A stretch of 64,000 bases of DNA from Candidatus Hydrogenedentota bacterium (GCA_034408725.1 JAWXCN010000182.1:41443-105442); one strand, 5' to 3'. Shown: positions 1-64,000, counted from the first letter of the stretch. Notes: a model not told the origin generated them from the sequence alone. Numbers and translations: made by a program.

Positions 1-2
1 CG

Positions 3-509
3 GCGAAGGCTGACGCGCGCGTCATTGCCGTGACACAAAGCGATCCGCTGGCGTTGGTGGCCGCAGGCAAACTGCGCGAAGATTTATATTATGCAATCGC
101 GATCGGCCGGCTGGATGTGCCGCCGTTACGAGACCGGCTCGATTGTATTCTTCCGCTCGCGCATGGATTCATGGCAGAAGCCCGCGAACGTTATGATCGG
201 CCTGCTGCCCAATTCTCAACGGAGTTCAAACAAGCCCTGCTCGATTGCGCGTGGCCGGGGAATCTTCGCCAGCTTCGCAATACGATTGAACATTCCGTTG
301 TGTTTGGGCCAAACCGCGAGCTGGGAATTGAAGACTTGCCCGAGGAAATCATTTCGTTTCGTTCGGTCCGGCCGAGCCAGGAGCTAACACCCGACGTGCT
401 CAGGGCAATGTTGAAGCGCACGCGTGGCAATCGTTCGGAGGCCGCGGAACTGCTTGGCATAGGGCGCACGACGCTGTGGCGGCTGATGAAACGTTCCAAC
501 ATTGATTGA
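3..509 (+). CDS. Sigma54-dependent enhancer-binding protein, C-terminal part (5'-truncated by window)
   Basis: Frame open from window start; 'G.LREDLYY', 'WPGNLRQLRN' and a Fis-type HTH (GNRSEAAELLGIGRTTLWR). Confidence 0.9.
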   Translation, partial: AKADARVIAVTQSDPLALVAAGKLREDLYYAIAIGRLDVPPLRDRLDCILPLAHGFMAEARERYDRPAAQFSTEFKQALLDCAWPGNLRQLRNTIEHSVVFGPNRELGIEDLPEEIISFRSVRPSQELTPDVLRAMLKRTRGNRSEAAELLGIGRTTLWRLMKRSNID

Positions 510-549
510 TGGTTTCGCCGCTAGCGGTGAGTATTGTGAGAGGATTTTC

Positions 550-2484
550 GTGTACGCCAATTGCATCCGCATTGTAAGTTGCCTGTGGCTTGCCGCGTGC
601 GCATACGCAGACATGCGCGTGCTGGTTACGGGAGAGGCCCCGTTCGCAAGTGTGAGCATCGTGGACGGGGATGTGCCTGTATTCACGCCAATAAATGGGG
701 CTAGCCTGCACATCATCACCCCTTCCCTGGATGTTCCCCTACCGATCACCGAAATCAACACGAGTGACGGCGCTATGAATATCGTGCATGAATTGCTGGA
801 CGTTTACACGATAACGCAGACGTTTAGTCAACGTACTCCGAATCTGATTCAACGGACGGTAACGGTGACCGGCACGAACGACCTCCGATACGTGCTGGAT
901 TTCGGATGGCGTGCGGAGCAGGACGGCGCCTTGTACTCATTTACAGGTGAAGAACCGGAAACTAAAACTTACACTCCGAGTTGCAGCGGGCCGGAATTTG
1001 GCGGCGGATCTCATCAGACTTTTCCATTCGTGGGGTATCTCCATGCGGATATGCTGTATGGATTGATCGGCGACACTCCCGGTCTTTGGGAGAACCGGTG
1101 TTTCATGTCATTCGACACAGCCTCGCGCGCATTGCACCTCGCGAACGGCGACGGCTCGGCGAAGCGCGTTATCAGCATTCCGCGTGAATTGGACGCGACG
1201 ACGGTGTACCGGGCCACGTTCGATGGCTGGCAACATCTTGAAGCGGGGGAGACGCAGACCTACACGACGTGGCTTTTTTCGTCGCCGGCGAAAACGCTCT
1301 ACGATGTTCAAATGGGCGCACACACCGGCCTGGCAAATGCAAAGGGCTGGAACAACTCGGCGCTCGAAGCGATCCTCCGCAATACTTCGTACATGCTTCT
1401 ACGGCGCAATTTGTTGCGCCCCGAATCCGACTATCAATTCATATCCGGCGTTGGGTACGGATGGAAGCAATGGGTCACCGATGGGTTTTACATGAGCCGC
1501 GGCCTGGATGATCCCAAATACGACGCGGCTGCGTTCAACGCAGTATTTTACGACAGAATTGCGTATGAAGATAATGCACAGTACTACTTGATCTGGGCGG
1601 TGCTCGTGAAACGCGCGGGTGGCGACATCGACATGCGCACGGTTGATCGCGCATACCATTTCATGCGCGCAAACGAACGCGACGGACTGTTCCAACCGCC
1701 GCGATTGAAACCGGACCATAAAGGGTTTCGCACCTACCACGATTTACTCGAATACGAGGACGGCGACACGCCATCGTCGAATCAGGGGTTTCATTGCGGC
1801 GCGCTGTTCGCCGCGCGTGAGTTGGGCTATGCCATAACCGACGACGAAATTGCGCGAGCCAAGTCTGGCTACGCGCGCATGTTTAATGTTGATGGCGGGT
1901 ATATGCAGACGAGCCTGATGCAACCGCACCATATTGGCCAGGATTCATTGTATGGCGAAGTGCTTACGTATGCGGTGTTCGGCGAAAAATTATTGCCTGA
2001 TGACATCGTGAAGAAACATCTTGAAACAACGATGCGCATTCAATCGCCCTACGGCATGCGCGTGATTTCCAAGGCCAACGGCGAGCTGCTCGAAGGCCAT
2101 TCGGGAGTTTATGTTTTCGGCGGATCGTGGTTTCTCAATGACTCCGCGAACTACCTTTGCGGCTTGATCCATGGAATGGATCCGCAATGGGTGGATGATC
2201 AACTCGTTTGGCGATTGGAAAAGGAACTCGCGCACATGCCAGCTTTCCACGAGTCGATTAGTACGGTGAACGGCCAGCCGCACGGTCATCATTTGTATTC
2301 GTGGAATTCCGGCTATCACTGGCTGCGTAAGGAAGTCCTGAAACGCTTGAACCATACCGCGCCGGATGCCGTGGAACAACGACTCGACGTGCTATTGGGC
2401 GTGACACGCGCAGACGGTTATCTCGTAGTCGACAACGCGGCCACTGGCACGCTACGCAACGCGGCGAATGCAACGGCGAATTAG
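550..2484 (+). CDS. Secreted hypothetical protein, possibly glycosidase-like (beta-rich N-domain plus helical catalytic domain)
   Basis: GTG at 550 after GAGAGG; signal-peptide-like N-terminus (CLWLAACAYA); aromatic/acidic-rich motifs (GWKQWVTDG, GGSWFLND, LYSWN). Confidence 0.55.
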   Translation: MYANCIRIVSCLWLAACAYADMRVLVTGEAPFASVSIVDGDVPVFTPINGASLHIITPSLDVPLPITEINTSDGAMNIVHELLDVYTITQTFSQRTPNLIQRTVTVTGTNDLRYVLDFGWRAEQDGALYSFTGEEPETKTYTPSCSGPEFGGGSHQTFPFVGYLHADMLYGLIGDTPGLWENRCFMSFDTASRALHLANGDGSAKRVISIPRELDATTVYRATFDGWQHLEAGETQTYTTWLFSSPAKTLYDVQMGAHTGLANAKGWNNSALEAILRNTSYMLLRRNLLRPESDYQFISGVGYGWKQWVTDGFYMSRGLDDPKYDAAAFNAVFYDRIAYEDNAQYYLIWAVLVKRAGGDIDMRTVDRAYHFMRANERDGLFQPPRLKPDHKGFRTYHDLLEYEDGDTPSSNQGFHCGALFAARELGYAITDDEIARAKSGYARMFNVDGGYMQTSLMQPHHIGQDSLYGEVLTYAVFGEKLLPDDIVKKHLETTMRIQSPYGMRVISKANGELLEGHSGVYVFGGSWFLNDSANYLCGLIHGMDPQWVDDQLVWRLEKELAHMPAFHESISTVNGQPHGHHLYSWNSGYHWLRKEVLKRLNHTAPDAVEQRLDVLLGVTRADGYLVVDNAATGTLRNAANATAN

Positions 2485-2723
2485 CGCGGCACCCACAGAA
2501 TCGGATGGCCATTGAAATGTTGGCCGGCGGGTGGCGCGTCGCGCTGCACCCAGGCCGGAAGTTTTCCATTGGCCTTCTGTTTGTCGTAGAACACCGGCCA
2601 CCACTCAGCCGGCAGACGGATCGTTTCACCCGGACCGAGGCGGGTCGCAGCATCCCACGCGGCCCGTTCCACGACATAGCGCACCCGATCGATAGGCATC
2701 AATTCAAAAGCAGTTTTACCCAT
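2481..2723 (-). CDS. Small hypothetical protein (80 aa)
   Basis: ATG at 2723 with GGGAG upstream; stop codon overlaps the convergent upstream gene's stop; protein-like composition. Confidence 0.45.
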   Translation of the reverse strand: MGKTAFELMPIDRVRYVVERAAWDAATRLGPGETIRLPAEWWPVFYDKQKANGKLPAWVQRDAPPAGQHFNGHPILWVPR

Positions 2724-3052
2724 GGTGTGTTGGCTCCCATTCCGCACCACAATACCGTATTTATTACGTTTTTGGAAGACCCTGATTCATTTTTTTTGGC
2801 GTGAACCGGTGTCCAGACTACGCAAAGTGTTGCAACTGCGAGAATGAAATACCGAAATAGGGCAGGATGCTTTCAACCCGGAGGGCGGGAAAATCTGAAA
2901 CTCGCCGTTCCCCTGACGCGGAATCCTGAGGGTAAAATCGTCCTTCAATTATCCGGGTTCTGTTTTTGCGGGAAAGAGAATTCCCCGCCAATTGCATTTC
3001 TTGGTTAAACTTTGTTCGTGGGGGATGATAAAGAAGTCATGGGTGGGTAAGC

Positions 3053-4336
3053 GTGACGTCCGGCTCATTCTATAAAGCCGTCTGGCGCTGGCATTTTTAT
3101 GCCGGCCTTTTCTCGATGCCGTTCTTGCTCTTACTTTCGGCAACGGGCGCAATTTATCTATTCGACACACAAATCGAGGAAATTCTATACAGGGAGTATT
3201 TTTTCGTTGCGCCCGCATCCACCCGCGCACTGAGCCTTTCTGCGATACGCGCGGCGTCGCTGGGCCTAGGGGAGGGAGAAAAGCCCATCACGTATTTCCC
3301 TCCCGCCGCGCCGGACCGATCGTCCGCGTTCACGATTCTGAACGAGAGAAACGAGATTCGAAACGTATACATAAATCCGTACACGGGTACCGTGCTTGGT
3401 TCGATTTCAGGCAACGAGCGGCTCATGTTTACGATCAAGCGGCTTCACAACCTCGAGATTGCCGGGGTGATCGGAAACAGAATGGTCGAGTGCATTGCGG
3501 GATGGGCGATGATTCTATTTATTTCCGGCGTCTACCTCTGGTGGCCAAAATCCATTCGCGATGCAGTGCGCGTTCGCGGCGGGCCCGGGCAACGAAGTTT
3601 CTGGCGCGACTTGCATCGTGTCGCCGGTATCGCGGCGGGCGGCGTGATTTGTTTTCAGGCCGCGACGGGGTTGCCGTGGTCGGGCGTCTGGGGGGATTTC
3701 CTGCGAAGGGGGATCGAGGCTGCGGGCCAGGGGATTCCTCCATTGGTGCGCGATGACCGGCCCGAGTCGATTCTACCGCGGAGTGAAGCTGCCTCCTCCG
3801 ACATTGGTTTGGACAGGATAGTCGCCTTTGCCGAAACACTTGGCATGCCGCCGGGCTATGGCGTATCCATTCCTTCGACTCCGCAAAGTGTATATACGGC
3901 AATGACTCTAACGCCGGACGATCCAGCGGATCAGCGGGTTATTCACTTCGACCGCTATTCTGGAGAAGTGATCGCCGATATCGGATTCCGGGAGTATGGC
4001 GGCGCGTCGAGGCTCGTTGAATTGGGAATGGCTGTCCACATGGGAAACTATTTTGGAACGGCGAACCGGCTTCTCATGCTTGCCGCATGCATCGGCGTTT
4101 GGGTGCTTGCGGCGACAGGGATCGTGATGTGGTGGAAACGGCGGCCGAAGAGCGGCGGTCTCGTCACGCCACCACAGCCTGAGCGGCGAGAAGCGCGTGC
4201 GGTGTTTATCGTCACAGTGATCATTTCGCTGTTGTTCCCGCTGACCGCTTTGTCGCTTGTGATGCTTGTCGTAGTGGACCGATTCGCGCTCGCGGGATGG
4301 GGCAGACTTCGAAATGCCCCTCCTCGCGCATCCTAG
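3053..4336 (+). CDS. PepSY-associated TM helix protein (iron-regulated membrane protein family)
   Basis: WRWHFYAGL, 'YINPYTG', 'FWRDLH', 'TGLPWS', 'VHMG', 'MWWKRRP' with several TM helices. Confidence 0.9.
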   Translation: MTSGSFYKAVWRWHFYAGLFSMPFLLLLSATGAIYLFDTQIEEILYREYFFVAPASTRALSLSAIRAASLGLGEGEKPITYFPPAAPDRSSAFTILNERNEIRNVYINPYTGTVLGSISGNERLMFTIKRLHNLEIAGVIGNRMVECIAGWAMILFISGVYLWWPKSIRDAVRVRGGPGQRSFWRDLHRVAGIAAGGVICFQAATGLPWSGVWGDFLRRGIEAAGQGIPPLVRDDRPESILPRSEAASSDIGLDRIVAFAETLGMPPGYGVSIPSTPQSVYTAMTLTPDDPADQRVIHFDRYSGEVIADIGFREYGGASRLVELGMAVHMGNYFGTANRLLMLAACIGVWVLAATGIVMWWKRRPKSGGLVTPPQPERREARAVFIVTVIISLLFPLTALSLVMLVVVDRFALAGWGRLRNAPPRAS

Positions 4337-4503
4337 CGGAAGACCAATAACCCGAACTCAAGGCTCTCACCCGATACGCCGCTACACACCGTCAGAATTC
4401 CTGCTGAACAGGTTGTATATCGGTTTGTATAATCTTTTTACGATTCCCTGACAACTCTGCGCCGAGCGAAGGATAGACTGGCAAAATAGGAGGTACAGGA
4501 AAA

Positions 4504-4890
4504 ATGAAAACCCTACTCAAGTTTGCCGCAGTGATCAGTTCCTCATTACTCGTCGCGGGATTTGTAATGTACCGTGCGAGCACACGGGCAGATGCAACGC
4601 CACCCGATAAGAGGACTGGGGTAACGTATTCCCTCGGTTCGACGCCAACACTCATGCCAGGGTCGAAGAGCGCAATGCCATTTCCGTCACAACCTGCAAA
4701 CGCGCAAGCCGGCGCGGAGCAATCGCGCACGCTATGGCACGGCACAAAGAGTGGCGCGGTTGCAAGACCTGCTGATGTGCCATTGAACAGTTTGGAAAAG
4801 GAAAACTCCGTTGAAGTGAATTCATCGCCGGGTCCCGTCCAACTCCTTCCCGGATCGAAGTCGATGGTGATTCGCGGGGAATCGCAATGA
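4504..4890 (+). CDS. Membrane-anchored/secreted low-complexity protein with three LxxG[ST]KS repeats
   Basis: AGGAGG/AGGA RBS upstream; hydrophobic N-terminal helix; repeats LMPGSKS, LWHGTKS, LLPGSKS; ATGA overlap with next gene. Confidence 0.8.
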   Translation: MKTLLKFAAVISSSLLVAGFVMYRASTRADATPPDKRTGVTYSLGSTPTLMPGSKSAMPFPSQPANAQAGAEQSRTLWHGTKSGAVARPADVPLNSLEKENSVEVNSSPGPVQLLPGSKSMVIRGESQ

Positions 4891-5714
4891 ACGGCGTGTC
4901 GGCACTGCTGCTGTCCAGCGCGGCAAGTTTTCTATTTCTCTTCCTCGTGTTCCGGCCCTTGGAAACGGCATTCCCCGCGAAGACGGGCCAGCGTTTTTTC
5001 CGTCCAGAATGGTGGACGGACCTCTGCTTCTTTCTGGGACAATACCTGTTGTGGAGCGGTGTCGTCATAGGCATGCTGACATATTTTGGCGGCGGGCTGC
5101 GGGCGATGCTTCCCATCGGGTTTCGCGATGCCGTTGCGGGGCAACCGTGGTGGCTTCAGGCAGTGGAAGTAGTGTTGTTGAGCGATCTGGTGGTGTATTG
5201 GGGCCATCGTATTCAACACCGCGTGCCGGTGCTGTGGCGTTTCCACTCGATTCATCACAGCGCGGAACATCTCGACTGGCTCGCCGCGCACCGGGAACAT
5301 CCGGTGGATACCGTGTATACCTTGGGGCTGATCAATTTGCCCGTGTTCTTCCTGGGATTTCCAATGGAGACGTTGGGAGGCCTGATTGCGTTTCGCGGCA
5401 TTTGGGCGATCTACATTCACTCGAATGTGCGATTGCCGATTGGGCCGTTGCGTATGCTCATTGGCGCGCCCGAATTGCATCACTGGCATCACGACCGGGA
5501 CCGGCATGCGGGCAACTATGCGAACATATCGCCGCTGATGGATGTGCTATTCGGAACATATCAGTGCCCAGATCGCGAACCCGAACGGTTTGGCATCAAC
5601 GAGCGCATTTCGCGAAGTTATTTCGGGCAGATGATCCATCCGTTCCGGGGAACAAGAGTTGAATTGGATACTGTGGAATTCGATCGAACGCGCCGTGAAC
5701 CTACTCCGGGTTAA
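4887..5714 (+). CDS. Sterol desaturase / fatty-acid hydroxylase family di-iron membrane enzyme
   Basis: His boxes HRIQH, HSIHH, (YI)HSN, HHWHH; 'NYA...DVLFGT'. Confidence 0.93.
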   Translation: MNGVSALLLSSAASFLFLFLVFRPLETAFPAKTGQRFFRPEWWTDLCFFLGQYLLWSGVVIGMLTYFGGGLRAMLPIGFRDAVAGQPWWLQAVEVVLLSDLVVYWGHRIQHRVPVLWRFHSIHHSAEHLDWLAAHREHPVDTVYTLGLINLPVFFLGFPMETLGGLIAFRGIWAIYIHSNVRLPIGPLRMLIGAPELHHWHHDRDRHAGNYANISPLMDVLFGTYQCPDREPERFGINERISRSYFGQMIHPFRGTRVELDTVEFDRTRREPTPG

Positions 5715-5768
5715 GCCCGGCTGGTTCGGCGATCATGCAAATTCAGAATCCGAAGTGAGCACGTCCTC

Positions 5769-7076
5769 CTAAATCTCCACCGCATCGGCATGAGACGTTG
5801 CATGGAGCCGCAGCACCGCGCTGCGCAAGGTGCTTTGTGTCAGACCGAGAATGCGCAACGCTTCCGTGCAATCGGCTTCGAGGTTGCGCTCCATTTGGAC
5901 GATATGATGGGCCAGCGCGGTCACCGCGACGGTGTCATGCGATTTCGGCGCGCTTTCGGGCGTATTCATGAAGCGGATCGTGTTCAGCACCGGTTCGGGC
6001 AGACCCCAGGCCGCGGCAAGCTCGGACCCGGCGTCACTCTCCGTAATTCCATACAATTCCAATTCACGTTGACGGCGCAGGCCGGCGGGATGAATGTTGA
6101 AAACGTCGGGATAGTTTGCGAAATCGAGATGGAGCAGGGCGAGCGACCCGATGCTGTGCAACAAGGCCGCTTCGTAGATGCCTGGCGCCGCGACGTTCGC
6201 GTAATTCTTTGCGATGTTCCCCGCGGTTTCCGCTACTGCCACGGCAGTCTCCCGCCACGCGGTGTACGTGGGTTCAGCGAAGCGTAGCTGTGTATCGAAA
6301 GTGGTTAGAGACTGGACAGTTTCAATCACGGCGCTCAGTCCGAGAATGCGGATGGCGTCGTGCCGGTCTACGATCTGTCTCCTGCACGTCCACTCCCGCG
6401 CGTTTGCAGTCGCGAGCACATGGGCCAACGCGATAGGGTCGCGGGACAAGATGTTCGCGGCGCGTTCCGCGTTGATCCCGCCTACACCTCCGAGCATTGA
6501 GAATCGGCCTTTGGTGTGGCGGGAAATCGGAAGTGACTCCAAAGCACGAACTCGGGAAAGGGTCTGCTGCGCGTTTGTTAGGGCTGAATTCTTGGATGGG
6601 GCGGGACTACTCGATCGCCCGACGGTTTGAACCGAATTCAATATCTCATAATCCAAGGGATACATGGTATGCGCCGCTTCGCGAAATTCCTTCGCGCGGC
6701 ACAACACAGGTTTGACCCGGAGTCCTGTCAACGTCTCGGCAGCCTGGATACCCTCGATGTCAAACGGATAGACCATGACGACGGTGAGCAGGCGGCCAAG
6801 CCGATCGACCGGGAGCATTTCATGTTTCAGAACAAGGTCGCGTGGCAGCAAGTTGGCGACGTGATCGGAGACCTTGCAGTTGACGGGATTGAATGCAGGC
6901 ACGCCACGCCGCGCGAGAAAGCGGTAAAAGTCGTCCGGGGCCAGCGAACCCATCTCCACGAGAATGCCGACTGTTTTTCCGCCCCGGCTTTGCTGATATT
7001 CGAGGGCCTGAGCCAGTTGGAATTCACTGATAAGATCAGCTTCGACAAGCAAATCTCCGACACGCGTGCATGACAT
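5769..7076 (-). CDS. MshEN (T2SSE-N/GSPII-N) plus HDOD domain protein
   Basis: N-terminal RVGDLLVEADLISEFQLAQALEYQ; HDOD motifs 'ILSRDP..LA..LATAN', 'AIRILG', 'ALLHSIG', 'WGLPE'. Confidence 0.85.
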   Translation of the reverse strand: MSCTRVGDLLVEADLISEFQLAQALEYQQSRGGKTVGILVEMGSLAPDDFYRFLARRGVPAFNPVNCKVSDHVANLLPRDLVLKHEMLPVDRLGRLLTVVMVYPFDIEGIQAAETLTGLRVKPVLCRAKEFREAAHTMYPLDYEILNSVQTVGRSSSPAPSKNSALTNAQQTLSRVRALESLPISRHTKGRFSMLGGVGGINAERAANILSRDPIALAHVLATANAREWTCRRQIVDRHDAIRILGLSAVIETVQSLTTFDTQLRFAEPTYTAWRETAVAVAETAGNIAKNYANVAAPGIYEAALLHSIGSLALLHLDFANYPDVFNIHPAGLRRQRELELYGITESDAGSELAAAWGLPEPVLNTIRFMNTPESAPKSHDTVAVTALAHHIVQMERNLEADCTEALRILGLTQSTLRSAVLRLHATSHADAVEI

Positions 7077-7132
7077 AGCCTGGTCCTCTCACCGGTGATA
7101 TTCACCTTTGTTGAGCGCGCTGGAGCTTGGAG

Positions 7133-7149
7133 TGCAACAACCGCGCCAA
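7133..7149 (-). promoter_or_regulatory. Sigma54 -24/-12 promoter for the MshEN-HDOD gene
   Basis: Minus strand TTGGCGCGGTTGTTGCA = GG-N10-GC, about 57 nt upstream of the ATG. Confidence 0.75.
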
Positions 7150-7424
7150 TTCCCGATATGAGAGGGCGCATGCGACTAATGTCACGTATGGCAAGGGTTT
7201 TCATCCGATCCTGAACAGCACATTCTCGGTGACAGGAGAAATTTATATCGGCAAGTTGTCACTCCTGAATAACAATTACTCGCCGGAGCGCATGATTGCG
7301 CGAATCAAAGCCGTGGTTAGATCGCAAATGGCTTGACGATTCTTTTTTCCTCAATGCGCGCCATGATAAACTGACGCGTTTATGTCGCGTTTCCATGACG
7401 CGCAGATTTCAGGGAAAGACACCG

Positions 7425-8531
7425 ATGCCGTTTGAACAGTTAGACCGCACAAAAGTTATGTGTAAGCCTTTGGCCCAACGGGCCAATAAGGTGCATATCG
7501 AAAGCGATCATGTTTCCCCCGGGACCCAACCCCGCCCACTGAATGAAAATGCCCAACACATCGTTCGTGAGATTGTCGAGCGCCTCAAACACGCGAAAGA
7601 CAAAGGCGCGTCGCGCATGCTTACCTTTGGAGCGCACGCGATAAAGAACGGACTCGGACCCGTTTTTGCGAAACTCATCGAAGAAGGTTGGATAACGCAT
7701 CTCGCGACGAATGGCGCCGGCATTATTCATGACTGGGAATTCGCGTACCTCGGACACAGCAGCGAAGACGTGCGCGCCAACGTGACGAAGGGAGAATTCG
7801 GAACGTGGGAGGAAACGGGCTTCTACATCAATCTTGCGATTCTCGCTGGCGCGTTCAACGGTTTCGGGTATGGAGAAAGTGTTGGGGCGTTGGTCGAAAA
7901 CGAGGGATTGGAAATTCCATCTGAAGCCGAGCTCACGGACCTTGTGAAGTTTCACGTTGAGTCCGAACCTGACCGTGCGGCGGCGGCGGCGGACTTTTTG
8001 TCCCACGTGCGGAGTTTTGGTCTTGAAGCGGGCTGGATGTCCGTGCCGCATCCGTTCAAGCAGTACGGATTGCAAAGCGCAGCGTACCGGCTCGGAGTGC
8101 CGTATACAGGGCATCCCATGATAGGACACGACATTATTTACGTGCATCCGATGAACAATTGCGCGGCGATTGGCCGCGCGTCGCAACGTGATTTCCTTTC
8201 GTTCGCGCAGAATATATCCAAACTCGAGGACGGCGTCTACATTTCGATTGGTTCGGCGGTGATGTCGCCGATGATATTCGAGAAGTCATTGTCCATGGCG
8301 CAAAATATCGCCATTCAAGCGGGAGGGCATATCGACAATCATTTTATGGCGATTGTGGATTTGGCGGAATCGCACTGGGACTGGACCAAAGGCGAACCGC
8401 CTGCCGATAATCCCGACTATTATTTGCGATACAACAAGACCTTCGCGCGGATGGGCGGGACCATGCGATACTTGTCGGCGGACAATCGCGATTTTTTGTT
8501 GACGCTTGTTCATGCTTTGGAAAACGGATGA
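7425..8531 (+). CDS. Deoxyhypusine-synthase-like fold protein of unknown function
   Basis: GAHAIKNGLGP, LATNGAGIIHDWE, EETG, IGHDIIYVHP, IGSAVMSP.IFEK motifs; ATG 7425. Confidence 0.65.
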   Translation: MPFEQLDRTKVMCKPLAQRANKVHIESDHVSPGTQPRPLNENAQHIVREIVERLKHAKDKGASRMLTFGAHAIKNGLGPVFAKLIEEGWITHLATNGAGIIHDWEFAYLGHSSEDVRANVTKGEFGTWEETGFYINLAILAGAFNGFGYGESVGALVENEGLEIPSEAELTDLVKFHVESEPDRAAAAADFLSHVRSFGLEAGWMSVPHPFKQYGLQSAAYRLGVPYTGHPMIGHDIIYVHPMNNCAAIGRASQRDFLSFAQNISKLEDGVYISIGSAVMSPMIFEKSLSMAQNIAIQAGGHIDNHFMAIVDLAESHWDWTKGEPPADNPDYYLRYNKTFARMGGTMRYLSADNRDFLLTLVHALENG

Positions 8532-8537
8532 CACTTC

Positions 8538-9197
8538 GTGCCCACGCTTAATTCTATTGAACAAACGATTCTCGACGGTATGCTGGCCCGCAGGCCAGAC
8601 CTGAAACATTGCGCGGACTCCATCGTATTGTTGCACGACAGACTTGTCCGGATGTACGACGCCGGCGGAAAGCTGCTGGTGTGTGGAAACGGCGGGAGCA
8701 ATGCAGATGCCATGCACATTGCGGGCGAGCTATGCAAAAGCTTCGAGCGAAAGCGGACCCTGTCGGTATCGTTCGCGAAGAAACTGCGGTCGCTGCCTTG
8801 TGGCGAGGAGCTTGCCAATCACCTCGAGTCCGGTCTCGCGGCGATACCACTCGGATTTAACGGATCGCTGAAGACGGCTGTAGAAAACGATATTGGATTG
8901 CGCGATATTGCGTTCGCGCAGGAAGCGATGGCGCTTGCAAAGCCAGACGACATTATTTTAGGCATATCGACGTCCGGGAATGCGACAAACTGCCTGATGG
9001 CCATGTCGGTGGTGAAGGCGCTGGGCGGTACGACGGTGTCGTTGACGGGTCCCCGCGGCGGCACAATGGCGGGGTTTGCCGATATAGCGATCAAGGCCCC
9101 GGGCGATTCGGTGAAGGTTATTCAGGAAGCGCATCTCGTGCTTTACCACACCATCTGCGCGATGATTGAGGCGCACTACTTCCCAGAGCCGCGGTAG
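8538..9197 (+). CDS. gmhA: SIS-domain phosphoheptose (sedoheptulose-7-P) isomerase
   Basis: CGNGGSNADAMHIAGEL, 'ND', 'GISTSGN', 'IQEAHL..YH.IC'. Confidence 0.85.
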   Translation: MPTLNSIEQTILDGMLARRPDLKHCADSIVLLHDRLVRMYDAGGKLLVCGNGGSNADAMHIAGELCKSFERKRTLSVSFAKKLRSLPCGEELANHLESGLAAIPLGFNGSLKTAVENDIGLRDIAFAQEAMALAKPDDIILGISTSGNATNCLMAMSVVKALGGTTVSLTGPRGGTMAGFADIAIKAPGDSVKVIQEAHLVLYHTICAMIEAHYFPEPR

Positions 9198-9198
9198 C

Positions 9199-9930
9199 TT
9201 ATTCGGAGGCTGGCTTCTTCTCCGTGATGAGCACCGGGGCGCCTTCCGGCACCAGCGCAAACACTTCGATGACATCGGAGTTTTTCATGCGTACACAGCC
9301 TTGTGAGGATGGCGTGCCAATCTTCTCTTCTTCGTTGGTGCCGTGGATGTAGATGTACCGGCTGTAGGAGTCTACATTTCCGCCAAGATTCTTGCCCGGT
9401 TCATAACCGTCAAGCCACAGAATGCGTGTCAGAACGAGGTCCTTCTTTGTGGATTGACCCGGCTTCCAAACCTCTTTCGTTGCGACTGCTCCACGGAAGA
9501 CCTGTCCGATGGGCGCGCCATCGCCGACTTTTCGTTTTACGTTATGCCAGCCCAGAGGTGTTTTTTGGCTATTCATTGCCGAGCCGGCACCGTTCTTTGC
9601 AGTAGCGCAAGCCCCTTGCCAGACGATGGTGTTTGCCTGGATTATCCGGAGGACTTGCTCATCGACCGACACCCAGACCGCGAGTCCGTTGCCGGCCCAT
9701 TTTTCCCAGTTCTGTTCGGCAAGGTACGAATTCTGATCACCGGTCAGGGATGTGGTCACGGATTCACCTTCTTTGGGCGCGTGCGCGGCGGCGCTGCCCG
9801 GTGAGGCGGTCACAGTGTTTGACTCCGAGTTCGCTCCGCCAAATGGCATCGCGGCATACAGAAAGATGGCTGCACCAACGAACGCGCCTGGGCCCGCAAC
9901 CGTCCGTGCAAAAGCAATGGGGGTTCTCAA
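9199..9930 (-). CDS. L,D-transpeptidase (YkuD family)
   Basis: TPLGWH and the catalytic motif IYIHGT...SQGCVRM. Confidence 0.9.
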   Translation of the reverse strand: MRTPIAFARTVAGPGAFVGAAIFLYAAMPFGGANSESNTVTASPGSAAAHAPKEGESVTTSLTGDQNSYLAEQNWEKWAGNGLAVWVSVDEQVLRIIQANTIVWQGACATAKNGAGSAMNSQKTPLGWHNVKRKVGDGAPIGQVFRGAVATKEVWKPGQSTKKDLVLTRILWLDGYEPGKNLGGNVDSYSRYIYIHGTNEEEKIGTPSSQGCVRMKNSDVIEVFALVPEGAPVLITEKKPASE

Positions 9931-10068
9931 TCAGTCCTCCGGAAAGTTCTCACACCAATTACACCATGCGCGCCAAAACAGGGCTGCGACGAAACAAATA
10001 TGATAGCATACACCCGCGTCCGGGTTCATCCGCGCCGCAAGCCAAAAAAAGGGAGGGGTAGGGGAGCG

Positions 10069-11112
10069 ATGTTGAGGAAAATCGTGGCAGGAATCATTCT
10101 GGGGATTGGAATTTCGTATAACACTATGGCAGACACCGCGTTACATGAAATCACGGCTGCGGCACAGGGCTTTTTGGCGTCGCTCACCGCTGAACAACGC
10201 GCAGCCACTGTACTGCCTTTCAATTCGGATGAGCGGCTCAACTGGCATTACGTGCCAAAGGTGCGGCAAGGCATTTCGATCAAGGCATTAACGCCGGAGC
10301 AGCGGGACGTTGCGTTGGCAATTTTGAAGACTGCATTGAGCGCGCAGGGATTTGAAAAAATAGAGACCATTCGGAGTCTGGAAGATATATTGCACATCTT
10401 AGAAGGCGGCAAAGGTGCGGCACGGGACCTTGAACTCTACTATTTCACACTATTCGGCGAACCCTCGGAAAGTGGGAATTGGGGGCTACGCTACGAAGGA
10501 CACCATCTTTCGCTGCACTGGACGATTGTTAACGGTCAGATTGTATCTACCCTTCCTCAATTCATGGGATCGAATCCTGGTGAAGTGAAAAGCGGACCCA
10601 AGCAAGGGACGCGGCCTTTGAGCGCGGAAGAAGACCTTGCGCGCGCGCTCGTCACGTCATTGGATGAAAAGCAGCGTGCCGAATGTGTTTTGCAGCAAGC
10701 AGTCCCGGCAGACATTATCACTGGCGCGTCGCGAGAAGCCGCGATCGAGGGGCACGTCGGATTGGGATATGGCGCGATGACGGCCGATCAACAGGGCTTG
10801 CTGATCAGTCTGATCCAGGTACTCGCGGATGTTCAGCGAAAGGAACTCGCCGAGAAGCGCGTGGCGAGCCTGCGCGAGGCCGGGATCGAGAACATCAAGT
10901 TCGCATGGATTGGAGGATTCGAGAGAGGGGAGAAACACTATTACCGCGTGCAGGGCCCGACTTTCGTGATAGAATATGACAACACTCAAAACGACGCGAA
11001 CCATGTTCATGTCGTTTGGCGGGATTTTCAGGGTGATTTCGGCATGGACGTTTTGAAGAAACATTATGTGTCGCACGCCGATACGGCCCATCCGCGGGAA
11101 CACAAACACTGA
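10069..11112 (+). CDS. DUF3500 family secreted protein
   Basis: WHYVP, 'WGLRYEGHHLS', 'YYRVQGPTFVIEYDNTQNDANHVHVVWRD'; GGGAG RBS before ATG 10069. Confidence 0.85.
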   Translation: MLRKIVAGIILGIGISYNTMADTALHEITAAAQGFLASLTAEQRAATVLPFNSDERLNWHYVPKVRQGISIKALTPEQRDVALAILKTALSAQGFEKIETIRSLEDILHILEGGKGAARDLELYYFTLFGEPSESGNWGLRYEGHHLSLHWTIVNGQIVSTLPQFMGSNPGEVKSGPKQGTRPLSAEEDLARALVTSLDEKQRAECVLQQAVPADIITGASREAAIEGHVGLGYGAMTADQQGLLISLIQVLADVQRKELAEKRVASLREAGIENIKFAWIGGFERGEKHYYRVQGPTFVIEYDNTQNDANHVHVVWRDFQGDFGMDVLKKHYVSHADTAHPREHKH

Positions 11113-11119
11113 GCCGTCC

Positions 11120-12040
11120 GTGCCGGTATTGACGCGACGTTCGTTGGCCGCGCTGTTGTGGGTTATTGGCGCGGGTGTTTTTGCGGCATTTGTCGTGGTT
11201 GTGGGTTGGCGTCCGATTGCGGATGCACTCGCCAACGCGCACGTGGGCAAACTGACGGGGATGTCGCTTGTCACCGTTGCCGCGCTCTGGTTGCGCGTGT
11301 ATAAATGGCGCATCGCATTGGGGCCGGCGCCCGGCGCCATTCCCTTATTTTGGATGTCGAAGGCGGCGGGGGAATTCTCTCCCGGACGCGTGGGCGAGTT
11401 ATCACCGCTGTTGTTGAAGCGCTACCGCACGCCGCGCATTGCGGCGTGGATCGTGTTAGATCGCGTGTTGGAAATGACGGCCACGATTGGACTTGGCGTG
11501 GCGGGTATCCTATTGATACGTGTGCCCAACCAAACTACTGCGATTCTTGCCGCATCTCTGATCTCTTTCTCCATGCTGGCCGCGCTCTACCTGATGTCGA
11601 AGCGTGCATTGTTCGAGTGGTTGGCGGCGTGGGCTGGCTCGGAATCCCGAATCGGACGCGCCTTGCTATTTTTCGCGGAGGCCGGCTCTGAAATACGCGC
11701 ATTCAGGGGCGCCATGCCCGGCGCGATGGTGATTACGCTGATTGCAGGATTCGCAGATGTTTGGGCGGGAATGTTGTTGTACTCCGCATTCGGGACACAC
11801 GTTTCGTTTGCCCTAATGGCGGCGGTAAAAGGTCTCCACGCCATCACGAGTGCCATTCCCCTCACCCCGAACGCGACCGGTGTTCCCTATCTCACCGCGG
11901 CGGTATTGCTGCATGAAGTTGGCGGCGTTTCCTCCGAAGTGCTGATCGCGGCAATTGCCGTTGCGGTAGCGATTACCAATATTGTGTTCTGGTTATCGGC
12001 GCTGGCGGCAGCGCCTTCGTTGCGCTCGGCGAATTTCTAA
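11120..12040 (+). CDS. Lysylphosphatidylglycerol-synthase TM (flippase-like) domain protein
   Basis: Multi-TM; 'LRVYKW', 'SPGRVGE', 'LDRVLE', 'IPLTPNATGV'. Confidence 0.8.
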   Translation: MPVLTRRSLAALLWVIGAGVFAAFVVVVGWRPIADALANAHVGKLTGMSLVTVAALWLRVYKWRIALGPAPGAIPLFWMSKAAGEFSPGRVGELSPLLLKRYRTPRIAAWIVLDRVLEMTATIGLGVAGILLIRVPNQTTAILAASLISFSMLAALYLMSKRALFEWLAAWAGSESRIGRALLFFAEAGSEIRAFRGAMPGAMVITLIAGFADVWAGMLLYSAFGTHVSFALMAAVKGLHAITSAIPLTPNATGVPYLTAAVLLHEVGGVSSEVLIAAIAVAVAITNIVFWLSALAAAPSLRSANF

Positions 12041-12046
12041 AGGTTT

Positions 12047-12078
12047 GTCGCCGAAGGCGCGTGAACGCCTCCGGCGAC
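12047..12078. terminator. Hairpin between convergent genes
   Basis: GTCGCCGAAGGCG-cgtgaa-CGCCTCCGGCGAC imperfect inverted repeat. Confidence 0.5.
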
Positions 12079-12098
12079 TTCGTTTCCCCCTGCAACCG

Positions 12099-12269
12099 CT
12101 AGAAAACAAGCCAGAATACAACCCCAATCATGATGGTAGAACCCAAGACCATTTTCGAGATTGCGCCCCAATCGAGTTGTGACTCCGCGCGTGACCGATG
12201 ACCGAGTCGTTGCGCGGTGGTGTGGGTGCGGTGGCTGATCTGCTGACGGCAACTTGCGTGCGTAACCAT
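12099..12269 (-). CDS. Unannotated 56-aa protein with a C-terminal TM helix
   Basis: MVTHASCRQQISHRTHTTAQRLGHRSRAESQLDWGAISKMVLGSTIMIGVVFWLVF*; strong RBS GGAGGATAAGGAA-ATG; upstream sigma54 motif. Confidence 0.75.
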   Translation of the reverse strand: MVTHASCRQQISHRTHTTAQRLGHRSRAESQLDWGAISKMVLGSTIMIGVVFWLVF

Positions 12270-12348
12270 TTCCTTATCCTCCCTCTAAGCCTTGCGCTCC
12301 TTCTTTTGCGCTGGCTTTGATTCCCAATCCCGTTGTCGCATTAGATAG

Positions 12349-12365
12349 AGCATGTGTCGTGCCAA
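12349..12365 (-). promoter_or_regulatory. Sigma54 promoter for the 56-aa ORF
   Basis: Minus strand TTGGCACGACACATGCT = TGGCACG-N4-ATGC. Confidence 0.75.
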
Positions 12366-12490
12366 CAAGGGGAGTGTGCGCTATCGCATTTAATGGAAAG
12401 GAGTTGGCCTGGGAGGTTAGTTTGCGAGGTGCGGTGTGGGCAGATCCGCGTTTAGAAACTGAACAAGTTAAAGTAAAGTAACTGTACAAT

Positions 12491-13882
12491 TCACGCCTGT
12501 GCGTGCGTACTGTCGCGGAAAACAACCCGTTCGACTGCGCGAACAGCCGACACAACGCAGTCATTCAGTCCAACTCCGCGATAAGCGTTCCCAGCGAAAA
12601 CCAGGCCGGGGTTGCGATTCTCCGCGGCTTCGATGGCTGCCAACCGGCCGCCGTGCCCGAGTGTATATTGCGGGATACCGCGTGCGTGCCGAAAGACCTG
12701 TGTAAGTAGAGGTGCTCCGGAAATACGGAGAAGGGAATGCACCTCATTGCGCACGACGTCCATGAGTTGTTCGTGGTCAAGTTCTAACGCACTAGGGTCA
12801 GTCGCCCCTCCGATCATCGTCCGGATCAATACGTGATCGGCGGGCGCTTCGTGTGGAAAAATCGATGATGTCCACAAACACCCAAGCGTGCGCTTGCCTT
12901 CCCTTTTCGGGACGAGGTATCCGAATCCTCCGAGTGGATGATCGACTTGCTGACGGGTGTAGGCAGAACATACAACCGTGATGCCCGCGTATGGGATGGC
13001 TTCGAGATTTGTAGCGGCCTCGCCGTCTAAGGACGCCAACAGCGCCGCGGCACGGAATGCAGGTATCGTCACGACGACGTACTCTGCGTTAATGGAGTGT
13101 CCCTGCCCGGTCTTAATTTGATACGAACTACCGATGCGTTCGATAGTCTGCGCGGCATCCGCGATCAGGACACGGTCTCCCAGTGTGTTGCTGGACGCTT
13201 CCGCGAGATACCCCATCCCTCTGCGAAAGGATGTCAATACACCGCCCGGCCCCATGCTGTCTCCAGCTCGCGAATTCCTTTTCTTTGCGAACATTCCACG
13301 TAGCAGTGAGCCGTATTCGCGTTCCAGGGCCGCGATGCGCGGAAAGCAATCGACCATCGACAACTCTTTCGCGTCGCCACCATAGACGCCACTCGCCATG
13401 CAGGACACGAGGGTGTCGGCGGCTTCCGGACCGAGTCTGCGTGCCGCAAAACTCCAGACGGTCTCAGGATCGTTGCCACGTTTGCGGGACACAAGGGGCT
13501 CTCGCATAAGGCGCAGACGGCCGGACAATGACAATAGGGGACTCAGCAGGAACGCGGGCGGTTTCCGGATTTCGATGAGCGCATTATTCTTGAGAATGAA
13601 TCGCCGTGCCGCCGATTCATCGGCGCGCACCAGTTCGCCACTCAATCCCAATTCGTCAATCCATTTCAAAGTCAATGGTTCACGGTCTAGAAATCCGTTT
13701 GGGCCCCAGTCGAGGCAGAATCCGTCCACGATATCTGTTCGCGCGGCGCCGCCGGTGGCGTTGGCCGCTTCAAGCAGAAGTACGCGGGTGCGTCCGAAAA
13801 ATTCACTAAGGTAGTGGGCGGCGCAAAGGCCCGTGATGCCGCCGCCGAGGACGAGTGCTTTGCATTCGTATCGCATTACCAA
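12491..13882 (-). CDS. hemG: Protoporphyrinogen/coproporphyrinogen oxidase (HemY-type)
   Basis: GGGITGL FAD motif, 'DWGPNGF', 'GFGYLVP', 'IPQYTLGH', 'GNAYRGVGLNDC'. Confidence 0.93.
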   Translation of the reverse strand: MVMRYECKALVLGGGITGLCAAHYLSEFFGRTRVLLLEAANATGGAARTDIVDGFCLDWGPNGFLDREPLTLKWIDELGLSGELVRADESAARRFILKNNALIEIRKPPAFLLSPLLSLSGRLRLMREPLVSRKRGNDPETVWSFAARRLGPEAADTLVSCMASGVYGGDAKELSMVDCFPRIAALEREYGSLLRGMFAKKRNSRAGDSMGPGGVLTSFRRGMGYLAEASSNTLGDRVLIADAAQTIERIGSSYQIKTGQGHSINAEYVVVTIPAFRAAALLASLDGEAATNLEAIPYAGITVVCSAYTRQQVDHPLGGFGYLVPKREGKRTLGCLWTSSIFPHEAPADHVLIRTMIGGATDPSALELDHEQLMDVVRNEVHSLLRISGAPLLTQVFRHARGIPQYTLGHGGRLAAIEAAENRNPGLVFAGNAYRGVGLNDCVVSAVRAVERVVFRDSTHAQA

Positions 13883-13985
13883 ACCATTTGTAAATAGGAA
13901 GTGTCAGTTACGGGATCACACGACGCCTCGTATACTATAGCTGAACCTGGGAATGGGCAAACCACCCGTCGTGTTGGAACAAAAT

Positions 13986-15152
13986 ATGAGCGACAACTTT
14001 TATCCCGCACCGCCTTCAGCTCCGCGCAACAAATATTTTTTCATCGCCGTGCTGGTTGCCCTCGCATTGACAGGAGGCATGGGAGTTGGCTACGCGCTTG
14101 CACGGTCCACGTGGCGCGCAGACGGCGAGCCGCTTGCAACCACCCTGACGAATACGAACGGCGATGCGGTATCCAACTTATCCGCTACGGCACGCGTATC
14201 GAATCTTCCGGCCGGCGAGTTCCGGCCCAAGCAGGAAGAAGGGACGCTGCTGACGTATCGATTGGACGCGGAGATCGCGGGCGGGGGGACGGAAGCGGGA
14301 GAATTTTCCGAAGTGTATATGAACTTCGGAAGCGATGTGTCTTTGTATACGAAGCGCGTCGCTCCGGATGGCAGCGCGGACCTTAGGTTTACATTCGAGA
14401 ACACGGGGCTTGCGGGCACGTTTTTCGACAGCCCGTTCGAACTGCGGTTCAGCAACGCGGTGCAAACCACGGACAACACGGACACACCGGCTGGCGCGCC
14501 GGAAAACCCGCAGACGACGTTTTTGTCCGAACCCATAGAAATGCGGATTGGCCCGGACGGTGAGGTGCTGGCTATCAGCAACCCATCATCGTTGAAGGAC
14601 ATGTTGGGAACAATCGTGACGGTGCCGCAACTGACTTTTCCCGAAGGAGAACTGGCGGAAGGCAGACAATGGGTCACACATCTGTCGCTGCCCGTGCCCG
14701 GGATTGCAAACGCCGTCGATACACAGATTGTGAATACGTTTGTTGGCGTTGAGCGAATGGGGGAGTATGAATGTGGCGTCGTCCGGCAACATCTCGGTGC
14801 AACGGAAGTAGACACCCAGGCTTCAGCGCCTTCGGGGCCAAATGAAGAGCCCATGTTATTCAGCGTGCCGCTCTTCGATCTGACCGGCGAGAACTTGATC
14901 TATTTCGATACGGCGACGGGCCGGCTTGTCCACGCGACGCTCGATATGAAATTTGAGTTGCGCATCAAGGAGCAACTGGGCGAGGCGGGAAACTTGCTTC
15001 AACAAATACTTCCGCGGTTATCCGGCGAAGAAGGCGCTGAAAACATTGACGACATCTTGTCGCCGGAAGGAAAGCCTGATTTGATGGACCTGTCGCTGGA
15101 CATTGATGGCGCGTTCTCCCTGGTGAACGACGGTCCGCCACTCCCCATTTGA
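13986..15152 (+). CDS. Hypothetical membrane-anchored, acidic beta-rich protein
   Basis: Long ORF with N-terminal TM helix; 'IYFDTATGRLV'. Confidence 0.7.
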   Translation: MSDNFYPAPPSAPRNKYFFIAVLVALALTGGMGVGYALARSTWRADGEPLATTLTNTNGDAVSNLSATARVSNLPAGEFRPKQEEGTLLTYRLDAEIAGGGTEAGEFSEVYMNFGSDVSLYTKRVAPDGSADLRFTFENTGLAGTFFDSPFELRFSNAVQTTDNTDTPAGAPENPQTTFLSEPIEMRIGPDGEVLAISNPSSLKDMLGTIVTVPQLTFPEGELAEGRQWVTHLSLPVPGIANAVDTQIVNTFVGVERMGEYECGVVRQHLGATEVDTQASAPSGPNEEPMLFSVPLFDLTGENLIYFDTATGRLVHATLDMKFELRIKEQLGEAGNLLQQILPRLSGEEGAENIDDILSPEGKPDLMDLSLDIDGAFSLVNDGPPLPI

Positions 15153-15159
15153 CGTCTGC

Positions 15160-16647
15160 TTACCGGTACTGAGACGCCCAATGTTCCATGCGCTGGTCTT
15201 CGTGCTTCATACGCCAGCGCAACATTCGCTGGCAAAATGAAGCAACCACGCCGGCGTACTTCTCATTTTCGGCGAGGTTGACGTGTTCTCCGGGATCGAG
15301 TTGGAGATCGAACAGCAGCGGTGGCAGCGATTGCGCGCCAAACTGGACGTACTTGTATCGATCGTCGCGAATGACCCACAGGACGCAGGCGTCCGGGTCT
15401 TCGTCCAGAAGACCATCATATTTCCCGCGAAAATCATATTCGAAATGTACCGAAGCTTTCCCAAATGACTCGTCGGGCGAGTGAAGCGCAGGCAACAGAC
15501 TTGTGCCTTGCACACGGTCCGGTACGGGAACGCCGAGATATTCAAGAATTGTTGGCGCAATGTCAATCGATTCGCACAATCCACCAAACTGAGTGCCTCG
15601 CGAGCCATCTGCATTCGCGGAAGGATCGCGGATAATTAGGGGAACCCGCATGGTCTCGTCATAGAAATGGCCTTTGTCGAGAAAATAGTGATCGCCAAGA
15701 TACTCGCCGTGGTCCGAGGTAAACACGATGAGGGTGTTTTTTCCCTGGCCCGTGGCTTTCAGTGTTTCCATGATCCGGCCGATGTTTGCGTCCACTTCCG
15801 AAATCATTCCGTAGTAGCAGGCGCGGGTTTCGCGCAAATCACGTTCCGATTCAAGTTGCGGGCATGACCGTGCCATCTGAAGGTACGGGTGCGTTGGGTT
15901 GTGTTCTTCCGCGCGCCGGTTTGCAGATGGCATACGTGACGCCTCGTACATGGCGTGGTACGGAGCGGGACAAATGCGCGGAGGGTGCGGCTTGATGAAG
16001 TTGACGCTCGCAAACCAACCCGCGGATGTCTGCCCGCTAATGTAATCGCACGCCTGGTCCGTAAGAAAACGGCATTCACTATCCTCGTGCGCATACAACG
16101 CGGGGAAATGAAGAGGAAGATGAGCGCCCAGACCTTCTTTCGGCACATCATGCGTAACCGTAATCTCCGGACCGCACAGGTGATCCGGATAGCCCTTTGC
16201 GCGGAGACTCTCGAAATATTGCGGTGAATGGTATTCGTGGTTGTAGATATGATCGAAGCCCGGCAGAAAATTGGAAAAACTCAACGAAGTTTTTCGTGGA
16301 TCATCAGGAGGGAGTTCGCCAGGATCGAGCGAATAGTCGTTGTATCCGAATATCGCAGTGCGAAACCCCGCTTCCTTAATCTTGAGTGCAGCGTTCTCAT
16401 TGGCGTCGCTAAGTGGCGTGTAGTTGTTCACGGCGCGTGTTGAACACATGTACCTGCCGGTGTAAATGCACATCCGGCTCGGTCCGCACGGACTGGTCTG
16501 CACAAAACACCGTTTGAACAGCACGCCGGATTCTGCCAATGCGTCGAGATTTGGCGTATTGATGATCGAGTTTCCGCCGGCGCCCAAGCAGTCCCAGCGG
16601 AACTGATCAGCGATGATTAAGAGGACGTTTCGCGCCGGGGCGATCAT
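15160..16647 (-). CDS. Sulfatase family hydrolase (phosphonate monoester hydrolase-like)
   Basis: IIADQFR, formylglycine motif CGPSR, KPHPP, 'TSDHGEYLGDH', 'DIAPT'. Confidence 0.9.
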   Translation of the reverse strand: MIAPARNVLLIIADQFRWDCLGAGGNSIINTPNLDALAESGVLFKRCFVQTSPCGPSRMCIYTGRYMCSTRAVNNYTPLSDANENAALKIKEAGFRTAIFGYNDYSLDPGELPPDDPRKTSLSFSNFLPGFDHIYNHEYHSPQYFESLRAKGYPDHLCGPEITVTHDVPKEGLGAHLPLHFPALYAHEDSECRFLTDQACDYISGQTSAGWFASVNFIKPHPPRICPAPYHAMYEASRMPSANRRAEEHNPTHPYLQMARSCPQLESERDLRETRACYYGMISEVDANIGRIMETLKATGQGKNTLIVFTSDHGEYLGDHYFLDKGHFYDETMRVPLIIRDPSANADGSRGTQFGGLCESIDIAPTILEYLGVPVPDRVQGTSLLPALHSPDESFGKASVHFEYDFRGKYDGLLDEDPDACVLWVIRDDRYKYVQFGAQSLPPLLFDLQLDPGEHVNLAENEKYAGVVASFCQRMLRWRMKHEDQRMEHWASQYR

Positions 16648-16657
16648 GCGAAATCGA

Positions 16658-17158
16658 TTAGCGCCGGCGATCAGGAGAAGGCAATAAATCTGAACGATAC
16701 GTTACACCCGCAATTTTTAGTTGATCACCCGATCCCGAAAAAGCGAATTCTACTGTGGCGGGGCCATGCTCGAATTCCGCATCGTACAAAGCCTGGGTCA
16801 CGACGCCGGACCGATCCGATTCGACACTAATTCCCCGCACGGTTTTAATCTGGTATTGCCCAAGTGTCCGGCGCACGGCGCTGGACGTGCCGAGAAAGTC
16901 TTCCGCGCTGCTGACTTCTGCCAACGAAGGATGCGCATCCGAATAGACTTGCGCGAAATTGCCCGTGTTATACGACACGAAATAGTCATCGACCGCGGGT
17001 TCGACGGCATAGTCGCCGATATGCAGAAGAAGGTAGATAGATCCAAAGAGGAGCACCACGATCGAGAGCCCGCCGACAATACCCGCAAACAACCAACTGA
17101 TGCCTCCTCTCCGGCCATCAGCGCGCACTGCTCTTACCGTTTCGAGATTTTCAGTCAT
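16658..17158 (-). CDS. Hypothetical single-TM protein with small extracytoplasmic domain
   Basis: ATG 17158 after AAGGAAGG; one TM helix; 'YDAEFEHG.A..F' C-terminus. Confidence 0.7.
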   Translation of the reverse strand: MTENLETVRAVRADGRRGGISWLFAGIVGGLSIVVLLFGSIYLLLHIGDYAVEPAVDDYFVSYNTGNFAQVYSDAHPSLAEVSSAEDFLGTSSAVRRTLGQYQIKTVRGISVESDRSGVVTQALYDAEFEHGPATVEFAFSGSGDQLKIAGVTYRSDLLPSPDRRR

Positions 17159-17208
17159 CTGCCTTCCTTGCAAGTACCGAAGTGACACCAGTAGAAGATA
17201 CGCATTCT

Positions 17209-17485
17209 TTAACCTATTTTCCAGGAACACACCGCACTGACTTGTCGTGCATTACCCGTGAATACCGAAGAATACTCCCACCCCCAGGCAAGATTATCTT
17301 CGTTGGCGATGCCCAGGTAGTAGGTTTCGCCCGCAGTGAGGGCAAGGGGATCGAGCAGGAGCTCGTAGTAGTATTCGTCCATCGCGTCGAAAACGATGTC
17401 ATTTCCTGTATCAACGTGTGTTTTGGCACTGCGATCGATCGTTTAGACGAGATTGAATTCGTCGTCGAAGATCTACAGTGAATGG
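17209..17485 (-). pseudogene. Degenerate remnant homologous to the adjacent PEP-CTERM protein domain
   Basis: Reads FTV/IFDDEFNLV*TID...DEYYYELLLDPLALTAGETYYLGIANEDNLAWGWEYSS..GNARQ with one frameshift and one internal stop; aligns by eye to the 17798-18430 product. Confidence 0.75.
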
Positions 17486-17702
17486 TGCAAACTGGTTTCA
17501 GGACGAAAACGAATTTCTGGCAGGTCCTGGCGAATTTGCCCACCAAATCACCGGTCCTGGCGGCCCCGCGGTAAAATTTTTCCGTATTCATTAGTCACTG
17601 CTGACAAACCCTTGTCTAAATGTTTGAGCAGTTTTTTTGTCAATAGATTACTCAATTGTCGTAACTTACTGGTATTTATAGTTTTGCAAAATACACCCAA
17701 TG

Positions 17703-17718
17703 TGGCCCGAATCTTGCG
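17703..17718 (+). promoter_or_regulatory. Sigma54 promoter of the PEP-CTERM gene
   Basis: TGGCCCGAATCTTGCG = GG-N10-GC, 80 nt upstream of the ATG. Confidence 0.8.
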
Positions 17719-17797
17719 CATCCACTATGCGTTGTACCCGCTACTTTTGGGGCACAAATTTCCGGACTTGTTGAGCAGTAGAAAAAGGAGCAGGGTT

Positions 17798-18430
17798 ATG
17801 CGGTTGAAAGTGGGTTTCGTTGCCATCCTCATTGGGGTTCTCCTCTCGGGGTCAGCGGGCGCGAGTGTTATTTACGATAACGGGGCGTCTGTATTGAACT
17901 TTGGAGCCCTCGGCTCTTCTGGCCTTTTCCCAGCCGCCGACAATTTCATTTTAGCGGAAGGCTTCACAACGATTACTGACATTCATTGGTCGGGCTTCTA
18001 CCTAGAGGGTGCGCCGTCCGACAGTTTCACCGTCTATATTTATGGAGATGACGGTGGTTCGCCCGGCGCCGCGCCGTTACACACGTTAACCGATACGGTC
18101 GAACGCACGGACAGCGGGCTAAACAACACCATCGTTTTCGATGAATACAATTACGTAATGAATATTGACCCGCTTGATCTGTCCGCCAACACGACGTACT
18201 GGCTTTCCATTGTCAATGACACCGGCGAAGAGTTGTGGTTTTGGTCGTTTTCGGATTTAGAGGACGGCGATGCCCATCAGAAAGCCGTTTCGGCTTGGGT
18301 CGACCTTGATGTCGAGCTGGCATTTCAACTCACGGATGATGCCGTCGTGCCGGAACCGGCCTCCATGACGCTGCTCGGACTTGGGTTGGTCGCGTTCGCG
18401 GTCCGCCAGCGCTATCTGCGCGCGCGCTAA
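17798..18430 (+). CDS. PEP-CTERM (exosortase target) surface protein
   Basis: AAGGAG RBS; signal peptide; C-terminal VPEPASMTLLGLGLVAFAVRQRYLRAR. Confidence 0.95.
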   Translation: MRLKVGFVAILIGVLLSGSAGASVIYDNGASVLNFGALGSSGLFPAADNFILAEGFTTITDIHWSGFYLEGAPSDSFTVYIYGDDGGSPGAAPLHTLTDTVERTDSGLNNTIVFDEYNYVMNIDPLDLSANTTYWLSIVNDTGEELWFWSFSDLEDGDAHQKAVSAWVDLDVELAFQLTDDAVVPEPASMTLLGLGLVAFAVRQRYLRAR

Positions 18431-18454
18431 CGATCTTTGATCTTGTTATCCTCG

Positions 18455-18482
18455 CCGCCTCCCGTCCGGGAGGCGGTTTTTT
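18455..18482 (+). terminator. Rho-independent terminator
   Basis: CCGCCTCCC-gtcc-GGGAGGCGG followed by T6. Confidence 0.9.
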
Positions 18483-18552
18483 CCCTTCGTTGGACGCAAG
18501 TTTTGAAGCGCACCATTCGCAGTGCCGGGAAGGTGGCGGAAACTTATCTGGT

Positions 18553-18858
18553 TTAGTCGGGAATCTCGATTTGGATGTCCTCACCTTCGACATGGACCCT
18601 GTACCGGCATACGCCATCTTTCGGGTCTTCGTCGCAATGTTTTACGTCAAACGACCACCCGTGCCATGGGCAGGTGACTTCCGTGCCGTCCATCCATCCA
18701 TCGGACAGAGGTCCGCCGGCATGGGGGCAGGCATCGCTAATGGCGTGAAAATTTCCGCCAACATTGAACAGCGCGATTCGATGGTTCCCGCAGGTAAAAC
18801 ATTTGGCCTCGCCAGCGGGAACATCGGATCGTGTGCACACGGTAACAACTTCGGTCAT
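18553..18858 (-). CDS. Rieske [2Fe-2S] ferredoxin
   Basis: CPHAGGPL and CPWHGWSF. Confidence 0.92.
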   Translation of the reverse strand: MTEVVTVCTRSDVPAGEAKCFTCGNHRIALFNVGGNFHAISDACPHAGGPLSDGWMDGTEVTCPWHGWSFDVKHCDEDPKDGVCRYRVHVEGEDIQIEIPD

Positions 18859-19049
18859 TTCGGCTATAACTCCATGTTTCAAGCGAGGGTGGGCGGCAAG
18901 TCTAACGGGGGGTTAGGCCAACTTCAATATCGACTCACGGAATCCGCAACTGGAATCAGTAACGGTTTATATGGTGTTATAGGGAAGACCACCCATTTTG
19001 AGAAGGTTCCATCCATTTTGGATGCCAACGAGAGGAAGGAGTTCCGCAA

Positions 19050-19652
19050 ATGCCTTACACATTGCCGGCGTTGCCCTATGGTTTTGACGCGCTGGAACCG
19101 CACATCGACGCGAAGACGATGGAAATCCACCACGGAAAGCACCATCAGGCGTACATCACCAACGTGAATGCCGCACTGGAAGGGACTGGGATGGACGCGC
19201 ACCCAATCGAGGAGGTGCTGAAGAACATCAAGGATGTACCGGAAGCCAAGCGCCAAGCCGTAATCAACAACGGGGGTGGGCACGCGAACCACACGTTATT
19301 CTGGCTGATTATGGCGCCAAACACCGGTGGCAAACCCGGCGGCGCGATGGCAAAGGCAATCGACGCCGACCTGGGCGGATTCGACAAGTTTCAGGAGGAC
19401 TTCACCAAGGCGGGTGCAACGCGGTTCGGCAGCGGATGGGCGTGGCTCGTTGTGAACAAGGACAAGAAGCTCGAAGTCCTCAGTACCGCGAATCAGGACT
19501 CACCCCTGATGCAGGGTCTCACGCCGATCCTCGGTATGGACGTGTGGGAACATGCCTATTATCTCAATTACCAGAACCGGCGGCCCGACTACATGAAGGC
19601 GTTTTTCAACGTCATCAATTGGCCGAAGGTTTCGGAGTTTTACGGCGCATAG
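19050..19652 (+). CDS. sodA: Mn/Fe superoxide dismutase
   Basis: [34 protein letters not shown]. Confidence 0.96.
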
Positions 19653-19665
19653 TATCACCCGATTT

Positions 19666-19712
19666 GGCGCGCGGTCAGCACGCGGAACGCGTGTTGCCCG
19701 CGCCGCCTTTTT
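19666..19712 (+). terminator. Terminator after sodA
   Basis: Long GC hairpin centred on CACGCG-gaa-CGCGTG, followed by TTTTT. Confidence 0.7.
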
Positions 19713-19714
19713 AT

Positions 19715-19796
19715 CGGGAGGGCGCGCGTCCCCGCGCGCTGGATTGCTCGTGGTCCGCTTGCGATTTGGCCGGCGCGCGGGGACGCGCGCCCTCCC
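19715..19796. repeat. Inverted pair of REP-like palindromic elements
   Basis: CGGGAGGGCGCGCGTCCCCGCGCGC (19715-19739) and its reverse complement (19773-19796). Confidence 0.85.
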
Positions 19797-19860
19797 TTGA
19801 CGAAAGCGGCGGCAAACCTTCATGCTCTATGGCAACCTATAGTTCATCTTGGAGTGCAGC

Positions 19861-21096
19861 ATGCCCAACCCTCTTCCATTCACCAACGTAGACCGCCGCG
19901 CATTTCTGAAAACGGCTGCGCTCAGTCTCGCGGGCGCGACAGTCAGTGTTGCCGCCGTAGCGGACGCCATCGGCGAAATCAAACCCTGGGAGCGAGGTAC
20001 TGACAAGAAAATCCGAATCGGTATCGTGGGTGGAGGTTTCGGATGCTCGTTTCATTGGCATCAGCATCCCAATTGCGTCGTCGAGGCCGTCAGCGATCTG
20101 ATCCCGGAACGGCGTGATCGCCTGATGCAGGTCTATGGATGCGGCAAATCGTATGAGTCGCTCGAAAAACTGGTTCTTGATCCGAATATTGACGCGGTTG
20201 CCGTTTTCACGGGCGCGCCAGACCATCCTCGCCACACTATTGCTTGTTTTGAGGCGGGCAAGCACGTGATCAGCGCGTGTCCAGCGTGTCTGACGCTCAA
20301 AGATGCTGATCGTCTGAGGGACGTGAAAGAACGCACCGGTCTGAAGTACATGACGGCCGAGACGACTTATTTTCGGTGGGAGACAATGACCGCGCGGCGC
20401 ATGTATGCGGCGGGAATGTTTGGGGACCTGGTTTATACGGAAGCCGAGTATTATCACCCCATGCGGCCTGAAGAGCGCGAGGCTCTTTGGTATCGGGACG
20501 GAAAACGCACCTGGCGGTACGGATACGCGCCGATGTTGTATCCGACCCATTCCACGGCATTCCTGGTGGGCGTCACGGGGGAACGGCTCGCGAAAGTTTC
20601 GTGCGTTGGATGGGGCGACGACGAGGCCGTTTTGAAAGACAACGCGTACAACAATCCCTATTTCAACGAGACCGGCATGTTCATAACCGATAGTGGCAAG
20701 CCTTTCAGGTGCAACGTCGGGTGGAAACTCCACGCGCACGGGGAGCGCGCGCAATGGTTCGGGACCCAGTCTGCGCTGTACATGGGCGGTTCAGGAGGCC
20801 AACCGTATTCGATGCAACTTCCGGACGAGCATATCACCGAGGTGCCGGATTATTTCCCCATGCTTCCCGAATCAATGCGTAAAGACACGGGCCACGGTTC
20901 TTCGCATCCGTTCATTACCCATGAATTTGTCACGGCGCTACTCGAAGATCGGGAGCCGGCCACGAACTTGTACGAAGCGCTTGCGTTTTGTGTGCCGGGG
21001 ATCGTCGCCCACAAGTCCTCGCGCAAAGGCGGCGAACAACTCAACATACCAAGTTTCGACACCGGGAGGGCGCGCGTCCCCGCGCGCCTTTCGTAA
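19861..21096 (+). CDS. Gfo/Idh/MocA oxidoreductase, Tat-exported
   Basis: RRAFLK signal; IRIGIVGGG; 'EAGKHV'; 'HGSSHP'. Confidence 0.88.
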   Translation: MPNPLPFTNVDRRAFLKTAALSLAGATVSVAAVADAIGEIKPWERGTDKKIRIGIVGGGFGCSFHWHQHPNCVVEAVSDLIPERRDRLMQVYGCGKSYESLEKLVLDPNIDAVAVFTGAPDHPRHTIACFEAGKHVISACPACLTLKDADRLRDVKERTGLKYMTAETTYFRWETMTARRMYAAGMFGDLVYTEAEYYHPMRPEEREALWYRDGKRTWRYGYAPMLYPTHSTAFLVGVTGERLAKVSCVGWGDDEAVLKDNAYNNPYFNETGMFITDSGKPFRCNVGWKLHAHGERAQWFGTQSALYMGGSGGQPYSMQLPDEHITEVPDYFPMLPESMRKDTGHGSSHPFITHEFVTALLEDREPATNLYEALAFCVPGIVAHKSSRKGGEQLNIPSFDTGRARVPARLS

Positions 21097-21212
21097 TCGA
21101 AGACCGCACCCGTAGACGCACGCAATCGGAACAGTGCGCGGGTACGCCAGTGTTTCCTCACGGGAGACTCTATCCGCAATCCGAATAGCGCGCGGGGGCG
21201 CGCGCCCTCCCG
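21063..21212. repeat. Second inverted pair of the same REP-like element
   Basis: Identical copy at 21063-21087; inverted copy with one substitution at 21188-21212. Confidence 0.85.
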
Positions 21213-21213
21213 T

Positions 21214-22266
21214 TTATATCCTGAAGAGTCTTATTTCGTGCGTGTTATTTGGTGTTGCGACCTCGGCGTAGATATAGAATTGATCGTCTACGCGTACCCA
21301 ACTCGAGTAGCGAAAGGTGCTGAAATGCTCGTTCGGAGTCGGGCTTACCGCGAGCGGGGCGTCCGTGGTGAGTTCGATTATGTGATGAAGGTCGAAAGTG
21401 TAAGCCAGGCCGGTGGAGATATTATACACCGGGTCATACCACGATGACTTGGAGCCTTCGTATACGAACAAGTACCCCGCGCCGGTCGGAACAACGCACG
21501 ACGGCCGGACAAAAAAATCGTGCCAGCCGGACAGTTCCATGATGGGTTCATAAGGGTTGCCAACCGGCTCCCAGGTTTCGCCGTCCGTGCTGGTAAAATG
21601 AAAGATGCGCTCGTTCTTGCGGACATATCCGATCACGTAGCAATGGTACGCGCCTTCGGCATGGATGATGACCGGGTCTTTATATTCGACGGGAGGTTGG
21701 TCGCGTTCGTAAGTTTTTTCGCGCGGAGCGATAACAGGCCTGGCAGATTGGGCGATAAATTCGCACGGTGAGCCGGCATCGTCGAATTTAATGATGCTCC
21801 AGGGCCCTCCCTGCCAAGGCCCGCACGTGTACAGCTTGAATTTCTGAGTGGCCGGATCGATGAGTAGCGCGGGGCGTTCGAAACCGGGGATAGGAACGTC
21901 TTCACGCTTAATTGAGAAATCTTTGTGAAACGTTACGCCGTCTTCGCTTCGAAGCAGCCGTATCTCGTAGCCACGAAGTCCGCGTTCTCCCTCGCCCGAG
22001 CGCATGCGGCACGCCATCCAGAATATGCCGTCCTGATCGCGAACCGCCGAGGGTGCGCCAGCCCACCATTCCGGCATGTCCTTGTCGGGTTTGACGACCA
22101 CATGGCCTGGCTGCGCGAGTTGCCGGGTCAATGCGCCATAGTTCATGCCGGCAACCGGACGGCTCAAACGCGGTTGTTCGCCGTGTGCTATGATCGTGAC
22201 AAAGAATAGTATGATCGTGTGGAACAAAATGGTGTGGATAGCCAATCGAATACTCATGGTGTTCAT
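21214..22266 (-). CDS. Secreted five-bladed beta-propeller glycosidase-like protein
   Basis: Signal peptide; blade motifs WAGAPS, FERPAL, YKDPVI, FVRPSCV; SxDGxxW/F Asp-boxes. Confidence 0.7.
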   Translation of the reverse strand: MNTMSIRLAIHTILFHTIILFFVTIIAHGEQPRLSRPVAGMNYGALTRQLAQPGHVVVKPDKDMPEWWAGAPSAVRDQDGIFWMACRMRSGEGERGLRGYEIRLLRSEDGVTFHKDFSIKREDVPIPGFERPALLIDPATQKFKLYTCGPWQGGPWSIIKFDDAGSPCEFIAQSARPVIAPREKTYERDQPPVEYKDPVIIHAEGAYHCYVIGYVRKNERIFHFTSTDGETWEPVGNPYEPIMELSGWHDFFVRPSCVVPTGAGYLFVYEGSKSSWYDPVYNISTGLAYTFDLHHIIELTTDAPLAVSPTPNEHFSTFRYSSWVRVDDQFYIYAEVATPNNTHEIRLFRI

Positions 22267-22320
22267 CCCCTGGAATATGGCAATTCTATCATCTTCAAGT
22301 TTGCATCGAGGAAGAAAAGC

Positions 22321-23784
22321 ATGTGGCCAATCGCTTTTCGGCTGAATCCTATTCTATTCCCCATCCTTTTTTTGGTTTTTGCGTCTTCGTCTGACGTACG
22401 AGCTTGGGAGGCCGCAATTGTCACCGATGATGCAAGCCGGCTCAACCAGACTCGCGTCCACGAAATATGGAACATTCCAACCGATCCCGTCAAAGCAGAG
22501 GCGCAGTTAAAACAACTATTGATTCGCGCAACAGCGGAAAACCTTCCAGTATCCATCGCGGGCGCACGGCACAGCATGGGTGGACATACCATTGCGCCCG
22601 ATGGAATTGTTGTGAACATGCTCCCCTTCAACGCCATGGAACTGGATGACATGCAGAAAATTCTCCATGTGGGGTCTGGGGCGAGATGGTCTTCGGTCGT
22701 ACCCTATCTCGACGCTCGTGGATATTCCGTTTGGGTGATGCAATCGAACAATGATTTTACGGTTGGAGGCTCCATTAGCGTCAACTGTCACGGCTGGCAA
22801 CACAACAAACCGCCTATTGCGTCGACGGTGAAATCGTTCCGCATAATGCGCGCGGATGGTTCAATTGTTCGATGCAGCCGCGACGAGAATCAGGAACTAT
22901 TTTCCCTTGCGCTTGGCGGATTCGGGTTGTTTGGCATCATTTTGGATGTCGAGCTCCGTGTTGTTCCGAATGAAGTGTATCAGCCCGTGGTGGAAATTCT
23001 GGACACTGATACCTACGTAGAGCGGTTTGAGGACAAAGTTACCACTACCGCGGACGTTGGGATGGTTTACGGGCGCCTATGCGTCGTTCCAGGAGAAGAC
23101 ACGTTCCTGCGGGAAGCAGTGCTTATGACTTTTATTCGAACGAAAGCCCAATCAACAGACATTCCTAAGATAGAGAAATTGGGACAGTCGAAGTTGAGGC
23201 GCGCGGTTTATCGCGCGCAGATTGGGCACAAGTCCGGCAAGGTTTTGCGCTGGAAAGCCGAAGTGTTCGCCAGCAAACGGCTGAATGACAAAGAGTTCAC
23301 GCGCAATCAACTCATCAATGAAAGCGTAACGATTTTTCAAGAACGTGACGAAGACCGCACGGACATTCTGCACGAATATTTCGTGCCATATGACCATTTC
23401 GACAGTTTTATTTCACGGGCGCAAAAAATCATTCCAAAACATGACGTCGAACTGCTGAATGTTACCGTTAGAAATGTAAAAAAAGATTCCGATGTCTTCC
23501 TCCGGTATGCGGATCAGGATATGTTTGCGTTTGTCATGTTGTACAACATGAAGCGGACGGAACAGGCCGATGCTGCCATGCGAGGAATGACGAGTGAATT
23601 GATAGAGGCAGCCATTAGTTGCGAAGGAAGCTACTATCTGCCGTACCGGCTTCACGCCACAAAAGATCAGTTTGAATGGGCTTATCCGCGCTCCGGAGAG
23701 TTCTTTAATTTGAAACGTAAATTCGATCCAACGGAACGATTTCAAAATCAGTTCTATATCACATATGGAAAGGCAAAGCCCTGA
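22321..23784 (+). CDS. FAD-binding oxidoreductase (VAO/DprE1-like), secreted
   Basis: IAGARHSMGGH, 'TVGGSISVNCHG', 'GGFGLFGII', 'YYLPY', 'K.KFDP...FQN'. Confidence 0.88.
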   Translation: MWPIAFRLNPILFPILFLVFASSSDVRAWEAAIVTDDASRLNQTRVHEIWNIPTDPVKAEAQLKQLLIRATAENLPVSIAGARHSMGGHTIAPDGIVVNMLPFNAMELDDMQKILHVGSGARWSSVVPYLDARGYSVWVMQSNNDFTVGGSISVNCHGWQHNKPPIASTVKSFRIMRADGSIVRCSRDENQELFSLALGGFGLFGIILDVELRVVPNEVYQPVVEILDTDTYVERFEDKVTTTADVGMVYGRLCVVPGEDTFLREAVLMTFIRTKAQSTDIPKIEKLGQSKLRRAVYRAQIGHKSGKVLRWKAEVFASKRLNDKEFTRNQLINESVTIFQERDEDRTDILHEYFVPYDHFDSFISRAQKIIPKHDVELLNVTVRNVKKDSDVFLRYADQDMFAFVMLYNMKRTEQADAAMRGMTSELIEAAISCEGSYYLPYRLHATKDQFEWAYPRSGEFFNLKRKFDPTERFQNQFYITYGKAKP

Positions 23785-23803
23785 CCCGGTTGCGTCCTGT
23801 CTT

Positions 23804-23832
23804 TTGACAAGTTCTTCCGGCTGCTGTAGCCT
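23804..23832 (+). promoter_or_regulatory. Sigma70-type promoter of thiC
   Basis: TTGACA-N17-TAGCCT. Confidence 0.6.
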
Positions 23833-23902
23833 GATGGGTAAGGTGCGGCGTTTGTTTTATTGGATTTATCCCGGCCCGACGCGCTTTTTCAGGAGGTATT
23901 GA

Positions 23903-26115
<2,213 letters not shown>

Positions 26116-26131
26116 ATGCGATAGACGGGAC

Positions 26132-26156
26132 GGGAAATCGCGCGCGATTTCCCTTT
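26132..26156 (+). terminator. Perfect 22-bp palindrome, probable terminator or operator
   Basis: GGGAAATCGCGCGCGATTTCCC followed by TTT. Confidence 0.55.
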
Positions 26157-26223
26157 GCTGGAAAAGGCCGGAAACATGGGCATGTCAGCCAATAGCCCGC
26201 GAGAAGGAATTCTTCCGTTCTTC

Positions 26224-26925
26224 ATGAGCGTGCGCGAACGGACTATCGAGTCCGAGCTTATGGATCGGCAGGACCTTGAACCCGGCTTGCGCGCGGGAGC
26301 GCTGAAAGGTCTGGAGCGCATCAACCTGCTAAGCCGCGCCGCCGGCAGTGTCTGGGGGCCTATCCGGGCATTCGCGCGCAAGCTGAATCGTCCAGTCCGA
26401 GTGCTGGACCTAGCTTGTGGCGGTGGGGACGTTGTCCTTGCGCTTTCACGCCGTGCGGCACGAAACAGATTGCCCGTCGAGATTCATGGATGCGACTTGT
26501 CCGCGGAAGCCGTCGCCTATGCAACCAAACGCTCGGGTGTTGAGCATCATCGCGTGCGATTTTTCCAATGCGACGTGCTGAACAATCCTCCGCCCGAGGG
26601 TTACGACGTAATCGTAAATACGCTGTTCATGCACCACCTCGAACATGGAGCGGCCTTGCGCGTTCTGTCGGCCTTGCGTAACGCGCGGCCGGGATTGATC
26701 GTGATCAGCGACCTGCGGCGAAGCACTGCTGGATATGCGCTCGCCCATGTCGCGTGCCGGGTGCTCACCCGAAACTACGTCGTCCATTACGACGGGCCGC
26801 GCTCGGTGGTGTCTGCCTTCACCCCGGCAGAATTTAGCGCGCTGGCAACTCAGGCGGGCATGGCCGGCCACCGCATTCAGTCAAGTTGGCCGTTCCGGTT
26901 TCTATTTACATGGTCGCCTGCATGA
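26224..26925 (+). CDS. SAM-dependent methyltransferase (type III PKS-associated)
   Basis: 'ELMD', VLDLACGGGD, 'LFMHHL', 'ISDLRR', 'DGPRSV'; start codon uncertain (26155-26224). Confidence 0.88.
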   Translation: MSVRERTIESELMDRQDLEPGLRAGALKGLERINLLSRAAGSVWGPIRAFARKLNRPVRVLDLACGGGDVVLALSRRAARNRLPVEIHGCDLSAEAVAYATKRSGVEHHRVRFFQCDVLNNPPPEGYDVIVNTLFMHHLEHGAALRVLSALRNARPGLIVISDLRRSTAGYALAHVACRVLTRNYVVHYDGPRSVVSAFTPAEFSALATQAGMAGHRIQSSWPFRFLFTWSPA

Positions 26926-28091
26926 ACACGATTTCATGGAACGAGGCCCGCCACTTCACCTGGGACGCCATCGTAATCGGCGCTGGCTGCGCAGGTGCAA
27001 TCGTTGCCCGGCAACTGGCCAAAGGTGGCCGGCGTGCGTTGCTCGTTGACCGCGCGCAGTTCCCCCGATACAAGGTTTGCGGCTGCTGTCTTGGAACGGC
27101 GGCGCAGGAAACTTTGGCATCGATCGGTTTGGGTAACTTGCTAACAACGAGCGGGGCGGTAAAGACCAACGCCATGATCGCGGCGTCTGCCGGGCGTCGC
27201 GTGCGTATACCTCTGCCGGACTATGCAGTGTTATCGCGCGAGCGCCTGGATTTGGAACTCGTGCAATCTGCAATTGACGAAGGCGTTTCATTCCTGCCAG
27301 GCACGACGGCAAAACGCGAACAATCGCCGGTCGAGCATCAGGTGGTCTCACTTCGATGCGCTGATGAAAGCGTGAAAGCGACCGGAAAAATTATCATTGC
27401 CGCTGATGGACTCGGGGGCGGGCTAATGGAAGAACGCCATCAAGCACGTTTGCGAATGACGCGCTCCCGTGTGGGCGCGGGGGCAGTCAGCATCGCGGCG
27501 CCGCTTGCGTATGAACCGGGCGTTGTCTACATGGCGTGCGGTCGCGCGGGATATGTTGGCGTCTGCCGATTGGAAGATGGCCGCACAACGATAGCGGCGG
27601 CAATGGACGTTGCTTTTGTGAAAGATTCCCAGGGCCTTGCAAACGCGGCGCGGCGTCTCCTCAATGACGCGGGATTCTCCACGATCCCTGATATCAACGA
27701 TATTGTTTGGAAAGGCACGCCGTTACTTACCCAACGTCCCGCGGCAGTCGCTGGTCACCGCACGTTTCTCGTGGGCGACTCCGCCGGTTACGTCGAACCG
27801 TTTACCGGAGAGGGAATGAAATGGGCGCTGACGTCCGCGGTGGCGCTTGCGCCGATTGCGTCCGCGGCCAGCGAGAACTATTCACGCGAACACGAACACG
27901 CATGGAGGATGGCGCACCGGAATGTTGTCTCCAGCCGGACGCGCACCTGCATCGCGCTTTCCGCGGCCCTGCGGCGCCCGTGGATCGTAAGCGCCGCGAT
28001 CCGGGTCATCTCCATCAGGCCAGGAGTCGCCGGGCCGTTCGTACGCAAGATCAATGCACCCGTTTCGATACAGAAGGGAATTCACCCGTGA
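26922..28091 (+). CDS. FAD-dependent oxidoreductase/monooxygenase
   Basis: IGAGCAG, FPRYKVCG, AADG, VGDSAGYVEPFTGEGM; ATGA overlap. Confidence 0.9.
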   Translation: MNTISWNEARHFTWDAIVIGAGCAGAIVARQLAKGGRRALLVDRAQFPRYKVCGCCLGTAAQETLASIGLGNLLTTSGAVKTNAMIAASAGRRVRIPLPDYAVLSRERLDLELVQSAIDEGVSFLPGTTAKREQSPVEHQVVSLRCADESVKATGKIIIAADGLGGGLMEERHQARLRMTRSRVGAGAVSIAAPLAYEPGVVYMACGRAGYVGVCRLEDGRTTIAAAMDVAFVKDSQGLANAARRLLNDAGFSTIPDINDIVWKGTPLLTQRPAAVAGHRTFLVGDSAGYVEPFTGEGMKWALTSAVALAPIASAASENYSREHEHAWRMAHRNVVSSRTRTCIALSAALRRPWIVSAAIRVISIRPGVAGPFVRKINAPVSIQKGIHP

Positions 28092-29179
28092 ATCGATTTA
28101 CAATTTTCGGACAAGGCATTGCTGTTCCGCGCTATTCGATTGGCATCGACGAAGCCGTCGCGTACGCAAAAAAAGGGTTTTGTGAAACCGAGGAACAAGG
28201 CCGGCAATTGACCCTGCTCTATCGAATGACCGGGGTGCAGCGGCGTCATACCGTGGTGCTTGATGGGCCGGAAGAAATGTCGGACCGCCATTCGTTTTTC
28301 CCGCCTCCAAACGGCGCGATGCAGCAGGGCCCGTCCATTCGCGCACGCATGGAAAAATACGAAAATGAATCGCTTCCGCTTGCAGTTACGGCCTCGCGCG
28401 CGGCGCTCGAAGAAGCGCGCATGAAGCCCGGACAAATTACGCACCTTGTGACGGTTTCATGCAGCGGATTCGCCGCGCCCGGCGTGGATATAGGCTTGAT
28501 CAAACAGCTTGGCTTGCCTCTGACCTGCCAACGCACCCATGTTGGGTTTATGGGGTGTCACGGGGCACTGAACGCTCTGCGTGTCGCTCGAGGGTTTGTC
28601 GAGAGCGATCCGAACGCCCGCGTTCTGTTGTGCGCCGTCGAACTGTGCAGTCTGCATTATCACTATGGGTGGAACCCCGATCAGCTTGTTGCGAATGCAT
28701 TATTTGCGGATGGCTCCGCCGCAATTGTTGGTGGCGCCTCAGAAGAAAACTCGGATGACTGGCAAATTCACGGCACCGGTTCCTGTTTGGTACCGGACTC
28801 GGAAGACGCTATGACGTGGCGCATCGGCAACAATGGTTTCATCATGTCGCTTTCATCGCGCGTGCCGGAACTGATTGGCAGCCATCTGCGCCCGTGGATG
28901 GAATCCTGGCTCGAACAACATGGCCTGACCATTGACGCGGTGAAATCGTGGGCGGTTCATCCCGGCGGACCGCGCATCCTCGGTTCAGTGGTGAAGGCAC
29001 TCGGCCTGCCCAAGGACGCCGTGGATGTGTCGAAAGAAGTGCTCAAGAATCATGGCAATATGTCGTCACCGACCATTCTGTTTATTCTGAACCGCCTTCG
29101 CGAGGCTTGCGCGCCACGGCCATGCGTTGCGCTGGGCTTCGGACCCGGCTTAATGGCCGAAGCGACGTTGTTTGCGTAA
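28088..29179 (+). CDS. Type III polyketide synthase
   Basis: Cys-His-Asn triad in FMGCHG, HPGG and HGNMSS; ALFADG; GFGPGL; GTGA overlap. Confidence 0.95.
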   Translation: MNRFTIFGQGIAVPRYSIGIDEAVAYAKKGFCETEEQGRQLTLLYRMTGVQRRHTVVLDGPEEMSDRHSFFPPPNGAMQQGPSIRARMEKYENESLPLAVTASRAALEEARMKPGQITHLVTVSCSGFAAPGVDIGLIKQLGLPLTCQRTHVGFMGCHGALNALRVARGFVESDPNARVLLCAVELCSLHYHYGWNPDQLVANALFADGSAAIVGGASEENSDDWQIHGTGSCLVPDSEDAMTWRIGNNGFIMSLSSRVPELIGSHLRPWMESWLEQHGLTIDAVKSWAVHPGGPRILGSVVKALGLPKDAVDVSKEVLKNHGNMSSPTILFILNRLREACAPRPCVALGFGPGLMAEATLFA

Positions 29180-29257
29180 ATAGTTCTGCCAATTTTAACG
29201 AGTGTGACGAGGATAGGGAACGTTTAGTAGAATTAAACATGAACACGGAAAAATAGC

Positions 29258-29510
29258 ATGGAACTTCCAACATTCGTACATGCGCTAATTGATCTTCACC
29301 TGAAAACCGGACGGTACTCGTCCGCAGAAGAAGTATTGAGACAAAGCTTTTGAAGCATTAGCGGAGCGGGAGTTGGATGACGACGAAATTCGAGCAGAAT
29401 TACAGGTAAGCCTTGACGAATTGGATCGAGGAAAGGGCGTTCCCGCGGATGAAGTCTTCGCCTTCCTGCGGGATCGTCACGAAAAATTTACGAGTAACCG
29501 CCAACCCTGA
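29258..29510 (+). pseudogene. Frameshifted ParD-like (ribbon-helix-helix) antitoxin, no toxin partner
   Basis: MELPTFVHALIDLHLKTGRYSSAEEVLRQ / +1 shift at A-run 29343-29345 / AFEALAERE...LDELDRGKGVPADEVFAFLR. Confidence 0.75.
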
Positions 29511-29586
29511 AACGATGCGTACCCTCGCCGTTTACCGCGGGACGGCGATTGTCCCGAATTTATCAACATTGGAAACGACAAGAAAT

Positions 29587-30564
29587 ATGCGCATAGGCCC
29601 AATCGAAATTGACAAGCCGCTTGCTCTCGCGCCGATGGAAGACGTGACGGATATTCCGTTTCGTCTTATTTGCAAACGCCTGGGCGCGGATTTGCTGTAC
29701 ACGGAATTCACCAGCAGCGAGGCACTGATTCGCGATGCGCGCAAGGCTTTGGCCAAGATTCGCGTCGTCGAGGAAGAACGTCCCGTTGCCGTGCAGATTT
29801 TTGGCGGTGTTGAAACTTCGATGGAAGGCGCGGCGCAGGTAGCTGAACGCGCGAACCCCGATTTCATCGATATTAACTGCGGATGCTGGGTCAAGAAAGT
29901 CGCGCTTCGTGAATCCGGCGCTGGTCTATTGCGCGACCTGCATAAGTTCGAGGCCATCGTTAAGTCGGTGATCGCGGGAACCTCGCTTCCCGTCACCGTG
30001 AAAACGCGCCTGGGTTGGGACGAAAAAAGCATCGTCATACTCGAGGTCGCGCGCATGCTGGAACAACTCGGCGTGAAGGCGTTGGCTGTTCACTGCCGGA
30101 CACGCGATCAGGGCCATCGCGGCAATGCGGATTGGTCGTGGCTGGAAAAACTGAAGGGAACTGTTTCGATTCCGATTATCGGCAACGGCGACATCCATAC
30201 GCCGGAGGACGTTAAGCGCATGTTCGAGACCGGTTGCGACGGTGTGATGATTGGGCGCGGCGCGATTCAGAATCCGTGGATTTTTCAACAAACGAAACAC
30301 TACCTGCGCACTGGGGACTTTGCGCCCGATCCCTCCGTCGAAGAACGCATAGACACGTGCCTTCATCACCTGCGCCTCGTTGTGCAGGAACGCGGCGAGC
30401 AGCGCGCGGTGGTCGAATTCCGCAAACACTACGCGGGTTACTTGCGGGGACTCCGGAATGCGGCGAAGGTGCGCGGCGAACTCATGCACTTTGTGGACTA
30501 TGCGCCAGTTGAAGCGCGTCTGCTCGAATTTAGCGACGCCTGCCTGAGCGAAGCCGCCGCGTAA
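29587..30564 (+). CDS. dusB: tRNA-dihydrouridine synthase
   Basis: LAPMEDVTD, IDINCGC, VTVKTRLGWD, IIGNGDI, GVMIGRGA. Confidence 0.93.
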   Translation: MRIGPIEIDKPLALAPMEDVTDIPFRLICKRLGADLLYTEFTSSEALIRDARKALAKIRVVEEERPVAVQIFGGVETSMEGAAQVAERANPDFIDINCGCWVKKVALRESGAGLLRDLHKFEAIVKSVIAGTSLPVTVKTRLGWDEKSIVILEVARMLEQLGVKALAVHCRTRDQGHRGNADWSWLEKLKGTVSIPIIGNGDIHTPEDVKRMFETGCDGVMIGRGAIQNPWIFQQTKHYLRTGDFAPDPSVEERIDTCLHHLRLVVQERGEQRAVVEFRKHYAGYLRGLRNAAKVRGELMHFVDYAPVEARLLEFSDACLSEAAA

Positions 30565-31263
30565 ATGTTTGGCGATTTGCGAAAGGCCGTTTGCGAAGCG
30601 AATCTGGACTTGGCGTTTCGCGGCTTGGTCATGCTCACCTGGGGCAATGCCAGCGCGGTGGATCGCGAATCCGGTCACGTTGTAATCAAACCCAGCGGGC
30701 TGGTGTATGAAAAAATGAAACCTCGCGACATGGTCGTGGTGAATCTTTCGGGCGAAGTGGTGGAAGGCGAGCTGAAACCTTCGGTTGATCTTCCCATACA
30801 CCTTGCACTGTACGCGGCGTTCACACAAATCGGCGGCATCGCCCATTCACATTCACACTACGCAACCTGCTGGGCGCAGGCATGCAATCCGATTCCATGC
30901 CTCGGCACGACTCACGCCGATTATTTTTGCGGTGATATTCCAGTTACGAATTCACTCAGGGACGGAGAGACCGGCGCATCGTATGAGCAGGCGGTTGGTC
31001 AGTCCATTGTTCGCTGCTTCGATGGTCGAGACCCTTTAACATGTCCCGCGGTCCTGGTGGCGAAGCATGCGCCGTTCACTTGGGGCGCTTCCGTATCCCA
31101 GGCTGTGGAGAACTCGATTGTCTTGGAAGAAGTCGCGCGCATGGCGTATCACAGTTACGGCCTGAATCCTTCTCTTTTGCCCATTCCGGAACATTTGCTC
31201 GATAAACATTTTCACCGGAAGCACGGAGACCGTGCATATTACGGGCAGCCCGGGCGGAAATAG
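30565..31263 (+). CDS. araD: L-ribulose-5-phosphate 4-epimerase
   Basis: TWGNAS, IKPSG, HSHS, GTTHADYF, HFHRKHG..AYYGQ. Confidence 0.95.
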   Translation: MFGDLRKAVCEANLDLAFRGLVMLTWGNASAVDRESGHVVIKPSGLVYEKMKPRDMVVVNLSGEVVEGELKPSVDLPIHLALYAAFTQIGGIAHSHSHYATCWAQACNPIPCLGTTHADYFCGDIPVTNSLRDGETGASYEQAVGQSIVRCFDGRDPLTCPAVLVAKHAPFTWGASVSQAVENSIVLEEVARMAYHSYGLNPSLLPIPEHLLDKHFHRKHGDRAYYGQPGRK

Positions 31264-31315
31264 AAAATCCAATGGGGGAGGGTCCTGCTTTTTTTGCTGA
31301 ACCGGAGGATTTGTT

Positions 31316-32215
31316 ATGCGGTTAAACGCTGCGCTTGTAGCAATTGTTTCGAGTATCGTGACCGCTCCGATCACTGTTGCAGCGGAGAGTCCGCCGGAAG
31401 TTCTGCGTGTGGCATCAGTCCAGATGGAAGTTACGGCCGACCTCGAGCGAAATCGGGACCGCATTTTCAAAGGCATCGAAAGCGCGGCATTGGACGGCGC
31501 GCGGATGGTTGTTTTTCCTGAAACGGTTTTGTCGGGATTCGACAGTGACACAGTCTCGAAGATTGACTGGGACAAACTCGAAGCGGGCATGGCGGAAATC
31601 GCGAAGCACGCGGCAGCGAACAAAGTTTACGTGCTCTACGGCACGGCGACGCGGTCCGGTCTTGAGAAACCGTTTAACTCAGCGGTGTTGATTGGGCCGA
31701 ACGGTGAAGAAATCACGCGGTATCACAAGATGGCGCCGGAGGGCCACTTTCAACCCGGCGATCATCTGGCGCTATTCGAGATTGACGGGATTCCGGCGAC
31801 GGTGATTATTTGCCATGACGAACGTTTTCCCGAACTGGTGCGTTTACCCGTCCTGGCTGGCGCGCAAATCTGCTTCTATATCAGTTACGAGATTAATTCC
31901 CTGCCGGACGCATTGCGAAAAATGGACGGATATCGCGCGCAATTGATCGCGCGCGCCGTCGAGAACGGCATCTGGGTTGTTCAAAGCAACGGCGTGGGCC
32001 CGCTCGAAGGGTCATCGTCTGTAAGCCTTGGCCAAAGCCGCATCATTGATCCGGGCGGAACGGTGGTTTCCGAACTCCCCGCGCTGAAAGACGACATGAT
32101 GGCGCATGACATCCGGCCCGCCGCGGCGCATCGGCGGAACGGGCTGGAAAGCCTCGAATTGCATCCCCTTAAAGAGTGGTGGGAGGACGGCCTTAAAAAA
32201 GTCCAACGACCCTGA
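31316..32215 (+). CDS. Carbon-nitrogen hydrolase (nitrilase family) with signal peptide
   Basis: E-K-C triad in FPE, YHK and ICHD; 'RAVEN'. Confidence 0.9.
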   Translation: MRLNAALVAIVSSIVTAPITVAAESPPEVLRVASVQMEVTADLERNRDRIFKGIESAALDGARMVVFPETVLSGFDSDTVSKIDWDKLEAGMAEIAKHAAANKVYVLYGTATRSGLEKPFNSAVLIGPNGEEITRYHKMAPEGHFQPGDHLALFEIDGIPATVIICHDERFPELVRLPVLAGAQICFYISYEINSLPDALRKMDGYRAQLIARAVENGIWVVQSNGVGPLEGSSSVSLGQSRIIDPGGTVVSELPALKDDMMAHDIRPAAAHRRNGLESLELHPLKEWWEDGLKKVQRP

Positions 32216-32225
32216 ATTGTTCCTT

Positions 32226-33455
32226 TTACTTTGACCAAGTTGCGACCGTATTTTCGCGCAAGGCCCGGTTTGCCAGATGCGCCGCTCCCGCAGCATGCAC
32301 TCCAGCTTCGACTGGCGCATTGGGAGTTTTGCGGGACCGGATGCATTCCAGCCAATTGTTCAGATGGAGAAGTTCGCCGTCGGGCGCATCGTAGAAGTCC
32401 TGGCCGCGGGCTCCCGTACCGAGCACTAGTTCCTTATAGGCGACCTTTTTCTCGTATTCCGGATGCACTTCGTATCGGCCGCGATCACAGTAGAGTGTGG
32501 CGTCCGATCCCATAAATTCGAGCATCGCGGCGTTGCGGGCGTTGTAGAACGTGCCCTCGAAATAGACCTGCATCTCCGGTTCCGCGTATTGCATCAGCGT
32601 TTGTACCGTGTCAGGCGTTTGCCACTCGTCTTTGGTCTTGGTAAACCAATTGCCGATGCTGGTTGCAGTAGCCGGCTGCTCCATGTTCATAAACCAATGC
32701 GCTACGTCTATGAAATGGACCATGAGGTCGGTGAAGACGCCACCACCGAAGTCCCAATAGAACCGCCAGTTCCTGAACCGGTATTCGTCAAATGGCTGGT
32801 CTGGCGCATCGCCGAGAAAGGCATTCCAATCGACGCTTTCCGGCGGGATGTTGTACTTGGCCCGCGCCGACCGGTCCATATTGCGGTTCCACGTTAGATG
32901 AATTTTTCGCACATCGCCCAACTGGCCGGATTGAATGATCTCCCTGGCTTCGATCAGTTGCGGCATGCTGCGCTGCTGCATCCCGACCTGGACAACGCGA
33001 TTGGAACTTTTTTGCGCGTCGATCACCGCCTGGCCTTCCGCGAGGTCATGCGTCAATGGTTTTTCGACGTAGACGTCTTTGCCCGCGGCGCAGGCCGCAA
33101 TGGTGATCGGCACATGCTGATGGTCTGGTGTCGCGATCAACACAGCATCGATATCGTCACGTGCCAAAACTTCTTCGTAATGCTTCGTAGCGAACGCATC
33201 CGGTTCGGCGAAAGCTTTGCCTCGTTCGAGGTTTGCATCCCATACATCACAGACAGCGGAAATCCGGACACCCGGTATAGACTTCAGCGGCTTGACAAGT
33301 TGGCCGCAACGTCCTCCCGTGCCAATGCAGCCTATGCGAATCGTCTCGTTCGCCGGCAAACCAGCGGCCGTCGCCTGGTACCCGCCGAGCAGCAAGCCTG
33401 CCGTGCCGATGCCGAGACGTTCGAGAAACTCTCGCCGCTCAAACTCATTCGTCAT
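32226..33455 (-). CDS. Gfo/Idh/MocA oxidoreductase, Tat-exported
   Basis: RREFL; IGCIGTGGR; ATPDHQH; YVEKP; VGMQQRS. Confidence 0.92.
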   Translation of the reverse strand: MTNEFERREFLERLGIGTAGLLLGGYQATAAGLPANETIRIGCIGTGGRCGQLVKPLKSIPGVRISAVCDVWDANLERGKAFAEPDAFATKHYEEVLARDDIDAVLIATPDHQHVPITIAACAAGKDVYVEKPLTHDLAEGQAVIDAQKSSNRVVQVGMQQRSMPQLIEAREIIQSGQLGDVRKIHLTWNRNMDRSARAKYNIPPESVDWNAFLGDAPDQPFDEYRFRNWRFYWDFGGGVFTDLMVHFIDVAHWFMNMEQPATATSIGNWFTKTKDEWQTPDTVQTLMQYAEPEMQVYFEGTFYNARNAAMLEFMGSDATLYCDRGRYEVHPEYEKKVAYKELVLGTGARGQDFYDAPDGELLHLNNWLECIRSRKTPNAPVEAGVHAAGAAHLANRALRENTVATWSK

Positions 33456-33720
33456 GAATTTCTCCCCGTAGTTGCTTTGCCGAGTTTCCCTGCATGCCTG
33501 ACAAAGTAACGTTTGCAAAGTAGAGACAAAGGGCGAAGCGTGTCGGTTTTTATACTACACGGCGGACCGTACAGAATCCTACGGCTATGTGGGGATGCCG
33601 CCGACAGCAAAGAGCACGCACACCCGGTAGACTCCTAGTGTAAGCATTGTGTCGTGGGATAAGGGTTTTCCGGTCTCGCAATGCAGTTCGAACGACATGA
33701 CCAACAAAGGAGATTAACCG

Positions 33721-34539
33721 ATGATAAATCTTAAACGCCCAGCATACATGGGCATGGCAATGGCGCTTGCAGTGATGGGTGCGGTAACGGCATTAGCCCA
33801 AGATAATGCCAAAACCGCGGAGGATTTCGTTACTACCGCGCGCATTGAAACAATTTTTCTGATGAATGGTGATTTGAATCCTTTCAAGATCAACACCACT
33901 ACTAAGGGCGGTGTCGTTATCATGACTGGTGTCGTCCGAGAGCAGGCCGATAAGGATTTGGCTGGTCGGCTGGCGAAATCGGTGAAGGGCGTGACTTCCG
34001 TCAACAATGAACTTACCGTGGATCGGTCGGCGCCGGTTGTGGAAGAAAACAGGGAATGGCGCACCCAGGTTGACGACGCCAATTTGAATGCGCGCATCCA
34101 TCGCCGGCTCGCCTATAACGCGAGTCTCAAAGACACCATGGTGAATGTCGATGTCACTGGTAGCAAGGTTGTCGTAAGTGGCACAGTCGAATCGGAAGCA
34201 AAGAAAAACGAGATAGTGCGCATCATTGATGACACCTCTGGCGTCGCGGCGGTCGAATCCAATCTGGAAGTAAAAGCTCCCGGCGAGACAAAGCCTGTCA
34301 AAGAAACCACGGACGACGCGATCCAAACCGTTTCAGATGAATGGGTCGAGAAAATGGTCGAATCATCGATCATGTGGGATGACAACATCAGCATCCGGAA
34401 TATCGACGTCGAAGTCGATGGCGGTGTGTGCAAGTTGAGCGGTTCCGTCATTTCCGAAGCCCAGAAAAGCGTGGCGGAAAACATCGCCAAGAACACCGAC
34501 GGAGTGAAGTCGGTCACGAACAATATCGAAGTTGTATAA
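33721..34539 (+). CDS. BON-domain (OsmY-like) periplasmic protein, three BON domains
   Basis: AAGGAG RBS; signal peptide; repeats V.GV.SV.N.L. Confidence 0.9.
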   Translation: MINLKRPAYMGMAMALAVMGAVTALAQDNAKTAEDFVTTARIETIFLMNGDLNPFKINTTTKGGVVIMTGVVREQADKDLAGRLAKSVKGVTSVNNELTVDRSAPVVEENREWRTQVDDANLNARIHRRLAYNASLKDTMVNVDVTGSKVVVSGTVESEAKKNEIVRIIDDTSGVAAVESNLEVKAPGETKPVKETTDDAIQTVSDEWVEKMVESSIMWDDNISIRNIDVEVDGGVCKLSGSVISEAQKSVAENIAKNTDGVKSVTNNIEVV

Positions 34540-34596
34540 GAGCTATACGTTGCTTGGGCTTCCGGACTTTCTATGACACCCAAGTAACTGCGGATA

Positions 34597-34635
34597 GGGC
34601 CGTTCCTCGTAGAAAAGGAACGGCCCGAATTTTTG
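34597..34635 (+). terminator. Terminator between convergent genes
   Basis: GGGCCGTTCCT-loop-AGGAACGGCCC then T-run. Confidence 0.75.
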
Positions 34636-34684
34636 AATAAAGGGCCCGCACGCCAAGCGCGCATCTGGGCCTATTGTATTGGGT

Positions 34685-35032
34685 TTAGTTAACCACTATC
34701 TTCCGCGGCTTGACCAGCTCGGATTTGTGCAACGTCACCGTCAATACGCCGTCCTTCATCTCTGCTTCGACGCGGCTCGGGTCGATCGCATTGCTCAATG
34801 CGAACACCCGCCGGTAATCCGCGGGCGCGCGTTCGCGCATGATAAAGTGACCTTCACGGTGGCCGTTGCCCCGTTTACCGACCAGTGTGAGTTCGCCTTC
34901 CTTCACTTCGAGTGCAAGATTACCCTTGTCAACACCGGGAAGTTCCGCTTCGATAAGCACCCGATCAACGTCTTCTACAACGTTGACGCGAGGAACAATG
35001 TACCGGGAAGCAGTTTCTGGTGTGCTTGTCAT
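34685..35032 (-). CDS. Hsp20/alpha-crystallin small heat-shock protein
   Basis: 'AELPGV', 'A.MKDGVL.VTL.K', 'PRKI.V'. Confidence 0.93.
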   Translation of the reverse strand: MTSTPETASRYIVPRVNVVEDVDRVLIEAELPGVDKGNLALEVKEGELTLVGKRGNGHREGHFIMRERAPADYRRVFALSNAIDPSRVEAEMKDGVLTVTLHKSELVKPRKIVVN

Positions 35033-35124
35033 TGTGGGGGGGGCTCCTATTTTTTGTGAGTGTGTCAGCCGTGCTGCTGCGCCTTCTGTTCCTGGTAGGC
35101 AACAACGAGGCGTAATTCTCCAAG

Positions 35125-35141
35125 AGCAACCCCGATGCCAA
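35125..35141 (-). promoter_or_regulatory. Sigma54 promoter of the Hsp20 gene
   Basis: Minus strand TTGGCATCGGGGTTGCT = GG-N10-GC. Confidence 0.75.
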
Positions 35142-35373
35142 TGGCGTGGATTTTCAAATAACCTATTGCAAATACTGCACTTGATTCGAACCGGCTCGAG
35201 GGGATTCGACTTTTATGATTTGCGATGCGTTCACTTTTCAGACCCCGTTGTTGCGAAACGAAACAGCGATTCTCAGCGGCGAATGCCGTTGACAGAATTC
35301 ATATTGCGGTTTACGATTAACCTTTCTTCTGTGTGGCGTCCCGGTGCACCTGTCTATTTCGGAGGTCCTTGCC

Positions 35374-36495
35374 ATGCGGTTCGAGCGTATCTCTCGGGTT
35401 GTACTATCGTTCTTCTGCGTTTCCGCTATTGCCGAGGCCGGCACGGTCTTCGACGGAGGGGCGCCAAAGATCATCGTCTTCACTTCCGGGGGCGTTCAAT
35501 TGGGAACGGCTTCCATTGGTTTGCCCATCGAAGAGAATCTGGCCGGGCCCGCGGAATTTGACGTCTTTATTGACATCAATCGCGATGGCACATTCGCGGC
35601 CGATGAGCAGGCTGTTGTCAGTGAATTGTCATATTCCGAAGGGAGCGTCCTTACGGTGTTTCCCATTCAGTTTGAAAAGAAGCGCTTCTTGAAAAAGCTG
35701 TTGCGTGATGCGCGCAGCCGTATTCCAGTCCGAGTCATCGTTTCTGATTTTGCGGGCATGGAAGACGAGAACGACTTTCGCGGCAAGCGGGTGGAATGGG
35801 ACATCGGCGAGGCTTTCAGCTACGAACCCGGATTCATCGGGGGAATTCCGTCTTCCATCGTCGCCGGTAACGCTTTACTTGCAGGCGGCAATCTAAAGGC
35901 CGACGAGAAGATTTTCAATGATAAAGTTCCGGACCTGCCTCCGCGCGCGGGAAAGAAAAATGAGTGCGTGCCTATCGCATCGGCAAATTCATTGTTGTGG
36001 TTGGCGGCTAAACATAACTTCATGGCGGACATGCCGGCAACGACGACGGATTTGCTAAACGAGCTGGATTCGGACATGCAACATTCGAATCAGGGTGTCG
36101 CTCCCGCAAATTTCCTGCCCGGAAAAATCGAGTTCACGAATCGCCACATGCTCTTTCTCGACAACAAGAAAATTGATGCGGTCGTCACCGATGGATTGAG
36201 CGACATGTGGGACAAGATTCTCGCGGAACTCAAGGCGGGTGAGGACGTCGAACTGGTCATTGATTTTAAGACAAGTCCGAGCGGCGCGGTAACGGCGAGC
36301 CATGCGGTCACCGTAGTCGGGGCGCACAGCGTGGGAAACAGGAAATGGATCACCATTCATGATCCGATTACGCCAAAGGGTAACGACACGTACAAGGTGG
36401 AGCGGAATGGGCAAATCACCGGTCATCCGCTCGGCAAGGGTTTCGGCACGTTCATCATTTCGGAATCCTACGTTCGCACAAAATTTCGGCGTTGA
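35374..36495 (+). CDS. Secreted papain-fold (C39-like) cysteine peptidase candidate
   Basis: GGAGG RBS; signal peptide; NECVPIASANSL.WL, SHAVTVVG, ITIHDP. Confidence 0.65.
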   Translation: MRFERISRVVLSFFCVSAIAEAGTVFDGGAPKIIVFTSGGVQLGTASIGLPIEENLAGPAEFDVFIDINRDGTFAADEQAVVSELSYSEGSVLTVFPIQFEKKRFLKKLLRDARSRIPVRVIVSDFAGMEDENDFRGKRVEWDIGEAFSYEPGFIGGIPSSIVAGNALLAGGNLKADEKIFNDKVPDLPPRAGKKNECVPIASANSLLWLAAKHNFMADMPATTTDLLNELDSDMQHSNQGVAPANFLPGKIEFTNRHMLFLDNKKIDAVVTDGLSDMWDKILAELKAGEDVELVIDFKTSPSGAVTASHAVTVVGAHSVGNRKWITIHDPITPKGNDTYKVERNGQITGHPLGKGFGTFIISESYVRTKFRR

Positions 36496-36506
36496 TGATC
36501 CACCTT

Positions 36507-37406
36507 CTAAGTTTCGCCAGATAGGACCTTGCGCGCTTCGTCAAGTTCGGCGCGCTGTTCGTTCGTGATCGTTGGAAACGCAAGATCGAGTGACTCGAGC
36601 GCGTCTATGATGGCGTGAGAAACTACAAGCCGCGTGTACCATTTGTGATCAGCGGGAACGACAAGCCAGGGGGCATGATCGGTGGCGGTATGTTGAATCA
36701 TGTCCTCGTATGCCTGCATGTATTCATCCCATCGCGCGCGCTCGTTCACATCACCCAATGAAAACTTCCAGTTCTTCGCGGGGTCGTCGAGCCGGGCCAG
36801 AAAACGCTCTTTTTGTTCTTTCTTCGAGACATGAAGGAAGAACTTGCGAATAATAACGCCGTTTCGGGCGAGATAGCGCTCCATTGCGTTGATGTCCTCG
36901 AAACGCTCCTTCCAAATGCGTTTCGTCACGAGTGTTTCCGGAATGCGTTGCGAAGCAAGTATTCCAGCGTTTACGCGGACCACCAACACTTCTTCGTAGT
37001 ACGAGCGGTTAAAGATGCCGATCCGGCCACGTTCCGGCAGAGCTTTCGTGGTGCGCCAAAGGAAATCATGGTCCAGTTCTTCATGTGAAGGCGCCTTGAA
37101 GGCGCTGACCTGGCAACCTTGAGGGTTCACTCCGGACATTACGTGCTTAATGGTGCCATCTTTTCCCGCGGCGTCCATTGCCTGGAAAATGAGCAGCACG
37201 GACCACCGGTCCTGCGCATACAACTTTTCCTGGAGTTCTGACAAGGTCTTGGTCGAGTCCGCGAGCAGTTCCGCGGCCTCGCTTTTGTGTGAGGATTTGA
37301 AGGGTCCCGTATCGTCCGGATCGATATCCGAGAGTTGGAACTTTTCACCGTCGGAAATACAATACTTTTCGGTTACCTGCTTCTTCAGCAGTTTTCCATT
37401 GCCCAT
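36507..37406 (-). CDS. ppk2: Polyphosphate kinase 2 family protein
   Basis: QAMDAAGKDG, FKAPS, IFNRSYYEEVL, PADHKW. Confidence 0.95.
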   Translation of the reverse strand: MGNGKLLKKQVTEKYCISDGEKFQLSDIDPDDTGPFKSSHKSEAAELLADSTKTLSELQEKLYAQDRWSVLLIFQAMDAAGKDGTIKHVMSGVNPQGCQVSAFKAPSHEELDHDFLWRTTKALPERGRIGIFNRSYYEEVLVVRVNAGILASQRIPETLVTKRIWKERFEDINAMERYLARNGVIIRKFFLHVSKKEQKERFLARLDDPAKNWKFSLGDVNERARWDEYMQAYEDMIQHTATDHAPWLVVPADHKWYTRLVVSHAIIDALESLDLAFPTITNEQRAELDEARKVLSGET

Positions 37407-37464
37407 TGCTCGTCACCTCCCCGTCGTATGGCCGCGGAACACTGTACCAATCCGGTTGCTGGGG

Positions 37465-37522
37465 TTGACAACGGGCCGATAATCGACTATACTAATAGTC
37501 ACAAGGTCAAGCTTATAGTCAC
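37465..37522 (+). promoter_or_regulatory. Sigma70 promoter with overlapping BlaI-type operator
   Basis: TTGACA-N17-TATACT; palindrome GACTAT-acta-ATAGTC (37485-37500); ATAGTCAC repeated at 37495 and 37515. Confidence 0.8.
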
Positions 37523-37537
37523 TACGAGGAGTTGCGC

Positions 37538-37936
37538 GTGCGCCACGATATTCTCGACGACTTGTCGAAACTCGAACTCGATGTTATGGACACCGTATGG
37601 AGCCTTGGCGAGTGTTCCACCGCAGACGTCATTGGTGCATATCAAAGCAAACGCACGCTCGCGGACACCACCATAAAGACCGTACTGTCGAATATACGCA
37701 AGAAGGGTTACATAGAACTCGTTCCGACGACGGAACGGGGATATCGTTTCCGGGCAACGGTGAGTAGAGATTCGGTTGCGGGACGCTCGTTGCGCCAGGT
37801 GGTGTCGAAGCTGTTCGGTGGCTCACCGCGGCAGGCAATCCTCCACCTTTTGAACGAGGAACGGATCAGCAAGGACGACATGCGCGAAATTCAACGGATG
37901 CTTGATGAGCATAAGCAGGGAGGGCGAAAGCGATGA
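37538..37936 (+). CDS. BlaI/MecI/CopY family repressor
   Basis: LSKLELDVMDTVW, TTIKTVL...KKGY, LFGGS; GAGGAG RBS. Confidence 0.93.
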   Translation: MRHDILDDLSKLELDVMDTVWSLGECSTADVIGAYQSKRTLADTTIKTVLSNIRKKGYIELVPTTERGYRFRATVSRDSVAGRSLRQVVSKLFGGSPRQAILHLLNEERISKDDMREIQRMLDEHKQGGRKR

Positions 37937-39678
37937 TGGACGCCTGGTTGGACATGGACACGCTTTGGGAGAGACTAGTTTTCGCAAGCATCGAAGTCGC
38001 GGTATTCGCGGCGGTGGTCGCGGGAATTGCAAGGCTCGCCGGTCATCGAGTCCCCCGCGTGATAGCGATAATGTGGTTGCTCGTTCTGGTGAAACCATTG
38101 CTTACTTTGTGCGCCGGTTCACCGATGCCTGTCATACGTTTGGACCTCTCCCCGCCGGAGATAAGTGAAGCCACGCTTATTGATGACATTGGCAGGAGCT
38201 CAGCATTTTCGTCCGCTGGTTCCATCAACGGATTAGTTCACCCGCGCGCATCCGCTTTGAGGTTCGACAAACCGGCATGGCGTCCGGATGTTCAGGAATT
38301 CATCGTGTCCCTATGGCTGCTTGGTGTCTGCGCGGCGGTTTGGCGCATACAGGCGGACAGAAAAAGAGTCTATCGCATAACACATTCCGGATTCAGGCCA
38401 ACGCATGTGATGCGCAGCGTGGTGTCCCGTCTCAGCCAAGACCTCGGAGTACGCCATGTACCGGAGGTCATCATGACGGACCAGCTCCAGACGCCGGCCA
38501 TCGTGGGCTTCCTTTCCCCCGTAATTTTGGTGCCGCGCTGGATTGGAGGCGCCGAGCATGCGCGACTCATCGAGTGGTCGTTGCGCCACGAACTAATGCA
38601 CTGGAAACTCGGCGACACCTTCGCGAACGGCATTCGGCGCATCGTGAGCGCAGCGTTCTTTTTCCATCCCGCGGTTTGGTATGCCGGGCGAAAGTGGGAG
38701 GAGTACGCGGAGCTGGCTTGCGACCGCGCGTTAATCGTGAATGTTGAAGAAGGGCGAGATTACGCGGAGGCACTGTTTAGTTTGTTGCGCGCGGCCCACG
38801 CCCCGGAGTCACGCGCGGCACGGTCTGGATTGTTCGCGGTCAGGACGCAAATTGGCAAACGAATCGCCGCGTTGCTCTCACCCCGGCTTTCGAGTTCGCT
38901 GCGAAGCCGGAAAGTGCTGGCCGCAACGCTGCTTGGTTTTGGCCTGGCGTTCAGCATGGCCGGTCTTGGCACTGATGAGACTTTCGCGGATGCATGGAAA
39001 CACGCGGCCGGTGTAACCGTCTATCGTACGGATCTCGAACTGGACGAATCGCTCGATAACTCGGTCTATTACATTCGCGCGAAGGGCGATTTTCTGGTCA
39101 GAAACGGCATCCTCATAGGACTCACGCCGGGCACAACGGGACGCGTGGAGGAACGTCGCAATGGCGAGACAAGGCGATTCGATATTCACGGAACTGGCTC
39201 AGACGGATTCGAATTCACCGTTCGCCTGAATGGAGCGGAACACGAATTTGATGTAGACGCGCAACAATGGTTGAACCGAACCCTCACGCGGTTTCGGACA
39301 AAAAGCAAGGTCTTAGATGGTTTAAACCAGTTGCAATTGGAAGCGCCTCGATACTCGTCTTTTGAAAAAGGAAAAATACATGATGCGGTCGCGCGAATCA
39401 TTGCGGATGAAGTGAATAGTGCGCGAATCATCACGAGCGAAGCCGACCGTCAGGTCGCCGAAAAGATTTCGGAACGGGTCGCCGATCATTTAACTGAATG
39501 GATTAACGCGCAAGAAGCGCAAGAAATTACCGGGTCATCGGTAGGTCAGATTGGGGAGGAGATACGCAAGTCTATACGAGAAGCTGAAATTGAGATCGTT
39601 ATCGATCCAGCGTTGCGGGAGCGCGTCGAAGAGATTGTGCAGCGGGTTTCTAGGTCCGTGAGCAAAACAGAGTGGTAG
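37933..39678 (+). CDS. BlaR1-like M56 metallopeptidase
   Basis: HELMH, 'FFHPAVW', 'ELACD'; N-terminal TMs; ATGA overlap. Confidence 0.9.
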   Translation: MMDAWLDMDTLWERLVFASIEVAVFAAVVAGIARLAGHRVPRVIAIMWLLVLVKPLLTLCAGSPMPVIRLDLSPPEISEATLIDDIGRSSAFSSAGSINGLVHPRASALRFDKPAWRPDVQEFIVSLWLLGVCAAVWRIQADRKRVYRITHSGFRPTHVMRSVVSRLSQDLGVRHVPEVIMTDQLQTPAIVGFLSPVILVPRWIGGAEHARLIEWSLRHELMHWKLGDTFANGIRRIVSAAFFFHPAVWYAGRKWEEYAELACDRALIVNVEEGRDYAEALFSLLRAAHAPESRAARSGLFAVRTQIGKRIAALLSPRLSSSLRSRKVLAATLLGFGLAFSMAGLGTDETFADAWKHAAGVTVYRTDLELDESLDNSVYYIRAKGDFLVRNGILIGLTPGTTGRVEERRNGETRRFDIHGTGSDGFEFTVRLNGAEHEFDVDAQQWLNRTLTRFRTKSKVLDGLNQLQLEAPRYSSFEKGKIHDAVARIIADEVNSARIITSEADRQVAEKISERVADHLTEWINAQEAQEITGSSVGQIGEEIRKSIREAEIEIVIDPALRERVEEIVQRVSRSVSKTEW

Positions 39679-40790
39679 TTAGATTGACGCAAATACAACG
39701 CATCGGCGCCCTCATCGTGTTTCTCGCCGCGCCAGTGCTCGCGGCTGGACAGGAATGGGTTTCTTCGCGCGGCGCATATCGCGACGCATTGGGCACGTCG
39801 CTTAATAACTACATGCTCGGTATCGAAAACGAAGGATTCTCGGGCGCGTTGTTGGTGGAACGCAATGGAGAGATCGTCATTGCAAGCGGATACGGCTGGT
39901 CACACCGCGAATCGCAACGGATGTTTACGCGGGACACGGTGTTCGACATCGGGTCGATTACCAAGCAATTTACGGCCGCCGGCATTATGAAGCTTCAGGA
40001 AGCCGGAAAACTGGACGCGCAAGACGCGTTGGGCAAATTCTTGCCAAACGTTCCGCCGGATAAGAGATCGATAACACTGCATCACCTGCTCACGCACAGT
40101 TCAGGAATGCGGGACATTTTTGGCGCCGACTATTCCGTTATCAGCCGGGACGACTTTTTGGCGCTCGCATTAGCATCTGAACTGAGATCGGAACCGGGCA
40201 CGCGATACCGGTATTCTAACGCCGGATATAGCGTCCTTGGCGCGGTGATCGAAATCGTGTCCGGTGAGCCGTACGAACAGTTCCTATTCAAACAGCTCTT
40301 TGAACCTTCGGGCATGCTGGCGACCGGATACAAAATTCCTGCACGGGATCGAGAAAACATTGTGCATCTTTATGAAGACGGCAAGGACTGGGGCACGATG
40401 CTCGATCATGCGTGGTTGCCGGATGGCCCTGGCTGGCACCTACGCTGCAATGGCGGAATTCTGTCAACACTCGAAGACCTGCGGAAGTGGCACCATGCTC
40501 TCTTGGACAATTCCGTACTGACCGGGGCTTCGGCTGAATTGATGTTTGGGAATCATGTGCGCGAAATGCCGGACCGGGAGGTCTACTACGGATACGGCTG
40601 GTCAGTCCTGGACACGCCTCGGGGTACACGCCTCATTACCCACAATGGAGGGAACGGGCTTTTCACAACCGACTTTCGCCGCTACATGGACGAGAACACG
40701 CTAGTCCTTATGACATCAAGCGTGGCGGAACGGAATCTTGAAAAGTATGAAAAAAAGATGCTTGAAATCGTTTTCCCCCCGGCGAAGTGA
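39672..40790 (+). CDS. Serine hydrolase, beta-lactamase (class C-like) family
   Basis: GSITKQF, LLTHSSG, YSNAGY, HNGG. Confidence 0.92.
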   Translation: MVVRLTQIQRIGALIVFLAAPVLAAGQEWVSSRGAYRDALGTSLNNYMLGIENEGFSGALLVERNGEIVIASGYGWSHRESQRMFTRDTVFDIGSITKQFTAAGIMKLQEAGKLDAQDALGKFLPNVPPDKRSITLHHLLTHSSGMRDIFGADYSVISRDDFLALALASELRSEPGTRYRYSNAGYSVLGAVIEIVSGEPYEQFLFKQLFEPSGMLATGYKIPARDRENIVHLYEDGKDWGTMLDHAWLPDGPGWHLRCNGGILSTLEDLRKWHHALLDNSVLTGASAELMFGNHVREMPDREVYYGYGWSVLDTPRGTRLITHNGGNGLFTTDFRRYMDENTLVLMTSSVAERNLEKYEKKMLEIVFPPAK

Positions 40791-40858
40791 CACTCCTTGC
40801 AATACCCGCGCGTCCATGCGACCATAATGCTCCATCAACCTGTTGAGGAGGCTGGACC

Positions 40859-41911
40859 ATGGAACGCTTTTCGGACATGCTAAACCGCCGCAATTTTCTC
40901 AAGACTGGAATAGGCGCCGCTGCGGTGACGGCGCTTACAAGCGAGATTGCGCAGGCAGCACCGGCTAAAAAAGCAATCACCTATTCGGGTGCGATCCCTG
41001 TCCGCAAATTTGGCAAGACCGGTTATTCATTCCCGATACTCGGCCACGGTGGTTCCGCGATGATGGAACGCGAGTACACGTATTACGGCCTCAACGATCC
41101 GCCGTCCCGCGAAGACCGCGTAAAGATGGTGCGCGACGCTTACGACAAGGGAATTCGCTACTACGATACCGCCCGCATCTACTTGGAAAGCGAAACCCTC
41201 ATGGGCGAAGGGTTGAAGGACATTCGCGACAAGGTGTTCATCGCATCCAAGGTAATGGTGGACGATGCGGCGAAGGTGCGGCCGAGCGTCGAGAAGTCGT
41301 TGCAGGAATTGCAGACTGATCATATCGACCTCATGCAGATTCACGGCCCGATGATCGAGCAGCACGAAATTCCCGTGCTGATGAAACAGTACGAAGAACT
41401 CGTCAAACTGCGCGACGAAGGGCTGATTCACCACATCGGCATCACAGGACACAATGCGTTTCACAAGATGTACGAACTAATCGCCACCGAAGGTTTTGAT
41501 TCGGTCCTCATCGAATACGGCTATTTCCGCAAAGGCTACAACACGCGGCATAGCGAGGTGCAAGTCGAATGGCGCGAGAACTGCGTCGCCAAGGCGCACG
41601 AACTGGAGATGGGCATCATTGCCATGAAAGTGCTCGGCGCGTGGGTATTCAATCACAACGCGAAGAATGTCTTACCCGACTACGACGCGCAAGCGGTGAA
41701 ACGTCTTCCGGCCGCGGCGATCCGGTGGGTCTTGAACGATCCCCGCATCAGCGTGCTGAATATCGGCGTGTCTTATCCCAGCGACATTGATGAGAACCTG
41801 AAAATTGTCACGGGCGAGACTGCGCTGACGATGGCGGACCGGCAATTGCTCGCCGACTTTTCCGCCAAAGCCTATCAGACCGAACGCGTGCAAGGGCTGG
41901 AAGTCGTCTAG
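40859..41911 (+). CDS. Aldo/keto reductase, Tat-exported
   Basis: RRNFLK; YDTARIY, SL..LQTDHIDL.QIH, IGITGH. Confidence 0.9.
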   Translation: MERFSDMLNRRNFLKTGIGAAAVTALTSEIAQAAPAKKAITYSGAIPVRKFGKTGYSFPILGHGGSAMMEREYTYYGLNDPPSREDRVKMVRDAYDKGIRYYDTARIYLESETLMGEGLKDIRDKVFIASKVMVDDAAKVRPSVEKSLQELQTDHIDLMQIHGPMIEQHEIPVLMKQYEELVKLRDEGLIHHIGITGHNAFHKMYELIATEGFDSVLIEYGYFRKGYNTRHSEVQVEWRENCVAKAHELEMGIIAMKVLGAWVFNHNAKNVLPDYDAQAVKRLPAAAIRWVLNDPRISVLNIGVSYPSDIDENLKIVTGETALTMADRQLLADFSAKAYQTERVQGLEVV

Positions 41912-41917
41912 CTGCGC

Positions 41918-42433
41918 ATGACAGTCCGCGCGAAGCGACTGGCTGGCGGTGTAATCGGAATAATCGCGGCCTACCTCATTATCCTGCCGTTTTTCTGGCC
42001 GGATCCGAGGGTTAGCGCGGTCGTGCCGGCCCAGTCGGGGATGCGCGACGTGCTGAAGTTCGAGGTGGCGATCCATGCCTGGCATCGCAACGTGGATATT
42101 ACGCGCGTGCGCTTTTACGCCGATTACACAACCACCACCGCGAAGGGTCCGAAAGGGATTTTCTATCCCGAACTTGTAATCGACCGCCCCGGGAAAAATT
42201 ATTGGGGACCACTCAAACGAAATTTGCTGTCGTGGCCTTACACACAGCGTATGCCCGCCGAATTTGACCTTTCCCGTTTCGCGGACAAAGGGCTCCTGGG
42301 ACCCGGTGAACTAATCGGAAAACTGGATATTTCGTTTAACTACGCGCCGGCCAGACCGGGGAAGTCCTTCAGGCGGGACCCGACACGGACCGCGACTCAG
42401 AGTGTTCCTTTTCGCATCGTGATTCACGAGTAG
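41918..42433 (+). CDS. Hypothetical membrane-anchored protein
   Basis: N-terminal TM helix; fills the gap in a co-oriented run. Confidence 0.65.
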   Translation: MTVRAKRLAGGVIGIIAAYLIILPFFWPDPRVSAVVPAQSGMRDVLKFEVAIHAWHRNVDITRVRFYADYTTTTAKGPKGIFYPELVIDRPGKNYWGPLKRNLLSWPYTQRMPAEFDLSRFADKGLLGPGELIGKLDISFNYAPARPGKSFRRDPTRTATQSVPFRIVIHE

Positions 42434-42477
42434 TGGCCTGCTTGATCGCGGCAAGTTCCGCGCCTATGCTTTCGGCC

Positions 42478-43608
42478 ATGCGTTTTCATTTCCGTTTTAT
42501 TTCAGCCATCATCTGTTTATCGACCGGCATCATCCATGCGGACGAGCCTTATGCACAACGATATACCGAGCCGGTCGAGAAGTCGCACGCTAATCGTCAG
42601 ACAGGTTTCACGCAGATTCACGGCTATATTCAGGAATTGCACGATCTCTCGCCCGCGGTTCGCGACGAATCCTTCAAACCTGACTATTCCAGCCTGCACG
42701 CTTACGCAATTTCCACAATTGCGTTGCGCGACCGCGTCCGGAAATCCATTGGATTCCCGCCGCCGCTCATCCGGCGCGCCGCACCCGCGCGCTGGGAACA
42801 TGTCGCGGACGATCCCAGTGCGCAAATCTATCGGCTATGGATCGAAGTATTGGAAGGGGTGGACGCGTATGCCATTGTCAGTTTCCCAAGAGGTATCGAA
42901 AAACCTGCCCCGTTGATGATTTGCCAACACGGTGGCGGCGGCAATCCGGAACTGGTCCACGGCATGCTCGAAGGCGCCGGAACTGGCAATTACGGTTGGA
43001 TGACGCAACGCGCGCTTGCGGAAGGTTATGTTACGCTCGAACCCGCTCTCATTTTCCCTTTTGGCGGGAAGGAGGCCATTGAAGGACCTGACCGCCGCAC
43101 GATGGACGAACAACTTCAGAATCTTGGCACGTCAATCCTCGCGGTCGAGCTTTGGAAAATCTTTCGCCTGACAGACGCCGTGCTTCAGCGCCCGGAAGTG
43201 GATCGTGACAAAATTGGAATGATGGGCCTGTCCTACGGAGGCCTGTATACGCTGTACGCAGCGGCGTTGGATCCGCGGATTGATGCCGCGGTCAGTTCCT
43301 GCTTTTTCAATGAGCGGCGCAGGTATTCATGGCAGGACTGGTCATTCTTCAACTATATGAATACGTTTAACGACGCCGAAATTTGCGCGTTGATAAGTCC
43401 GCGCCCCTTGTTAATCGAAGTCGGGGATGCAGACACACTGTTCGCAATCGAGGGAGCAAGGGCGGAAGCCGGGCGCGCACGGCGACATTGGGACGGATTG
43501 GGAAAACCGGAAAACTTCGTGTTGGACGTTTTTCCGGGTGGACACGAGTTTAAGGGAAATATGGCGTATGCATTCATGCAAACGCATCTGAAGAAGGGAA
43601 CCGAATGA
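42478..43608 (+). CDS. Alpha/beta hydrolase (dienelactone hydrolase / acetylxylan esterase-like)
   Basis: CQHGGG, nucleophile GLSYGG, 'SPRPLL', 'GGHEF'. Confidence 0.85.
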   Translation: MRFHFRFISAIICLSTGIIHADEPYAQRYTEPVEKSHANRQTGFTQIHGYIQELHDLSPAVRDESFKPDYSSLHAYAISTIALRDRVRKSIGFPPPLIRRAAPARWEHVADDPSAQIYRLWIEVLEGVDAYAIVSFPRGIEKPAPLMICQHGGGGNPELVHGMLEGAGTGNYGWMTQRALAEGYVTLEPALIFPFGGKEAIEGPDRRTMDEQLQNLGTSILAVELWKIFRLTDAVLQRPEVDRDKIGMMGLSYGGLYTLYAAALDPRIDAAVSSCFFNERRRYSWQDWSFFNYMNTFNDAEICALISPRPLLIEVGDADTLFAIEGARAEAGRARRHWDGLGKPENFVLDVFPGGHEFKGNMAYAFMQTHLKKGTE

Positions 43609-44609
43609 GCACACCGATTCGTTGGGGGATTCTTGGGACAGGCGCAATCGCCAAAAAATTTGTGTGCGGTCTACAATCTGTTCCAGATGCGGAACTCGCC
43701 GCAGTCGGATCGCGCAAACAGGAGACGGCGGACGCGTTCGCACATGAGTTTGGGTTTGCCCGCGCGCATGCTTCGTATGAGGCGCTCGCCGCCGATCCGG
43801 ACGTGGATGTTATCTATGTATCGACTCCGCACCAGTTGCATCGCGAAAATACTTTGCTGTGCCTCGAGCATCGCAAAGCGGTCCTGTGCGAAAAACCGTT
43901 CTCTATCAACGCGGTGGAAGCAAGAAAAATGGTTCAGCGCGCTCGAGAGCAAAACGTATTTCTGATGGAAGCCATGTGGACGCGCTACATTCCCGCAATC
44001 GTCCAAACCATGAAATGGATTCAAGAAGGCAAGATCGGACAGCCCAGGATGGTCCTGGCGGACTTTGGGTTCCGCGCGGAAGTAAAACCCGAATGGCGGC
44101 TGTTTAGTCCCGCGTACGGAGGTGGAAGTCTGCTTGACGTGGGGGTGTACCCGATATCATTTGCGTCGATGGTGTTTAGCGGTTCGCCTTCGACGGTTAC
44201 GGGCGCGGCCAACCTTGGCGAAACCGGCGTAGATGAACAGGCGGGGATAGTGCTGATGTATCCTGGCGGAAAGCTGGCGGTGTTGGCAAGCGGTATTCGC
44301 ACCGACACGCCGCACGATGCGCATGTTCTCGGAGAGACCGGATCGATTCGTGTCCACGCGCCATTCTGGTGCGCAACAACAGCAACCTTAACGCTGAAGG
44401 ACGAGCAGCCGGTTGCATTCCAGCAGCCGCATCAAGCCAACGGGTACGAATATCAGGCCCTCGAAGTCATGCGCTGCCTGCGAGAAGGCAAGAAGGAAAG
44501 CGACGGAATGGCGCTTGCCGAAACCATCACCATCATGGAAACCATGGATCGGCTGCGCGCCCAGTGGGGACTGACCTACCCGATGGAAACCTCGACCCCG
44601 GTTTGTTGA
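43605..44609 (+). CDS. Gfo/Idh/MocA oxidoreductase (cytoplasmic)
   Basis: WGILGTGAIA, CEKP, MEAMWTRY, GGGSLLDVGVY. Confidence 0.93.
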   Translation: MSTPIRWGILGTGAIAKKFVCGLQSVPDAELAAVGSRKQETADAFAHEFGFARAHASYEALAADPDVDVIYVSTPHQLHRENTLLCLEHRKAVLCEKPFSINAVEARKMVQRAREQNVFLMEAMWTRYIPAIVQTMKWIQEGKIGQPRMVLADFGFRAEVKPEWRLFSPAYGGGSLLDVGVYPISFASMVFSGSPSTVTGAANLGETGVDEQAGIVLMYPGGKLAVLASGIRTDTPHDAHVLGETGSIRVHAPFWCATTATLTLKDEQPVAFQQPHQANGYEYQALEVMRCLREGKKESDGMALAETITIMETMDRLRAQWGLTYPMETSTPVC

Positions 44610-44702
44610 AACGGCAAACCTTTGCTATCATTCTGCCTGTAATTGACCAACTAACACGTCACAGGCGGTAACCACCCCGTCCTTCGCAAATGAGGTACTC
44701 CC

Positions 44703-47450
44703 TTGTTAGACACGCTATTAAAATCACTTTTTGGCACCAATAAAGAACGCCAGGTCAAGCGGTTAAGCCCATTGCTTCACGCCGTGCGCATGCACGAGCG
44801 AACGTGCAGGCTGATGAGCAACGATACCCTTCGGGCGCAGACATCAGTATTGAAGGAAAAGCTCGGGCAAGGCGCGACGCTCGACGATATTTTGCCCGAG
44901 GCGTATGCCGTGTGCTGCGAGGCGGCAAAGCGTGTCACGGGCATGCGACTGTTTGACGTTCAGATTTTCGGCGGCGTCGTACTTCACCAGGGTTGCATCG
45001 CGGAAATGGTAACCGGTGAAGGCAAGACGCTTGTCGCTACATTGCCGTGTTACCTGAACGCTCTCGATGGCAAAGGCGTCCACCTTGTCACGGTCAACGA
45101 CTACCTCGCGCGGCGCGACCGCGAGTGGATGGGCCCGATCTACGAATATCTTGGCCTTACCGTTGGCTTGATTCAACATGACATGGACAATGCGGAACGC
45201 CAAGTAGGCTACCGTGCTGACGTCACCTACGGCACGAACAACGAGTTTGGTTTTGACTACCTCCGCGACAACATGGCGCGCCGTCCCGAATATCGCGTGC
45301 AGCGACCGTTGAATTACGCCATCATCGACGAAATCGATTCGATCCTGATTGACGAGGCCCGGACACCCCTTATCATTTCAGGCCGCCCCGAAAAGAGCAC
45401 CGACCTGTATTTTCGGGTCGATGAAGTCGTGAGGCAATTAAAAAAAGGCGACCACTACGAGGTGGACGAAAAGCACCGGCACGTCATCATTTCAGACGAT
45501 GGCATGGCACTGATCGAACGGCTCATTGGGATAGAAGACCTATTCACGTCGGATTCACTCGGTATCATCCACATGATCGAGCAATCCATTCGCGCGCACA
45601 ATTTGTACAAACGGGACGATGAATACGTGGTGCGCGACGGCGAAGTGTTGATCGTCGATGAATTCACCGGCCGCCTCATGGAAGGGCGGCGATATTCGGA
45701 TGGGTTACATCAGGCGATTGAGGCCAAAGAGCGCGTCTCGGTGCAGTTTGAAACCCAGACCATTGCGACAATTACATACCAGAACCTCTTCCGGTTATAC
45801 AAAAAGATTAGTGGCATGACCGGAACGGCGATGACCGAGGCCATGGAATTCGCATCCATTTACAACCTCGACGTGGTCCAGATTCCTACCAACCTGCCGC
45901 TCATCCGCGATGACATGACCGATCTCGTATTCGCGACGGAACTTGGCAAGTTCAAGGCGGTGACGCAGGAAATATCCTTTATTCACGATTCTGGACGTCC
46001 GGTCCTTGTGGGCACGGTATCGATTGAAAAATCCGAGTTGGTAGCCGATTTGCTGCGGCAACGGGGTATCACCGACTTTCAAGTCCTCAACGCCAAGCAC
46101 CACGAACGCGAAGCGTCGATCATTTCCAACGCGGGCAAACAGGGCGCGATAACGATTGCGACGAACATGGCCGGTCGCGGTACCGACATTAAACTCGGCG
46201 AGGGGGTCCGTGAACTTGGTGGCCTAGCCATTGTTGGTACGGAGCGCCACGAATCGCGGCGTATTGACAATCAGTTGCGCGGCCGTTGCGGCCGTCAGGG
46301 CGACCCCGGAACGACCCGCTTTTTCCTGAGTCTTGAAGACGAGGTCGCCCGCTTATTTGGGGGGGACCGCCTGAAGAAAATGTTGCAGTGGATCGGCAGT
46401 CAGGAAGAAATGGATGACGAACCCCTGAGCCAACGGTCCGTGACGAAGGCAATCGAACGCGCGCAACGCAGCGTGGAAGAGTGGAACTTTGAAGCCCGAA
46501 AACATTTGAAGGAATACGATGACGTGATGAACTTGCAACGGCAGGTCATCTACGGCATGCGCCGCGAAGTCCTTGAAGACCGCGATGTCCGTGATCGCAT
46601 CGTGAAAATGTTCGACAATAGCATCCGCGACATGATCGAGGAATATGCTCAACAGGATGAGCTGCCCGAAAATTGGGACCTGGACGGGTTGGCCGCGCGC
46701 TACAAGCAGATATACGGCTACGAGCCTGAACTCGATGTACCCGAGGACACTGAACCGCAACCCCTGGACATCGATCTGCTCAGCCAGGCGCGGCAACGCT
46801 ATGCAACCAACGAAGAATCGATAGAGGAAGAGTATCGTCAAAGTTTCCGGGAGCAGATCGGCGGCGATGATTCCCGCGTCGATTTTAAGAAGCTCGCGCG
46901 AAAATACGTGCATGACATCGAGAAGATGGCGTTGCTCAGCGCGGTGGACGAGAAATGGATAGACCATCTGTATTCGATGGACTACCTTCGCGAATCTGTC
47001 AGGCTGCGCGCTTACGGCCAGAAGGACCCGCTTGTCGAATACAAGACCGAAGGCTACGAAATGTTTGACACCATGATGCGCGGAATCGAAGAGCGCGTCT
47101 TGCAGACCGTCTTCCGGCTCACCGATCCCGAAGTACGGAAAACGCGGCGAGTTGAAGCTCAGCGCGGCACACTCAACGCCAAAAACGATCCTTTTGCCAC
47201 GATTTCAGACTACAACATGGTTGGCGCGGACAAGCAGCAGGACCGCAGCTTCGCGGCCTACGACACCAGCAAATTCAAGCTCGCGGGACAGGAAACTGCG
47301 GCCCAGGCACAAGCGCCCGCGCGGGAAGAAGGTCAAAAACGGCCGCGACAGGAACCTGTCCGCAAATTGACGCCCAGCGTTGGGCCAAACGATCCCTGTC
47401 CCTGCGGCAGCGGAAAGAAATATAAGAAGTGTTGCGGCGGCGTCTCATAA
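44703..47450 (+). CDS. secA: Preprotein translocase ATPase SecA
   Basis: [32 protein letters not shown] motif [13 protein letters not shown]. Confidence 0.98.
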
Positions 47451-48919
47451 TTGCAGCCGGAATCCTCATCCTGGGGTTCTGGTTGGTGATGATGACGCTG
47501 TTGCTCCGCCGCGAAGTATTCACGCCTCACTGGCAAGCCCCGCGCTCCGATATGCCGGCGGCGCCTACCGACATCTGGCTCGGGCTTTTCGTTAACGATG
47601 CCGGGCAGACCCCCATCGGTTTTGTGAATGTCCATACCGAACCGACACAACGCGCGGATCAATCAGGCATGATCGCCAGTGTGATGGGACAAATGCGCTT
47701 GAACCTCGGCAGTTTCAAAGGCGAGTTGCGCGTCAACGGCCATGCATGGGCAACGGAGCGCGATGGTTTCCGCGAATTCATGGTAACGATGCGCTCGGGT
47801 GAACATGAAACCACGGTGGACGGCACGGTGGAAGAAGGCAGGCTGTTGGGAACGATGACGACTGGAGGTGAACGCACGCCGTTCGATCTTCCTTTCACGG
47901 ACAACCAAGTGTTGACAAATGCTCCAGGTTTGAATGCGCTTGGAATGCCCGATATCGAGGTCGGGGAAGAAATTGTCGTTGATGCCTTCGACCCTCTCAC
48001 CATGTCCTCCGGCAATGCCCGTATTCGCTGCATTCGCGAAGAAGTAATCACAATTATGGATGAAGCGATTGAGACGAAGGTCCTCGTCACCGAATTATCG
48101 GGTATCACTTCGACGGCTTGGGTAGATGAAAGCGGCAATGTCGTGCGCGCGGAAACCCCTATCGGTATCGTCTTTCAGCGCATGGACGAATTGGAAGCTC
48201 GAAGGTCAATGCTTGCGAGCAACGCCCAGGGAGACGGATTGCTGAAGTTGGCGGCGGTTGCCGCAATAGGTCAAGCGCCTTTTCGCGGCGCCACCAGAAT
48301 GGAAGTTGTGCTGTCCGGAATTGACGGGGCAATGGCAGTTCCCAGCGATGATGCACAGACCCTGCATGCGGATGGAAGACTCGTGATCACGCCCTTGGGG
48401 CCAGTCGAAATGGGCGCGCCCCTCGACGCGGATACGCGCGCGAAAGCATTGGCGAACGATATCTTCTTGCAGATTGATCATCCCCGAATCGTTCAGGCCG
48501 CAAATGAAATCGTTGCGGGCAAAGTGGACGACTGGGAGAAAAGCGTCCTTATTCACGAATGGGTCAGCAAGTCCGTGCGAAAGGGAATCGTGCCCAGCTT
48601 GCCCACCGCGCTGGATGTTTTGACCACGCTCGAGGGCGATTGCAATGAACACACCATGCTGTTTACGGCATTGGCGCGGGCCAGTGGAATCCCTACACGG
48701 ATGGCGATCGGCATCGTATGGAGTGAGGAGTTCAACGCGTTTTACTATCATGCGTGGCCCGAGGTATACGCCGGGCGCTGGGTATGGATGGACCCGACCC
48801 TTGATCAAGTCGTGGCGGATGCAACTCATATCAAGCTTATTAGCGGCGATCTCTCGGAGTGGTGGAAGGTGGCGCCGTTCATGGGGAAAATCGAAGTGCG
48901 AATCGTGGACATCGAATGA
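47429..48919 (+). CDS. Transglutaminase-like domain membrane protein
   Basis: [21 protein letters not shown]-terminal TM. Confidence 0.88.
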
Positions 48920-49016
48920 AACCGCCCAAGTTTTCACAACCTTCTTCCGGTATTATATTCTTTGCGTGCGCTATGTCGCTTGAATCCATTGACACGCAGC
49001 AGGGGCATTTGGTGCG

Positions 49017-50876
49017 ATGATGTACAGTCTCACGTCGCAAACCGGACCAAGCAAGGGACTCAGTTGGGGTATCGGACACGATAAACTCGTCATTGGCCGC
49101 GCCCACAATTGCGACATCTTCGTCGGCGACTCGCTTGTATCGCGCCACCACTGCGAAGTCCTCTCCAACGGCGAAACCATTTTCCTGAACGATTTGGGGA
49201 GTAGCAATTCCACGCTCGTGAACGGGCATCCCGCTTCGCAATGCACGTTGAGCCCTGGTGATGAAATTGCGGTGGGACGTTCGTTGTTCCTGGTCACCAC
49301 GCATGAGCGGAAGGGAAACTTCTTCGCCGAAAATACACCTGCGGGAACCACCGTGAATCTTTCGGAAGACCAATCGCAGGTCTTGGGCGATGTGACTGCC
49401 GATTTGGTGGCGAAGGCATACCCGAACTCGGTAATCGAACTGGCTGCGCTTTTTGACGTCAGCCGGCGCTGCAGTCGCGCGTCCAACATTGTCGATGTAA
49501 TGTCGGTGCTGTTTGAAGCAGTGGAAGGATATTTCCATCCCACGATGATTTGGGTGGCGATGTTGCAACCTTTGAGTGGCGAGTTGGTCTACTATTCTCC
49601 GCAATCGATTCTGATCGGGGACCCGGTGACGCCGCCCAATGAAGTCAAGCGAAAGGCGAAAAAAGCTCTGCTTCGGCGCGAGGGCCTAAACATTCCCATT
49701 ATCAGCCGCGAAGGCGAAGTTGAACGCCTCGCAACCTTGCTCGCGGCGCCTATTGAACTCCAGGGCCATCAGGCGGGTTGCATCATGCTGCGGCTCGAGG
49801 CCGAACACCGTCTGCCAAGCGACAACGATCTCCGGTTCCTTATCGCGGTTGCGCAGACCAGCGCGCCGTACTTTCATTCGATGCGCCAAATGGAACGCTT
49901 GCGGCGCGACAACGAAACCCTGCGAGCGGTGACGCGTGTCTCGACGGTCATTGTCGGCGACAGCGCGCCGATCAAACAGTTGCGCGCGCTTATCGAAAAA
50001 GCGGCAATGACGAATCTAAACGTCCTCGTCGCCGGTGAAACGGGCACGGGCAAAGAACTGGTGTCTCACATCCTTCACGAGCAATCCGCGCGCGCGGGCG
50101 GCCCGTTGGTCATTGTGAATTGCGCGGCGATTCCAGCGCACCTGTTTGAAAGTGAACTCTTCGGATATGAGAAGGGTGCATTCACGGGCGCGGCGCAACG
50201 GCGAATAGGGCTTATCGAGCAGGCCAGCGGCGGCACACTGTTTTTAGATGAAGTGGGGGATTTGAGCCTCGACAACCAGGCCAAGTTACTCCGCGTGATC
50301 GAATCGGGCCGTTTCTTTCGCGTGGGAGGAGTCCGGGAAACGGAGGTTGACATTCGCGTTCTCGCCGCAACGAACAAGGACATCCCGGCGCAGGTCCGGC
50401 GTGGCGCATTCCGCGAAGACCTGTATCATCGGCTGAACGGATTCCGGATTACAATTCCCCCGTTACGCGAGCGGCCCGCGGATATCGCCCAGCTTGCGCA
50501 CCATTTTTTCAATCTGAGCCTTGGCCGTGCAAAGCGGCCTGTCACCGGCATATCGGATGCGGCGATGGATTTTCTCGTTGCGCACCATTGGCCAGGAAAT
50601 GTGCGACAGCTCCGCAACACCATCGAACGCGCGATAGCGCTGGCGCGATCAGAATTGATACAGGTTTATGACCTGGAATCTTCTTCAGGCGGTAGCAGCG
50701 AATCGAGTTCCGAACCGCCATTACTTGCACTCGCCGACGTTGAAAAACGCCATATCGAGAAAACATTGGAACAATGCGAAGGCCGGGTGAACGAGGCGGC
50801 GCGCATACTGGCTATCGGACGCAGCACACTCTACGCCAAAATTGCGGAGTACGGATTAAATATCGAACCGCACTGA
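49017..50876 (+). CDS. FHA-GAF-sigma54 enhancer-binding protein
   Basis: FHA (IGR, SRHH, DLGSSNST.VNG); GETGTGKE; GAFTGA; FLDEVG; HTH. Confidence 0.95.
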   Translation: MMYSLTSQTGPSKGLSWGIGHDKLVIGRAHNCDIFVGDSLVSRHHCEVLSNGETIFLNDLGSSNSTLVNGHPASQCTLSPGDEIAVGRSLFLVTTHERKGNFFAENTPAGTTVNLSEDQSQVLGDVTADLVAKAYPNSVIELAALFDVSRRCSRASNIVDVMSVLFEAVEGYFHPTMIWVAMLQPLSGELVYYSPQSILIGDPVTPPNEVKRKAKKALLRREGLNIPIISREGEVERLATLLAAPIELQGHQAGCIMLRLEAEHRLPSDNDLRFLIAVAQTSAPYFHSMRQMERLRRDNETLRAVTRVSTVIVGDSAPIKQLRALIEKAAMTNLNVLVAGETGTGKELVSHILHEQSARAGGPLVIVNCAAIPAHLFESELFGYEKGAFTGAAQRRIGLIEQASGGTLFLDEVGDLSLDNQAKLLRVIESGRFFRVGGVRETEVDIRVLAATNKDIPAQVRRGAFREDLYHRLNGFRITIPPLRERPADIAQLAHHFFNLSLGRAKRPVTGISDAAMDFLVAHHWPGNVRQLRNTIERAIALARSELIQVYDLESSSGGSSESSSEPPLLALADVEKRHIEKTLEQCEGRVNEAARILAIGRSTLYAKIAEYGLNIEPH

Positions 50877-51692
50877 TTACACCCCTACGATTTGTGGGTA
50901 AGCGCCCCGCAATTGTCCGCGATGATATCGAACCTGGCCAGCCGCGATATCTTCTCGCAGTGTTCCCACATCGCCCCCATAAAGGGCGCCGTTCGAGTTA
51001 AGCAGGCATGTTCCCGATTGCTCTGGTGGGATTTCCGGAACAAGCTCTTGCGCTTCCTTGAGCATTTCGTGCCACGATTTCCCAAGCTCAACGGCATCGG
51101 GTGGAGTTGAGCCGAAATCCAGAGCGCTCACCTCTGTCCCGGAATAGCGGGCAGTCCGTGCCGCCTCGCAAAGTATGGCGGGCGCTGAAAACCCGGGGTC
51201 TTTCGCGCTTGCGGCCCAGGCTAGGTATCCGAATCGTTGAATCGTCGTATGGCAGTTGATTATGTCTATCCAATCACGCACCTCGACGCGCCCCACGAGC
51301 GCCAAAACCTTGTTGGTCGCCAGATCAAAAGGATGCAGCGTAAGCCCAAGTTCTTCATGTTCCATCAGTGGGAAAAATCGAAAAGCACTATCCGTCGCCC
51401 ATTGTATAACGACGGAGTCATTCGACTTCGATATGACGGCTTCTACATAGCCTTCACGCTCGCGGATGACGCGAATTCCAAAATCGTTTTTTTCCAGAAC
51501 AGTGCGGTCCGCAGCCCAACTTGATGACACCGCCACATTTGAATCATGAAAAATATCTATATCGCGAGATAGTCGAGGGCTTTGCGTGATGGTATTCAGC
51601 GCTGCCCCGCCCGCAACGTAACTTTCCCCGTTCGCGATTCGATTGCGTGAAATTAGACGGCAGAGATTTCGTTGGAATGCCGTGAGAGCCAT
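50877..51692 (-). CDS. AbiEii/AbiGii-like nucleotidyltransferase toxin
   Basis: YVAGGAAL, RLSRDIDIF, NKVLAL.GR.EVRD.ID. Confidence 0.75.
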   Translation of the reverse strand: MALTAFQRNLCRLISRNRIANGESYVAGGAALNTITQSPRLSRDIDIFHDSNVAVSSSWAADRTVLEKNDFGIRVIREREGYVEAVISKSNDSVVIQWATDSAFRFFPLMEHEELGLTLHPFDLATNKVLALVGRVEVRDWIDIINCHTTIQRFGYLAWAASAKDPGFSAPAILCEAARTARYSGTEVSALDFGSTPPDAVELGKSWHEMLKEAQELVPEIPPEQSGTCLLNSNGALYGGDVGTLREDIAAGQVRYHRGQLRGAYPQIVGV

Positions 51693-51886
51693 TGTCGGAG
51701 TGGGGCTGCTTTCTGAAACGCGGCAACATCGCCGTGATTTTCGATTGACTGTAGAACGCGAATTGCGTCTTCAACGGATTCCGGATAATAGTCCTTGCGC
51801 AAAAACCACAAACAATGCACGCGGTATTCATCCACTAGCGCATTGACCGCGCGCATGACGGTTGACAGATCCGCGTACAATGCCAA
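51653..51886 (-). CDS. Small protein, putative antitoxin partner
   Basis: 77 aa, directly upstream of and overlapping the nucleotidyltransferase gene; 'Y...CLWF'. Confidence 0.65.
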   Translation of the reverse strand: MALYADLSTVMRAVNALVDEYRVHCLWFLRKDYYPESVEDAIRVLQSIENHGDVAAFQKAAPLRQWLSRHSNEISAV

Positions 51887-51892
51887 TCCAAT

Positions 51893-53434
51893 TCACCGCG
51901 CTTGCGCGGTTATCGGCGTGGGTTCCTGCGTAGACTTGAGCGCAAGATACTTGTTGATGGCGCTCAGATATGCGTGGACCGCCGCCTCGACAATATCAGT
52001 GCTCGCGCCCGTGCCGTAGAACGACTTTCCATCCAGCAGCACGGCAACATGCGCTTCGCCCAGCGCCTCTTTGCCCGGAGAAGCCGCGCGGATTGAAAAC
52101 TCCTGAAGACGGCCACTGACGCCTACGATCCGCTCGATTGCCGCGCACGCCGCATCGACCGGTCCGTCGCCTGTTGCGGTTTCGGTAAGCTCTTCCTTGC
52201 CGCGGCGGAGTTTCACGAGGGCAATTGTCGGCTCACCCGTGGCAGTTCGAAGTTGTTCGAGCGAATACGTTTCGAAACTTTCGTTTCGCATGGACGCGAT
52301 GAGGACGCGCAAATCATCTTCGAAGACTTCCTTTTTCTTGTCCGCCAGCGCAATAAATTTTTCGTACAACTGTTGTACTTCGGCGTCGGTCAGTTGAAAC
52401 CCGATGTCGGCGCAACGTTTGGTCAGACCGTGTTTACCCGAATGTTTCCCCAACACCAGATCGTTGCTCTTTCGTCCAACGGATTCCGGAGTCATTATTT
52501 CGTAGGTGATACGGCTCGCGATGACGCCATGTTGATGGATGCCGGCTTCGTGGGCGAAGGCATTGCGCCCCACAATGGGCTTGTTGTAGGAAATGGCCAA
52601 GCCGGTAATCGCGCCCAGCAGCCGGCTCGTATTGGTCAATTCGTCCGCGACAATATCCGTGTCGTAGGGGTAAACCTGGTGGCGCGTTTTCATGGCCATC
52701 ACAACTTCTTCCAGCGCGGTATTCCCCGCGCGCTCTCCGATGCCGTTCACGCAACATTCTATCTGACGCGCGCCGCCCCGCACCGCGGCGAGAGCATTCG
52801 CGACAGCCAGGCCAAGATCATTGTGGTTGTGGCACGAGAAGACTACCGAATCCGGCGGATTGGTTTTCGCGATTACGTAGCGAAACATCTCTTCGATTTC
52901 CATCGGCGTGGTGTAGCCGACCGTGTCCGGCAGATTGATAACGTCCGCGCCCGCGGCGATTGCGGCGCCCGCGACCTGCGCGAGATATTCAAGGTCGGTG
53001 CGCGTGGCGTCCTCGGCGCTATACTCGACGCGGCCAATCAGACTTTTCGCGAGGCGAACCGATTCGGCAGCGCGATCAAGTACTTCCTGCCGCGACATTT
53101 TCAGCTTAAATTCGAGGTGAATGTCGGACGTGGCCAGGAATGTATGCAGCACTGGACGCTCGGCCTTTTCGATGGCCTTCGCCGCGCGCTCAATATCCAG
53201 CCGGCTTGCGCGAGCGAGCGCGGCAACCCGCGGCGTTTTGACGCTGGACGCGACCTTCTGGACGCCTTCGAATTCCTGTTCTGACGCGATGGGAAAACCG
53301 GCTTCTATAGTGTCGACATTGAGGCGTTCAAGTTGCAGGGCCATCTGGATTTTCTCTTGAACGTTCATGCTTGCGCCGGGCGATTGCTCACCGTCGCGAA
53401 GCGTGGTATCGAATATTTCGATTCTCGTCAACAC
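51893..53434 (-). CDS. leuA: 2-isopropylmalate synthase
   Basis: FDTTLRDGEQSPG, HNHNDLG, GERAGN, HEAGIHQHG, C-terminal regulatory domain; GTG after AGGAGGT. Confidence 0.95.
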   Translation of the reverse strand: MLTRIEIFDTTLRDGEQSPGASMNVQEKIQMALQLERLNVDTIEAGFPIASEQEFEGVQKVASSVKTPRVAALARASRLDIERAAKAIEKAERPVLHTFLATSDIHLEFKLKMSRQEVLDRAAESVRLAKSLIGRVEYSAEDATRTDLEYLAQVAGAAIAAGADVINLPDTVGYTTPMEIEEMFRYVIAKTNPPDSVVFSCHNHNDLGLAVANALAAVRGGARQIECCVNGIGERAGNTALEEVVMAMKTRHQVYPYDTDIVADELTNTSRLLGAITGLAISYNKPIVGRNAFAHEAGIHQHGVIASRITYEIMTPESVGRKSNDLVLGKHSGKHGLTKRCADIGFQLTDAEVQQLYEKFIALADKKKEVFEDDLRVLIASMRNESFETYSLEQLRTATGEPTIALVKLRRGKEELTETATGDGPVDAACAAIERIVGVSGRLQEFSIRAASPGKEALGEAHVAVLLDGKSFYGTGASTDIVEAAVHAYLSAINKYLALKSTQEPTPITAQAR

Positions 53435-53595
53435 GCGCCATACCTCCTGAGGCCCCGCGTCCGCGGGAAAAATGCCATGCAAAAGCCTATCAGAGAGGCT
53501 TTTACAGTTCAAAGACTATGCGCACTGTGAACAACGTCCTTGGATTTGGTTGCATTGGCCTCGGCCATCTCCCAAAATGCGTGGGGAAGAGGAAA

Positions 53596-54435
53596 TTGAT
53601 ATTCATGGGATTCCTGATAGCCATTGCACTTACGTCCTTCGCCGCAGACCCGGTATACGCGCTCGAAAACGGCACTATTCGCATTGAGGTAGACCCGCGC
53701 TTGTTCGCGATCCGGTACATCGGATTCGAGGGAGGAGAGAATTTTGTTGCGCCATTGACTGTATCACCTGAAATCACTGCGGGCACTGAATGGGCGGACC
53801 CAGGCGGTCTTCACACCGATATACTGCCCTACACGGCCCAGGACGCCGCAGTCCGCCGAGGACCCGCGGAAGTGCTCGAGTACCGCTCCGACTATATTTC
53901 CATGCTGGGCCCGCCATCCAGCGTGAACGGTATGCGGCTGAAAAAGGAAATTCAGTTGCACAAGACAGGGCCCAGCGCGCGGTTCCGCGTGACTGCCCAA
54001 CGCGCAGCCGCCGAACCAGCACGTGTTGCCTTACGGAATACAGCGCGGATCAAGCCGAATTGCACGCTTCGCATCGAACGCACCGATGGCGAAATTACTG
54101 TCATCGCGGGGCCTGATTCTATTTTCCCGGCGGTGGTGAAATCCCGCAGGTTTTGGCTGATACCGGTTCCGCCGACATCGGAAATGCGGGGAGTGGTGCT
54201 GGGCGCCGCAATCTCCCGCGTGACGACCGTGACTGACAGCGGCACATGGACGCGGCGGCTGGCCGATCCATCGACGAGCGAGTCCGAACTTCCGCACGGT
54301 GTGGCGTGGTTGTGTTTGCTCGACGATCCGACGAAGAGTTACGGCAGTGCGTTCCAAGGGATGTACGCGGAAGTAAACGAAGGCGGCCTAACGACCCTGG
54401 AGGAAGTGTGGGAATTCGATCGGCGCGGCCGATAG
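53596..54435 (+). CDS. Hypothetical secreted protein (mutarotase-like beta-sandwich?)
   Basis: GAGGA RBS; signal peptide; 'LENG.IRIEVDP'; stop overlaps the permease start. Confidence 0.6.
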   Translation: MIFMGFLIAIALTSFAADPVYALENGTIRIEVDPRLFAIRYIGFEGGENFVAPLTVSPEITAGTEWADPGGLHTDILPYTAQDAAVRRGPAEVLEYRSDYISMLGPPSSVNGMRLKKEIQLHKTGPSARFRVTAQRAAAEPARVALRNTARIKPNCTLRIERTDGEITVIAGPDSIFPAVVKSRRFWLIPVPPTSEMRGVVLGAAISRVTTVTDSGTWTRRLADPSTSESELPHGVAWLCLLDDPTKSYGSAFQGMYAEVNEGGLTTLEEVWEFDRRGR

Positions 54436-55415
54436 TGGATGAACTTGGTAGAACTCCAGCGGCTTTCAGGCGGCTGGGCCGCCCTTTTTTAACACTGATC
54501 TTCGTTATCGTGCTTGCAACCATCTTTTCTCCAACCCGCGACGGCTACCCTATTTTCTGGAATACCGGCAATCTTTTGAATATCGCCCGGCAAATTTCGG
54601 AGACAGGGATATTGGCCATCGCGATGACGCTTGTAATTATCGCCGGTGGAATTGACCTCTCCGTGGGTTCACTGTTGGCCCTTTCCGGAACTGCGTTTGC
54701 AGTGCTCTTTGTCCGGACATCAATCCCATTGCCTGTCGCTCTCACCGCAACACTCGCAATCACCACCGCGTTTGGCCTGATGAACGGCATGACCATTTCC
54801 AGGCTGCGAATGCAACCTTTTATCGTGACATTGGCGGCCATGATCGGTAGCCGGGGTTTGGCTCGTTGGTATGTTGACAACGCAACGTTACAGGTAGGGT
54901 TCGGCACGGACTATGTCGATCAGGTCATCGCTTTTGTCGCGCAGAAAAAGATTGTCGTGAGCGCGTTTATTGTGACAGCCGTTATGGGCCACGGCCTGTT
55001 GCGTCATACCCGATTCGGCCGCTACCTCGTCGCAGTCGGTGGAAGCGAGCCCGCTGCCCGCTTGTCCGGCATCAATGTTGGTTGGGTGCAAATGCGTGTG
55101 TACGCGCTGTCCGGTTTTCTTGCCGGTGTGGCAGGAATCCTCCATTGTTGTCAAAACCACCAGGGCAGTCCCAATGCCGGAGTGGGGTACGAACTGGATG
55201 CGATCGCCGCGGCGGTCATCGGCGGTACAAGCCTGGCTGGAGGCCGGGGAAGCGTGCTTGGAACAGTCGTAGGGACGCTCGCGCTTGGGGTGCTATCGAA
55301 TCTTCTCGGCCTACGCAATGTCGACGAAAATATGCAATGGATGCTCAAAGCGGTCATTATCATCGCCGCGGTCTGGTTGCAGACTGCGGGGTCTCGGCGG
55401 CAAGCGCGGACTTGA
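54435..55415 (+). CDS. Sugar ABC transporter permease (RbsC-like)
   Basis: GGIDLSVGS, PFIVTL, AARLSGI, YELDAIAAAVIGGTSL.GG. Confidence 0.95.
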   Translation: MDELGRTPAAFRRLGRPFLTLIFVIVLATIFSPTRDGYPIFWNTGNLLNIARQISETGILAIAMTLVIIAGGIDLSVGSLLALSGTAFAVLFVRTSIPLPVALTATLAITTAFGLMNGMTISRLRMQPFIVTLAAMIGSRGLARWYVDNATLQVGFGTDYVDQVIAFVAQKKIVVSAFIVTAVMGHGLLRHTRFGRYLVAVGGSEPAARLSGINVGWVQMRVYALSGFLAGVAGILHCCQNHQGSPNAGVGYELDAIAAAVIGGTSLAGGRGSVLGTVVGTLALGVLSNLLGLRNVDENMQWMLKAVIIIAAVWLQTAGSRRQART

Positions 55416-55447
55416 TCAAGCGACGCGAAGCCGCGATACGAGGAGGA

Positions 55448-56464
55448 ATGATGAGGAACTTTAACCGATTCGGCTGCTTGCTGCTGGCGGCGTTCGCGCT
55501 GAGTGGTTGTGGGCCGGAACAACAAGCGACGCCTTCGGGACCGGCAACAGATTCAACGGTTGCCGCGAAATCGGAGGCCCAGCCAAAAACGTATAGAATC
55601 GCTTTTTCGCAATGTAACAGCGCCGAGCCGTACCGGACAGTCCAAAACGCCATCTTTAAGCGCAACGCTGCGCGTTTGGGCAATGAAATCAGTCTGGTTA
55701 TTCATGATGCGCAACAAGACAATGCGAAGCAGGTGGCGCAAATTGAAAATATCATTCAGCAAGGTGTTGATCTATTGATCGTCGCGCCCAACGAGTCCGC
55801 CCCGCTAACCTCAGTCGTGAAGAAAGCGCACGATGCAGGCATCAAGGTAATTTGCCTTGAACGCGATTTGCTCGAACCGGTGTACGACCTGTTTGTAGGC
55901 GCCGACAACGTCAAGATTGGGGAGATGGCCGGCCAATTCGTTCAGGAATATCTCGCCGGGAAAAGTACCGATGCCCCTGTCGTAGTCGAGTTGAAAGGCT
56001 TGTTGGGATCAATGCCCCAGGAAGAGCGCCATACCGGTGCGAGGAAATACATCGACACAGTCCCCAACGTTTCCGTGCTTGATGAAGTCGGCAACTGGCT
56101 TCAGGATGAAGGGCGCAAACGCATGGAAACGCTTTTGCAGGCAAATCCGAAGATCGATGTCGTGTATGCGCACAACGATCCCATGGCCGCCGGCGCGTAT
56201 CTCGCTGCACGAGACGCGCAACGGGACACCGAGATGATTTTTGTTGGGGTTGACGGGCTTGGCGGGCCTGATGGGGGCATCAAAAAGGTCATGGACGGCG
56301 TGCTTGCGTGTACCTTCATCTACCCCCCGTGCGCCGCGGAGGCGCTGGATTATTCAGTGAAAATGTTGCGCGGTGAAACTGTGCCGGAGCGCGTCATTTT
56401 GGAACCTTCCCGGGTTACGGTGGAGAATGCCGCGGAACTGTACCAAAACGCCACCGTGGAGTAA
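55448..56464 (+). CDS. Sugar ABC transporter substrate-binding lipoprotein (RbsB-like)
   Basis: Lipobox LSGC; 'GADN..IG', 'AHNDPMA.GA', 'GVDG'. Confidence 0.93.
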   Translation: MMRNFNRFGCLLLAAFALSGCGPEQQATPSGPATDSTVAAKSEAQPKTYRIAFSQCNSAEPYRTVQNAIFKRNAARLGNEISLVIHDAQQDNAKQVAQIENIIQQGVDLLIVAPNESAPLTSVVKKAHDAGIKVICLERDLLEPVYDLFVGADNVKIGEMAGQFVQEYLAGKSTDAPVVVELKGLLGSMPQEERHTGARKYIDTVPNVSVLDEVGNWLQDEGRKRMETLLQANPKIDVVYAHNDPMAAGAYLAARDAQRDTEMIFVGVDGLGGPDGGIKKVMDGVLACTFIYPPCAAEALDYSVKMLRGETVPERVILEPSRVTVENAAELYQNATVE

Positions 56465-56468
56465 GTGT

Positions 56469-57077
56469 GTGAACCACGGTAAATGTCAGACCTCCGAAGG
56501 ACGCCCACGCCGGATCGCGCACCTGCTGAAACTCGCGGGAATGCTTCTCGCCACAGTTCTCTTGTCCGGATGCGATGGCTCGCTCCACGATGCGGCGCTA
56601 CGCGGAGACGTTACGCAGGCCCGAACACTTCTCGATCGCAACCCTGCCGCCATCAATGATCGAAATGAGTTGGGCAAAACGCCCCTTCACCAATCCTTGA
56701 CCGGCGGTAACAACGAGACGATTCTTCTATTGATCGAACGTGGCGCGGACATTGCCGCAAAAGACGATACCGGATTGACGCCTTTGCACGTGGCCGCATG
56801 GTGGTCTATCACCGAGCGTGCAGGCCTCCTGATCGATTCTGGGGCTGATCTAAACGGCCAGGATAAATTTGGAGATACGCCACTCCACGTCGCGGCGATG
56901 CATGGCCGGGCGAAAATGTGCAAGGTGCTCATCGAGCGGGGCGCACTCATGGACGCCGTCAATCGTGATGGACGAACGCCACTGGACCTCGCGATACTGC
57001 ACGGCCAGACCGAATCGGTACGGGTCATCGAATACTACAGAAGGAACGCGGTAAACACGGCCTTTGCAGGCCACTGA
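56469..57077 (+). CDS. Ankyrin-repeat lipoprotein
   Basis: LSGC lipobox; repeats G.TPLH x3 and GRTPLD; start codon uncertain. Confidence 0.88.
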   Translation: MNHGKCQTSEGRPRRIAHLLKLAGMLLATVLLSGCDGSLHDAALRGDVTQARTLLDRNPAAINDRNELGKTPLHQSLTGGNNETILLLIERGADIAAKDDTGLTPLHVAAWWSITERAGLLIDSGADLNGQDKFGDTPLHVAAMHGRAKMCKVLIERGALMDAVNRDGRTPLDLAILHGQTESVRVIEYYRRNAVNTAFAGH

Positions 57078-57168
57078 TTCGCTCTCCCTGCCTTTCTCCA
57101 CCGCTTCCTGATATGCTGCTATTCGTTACTACGAAGACCCGATACACAAATCAGAGGACTGTTTCCGA

Positions 57169-57606
57169 GTGAGGACGAAAGTTGATATTTTTACCGATGG
57201 CGGATGCCAACCGAATCCGGGGACAGGCGGTTGGGGTGTCATTTTGATGTACAAGGACAAACAGCTCGAGATGTCCGGCGCGGAACAAAATACAACGAAT
57301 AACCGGATGGAACTTACCGCCGCGGTGCGCGCGCTCGAGGCGCTCAAGCGCCCCTGTGATGTTGTTTTGCATACGGATTCCGAATACCTTCGTAACGGAA
57401 TTACTACCTGGCTGAAGGCCTGGAAACGCAACGGTTGGAAACGCAAAGAAGGCGCGCTGAAAAATATCGACCTTTGGCAACGCCTTGACGAATTGACCGG
57501 GGAGCATCATATCGAGTGGCGCTGGGTCCGCGGACATTCCGGCCATAATCTGAACGAGCGCTGCGACGAGCTGGCGACACAGGCAATTGTAAACCTGCGA
57601 GGATAA
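57169..57606 (+). CDS. rnhA: Ribonuclease HI
   Basis: FTDG.C.PNPG.GGWG, TTNNRMEL, WVRGHSG, NERCD. Confidence 0.97.
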   Translation: MRTKVDIFTDGGCQPNPGTGGWGVILMYKDKQLEMSGAEQNTTNNRMELTAAVRALEALKRPCDVVLHTDSEYLRNGITTWLKAWKRNGWKRKEGALKNIDLWQRLDELTGEHHIEWRWVRGHSGHNLNERCDELATQAIVNLRG

Positions 57607-57615
57607 CGACCTGTC

Positions 57616-60354
57616 ATGGCCCCGCAACGAAGAAAGCCGAGCCTGCCGATCTATCTTGTGCCAATCGTGTTTGGCCTCTGCGGCATTCTGTTTGCCACCC
57701 AACTGCAAGACAGCCCACTCCTAAAGGTCCTTGTATTGCTCATATCGCTCGGCGGACCTCTGCTCGCCGTCGGCATGCTATTGGCCCGTTTGAGTGCGTC
57801 CCGGTTCGAGCGGTTCGCGATGGTTGTCGGCATCGTTTTACTCGCACTCGGGGCACTCGGATCAGTATCCGAATTTTGGTCGATGATGGTGCGGTTGTCC
57901 GATTTTTCACAGGTAACGCTGAACGCTTGGCGATGGGTGGGGCTTGCCAGTCTGGTGCTCGGCTTGTTCGCAATCGTGTTCATTCTCGTGAGGCGCGACG
58001 AACATATCGAGGAAGTGGCCGAACGCTTCCGTTATCTCGCGGACCACATGTCCGAAGGATTTATCCTCACCGGTCCGGACGGCTCGGTGACGCTCGTCAA
58101 TGATGCCCTGCTTCAAATGACGGGCCTCACCGCCGATGCCCTGATCGGAAAAGATGGCCGCAACCTCGCGGAAATCTACGAGCTTGAACCCATGCTTAAA
58201 CATATGGACATGCGGTCGCGCGGCGTTGCGTCAGAATACCGCTTGACATGGACGCGCATGGGGGTAGAACGCCAGCTATGGGTCAGCGGCACGCCTCTCT
58301 TTGATTCGCGGGGCGGCTTTACCGGCGCACTTGCGACCGTGCGCGACGTCACTGAACAGCACCTTATGTCGAAACGCCTCGAACGTTACGCGCAAGGTCT
58401 ACAGGAGCTTGTCGAGGATCGAACGGAAAAACTTGAGCAATCCCGGCATCGCCTTCGAGACCTGCTCTTTCACATGAAAGAAGCATTCGTCACGGTGGAC
58501 GAAGCCTACCGGATTACCTTTGCGAACGAACGCTTTCTGGAACTTATCCACGAAGAAACAGACGCGGTCGCGGGAAAAGACCTTTTCGACTACGTCGAAG
58601 TGGACGCACGTGGCCGGTTGCTCGACCTCTTTGCCAAGCCGACGCCTGCACAGGAATTGACATTGCAAAGCCGCAACGGATCCGAGGTGCAGGTCGTAGT
58701 CTCGATCACGACGGTCGAACCCTCCCCGGACTCGGAGGAACGTTATTCGTTGGTCATGACGGACATTCGCGAGCTGCTGCGCATGCAACAGCAGCTCGAA
58801 GGACGCGCGCGCGAACTTGAAGAAGCGAACGCGGAACTCCGCATGTTGGACCGCGCAAAGGACAATTTTCTTAGCACGGTTAGCCACGAGTTGCGCACGC
58901 CATTGAGTACGGTCCGAGGGTATACGGAAATGCTTGAGAGCGCGTCCCTCGGGCAATTGGCGCCGCCGCAGTCCAACGCACTGGCGGTGATGTCTCGAAA
59001 CATAGAGCGTCTGGAAGCCCTCATCAACGAAATGCTCGAATTCAGCCGCATGGAAGTGCGGGGGATTGCCCTCCACCAAACGCTCTTCGCCGGTGCGGAA
59101 ATGCTACAGGAAACCGCCGCGTCCATGGAACCACAAATGCGCGCGCGCGATATTCACATGACCATCAACGCCTCTCCCGACGCCTCCATCATCTGGGGAG
59201 ATCGAAGGCGCTTGTTACAGGCCCTTTCTATATTTCTGGCGAATGCGGTGAAATTTTGCAGCCCGGGCGATATTATTACGCTTGGCGTCGAGCGCCGCGT
59301 GGGGGGGACGATCGCTATTTCCGTCGCCGATACCGGTATTGGAATTGATCCCATCATCCAGCGACGTGTGTTTGACAAGTTTTATCAGGCGGACAGCTCC
59401 CTGTCCCGGCGCTACGAAGGCGCTGGAATCGGCTTGTCCATCGCAAAAGCCATTGCCGAAGCGCATGGCGGCCATATCGATTTGCAAAGTGACCCGGGCA
59501 AAGGCAGCACCTTCACCATCATTTTGCCGCAATCCAGCTTTACCCCAGCCGACCCAGAAAGTGAGCACCCCATTCACGGTTCTCAATCGGTTTTACTTGC
59601 GATTGCGGAAATGGAATTCTCCGATATCCTAAAGGACGTATTGGAGGCCCGCGGGTTCTCAATCATTGTCGCCGCTTCAGGTATGGCCTGCTTGCGGGAA
59701 GCAAAACAGAAGTTGCCAGCGTTACTCATTGTCGATGATGTATTGCCCGATCTCGGTGGGCAGGCAACGATCAAGGGGTTGCAAAGCGATCTGGACGGGG
59801 TAGAAATCCCTACGTTGCTCATGGTCGGCGATGAGCAGGCGCGCCGTCCAGAAGAATCGGGGCAACGGGATACGCACTCGGTGTTGTATAAGCCATTCAC
59901 CACCGATGAGTTCATGGAGCGCGTAGCGCAGGCTCTGTCCATTCTGCCCAACGACACTGGCGCCCTAGGCACGCGCCGCCGCGCGCGCAGAGGGTCGGAT
60001 GCGAACGCCCTGGTCATTACCCAGGACGCAGACATTTTGGAATGGGTTTCGACGGCCTTGCGCAGCCGCAGGATGCGTTGCGCGACCGCGGAAAATCTGG
60101 ACGTCGCGACTGCCGCTGCACAACTCCATACGCCGCGTATTGTCGTAATCGAAGCAGAAACCGCGGGCGATGACTCGGATATACTTATGGAGGGCGCCCG
60201 GAGTCTGGCAGGCGAATATGGCGCTCACTTTGTCGTGCTGACGACGGGACTCCTCGGTGATACAGGAGGTGGCGGGTGCAAAATCGTGCGAATTCCTTGT
60301 TCGACCCGAGAACTTCTAGAAGGGGTATCAATTGTACCCCCGGTTATGGCATAA
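57616..60354 (+). CDS. Membrane PAS-PAS hybrid sensor histidine kinase with receiver domains
   Basis: 4 TMs; two PAS; SHELRTPL; NAVKF; DTGIGI; G.GIGLSI; receiver-like C-terminus. Confidence 0.93.
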   Translation: MAPQRRKPSLPIYLVPIVFGLCGILFATQLQDSPLLKVLVLLISLGGPLLAVGMLLARLSASRFERFAMVVGIVLLALGALGSVSEFWSMMVRLSDFSQVTLNAWRWVGLASLVLGLFAIVFILVRRDEHIEEVAERFRYLADHMSEGFILTGPDGSVTLVNDALLQMTGLTADALIGKDGRNLAEIYELEPMLKHMDMRSRGVASEYRLTWTRMGVERQLWVSGTPLFDSRGGFTGALATVRDVTEQHLMSKRLERYAQGLQELVEDRTEKLEQSRHRLRDLLFHMKEAFVTVDEAYRITFANERFLELIHEETDAVAGKDLFDYVEVDARGRLLDLFAKPTPAQELTLQSRNGSEVQVVVSITTVEPSPDSEERYSLVMTDIRELLRMQQQLEGRARELEEANAELRMLDRAKDNFLSTVSHELRTPLSTVRGYTEMLESASLGQLAPPQSNALAVMSRNIERLEALINEMLEFSRMEVRGIALHQTLFAGAEMLQETAASMEPQMRARDIHMTINASPDASIIWGDRRRLLQALSIFLANAVKFCSPGDIITLGVERRVGGTIAISVADTGIGIDPIIQRRVFDKFYQADSSLSRRYEGAGIGLSIAKAIAEAHGGHIDLQSDPGKGSTFTIILPQSSFTPADPESEHPIHGSQSVLLAIAEMEFSDILKDVLEARGFSIIVAASGMACLREAKQKLPALLIVDDVLPDLGGQATIKGLQSDLDGVEIPTLLMVGDEQARRPEESGQRDTHSVLYKPFTTDEFMERVAQALSILPNDTGALGTRRRARRGSDANALVITQDADILEWVSTALRSRRMRCATAENLDVATAAAQLHTPRIVVIEAETAGDDSDILMEGARSLAGEYGAHFVVLTTGLLGDTGGGGCKIVRIPCSTRELLEGVSIVPPVMA

Positions 60355-60390
60355 TGCTTGACGAGTTACACAACCAGTAGGGGGTAGGCC

Positions 60391-61542
60391 GTGAGAACAA
60401 TACTAGCGGTTGTATTTTTCGCGGTATCCGTCGCCGCACAATCCGACAAACTCGTCGCTTGCTCGAACTATATTACCATCGTGGCCGAGAATGGACTGGT
60501 CGTATCAGAACTCAATCCCGATCAACCCCATGCTCCGGCCAGCATGATCAAAATGATTCTGACCCTCATGGTGGCCGAGGGCCTGGAAGCCGGGCTGTGG
60601 ACCCCGGAAACGCCCGTTCCCGTTTCCAATGGCGCCCAATCCATGGGCGGAACACAGGTCGATCTGAAGGCAGGTGAAATCCACACGCTGGGTGCGATGA
60701 TGCAGGCAGTGTGTGTTGCCTCCGCGAATGACGCCGCGTATGCCGTAGCCGAAACGCTTTGGGGTAGTGAATCCGGTTACTTGAAGGCCGCTAACGTGCG
60801 CGCAAAAGACTTGGGTATGTTGGACACGACAGTTCGCAGTGTACACGGGTTGCCACCCAGCGCCGGCGAGTTGCCTGACCAAACCACCGCGCGCGACATG
60901 GCGATACTCGCGTGCGCGTGCGTCAAGAATACGTTGGTTATGGGCTGGACCGGCCAACACGAATTGGTGTTTCGGGAGGGCGAGGCAGCGAAGCAAAACA
61001 CTAACAAGCTCTTGTTGCGCCTGCCGGGGTGTGATGGTTTAAAAACAGGATACACCCGCGCCGCGGGATTCTGTCTGACGGCCACCGCCGTGCGTAATGA
61101 TTTGAGGATCATCACGGTAGTCATGGGTTGTCCCAAACTTCGGGACCGATTTGACACAACCGAGCAATTGCTGGAAGAGGGCTTTGCGACTGTGCGACGG
61201 GTCAAGTTGCTGGCGACGGACACTTTGATGGACCCGGCAATTCCCGTTCGCAACGCCAAACAAAATACCCTGCGCCTCGCGCCCGAAAAGGACGTCTGGA
61301 TCACCGCGAAATCCACGGACTTCCCTCAAATGACCTTTGAAACCACGACTCCCAGACTATTGCAGGCGCCCCTTGCCGAAGGAGCAACGGTGGGCACCGT
61401 TAAAGTGAAATTGGCTGGGCAGGTCATCGGAGAAGCCCCGTTACGGGTGCCGATTGATATCGAGGAGCCTACCCTGCATTGGAAGCTCACGCACCGCGTG
61501 ATGCTCCGCACGGGAGAGAACCAAATTGAACAGGGTGGATGA
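60391..61542 (+). CDS. dacA: D-alanyl-D-alanine carboxypeptidase (S11)
   Basis: ASMIK, SAND, GLKTGYT. Confidence 0.92.
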   Translation: MRTILAVVFFAVSVAAQSDKLVACSNYITIVAENGLVVSELNPDQPHAPASMIKMILTLMVAEGLEAGLWTPETPVPVSNGAQSMGGTQVDLKAGEIHTLGAMMQAVCVASANDAAYAVAETLWGSESGYLKAANVRAKDLGMLDTTVRSVHGLPPSAGELPDQTTARDMAILACACVKNTLVMGWTGQHELVFREGEAAKQNTNKLLLRLPGCDGLKTGYTRAAGFCLTATAVRNDLRIITVVMGCPKLRDRFDTTEQLLEEGFATVRRVKLLATDTLMDPAIPVRNAKQNTLRLAPEKDVWITAKSTDFPQMTFETTTPRLLQAPLAEGATVGTVKVKLAGQVIGEAPLRVPIDIEEPTLHWKLTHRVMLRTGENQIEQGG

Positions 61543-61554
61543 GCAGGACGTATC

Positions 61555-62202
61555 CTATCCGGATGCCTTGCGCAGTTCGCTGATCGCATTCGCATAGGAC
61601 GAGTTCCGGAAAATTGCCGACCCCGCCACCAGGATGTTCGCGCCTGCCTCGACGACCTGTTTTGCCGTCTTGCCATCAATGCCTCCATCCACTTCCACGT
61701 CCCGGTCTCCCATCATCGCGCGGACATACTGAATCTTCCGCAGCATTTCTGGAATAAACGTCTGCCCGCCGAACCCGGGATTCACCGTCATCACCAGCAC
61801 CATGTCAACCGCGTTGATAACATACTCGATGTCGTCGTGCGAAGTGCCCGGATTCAAGACAATACCCGCGCGGCAACCCAGGTCTTTGATTTGGCTGATG
61901 ATGCGGTGAGGATGCATGGCTGCCTCGATGTGAAACGAAATAATGTCGGCGCCTGCGTCCGCGAATGCCTGAATATAGTCCGAAGGCTCGGAAATCATCA
62001 GATGAACATCCATCGGCACGGAGCAGTGCTCGCGCAACGCGGCGACGATGGGAGGGCCAAGCGTGATGTTGGGCGTGAAATGGCCATCCATCACATCCAC
62101 GTGTAACATGTCCGCGCCCGCGCTGATCACGTTCCGGACTTCATCGCCGAGCCGCGAGAAATCGGAAGCAAGTATCGACGGGGCGATTTTGATATCACTC
62201 AA
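61555..62202 (-). CDS. rpe: Ribulose-phosphate 3-epimerase
   Basis: IAPSIL, HVDVMDGHF, MTVNPGFGGQ, EVDGG. Confidence 0.97.
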   Translation of the reverse strand: MSDIKIAPSILASDFSRLGDEVRNVISAGADMLHVDVMDGHFTPNITLGPPIVAALREHCSVPMDVHLMISEPSDYIQAFADAGADIISFHIEAAMHPHRIISQIKDLGCRAGIVLNPGTSHDDIEYVINAVDMVLVMTVNPGFGGQTFIPEMLRKIQYVRAMMGDRDVEVDGGIDGKTAKQVVEAGANILVAGSAIFRNSSYANAISELRKASG

Positions 62203-62253
62203 GAAATAGTAGTCCCTTCTAATGAATTCATCGAATGTATGACATCTTGCCGA

Positions 62254-63396
62254 TCAAAAATCTGTAACGCGGGGCGCAGATTTGCCATCTTCATAATAAT
62301 ACCGGCGGACGAGTTGGCCATCGAGGTACACCTCTACCGTCATTTGGTCCACGTACCGGATAAATACGGTCACGCGCGCCCCTGGCGGGATTTTTCCGGC
62401 GTCGCCGGGCTTCGGAAACGCCGTTTTCTTGGAGCCGTCCCGGCCGACGGTGAATATCTCGACGTGCCGATCAACAAATCCTTGCGGCACTAGATAGCGC
62501 AGTTCGACGCGATGCTCCACCTCGGCAACCTCGGCATCCGTCTTAACATCTACTACGACTTTTTCCCCCGGGACCAATTCACTGCCCGCGACGGGCAATT
62601 GCTTTAGCACCACATTGAGTTTGGCGCCCCGCGTCTCAACCTTGACTACGCTTAGCGTCATCCCGATCCCCGCAGCGAGCTTCCGCGCCTCCGCCAATCC
62701 GAGGCCCGCGAAGTCCGGCACAAGCTGGCGTGGACCGCGATTGATTCCTTCGCTAAGCAGCAACGAAACCGTGCTATTGGACGCGACTTCCATGGTTGCC
62801 GGTGGATACTGGGAGATAACGGTGCCTTCAGGAAGGTTACTCGGCACGCGCGCTGGTGATTGGCTAATCGCTAGCTGAGGCGTGAGCAGGTCTCGCGCCT
62901 CAGCTTCAGTCAACTTCACAACACTTGGCACGGTCACGTAAGCAGTTCCCTTGCTCACCGTTGGATACACCCGTCGGCCCGCGCGAACGACTTCTCCCGG
63001 TGCCGGACGCTGAAATATCACATAGTCTGGCGCAACCTTCGAACTTTGGATGAGCGAAGGCTCGCCCATCGAAAGTCCCATGTCCTGAAGCAACTTTTTT
63101 GCTTCATCTTTGTGTTTGCCCTGCACGTTTGGCACGGTGACGGTTTCCTTGCCCGCAACGGCGGCCGCATCATTCGCCACGGCTTCGTTGAATACGTAAA
63201 ACCCCGCAACCGCCATCGCCAAAAGAAAAAAAACGGTCGCGAGACTCCACTTCAGACTCCACCACGCAAACCCAAATACAAAGGTTGTTACGCGGAGGAC
63301 GCCTTCCGCAATCGCATCAAGAAGAACCCGTCCATACTGCCGCTTCCGGGCAGGGTCCGGTACGTTCCTGGAGCTATCTTCCACTCGTTGAGCCAT
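62254..63396 (-). CDS. PASTA-domain membrane protein (three PASTA repeats, no kinase)
   Basis: TM then VPNV, VPSV and VPDF repeats, each with V..Q.P; start codon uncertain. Confidence 0.88.
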   Translation of the reverse strand: MAQRVEDSSRNVPDPARKRQYGRVLLDAIAEGVLRVTTFVFGFAWWSLKWSLATVFFLLAMAVAGFYVFNEAVANDAAAVAGKETVTVPNVQGKHKDEAKKLLQDMGLSMGEPSLIQSSKVAPDYVIFQRPAPGEVVRAGRRVYPTVSKGTAYVTVPSVVKLTEAEARDLLTPQLAISQSPARVPSNLPEGTVISQYPPATMEVASNSTVSLLLSEGINRGPRQLVPDFAGLGLAEARKLAAGIGMTLSVVKVETRGAKLNVVLKQLPVAGSELVPGEKVVVDVKTDAEVAEVEHRVELRYLVPQGFVDRHVEIFTVGRDGSKKTAFPKPGDAGKIPPGARVTVFIRYVDQMTVEVYLDGQLVRRYYYEDGKSAPRVTDF

Positions 63397-64000
63397 GCTG
63401 GTCCATCTTCAAAATGAAACCCCGGCAGCGCGCCGGCATACGTCCGGACGCTCAGGGTCTCTTCCCGTGTGATCGTGCAAACCGAATAGACGATTCGTCC
63501 GCCATTCTCGCAAAGTTGCGCCGCGGCCCGCAATAAATCCCGTTGCAGGTTCGCAAGGCGCGCCGGTTCATCCGGCCTCACGCGCCATTTGATGTCTGGA
63601 TGCCGCCGCAACGTCCCCAGACCTGAACACGGCGCATCCAAAAGGACCGCGTCAAATCGGGAGCCAAACGGCGCCGTCAGGCCGTCGCCGCAGACGGTGT
63701 GAACATTTGCCAAGCCCAGCCGGTGAACATTGTCGTCGATCTGTGCGATACGCCACTTTGAAATGTCCATACCGGCCACCATGCCGGTATCGTTCATCAA
63801 CTGTGATAGGTGCGTCGTTTTCCCGCCGGGCGCCGCACACATATCTAATACCCGCGCGCCACGCTCGGGTTCCAGGAGATGTGGAGGAATCATCGAGGCC
63901 GGGTCCTGCAAAATGTAATGGCCTTGCTGGAACAGTTTTGCGCGAAGCGGCGAACCACCGAGAACGGTCAGTTCTTCGGGAATCGCTGTCGACTTCTCGA
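63288..64000 (-). CDS. rsmB: 16S rRNA m5C967 methyltransferase (5'-truncated by window)
   Basis: QDPAS, LDMCAAPGGKT, DAPCSGLG..RRHPD, YSVCT, DGFF. Confidence 0.95.
   Translation of the reverse strand, partial: EKSTAIPEELTVLGGSPLRAKLFQQGHYILQDPASMIPPHLLEPERGARVLDMCAAPGGKTTHLSQLMNDTGMVAGMDISKWRIAQIDDNVHRLGLANVHTVCGDGLTAPFGSRFDAVLLDAPCSGLGTLRRHPDIKWRVRPDEPARLANLQRDLLRAAAQLCENGGRIVYSVCTITREETLSVRTYAGALPGFHFEDGPAWLNEWKIAPGTYRTLPGSGSMDGFFLMRLRKASSA

Follow-up and report, generated by a model that had tools for sequence, protein, structure and literature searches.

A small anchored repeat protein as the putative partner of a predicted di-iron membrane oxidase in a Candidatus Hydrogenedentota bacterium

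Two overlapping genes in a 64,000-nucleotide stretch of DNA from a Candidatus Hydrogenedentota bacterium (the whole of this stretch is referred to here as the window) encode a 128-residue protein, hydrophobic at its N-terminus and carrying three copies of a short motif, and an enzyme of the FA_hydroxylase superfamily. On balance, and with modest confidence, we take the pair to be a two-subunit membrane oxygenase in which a single-pass partner would display linear motifs on the extracytoplasmic side of the membrane. It is more likely that the small protein is an accessory subunit of the enzyme than that it is a peptide modified by the enzyme. The pairing is supported by the adjacency of the two genes at other loci, by their joint presence and absence within the genus, by ORFs in which the two are fused and by a modelled complex that clears its controls.

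The locus and its enzyme

The small gene, which would encode the partner subunit, was called as an ORF at 4504..4890 (this and all other coordinates refer to the + strand of the window), with orthologue and family evidence to go with the call. A Shine-Dalgarno-like AGGAGG (4488..4493), read from the sequence, lies 10 nt ahead of its ATG. Its stop codon overlaps the start of the enzyme gene (4887..5714; 275 aa) in an ATGA (4887..4890), likewise a direct reading. In translation, the hydrophobic N-terminus of the small protein gives way to a Pro/Ser/Ala-rich body. The putative N-terminal membrane anchor (aa 5-25; 4516..4578) is marked out by invariant columns in the family alignment and by its modelled interface with the enzyme. 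The first motif copy, LMPGSKS (aa 50-56; 4651..4671), aligns with the motif of relatives, and the third, LLPGSKS (aa 114-120; 4843..4863), falls in an invariant PGSKS column block of the alignment. The second, LWHGTKS (aa 77-83; 4732..4752), is a degenerate variant made up of residues that are rare in the family logo: H occupies the third position in 4 of 363 family motifs and T replaces the first S in 16 of 363. The alignment also places it where the orthologue from the same genus (in genome G003) is missing the motif. The codons differ among the three copies. Thus, what the first-pass annotation had said of the ORF, its three motifs and their codons, the ATGA overlap and a PF04116 enzyme with intact His boxes was all reproduced from the sequence.

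The repetition of the motif in this protein exceeds chance. Among six-frame ORFs of at least 50 aa in the host genome (6,697,841 aa), P[GS][ST]KS occurs 53 times, and 4504-4890 is the only such ORF with two or more copies. A promoter and terminator scan gave no signal exceeding that of shuffled sequence, and the GC profile is free of a compositional island. The sequencing runs that contain the sequence are of microbial-mat DNA, with no RNA run listed among them. The upstream PepSY_TM gene was considered as a further part of the unit and rejected, because it is missing from G003 and from the metagenome loci.

Residues 95-224 of the enzyme match PF04116 with 105.4 bits (the cut-off is 31; E 3.8e-30). 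Its three His boxes, which fit the HX3-4H, HX2-3HH, HX2-3HH pattern, are HRIQH (H107, H111; 5205..5219), HSIHH (H120, H123, H124; 5244..5258) and HHWHH (H198, H199, H201, H202; 5478..5492). All three are invariant in an alignment of 41 enzyme sequences, as are H128, H135, H138 and H178. By these matches the enzyme is a member of the FA_hydroxylase superfamily and a predicted di-iron oxidase. The sole NCBIfam model that it matches is OlsE (NF052566; residues 87-254, E 7.1e-36), but with 124 bits against a cut-off of 475; identity as an OlsE equivalog was rejected on that score, and the N-terminal 86 residues lie outside the match. An OlsB-type acyltransferase (PF13444) was not found in the host genome (G000, 92% complete); in G001-G004 this family is present irrespective of whether the gene pair is.

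The enzyme has 4184 homologues at E≤1e-20. The best 120, besides the window's own sequence at 100%, are 70-81% identical to it; sources, spread over many bacterial phyla, include Pirellulales, Planctomycetota, Haloferula, Luteolibacter, Chthoniobacteraceae, Burkholderiales and Eremiobacterota, together with a Bacteroidota-like contig, and the annotation is only "sterol desaturase family protein". One annotated carrier, Luteolibacter arcticus, is a cultured organism. In an AF2 model of the enzyme (pLDDT 78), helices 3-28, 42-72 and 88-112 precede His box 1. The top structural match is the hydroxylase domain of Scs7p, and it is a weak one (Z 4.5, rmsd 5.6 Å over 165 aligned residues, model residues 32-262). 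The first helix (aa 3-28; 4893..4970) counts as an extra N-terminal TM helix because the Scs7p match starts only at residue 32; it is modelled to pack against the anchor of the small protein. Searches of PDB sequences with the enzyme matched no chain.

The small-protein family and its pairing with the enzyme

The G003 orthologue of the small protein has 135 residues, a like anchor and two motifs (VMPGSKS and VFPGSKS); a 104-residue metagenome protein has three motif copies. With a profile built from three sequences, 233 of 1.84 billion representative proteins were matched at E≤1e-3 (a word-based search with the window's small protein found only 2). Motif copies were counted among the best 150 of these 233 matches, 147 of which have at most 450 aa. 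Among the 147, two proteins have no copy, 11 have one, 72 two, 45 three, 13 four, 3 five and 1 seven; at least two copies are present in 134 and at least one in 145. A 501-residue family protein has about thirteen. The long profile matches P0004, P0015 and P0021, from which the SKS motif is absent, were set aside as repeat noise. The logo drawn from 363 instances reads [E/P][R/P][T/A/V]-[LIVM]-[LM]-[P/S/G]-G-S-K-S-x-x-[VI]-[FVIL]. When K is not required, h-h-x-G has 353 instances, of which 309 have S at the first position that follows, 332 have K at the second and 290 have S at the third. The suggestion that the motif is kept at protein level while its copy number varies is borne out by this logo, by the range of 0-7 copies and by the differing codons.

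The anchor consensus is LLKxAAVxSSxxLxxGFVxYRAGAF, and the family-conserved positions in the window protein are L5, A9, V10, S12, L16, F20, Y23 and R24; judged from the alignment, insertion into a membrane would call for far less conservation than the anchor shows. We define the family in this analysis by three features, all present in the window protein: an anchor of the form LLKxAAVxSSxxLxxGFVxYR, one or more h-h-x-G-S-K-S motifs and a gene position immediately ahead of an enzyme of the clade. Neither Pfam nor NCBIfam has a match to the small protein or a credible family for 46 of its relatives, among which the stray matches were to single members (PF15055, E 0.004; NF038356, E 1.8e-4). ESM Atlas look-ups returned scores of at most 0.82 and no informative name. 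Family members, from Roseibacillus sp. and Planctomycetota, are labelled at source only as "hypothetical protein". On the profile and alignment evidence, the small protein is a member of a real family that has had neither a description nor a Pfam or NCBIfam entry.

Adjacency was assessed at 20 metagenome loci that had been retrieved by the anchor pattern alone (taken from a seven-sequence alignment) and were then searched with the window enzyme. At 15 of the 20, the next gene downstream, in the same orientation, encodes an enzyme orthologue 64-75% identical to that of the window; counting the near-identical L044 and L047 once gives 14 of 19 distinct loci. L033, L034, L041 and L045 lie so close to a contig end that at most 54 nt remain beyond the small ORF; at L040 an unrelated ORF lies downstream of the small gene, and the enzyme is absent there. 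The gap between the two genes ranges from -4 to 119 nt overall, and from 9 to 119 nt at the 11 other loci with both ends called, where the genes are on the same strand. L043 has two tandem small genes ahead of the enzyme. The outer neighbours vary from locus to locus (saccharopine dehydrogenase, a PKD/T9SS-tail protein, TPR, RecQ, PagL, a prenyltransferase-like protein). No protease, exporter or recognition-element gene is shared among the window, G003, L038, L039, L040, L043 and L044. Only the gene pair is conserved across the examined neighbourhoods, and its coupling recurs across distant lineages, as the early reading of the window had required.

Within the host phylum, the partner is present in only 2 of 135 genomes searched, the host (G000) and G003, and a true enzyme orthologue, 73% identical, is confined to the same two; searches of order and phylum gave three additional partner matches (E 0.002-0.01). 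Three further genomes of the genus, G001, G002 and G004 (93-98% complete), have only enzyme paralogues of ~30% identity and no partner; none of the five genomes of the genus has one gene of the pair without the other. A scan of genome contigs yielded nothing beyond the G003 locus. In G001 an HDOD gene (63% identical) abuts a homologue (68%) of the window ORF at 2481-2750; the flanking genes being adjacent there, G001 therefore presents an empty site, relative to which the window carries ~3 kb extra, comprising the PepSY_TM gene and the pair. Farther afield, two distant plasmid homologues of the enzyme, examined among 134 matching records, are without an upstream partner (Loktanella, 40% identity; Ralstonia, 35%), and the partner therefore appears to be specific to the highly conserved enzyme clade.

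Fusions, the modelled complex and membrane topology

Longer relatives of the enzyme number 11 proteins at E≤1e-40. Two of these, P0272 (635 aa) and P0273 (654 aa; 51% identical to P0272), combine the anchor, a motif-bearing tail and the enzyme in a single ORF; motifs in the fusion tails include ILMPGSKS, MFVGGSKS and FFGGSKS. P0286 is a one-residue variant of P0272 on a second contig (the contigs are 112 and 300 kb long), and the remaining four members of the P0272 cluster are stand-alone 303-residue enzymes from a different organism. Other long forms have unrelated N- or C-terminal extensions; P0271 (540 aa) was not counted as a fusion, its N-terminal extension being devoid of the anchor. Thus, as these ORFs are predicted, two lineages encode partner and enzyme as one chain. 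A single-chain AF2 model of P0272 gave pLDDT 61-67 for the anchor and 25-38 for the tail, with no docked motif; it is uninformative on the repeats because its N-terminal part rested on only 2 sequences. Foldseek found nothing at E≤0.001 for the fusion model.

For the separate proteins, a complex was modelled from 41 enzyme and 46 partner sequences. Three runs gave ipSAE values of 0.76, 0.77 and 0.76. The highest score among three controls, whose partners were unrelated natural proteins and not necessarily membrane helices, was 0.00. The calibration mark is reached by 58 of 80 solved complexes and by 2 of 110 mismatched pairs, a calibration that is only rough here since the alignments were built in the analysis. 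The runs share at least 71% of their contacts; the partner's pLDDT is 47-49, which leaves its own fold uncertain. The interface joins partner residues 5-25, 28, 53 and 55 to enzyme residues 17-29, 134 and 164-174, with 17, 20-22, 24-25 and 27-29 contributed by enzyme helix 1; its confident part comprises partner residues 5-25 and 28 and enzyme residues 17-29 and 164-174. The anchor packs against enzyme helices 1 and 5, antiparallel to helix 1. Two residues of motif 1, G53 and K55, touch the enzyme at less than 8 Å expected error, in an output that gives no residue pairing; contact of either with residue 134, which is beside the His cluster, would favour the repeats being substrates. The small protein and the enzyme are quite probably physical partners. 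The earlier notion of the repeats as docking or activating motifs fits a predicted complex as such, but it is the anchor helix, rather than the repeats, that does most of the docking.

Neither K nor R occurs in the N-terminal tail of the window enzyme, of its G003 orthologue or of the enzymes at 10 metagenome loci (those with a printed enzyme start); in the window enzyme, the loop that follows helix 1 contains four K/R, and the loops with the His boxes are basic. Enzymes of this superfamily generally have their catalytic centre on the cytoplasmic side. The uncharged tail, the K/R of the first loop and the basic His-box loops would therefore put the N-terminus of the enzyme outside and its catalytic centre inside. 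Summed K and R counts at the two flanks of the anchor are higher for the N flank in 79 of 144 members and for the C flank in 35, with a tie in 30, and the C flank is the more acidic (1.22 versus 0.19). In the complex model, the N end of the anchor lies beside the first (cytoplasmic) loop of the enzyme. The fusions, in turn, would place the tail on the same side as the N-terminus of the enzyme, with the counter-signal that P0272 has K and R just ahead of enzyme helix 1. From the enzyme topology, the positive-inside counts and the fusions, we infer that the SKS repeats are periplasmic, opposite the cytoplasmic di-iron site.

The same N-terminus might be a cleavable signal peptide, in which case the motifs of a secreted or periplasmic Pro-rich tail would have their role elsewhere in the envelope, and co-expression would be all that ties the small protein to the enzyme. 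Its n-h-c layout is what such a peptide would have, many family members have A-G-A after the hydrophobic core (consensus YRAGAF) and the composition of the tail fits an exported protein. However, the A-x-A site is not kept in the subclade of the window, the conservation of the anchor is far above that usual for a signal peptide, the complex model puts the anchor against the enzyme, and the fusions retain anchor and enzyme in one chain. We consider a signal peptide unlikely.

Our preferred reading, that of a two-subunit oxygenase, can then be laid out as follows. The catalytic subunit would be a five-helix di-iron enzyme with a periplasmic N-terminus and a His-box centre facing the cytoplasm, most likely hydroxylating or desaturating a membrane lipid. 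The partner's anchor, N-in and C-out, would pack antiparallel against TM helices 1 and 5 of the enzyme, as it does in the model, and its Pro/Ser/Ala-rich disordered tail would lie in the periplasm, displaying one to several copies of [R/P][T/A/V]-h-h-[P/S/G]-G-S-K-S-x-x-h-h. Since they are placed on the opposite side of the membrane, the repeats would not be substrates of the di-iron site. They may serve as multivalent extracytoplasmic sites of binding or recognition, for which the candidate ligands are a component of the envelope, a protein or protease of the periplasm, or the conserved periplasmic loop of the enzyme itself. Binding of that kind would tie the stability or activity of the enzyme to the state of the envelope.

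Other roles for the repeats and known systems

The first-pass annotation had proposed a RiPP-like system in which each repeated core has its Lys or Ser oxidised by the enzyme; the conserved TM anchor could then be seen as a "leader" that holds the substrate. Multi-core RiPP precursors served by iron oxidases (such as MNIO/DUF692) do combine short cores, a disordered precursor and an adjacent oxidase. The window pair resembles them in its conserved cores of variable number, its disordered body (although the likeness to a recognition part followed by cores is one of pattern only) and its tight coupling to an oxidative enzyme. OlsE, the nearest named family and, like the window enzyme, within the di-iron FA_hydroxylase superfamily, hydroxylates C4 of the ornithine head group of ornithine lipid, a lysine-like side chain (according to the review PMC12971839); this is a lead and not evidence. 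The presence of G53 and K55 among the modelled contacts also points in this direction.

In contrast, the enzymes of MNIO/DUF692 systems are soluble and cytoplasmic, their leaders are soluble, and proteases or exporters are usual. In the present pair the enzyme is embedded in the membrane, the "leader" would be a TM helix, the cores would be extracytoplasmic and accessory genes are not conserved. The topology, as deduced along three lines, would have the cores on the periplasmic side and the di-iron centre on the cytoplasmic one. The loci examined share no gene for a protease, an exporter or a recognition element next to the pair, and no motif is docked in the AF2 model of the fusion. For the cores to be modified, either the topology would have to be wrong or the cores would have to re-enter the membrane interface. 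We know of no member of the FA_hydroxylase superfamily that acts on a protein. The RiPP-like system is thus not supported, since the membrane would separate the cores from the active site and no accessory genes are conserved, and we regard it as very unlikely.

An equally poor prospect, or one a shade poorer still, is a cytoplasmic tail whose motifs would recruit an electron donor or bring substrate to the catalytic face. Enzymes of this superfamily depend on an electron donor from elsewhere, which neither gene of the conserved pair encodes, and the positive-inside count favours that orientation in 35 of the 144 members. The majority of those counts, the uncharged N-tails of the enzymes, the fusions and the antiparallel docking all oppose it, and the motif is without cofactor-binding character. 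That the genes are mere neighbours, functionally unlinked, and the repeat low-complexity noise is barely credible: the disorder of the small protein, the empty language-model and structure look-ups and the want of an upstream partner for 2 of 2 distant plasmid enzyme homologues (35-40% identity) have to be set against an enzyme directly downstream at 15 of 20 loci, joint presence and absence in the genus, the existence of fusions and the retention after h-h-x-G of S, K and S in 309, 332 and 290 of 353 instances.

The partner-subunit reading has a parallel among enzymes of another kind. The small subunits of serine palmitoyltransferase are short single-helix proteins that bind the membrane domain of a lipid enzyme and are co-inherited with it. 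To our knowledge, no such subunit has a long disordered extracytoplasmic tail that bears a repeated motif. Nor do we know of a small single-pass subunit for any enzyme of the FA_hydroxylase superfamily, or of a partner protein for OlsE in particular. In the structure of Scs7p, a cap rich in His reportedly sits on the helical membrane domain at its cytoplasmic face, an arrangement that the window enzyme would share. As the best structural match, weak and unaccompanied by a sequence match, the sphingolipid alpha-hydroxylase Scs7p/FA2H (PDB 4ZR0, 4ZR1) differs from the window enzyme in its fused cytochrome b5 donor and in being without the extra N-terminal helix. The literature, surveyed at the level of search results, yielded nothing that describes the motif, the partner or a pairing of this kind; with nothing from Pfam and NCBIfam either, the initial impression that no system of this architecture has been characterised stands.

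The small-protein family, being absent from Pfam and NCBIfam, is a candidate for a new family entry. Its members offer a handle on a large and conserved clade of enzymes: the partner defines the clade, predicts a physical complex and suggests control from beyond the cytoplasmic membrane. Should the repeats turn out to be substrates after all, with their Lys or Ser side chains hydroxylated or desaturated, the enzyme would be the first member of its superfamily to modify a protein or peptide, and the small proteins would constitute new membrane-tethered, multi-core modified peptides. If the repeats are instead a multivalent signal for envelope binding or degradation, the pair would represent a new mechanism that couples the remodelling of lipids to envelope state.

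Distribution and limits of the pair

The window's enzyme of the fatty-acid hydroxylase superfamily (275 aa; 4887-5714, plus strand), whose gene follows that of the 128-aa anchored motif protein (4504-4890, plus strand), is 73% identical to its counterpart in G003, another genome of the same genus, whereas its identity to proteins from metagenomes reaches 81%. The pair occurs in only two of the 135 genomes searched within the phylum, a pattern suggesting that it may have spread horizontally.

Immediately 5' of the pair lies a PepSY_TM gene (3053-4336, plus strand; PF03929, E 1.9e-66). In the congeneric genome G001, approximately 3 kb comprising this gene and the pair are missing, at a site between the HDOD gene described below and the homologue of ORF 2481-2750. 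The PepSY_TM gene is absent beside the pair in G003 and in the metagenome loci, and for that reason it is excluded from the unit.

Other neighbours in the window

Convergent to the enzyme gene is a gene on the minus strand (5769-7076) for a 435-aa protein with a c-di-GMP-binding N-terminus of the MshEN type (NF053729, PF05157) and an HDOD domain (PF08668). Its synteny is kept in G003 and its identity across G001-G003, all of the same genus, is 62-69%. The 660-aa ORF at 502-2484 (plus strand) matched no Pfam or NCBIfam family at E<=0.01.

Variation of the partner gene

One metagenome locus (L043, 5001-5884) has tandem anchor-plus-motif genes, of 148 and 141 aa, ahead of a single enzyme gene; its contig is Bacteroidota-like, and a T9SS sorting tail is found on another of its encoded proteins. 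A similar tandem arrangement probably underlies two profile matches, P0014 and P0046, each of which resembles a pair of partner genes joined into a single reading. The highest motif copy number seen in the partner family, about thirteen, is that of P0134, a protein of 501 aa whose source is named Planctomycetota bacterium; R-T, R-V or R-A stands ahead of most of these copies. L040 (757-1634) is the sole locus with another ORF, rather than the enzyme, after the anchored motif protein; that ORF (149 aa, open-ended) is without a Pfam family.

Extensions in the enzyme clade

Five enzyme-clade members (P0274, P0275, P0277, P0280 and P0281) carry C-terminal extensions or other extra domains: DUF2625 (PF10946), RCC1 repeats, VWA and HEAT repeats. 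These additions hint that the same enzyme may have further partners.
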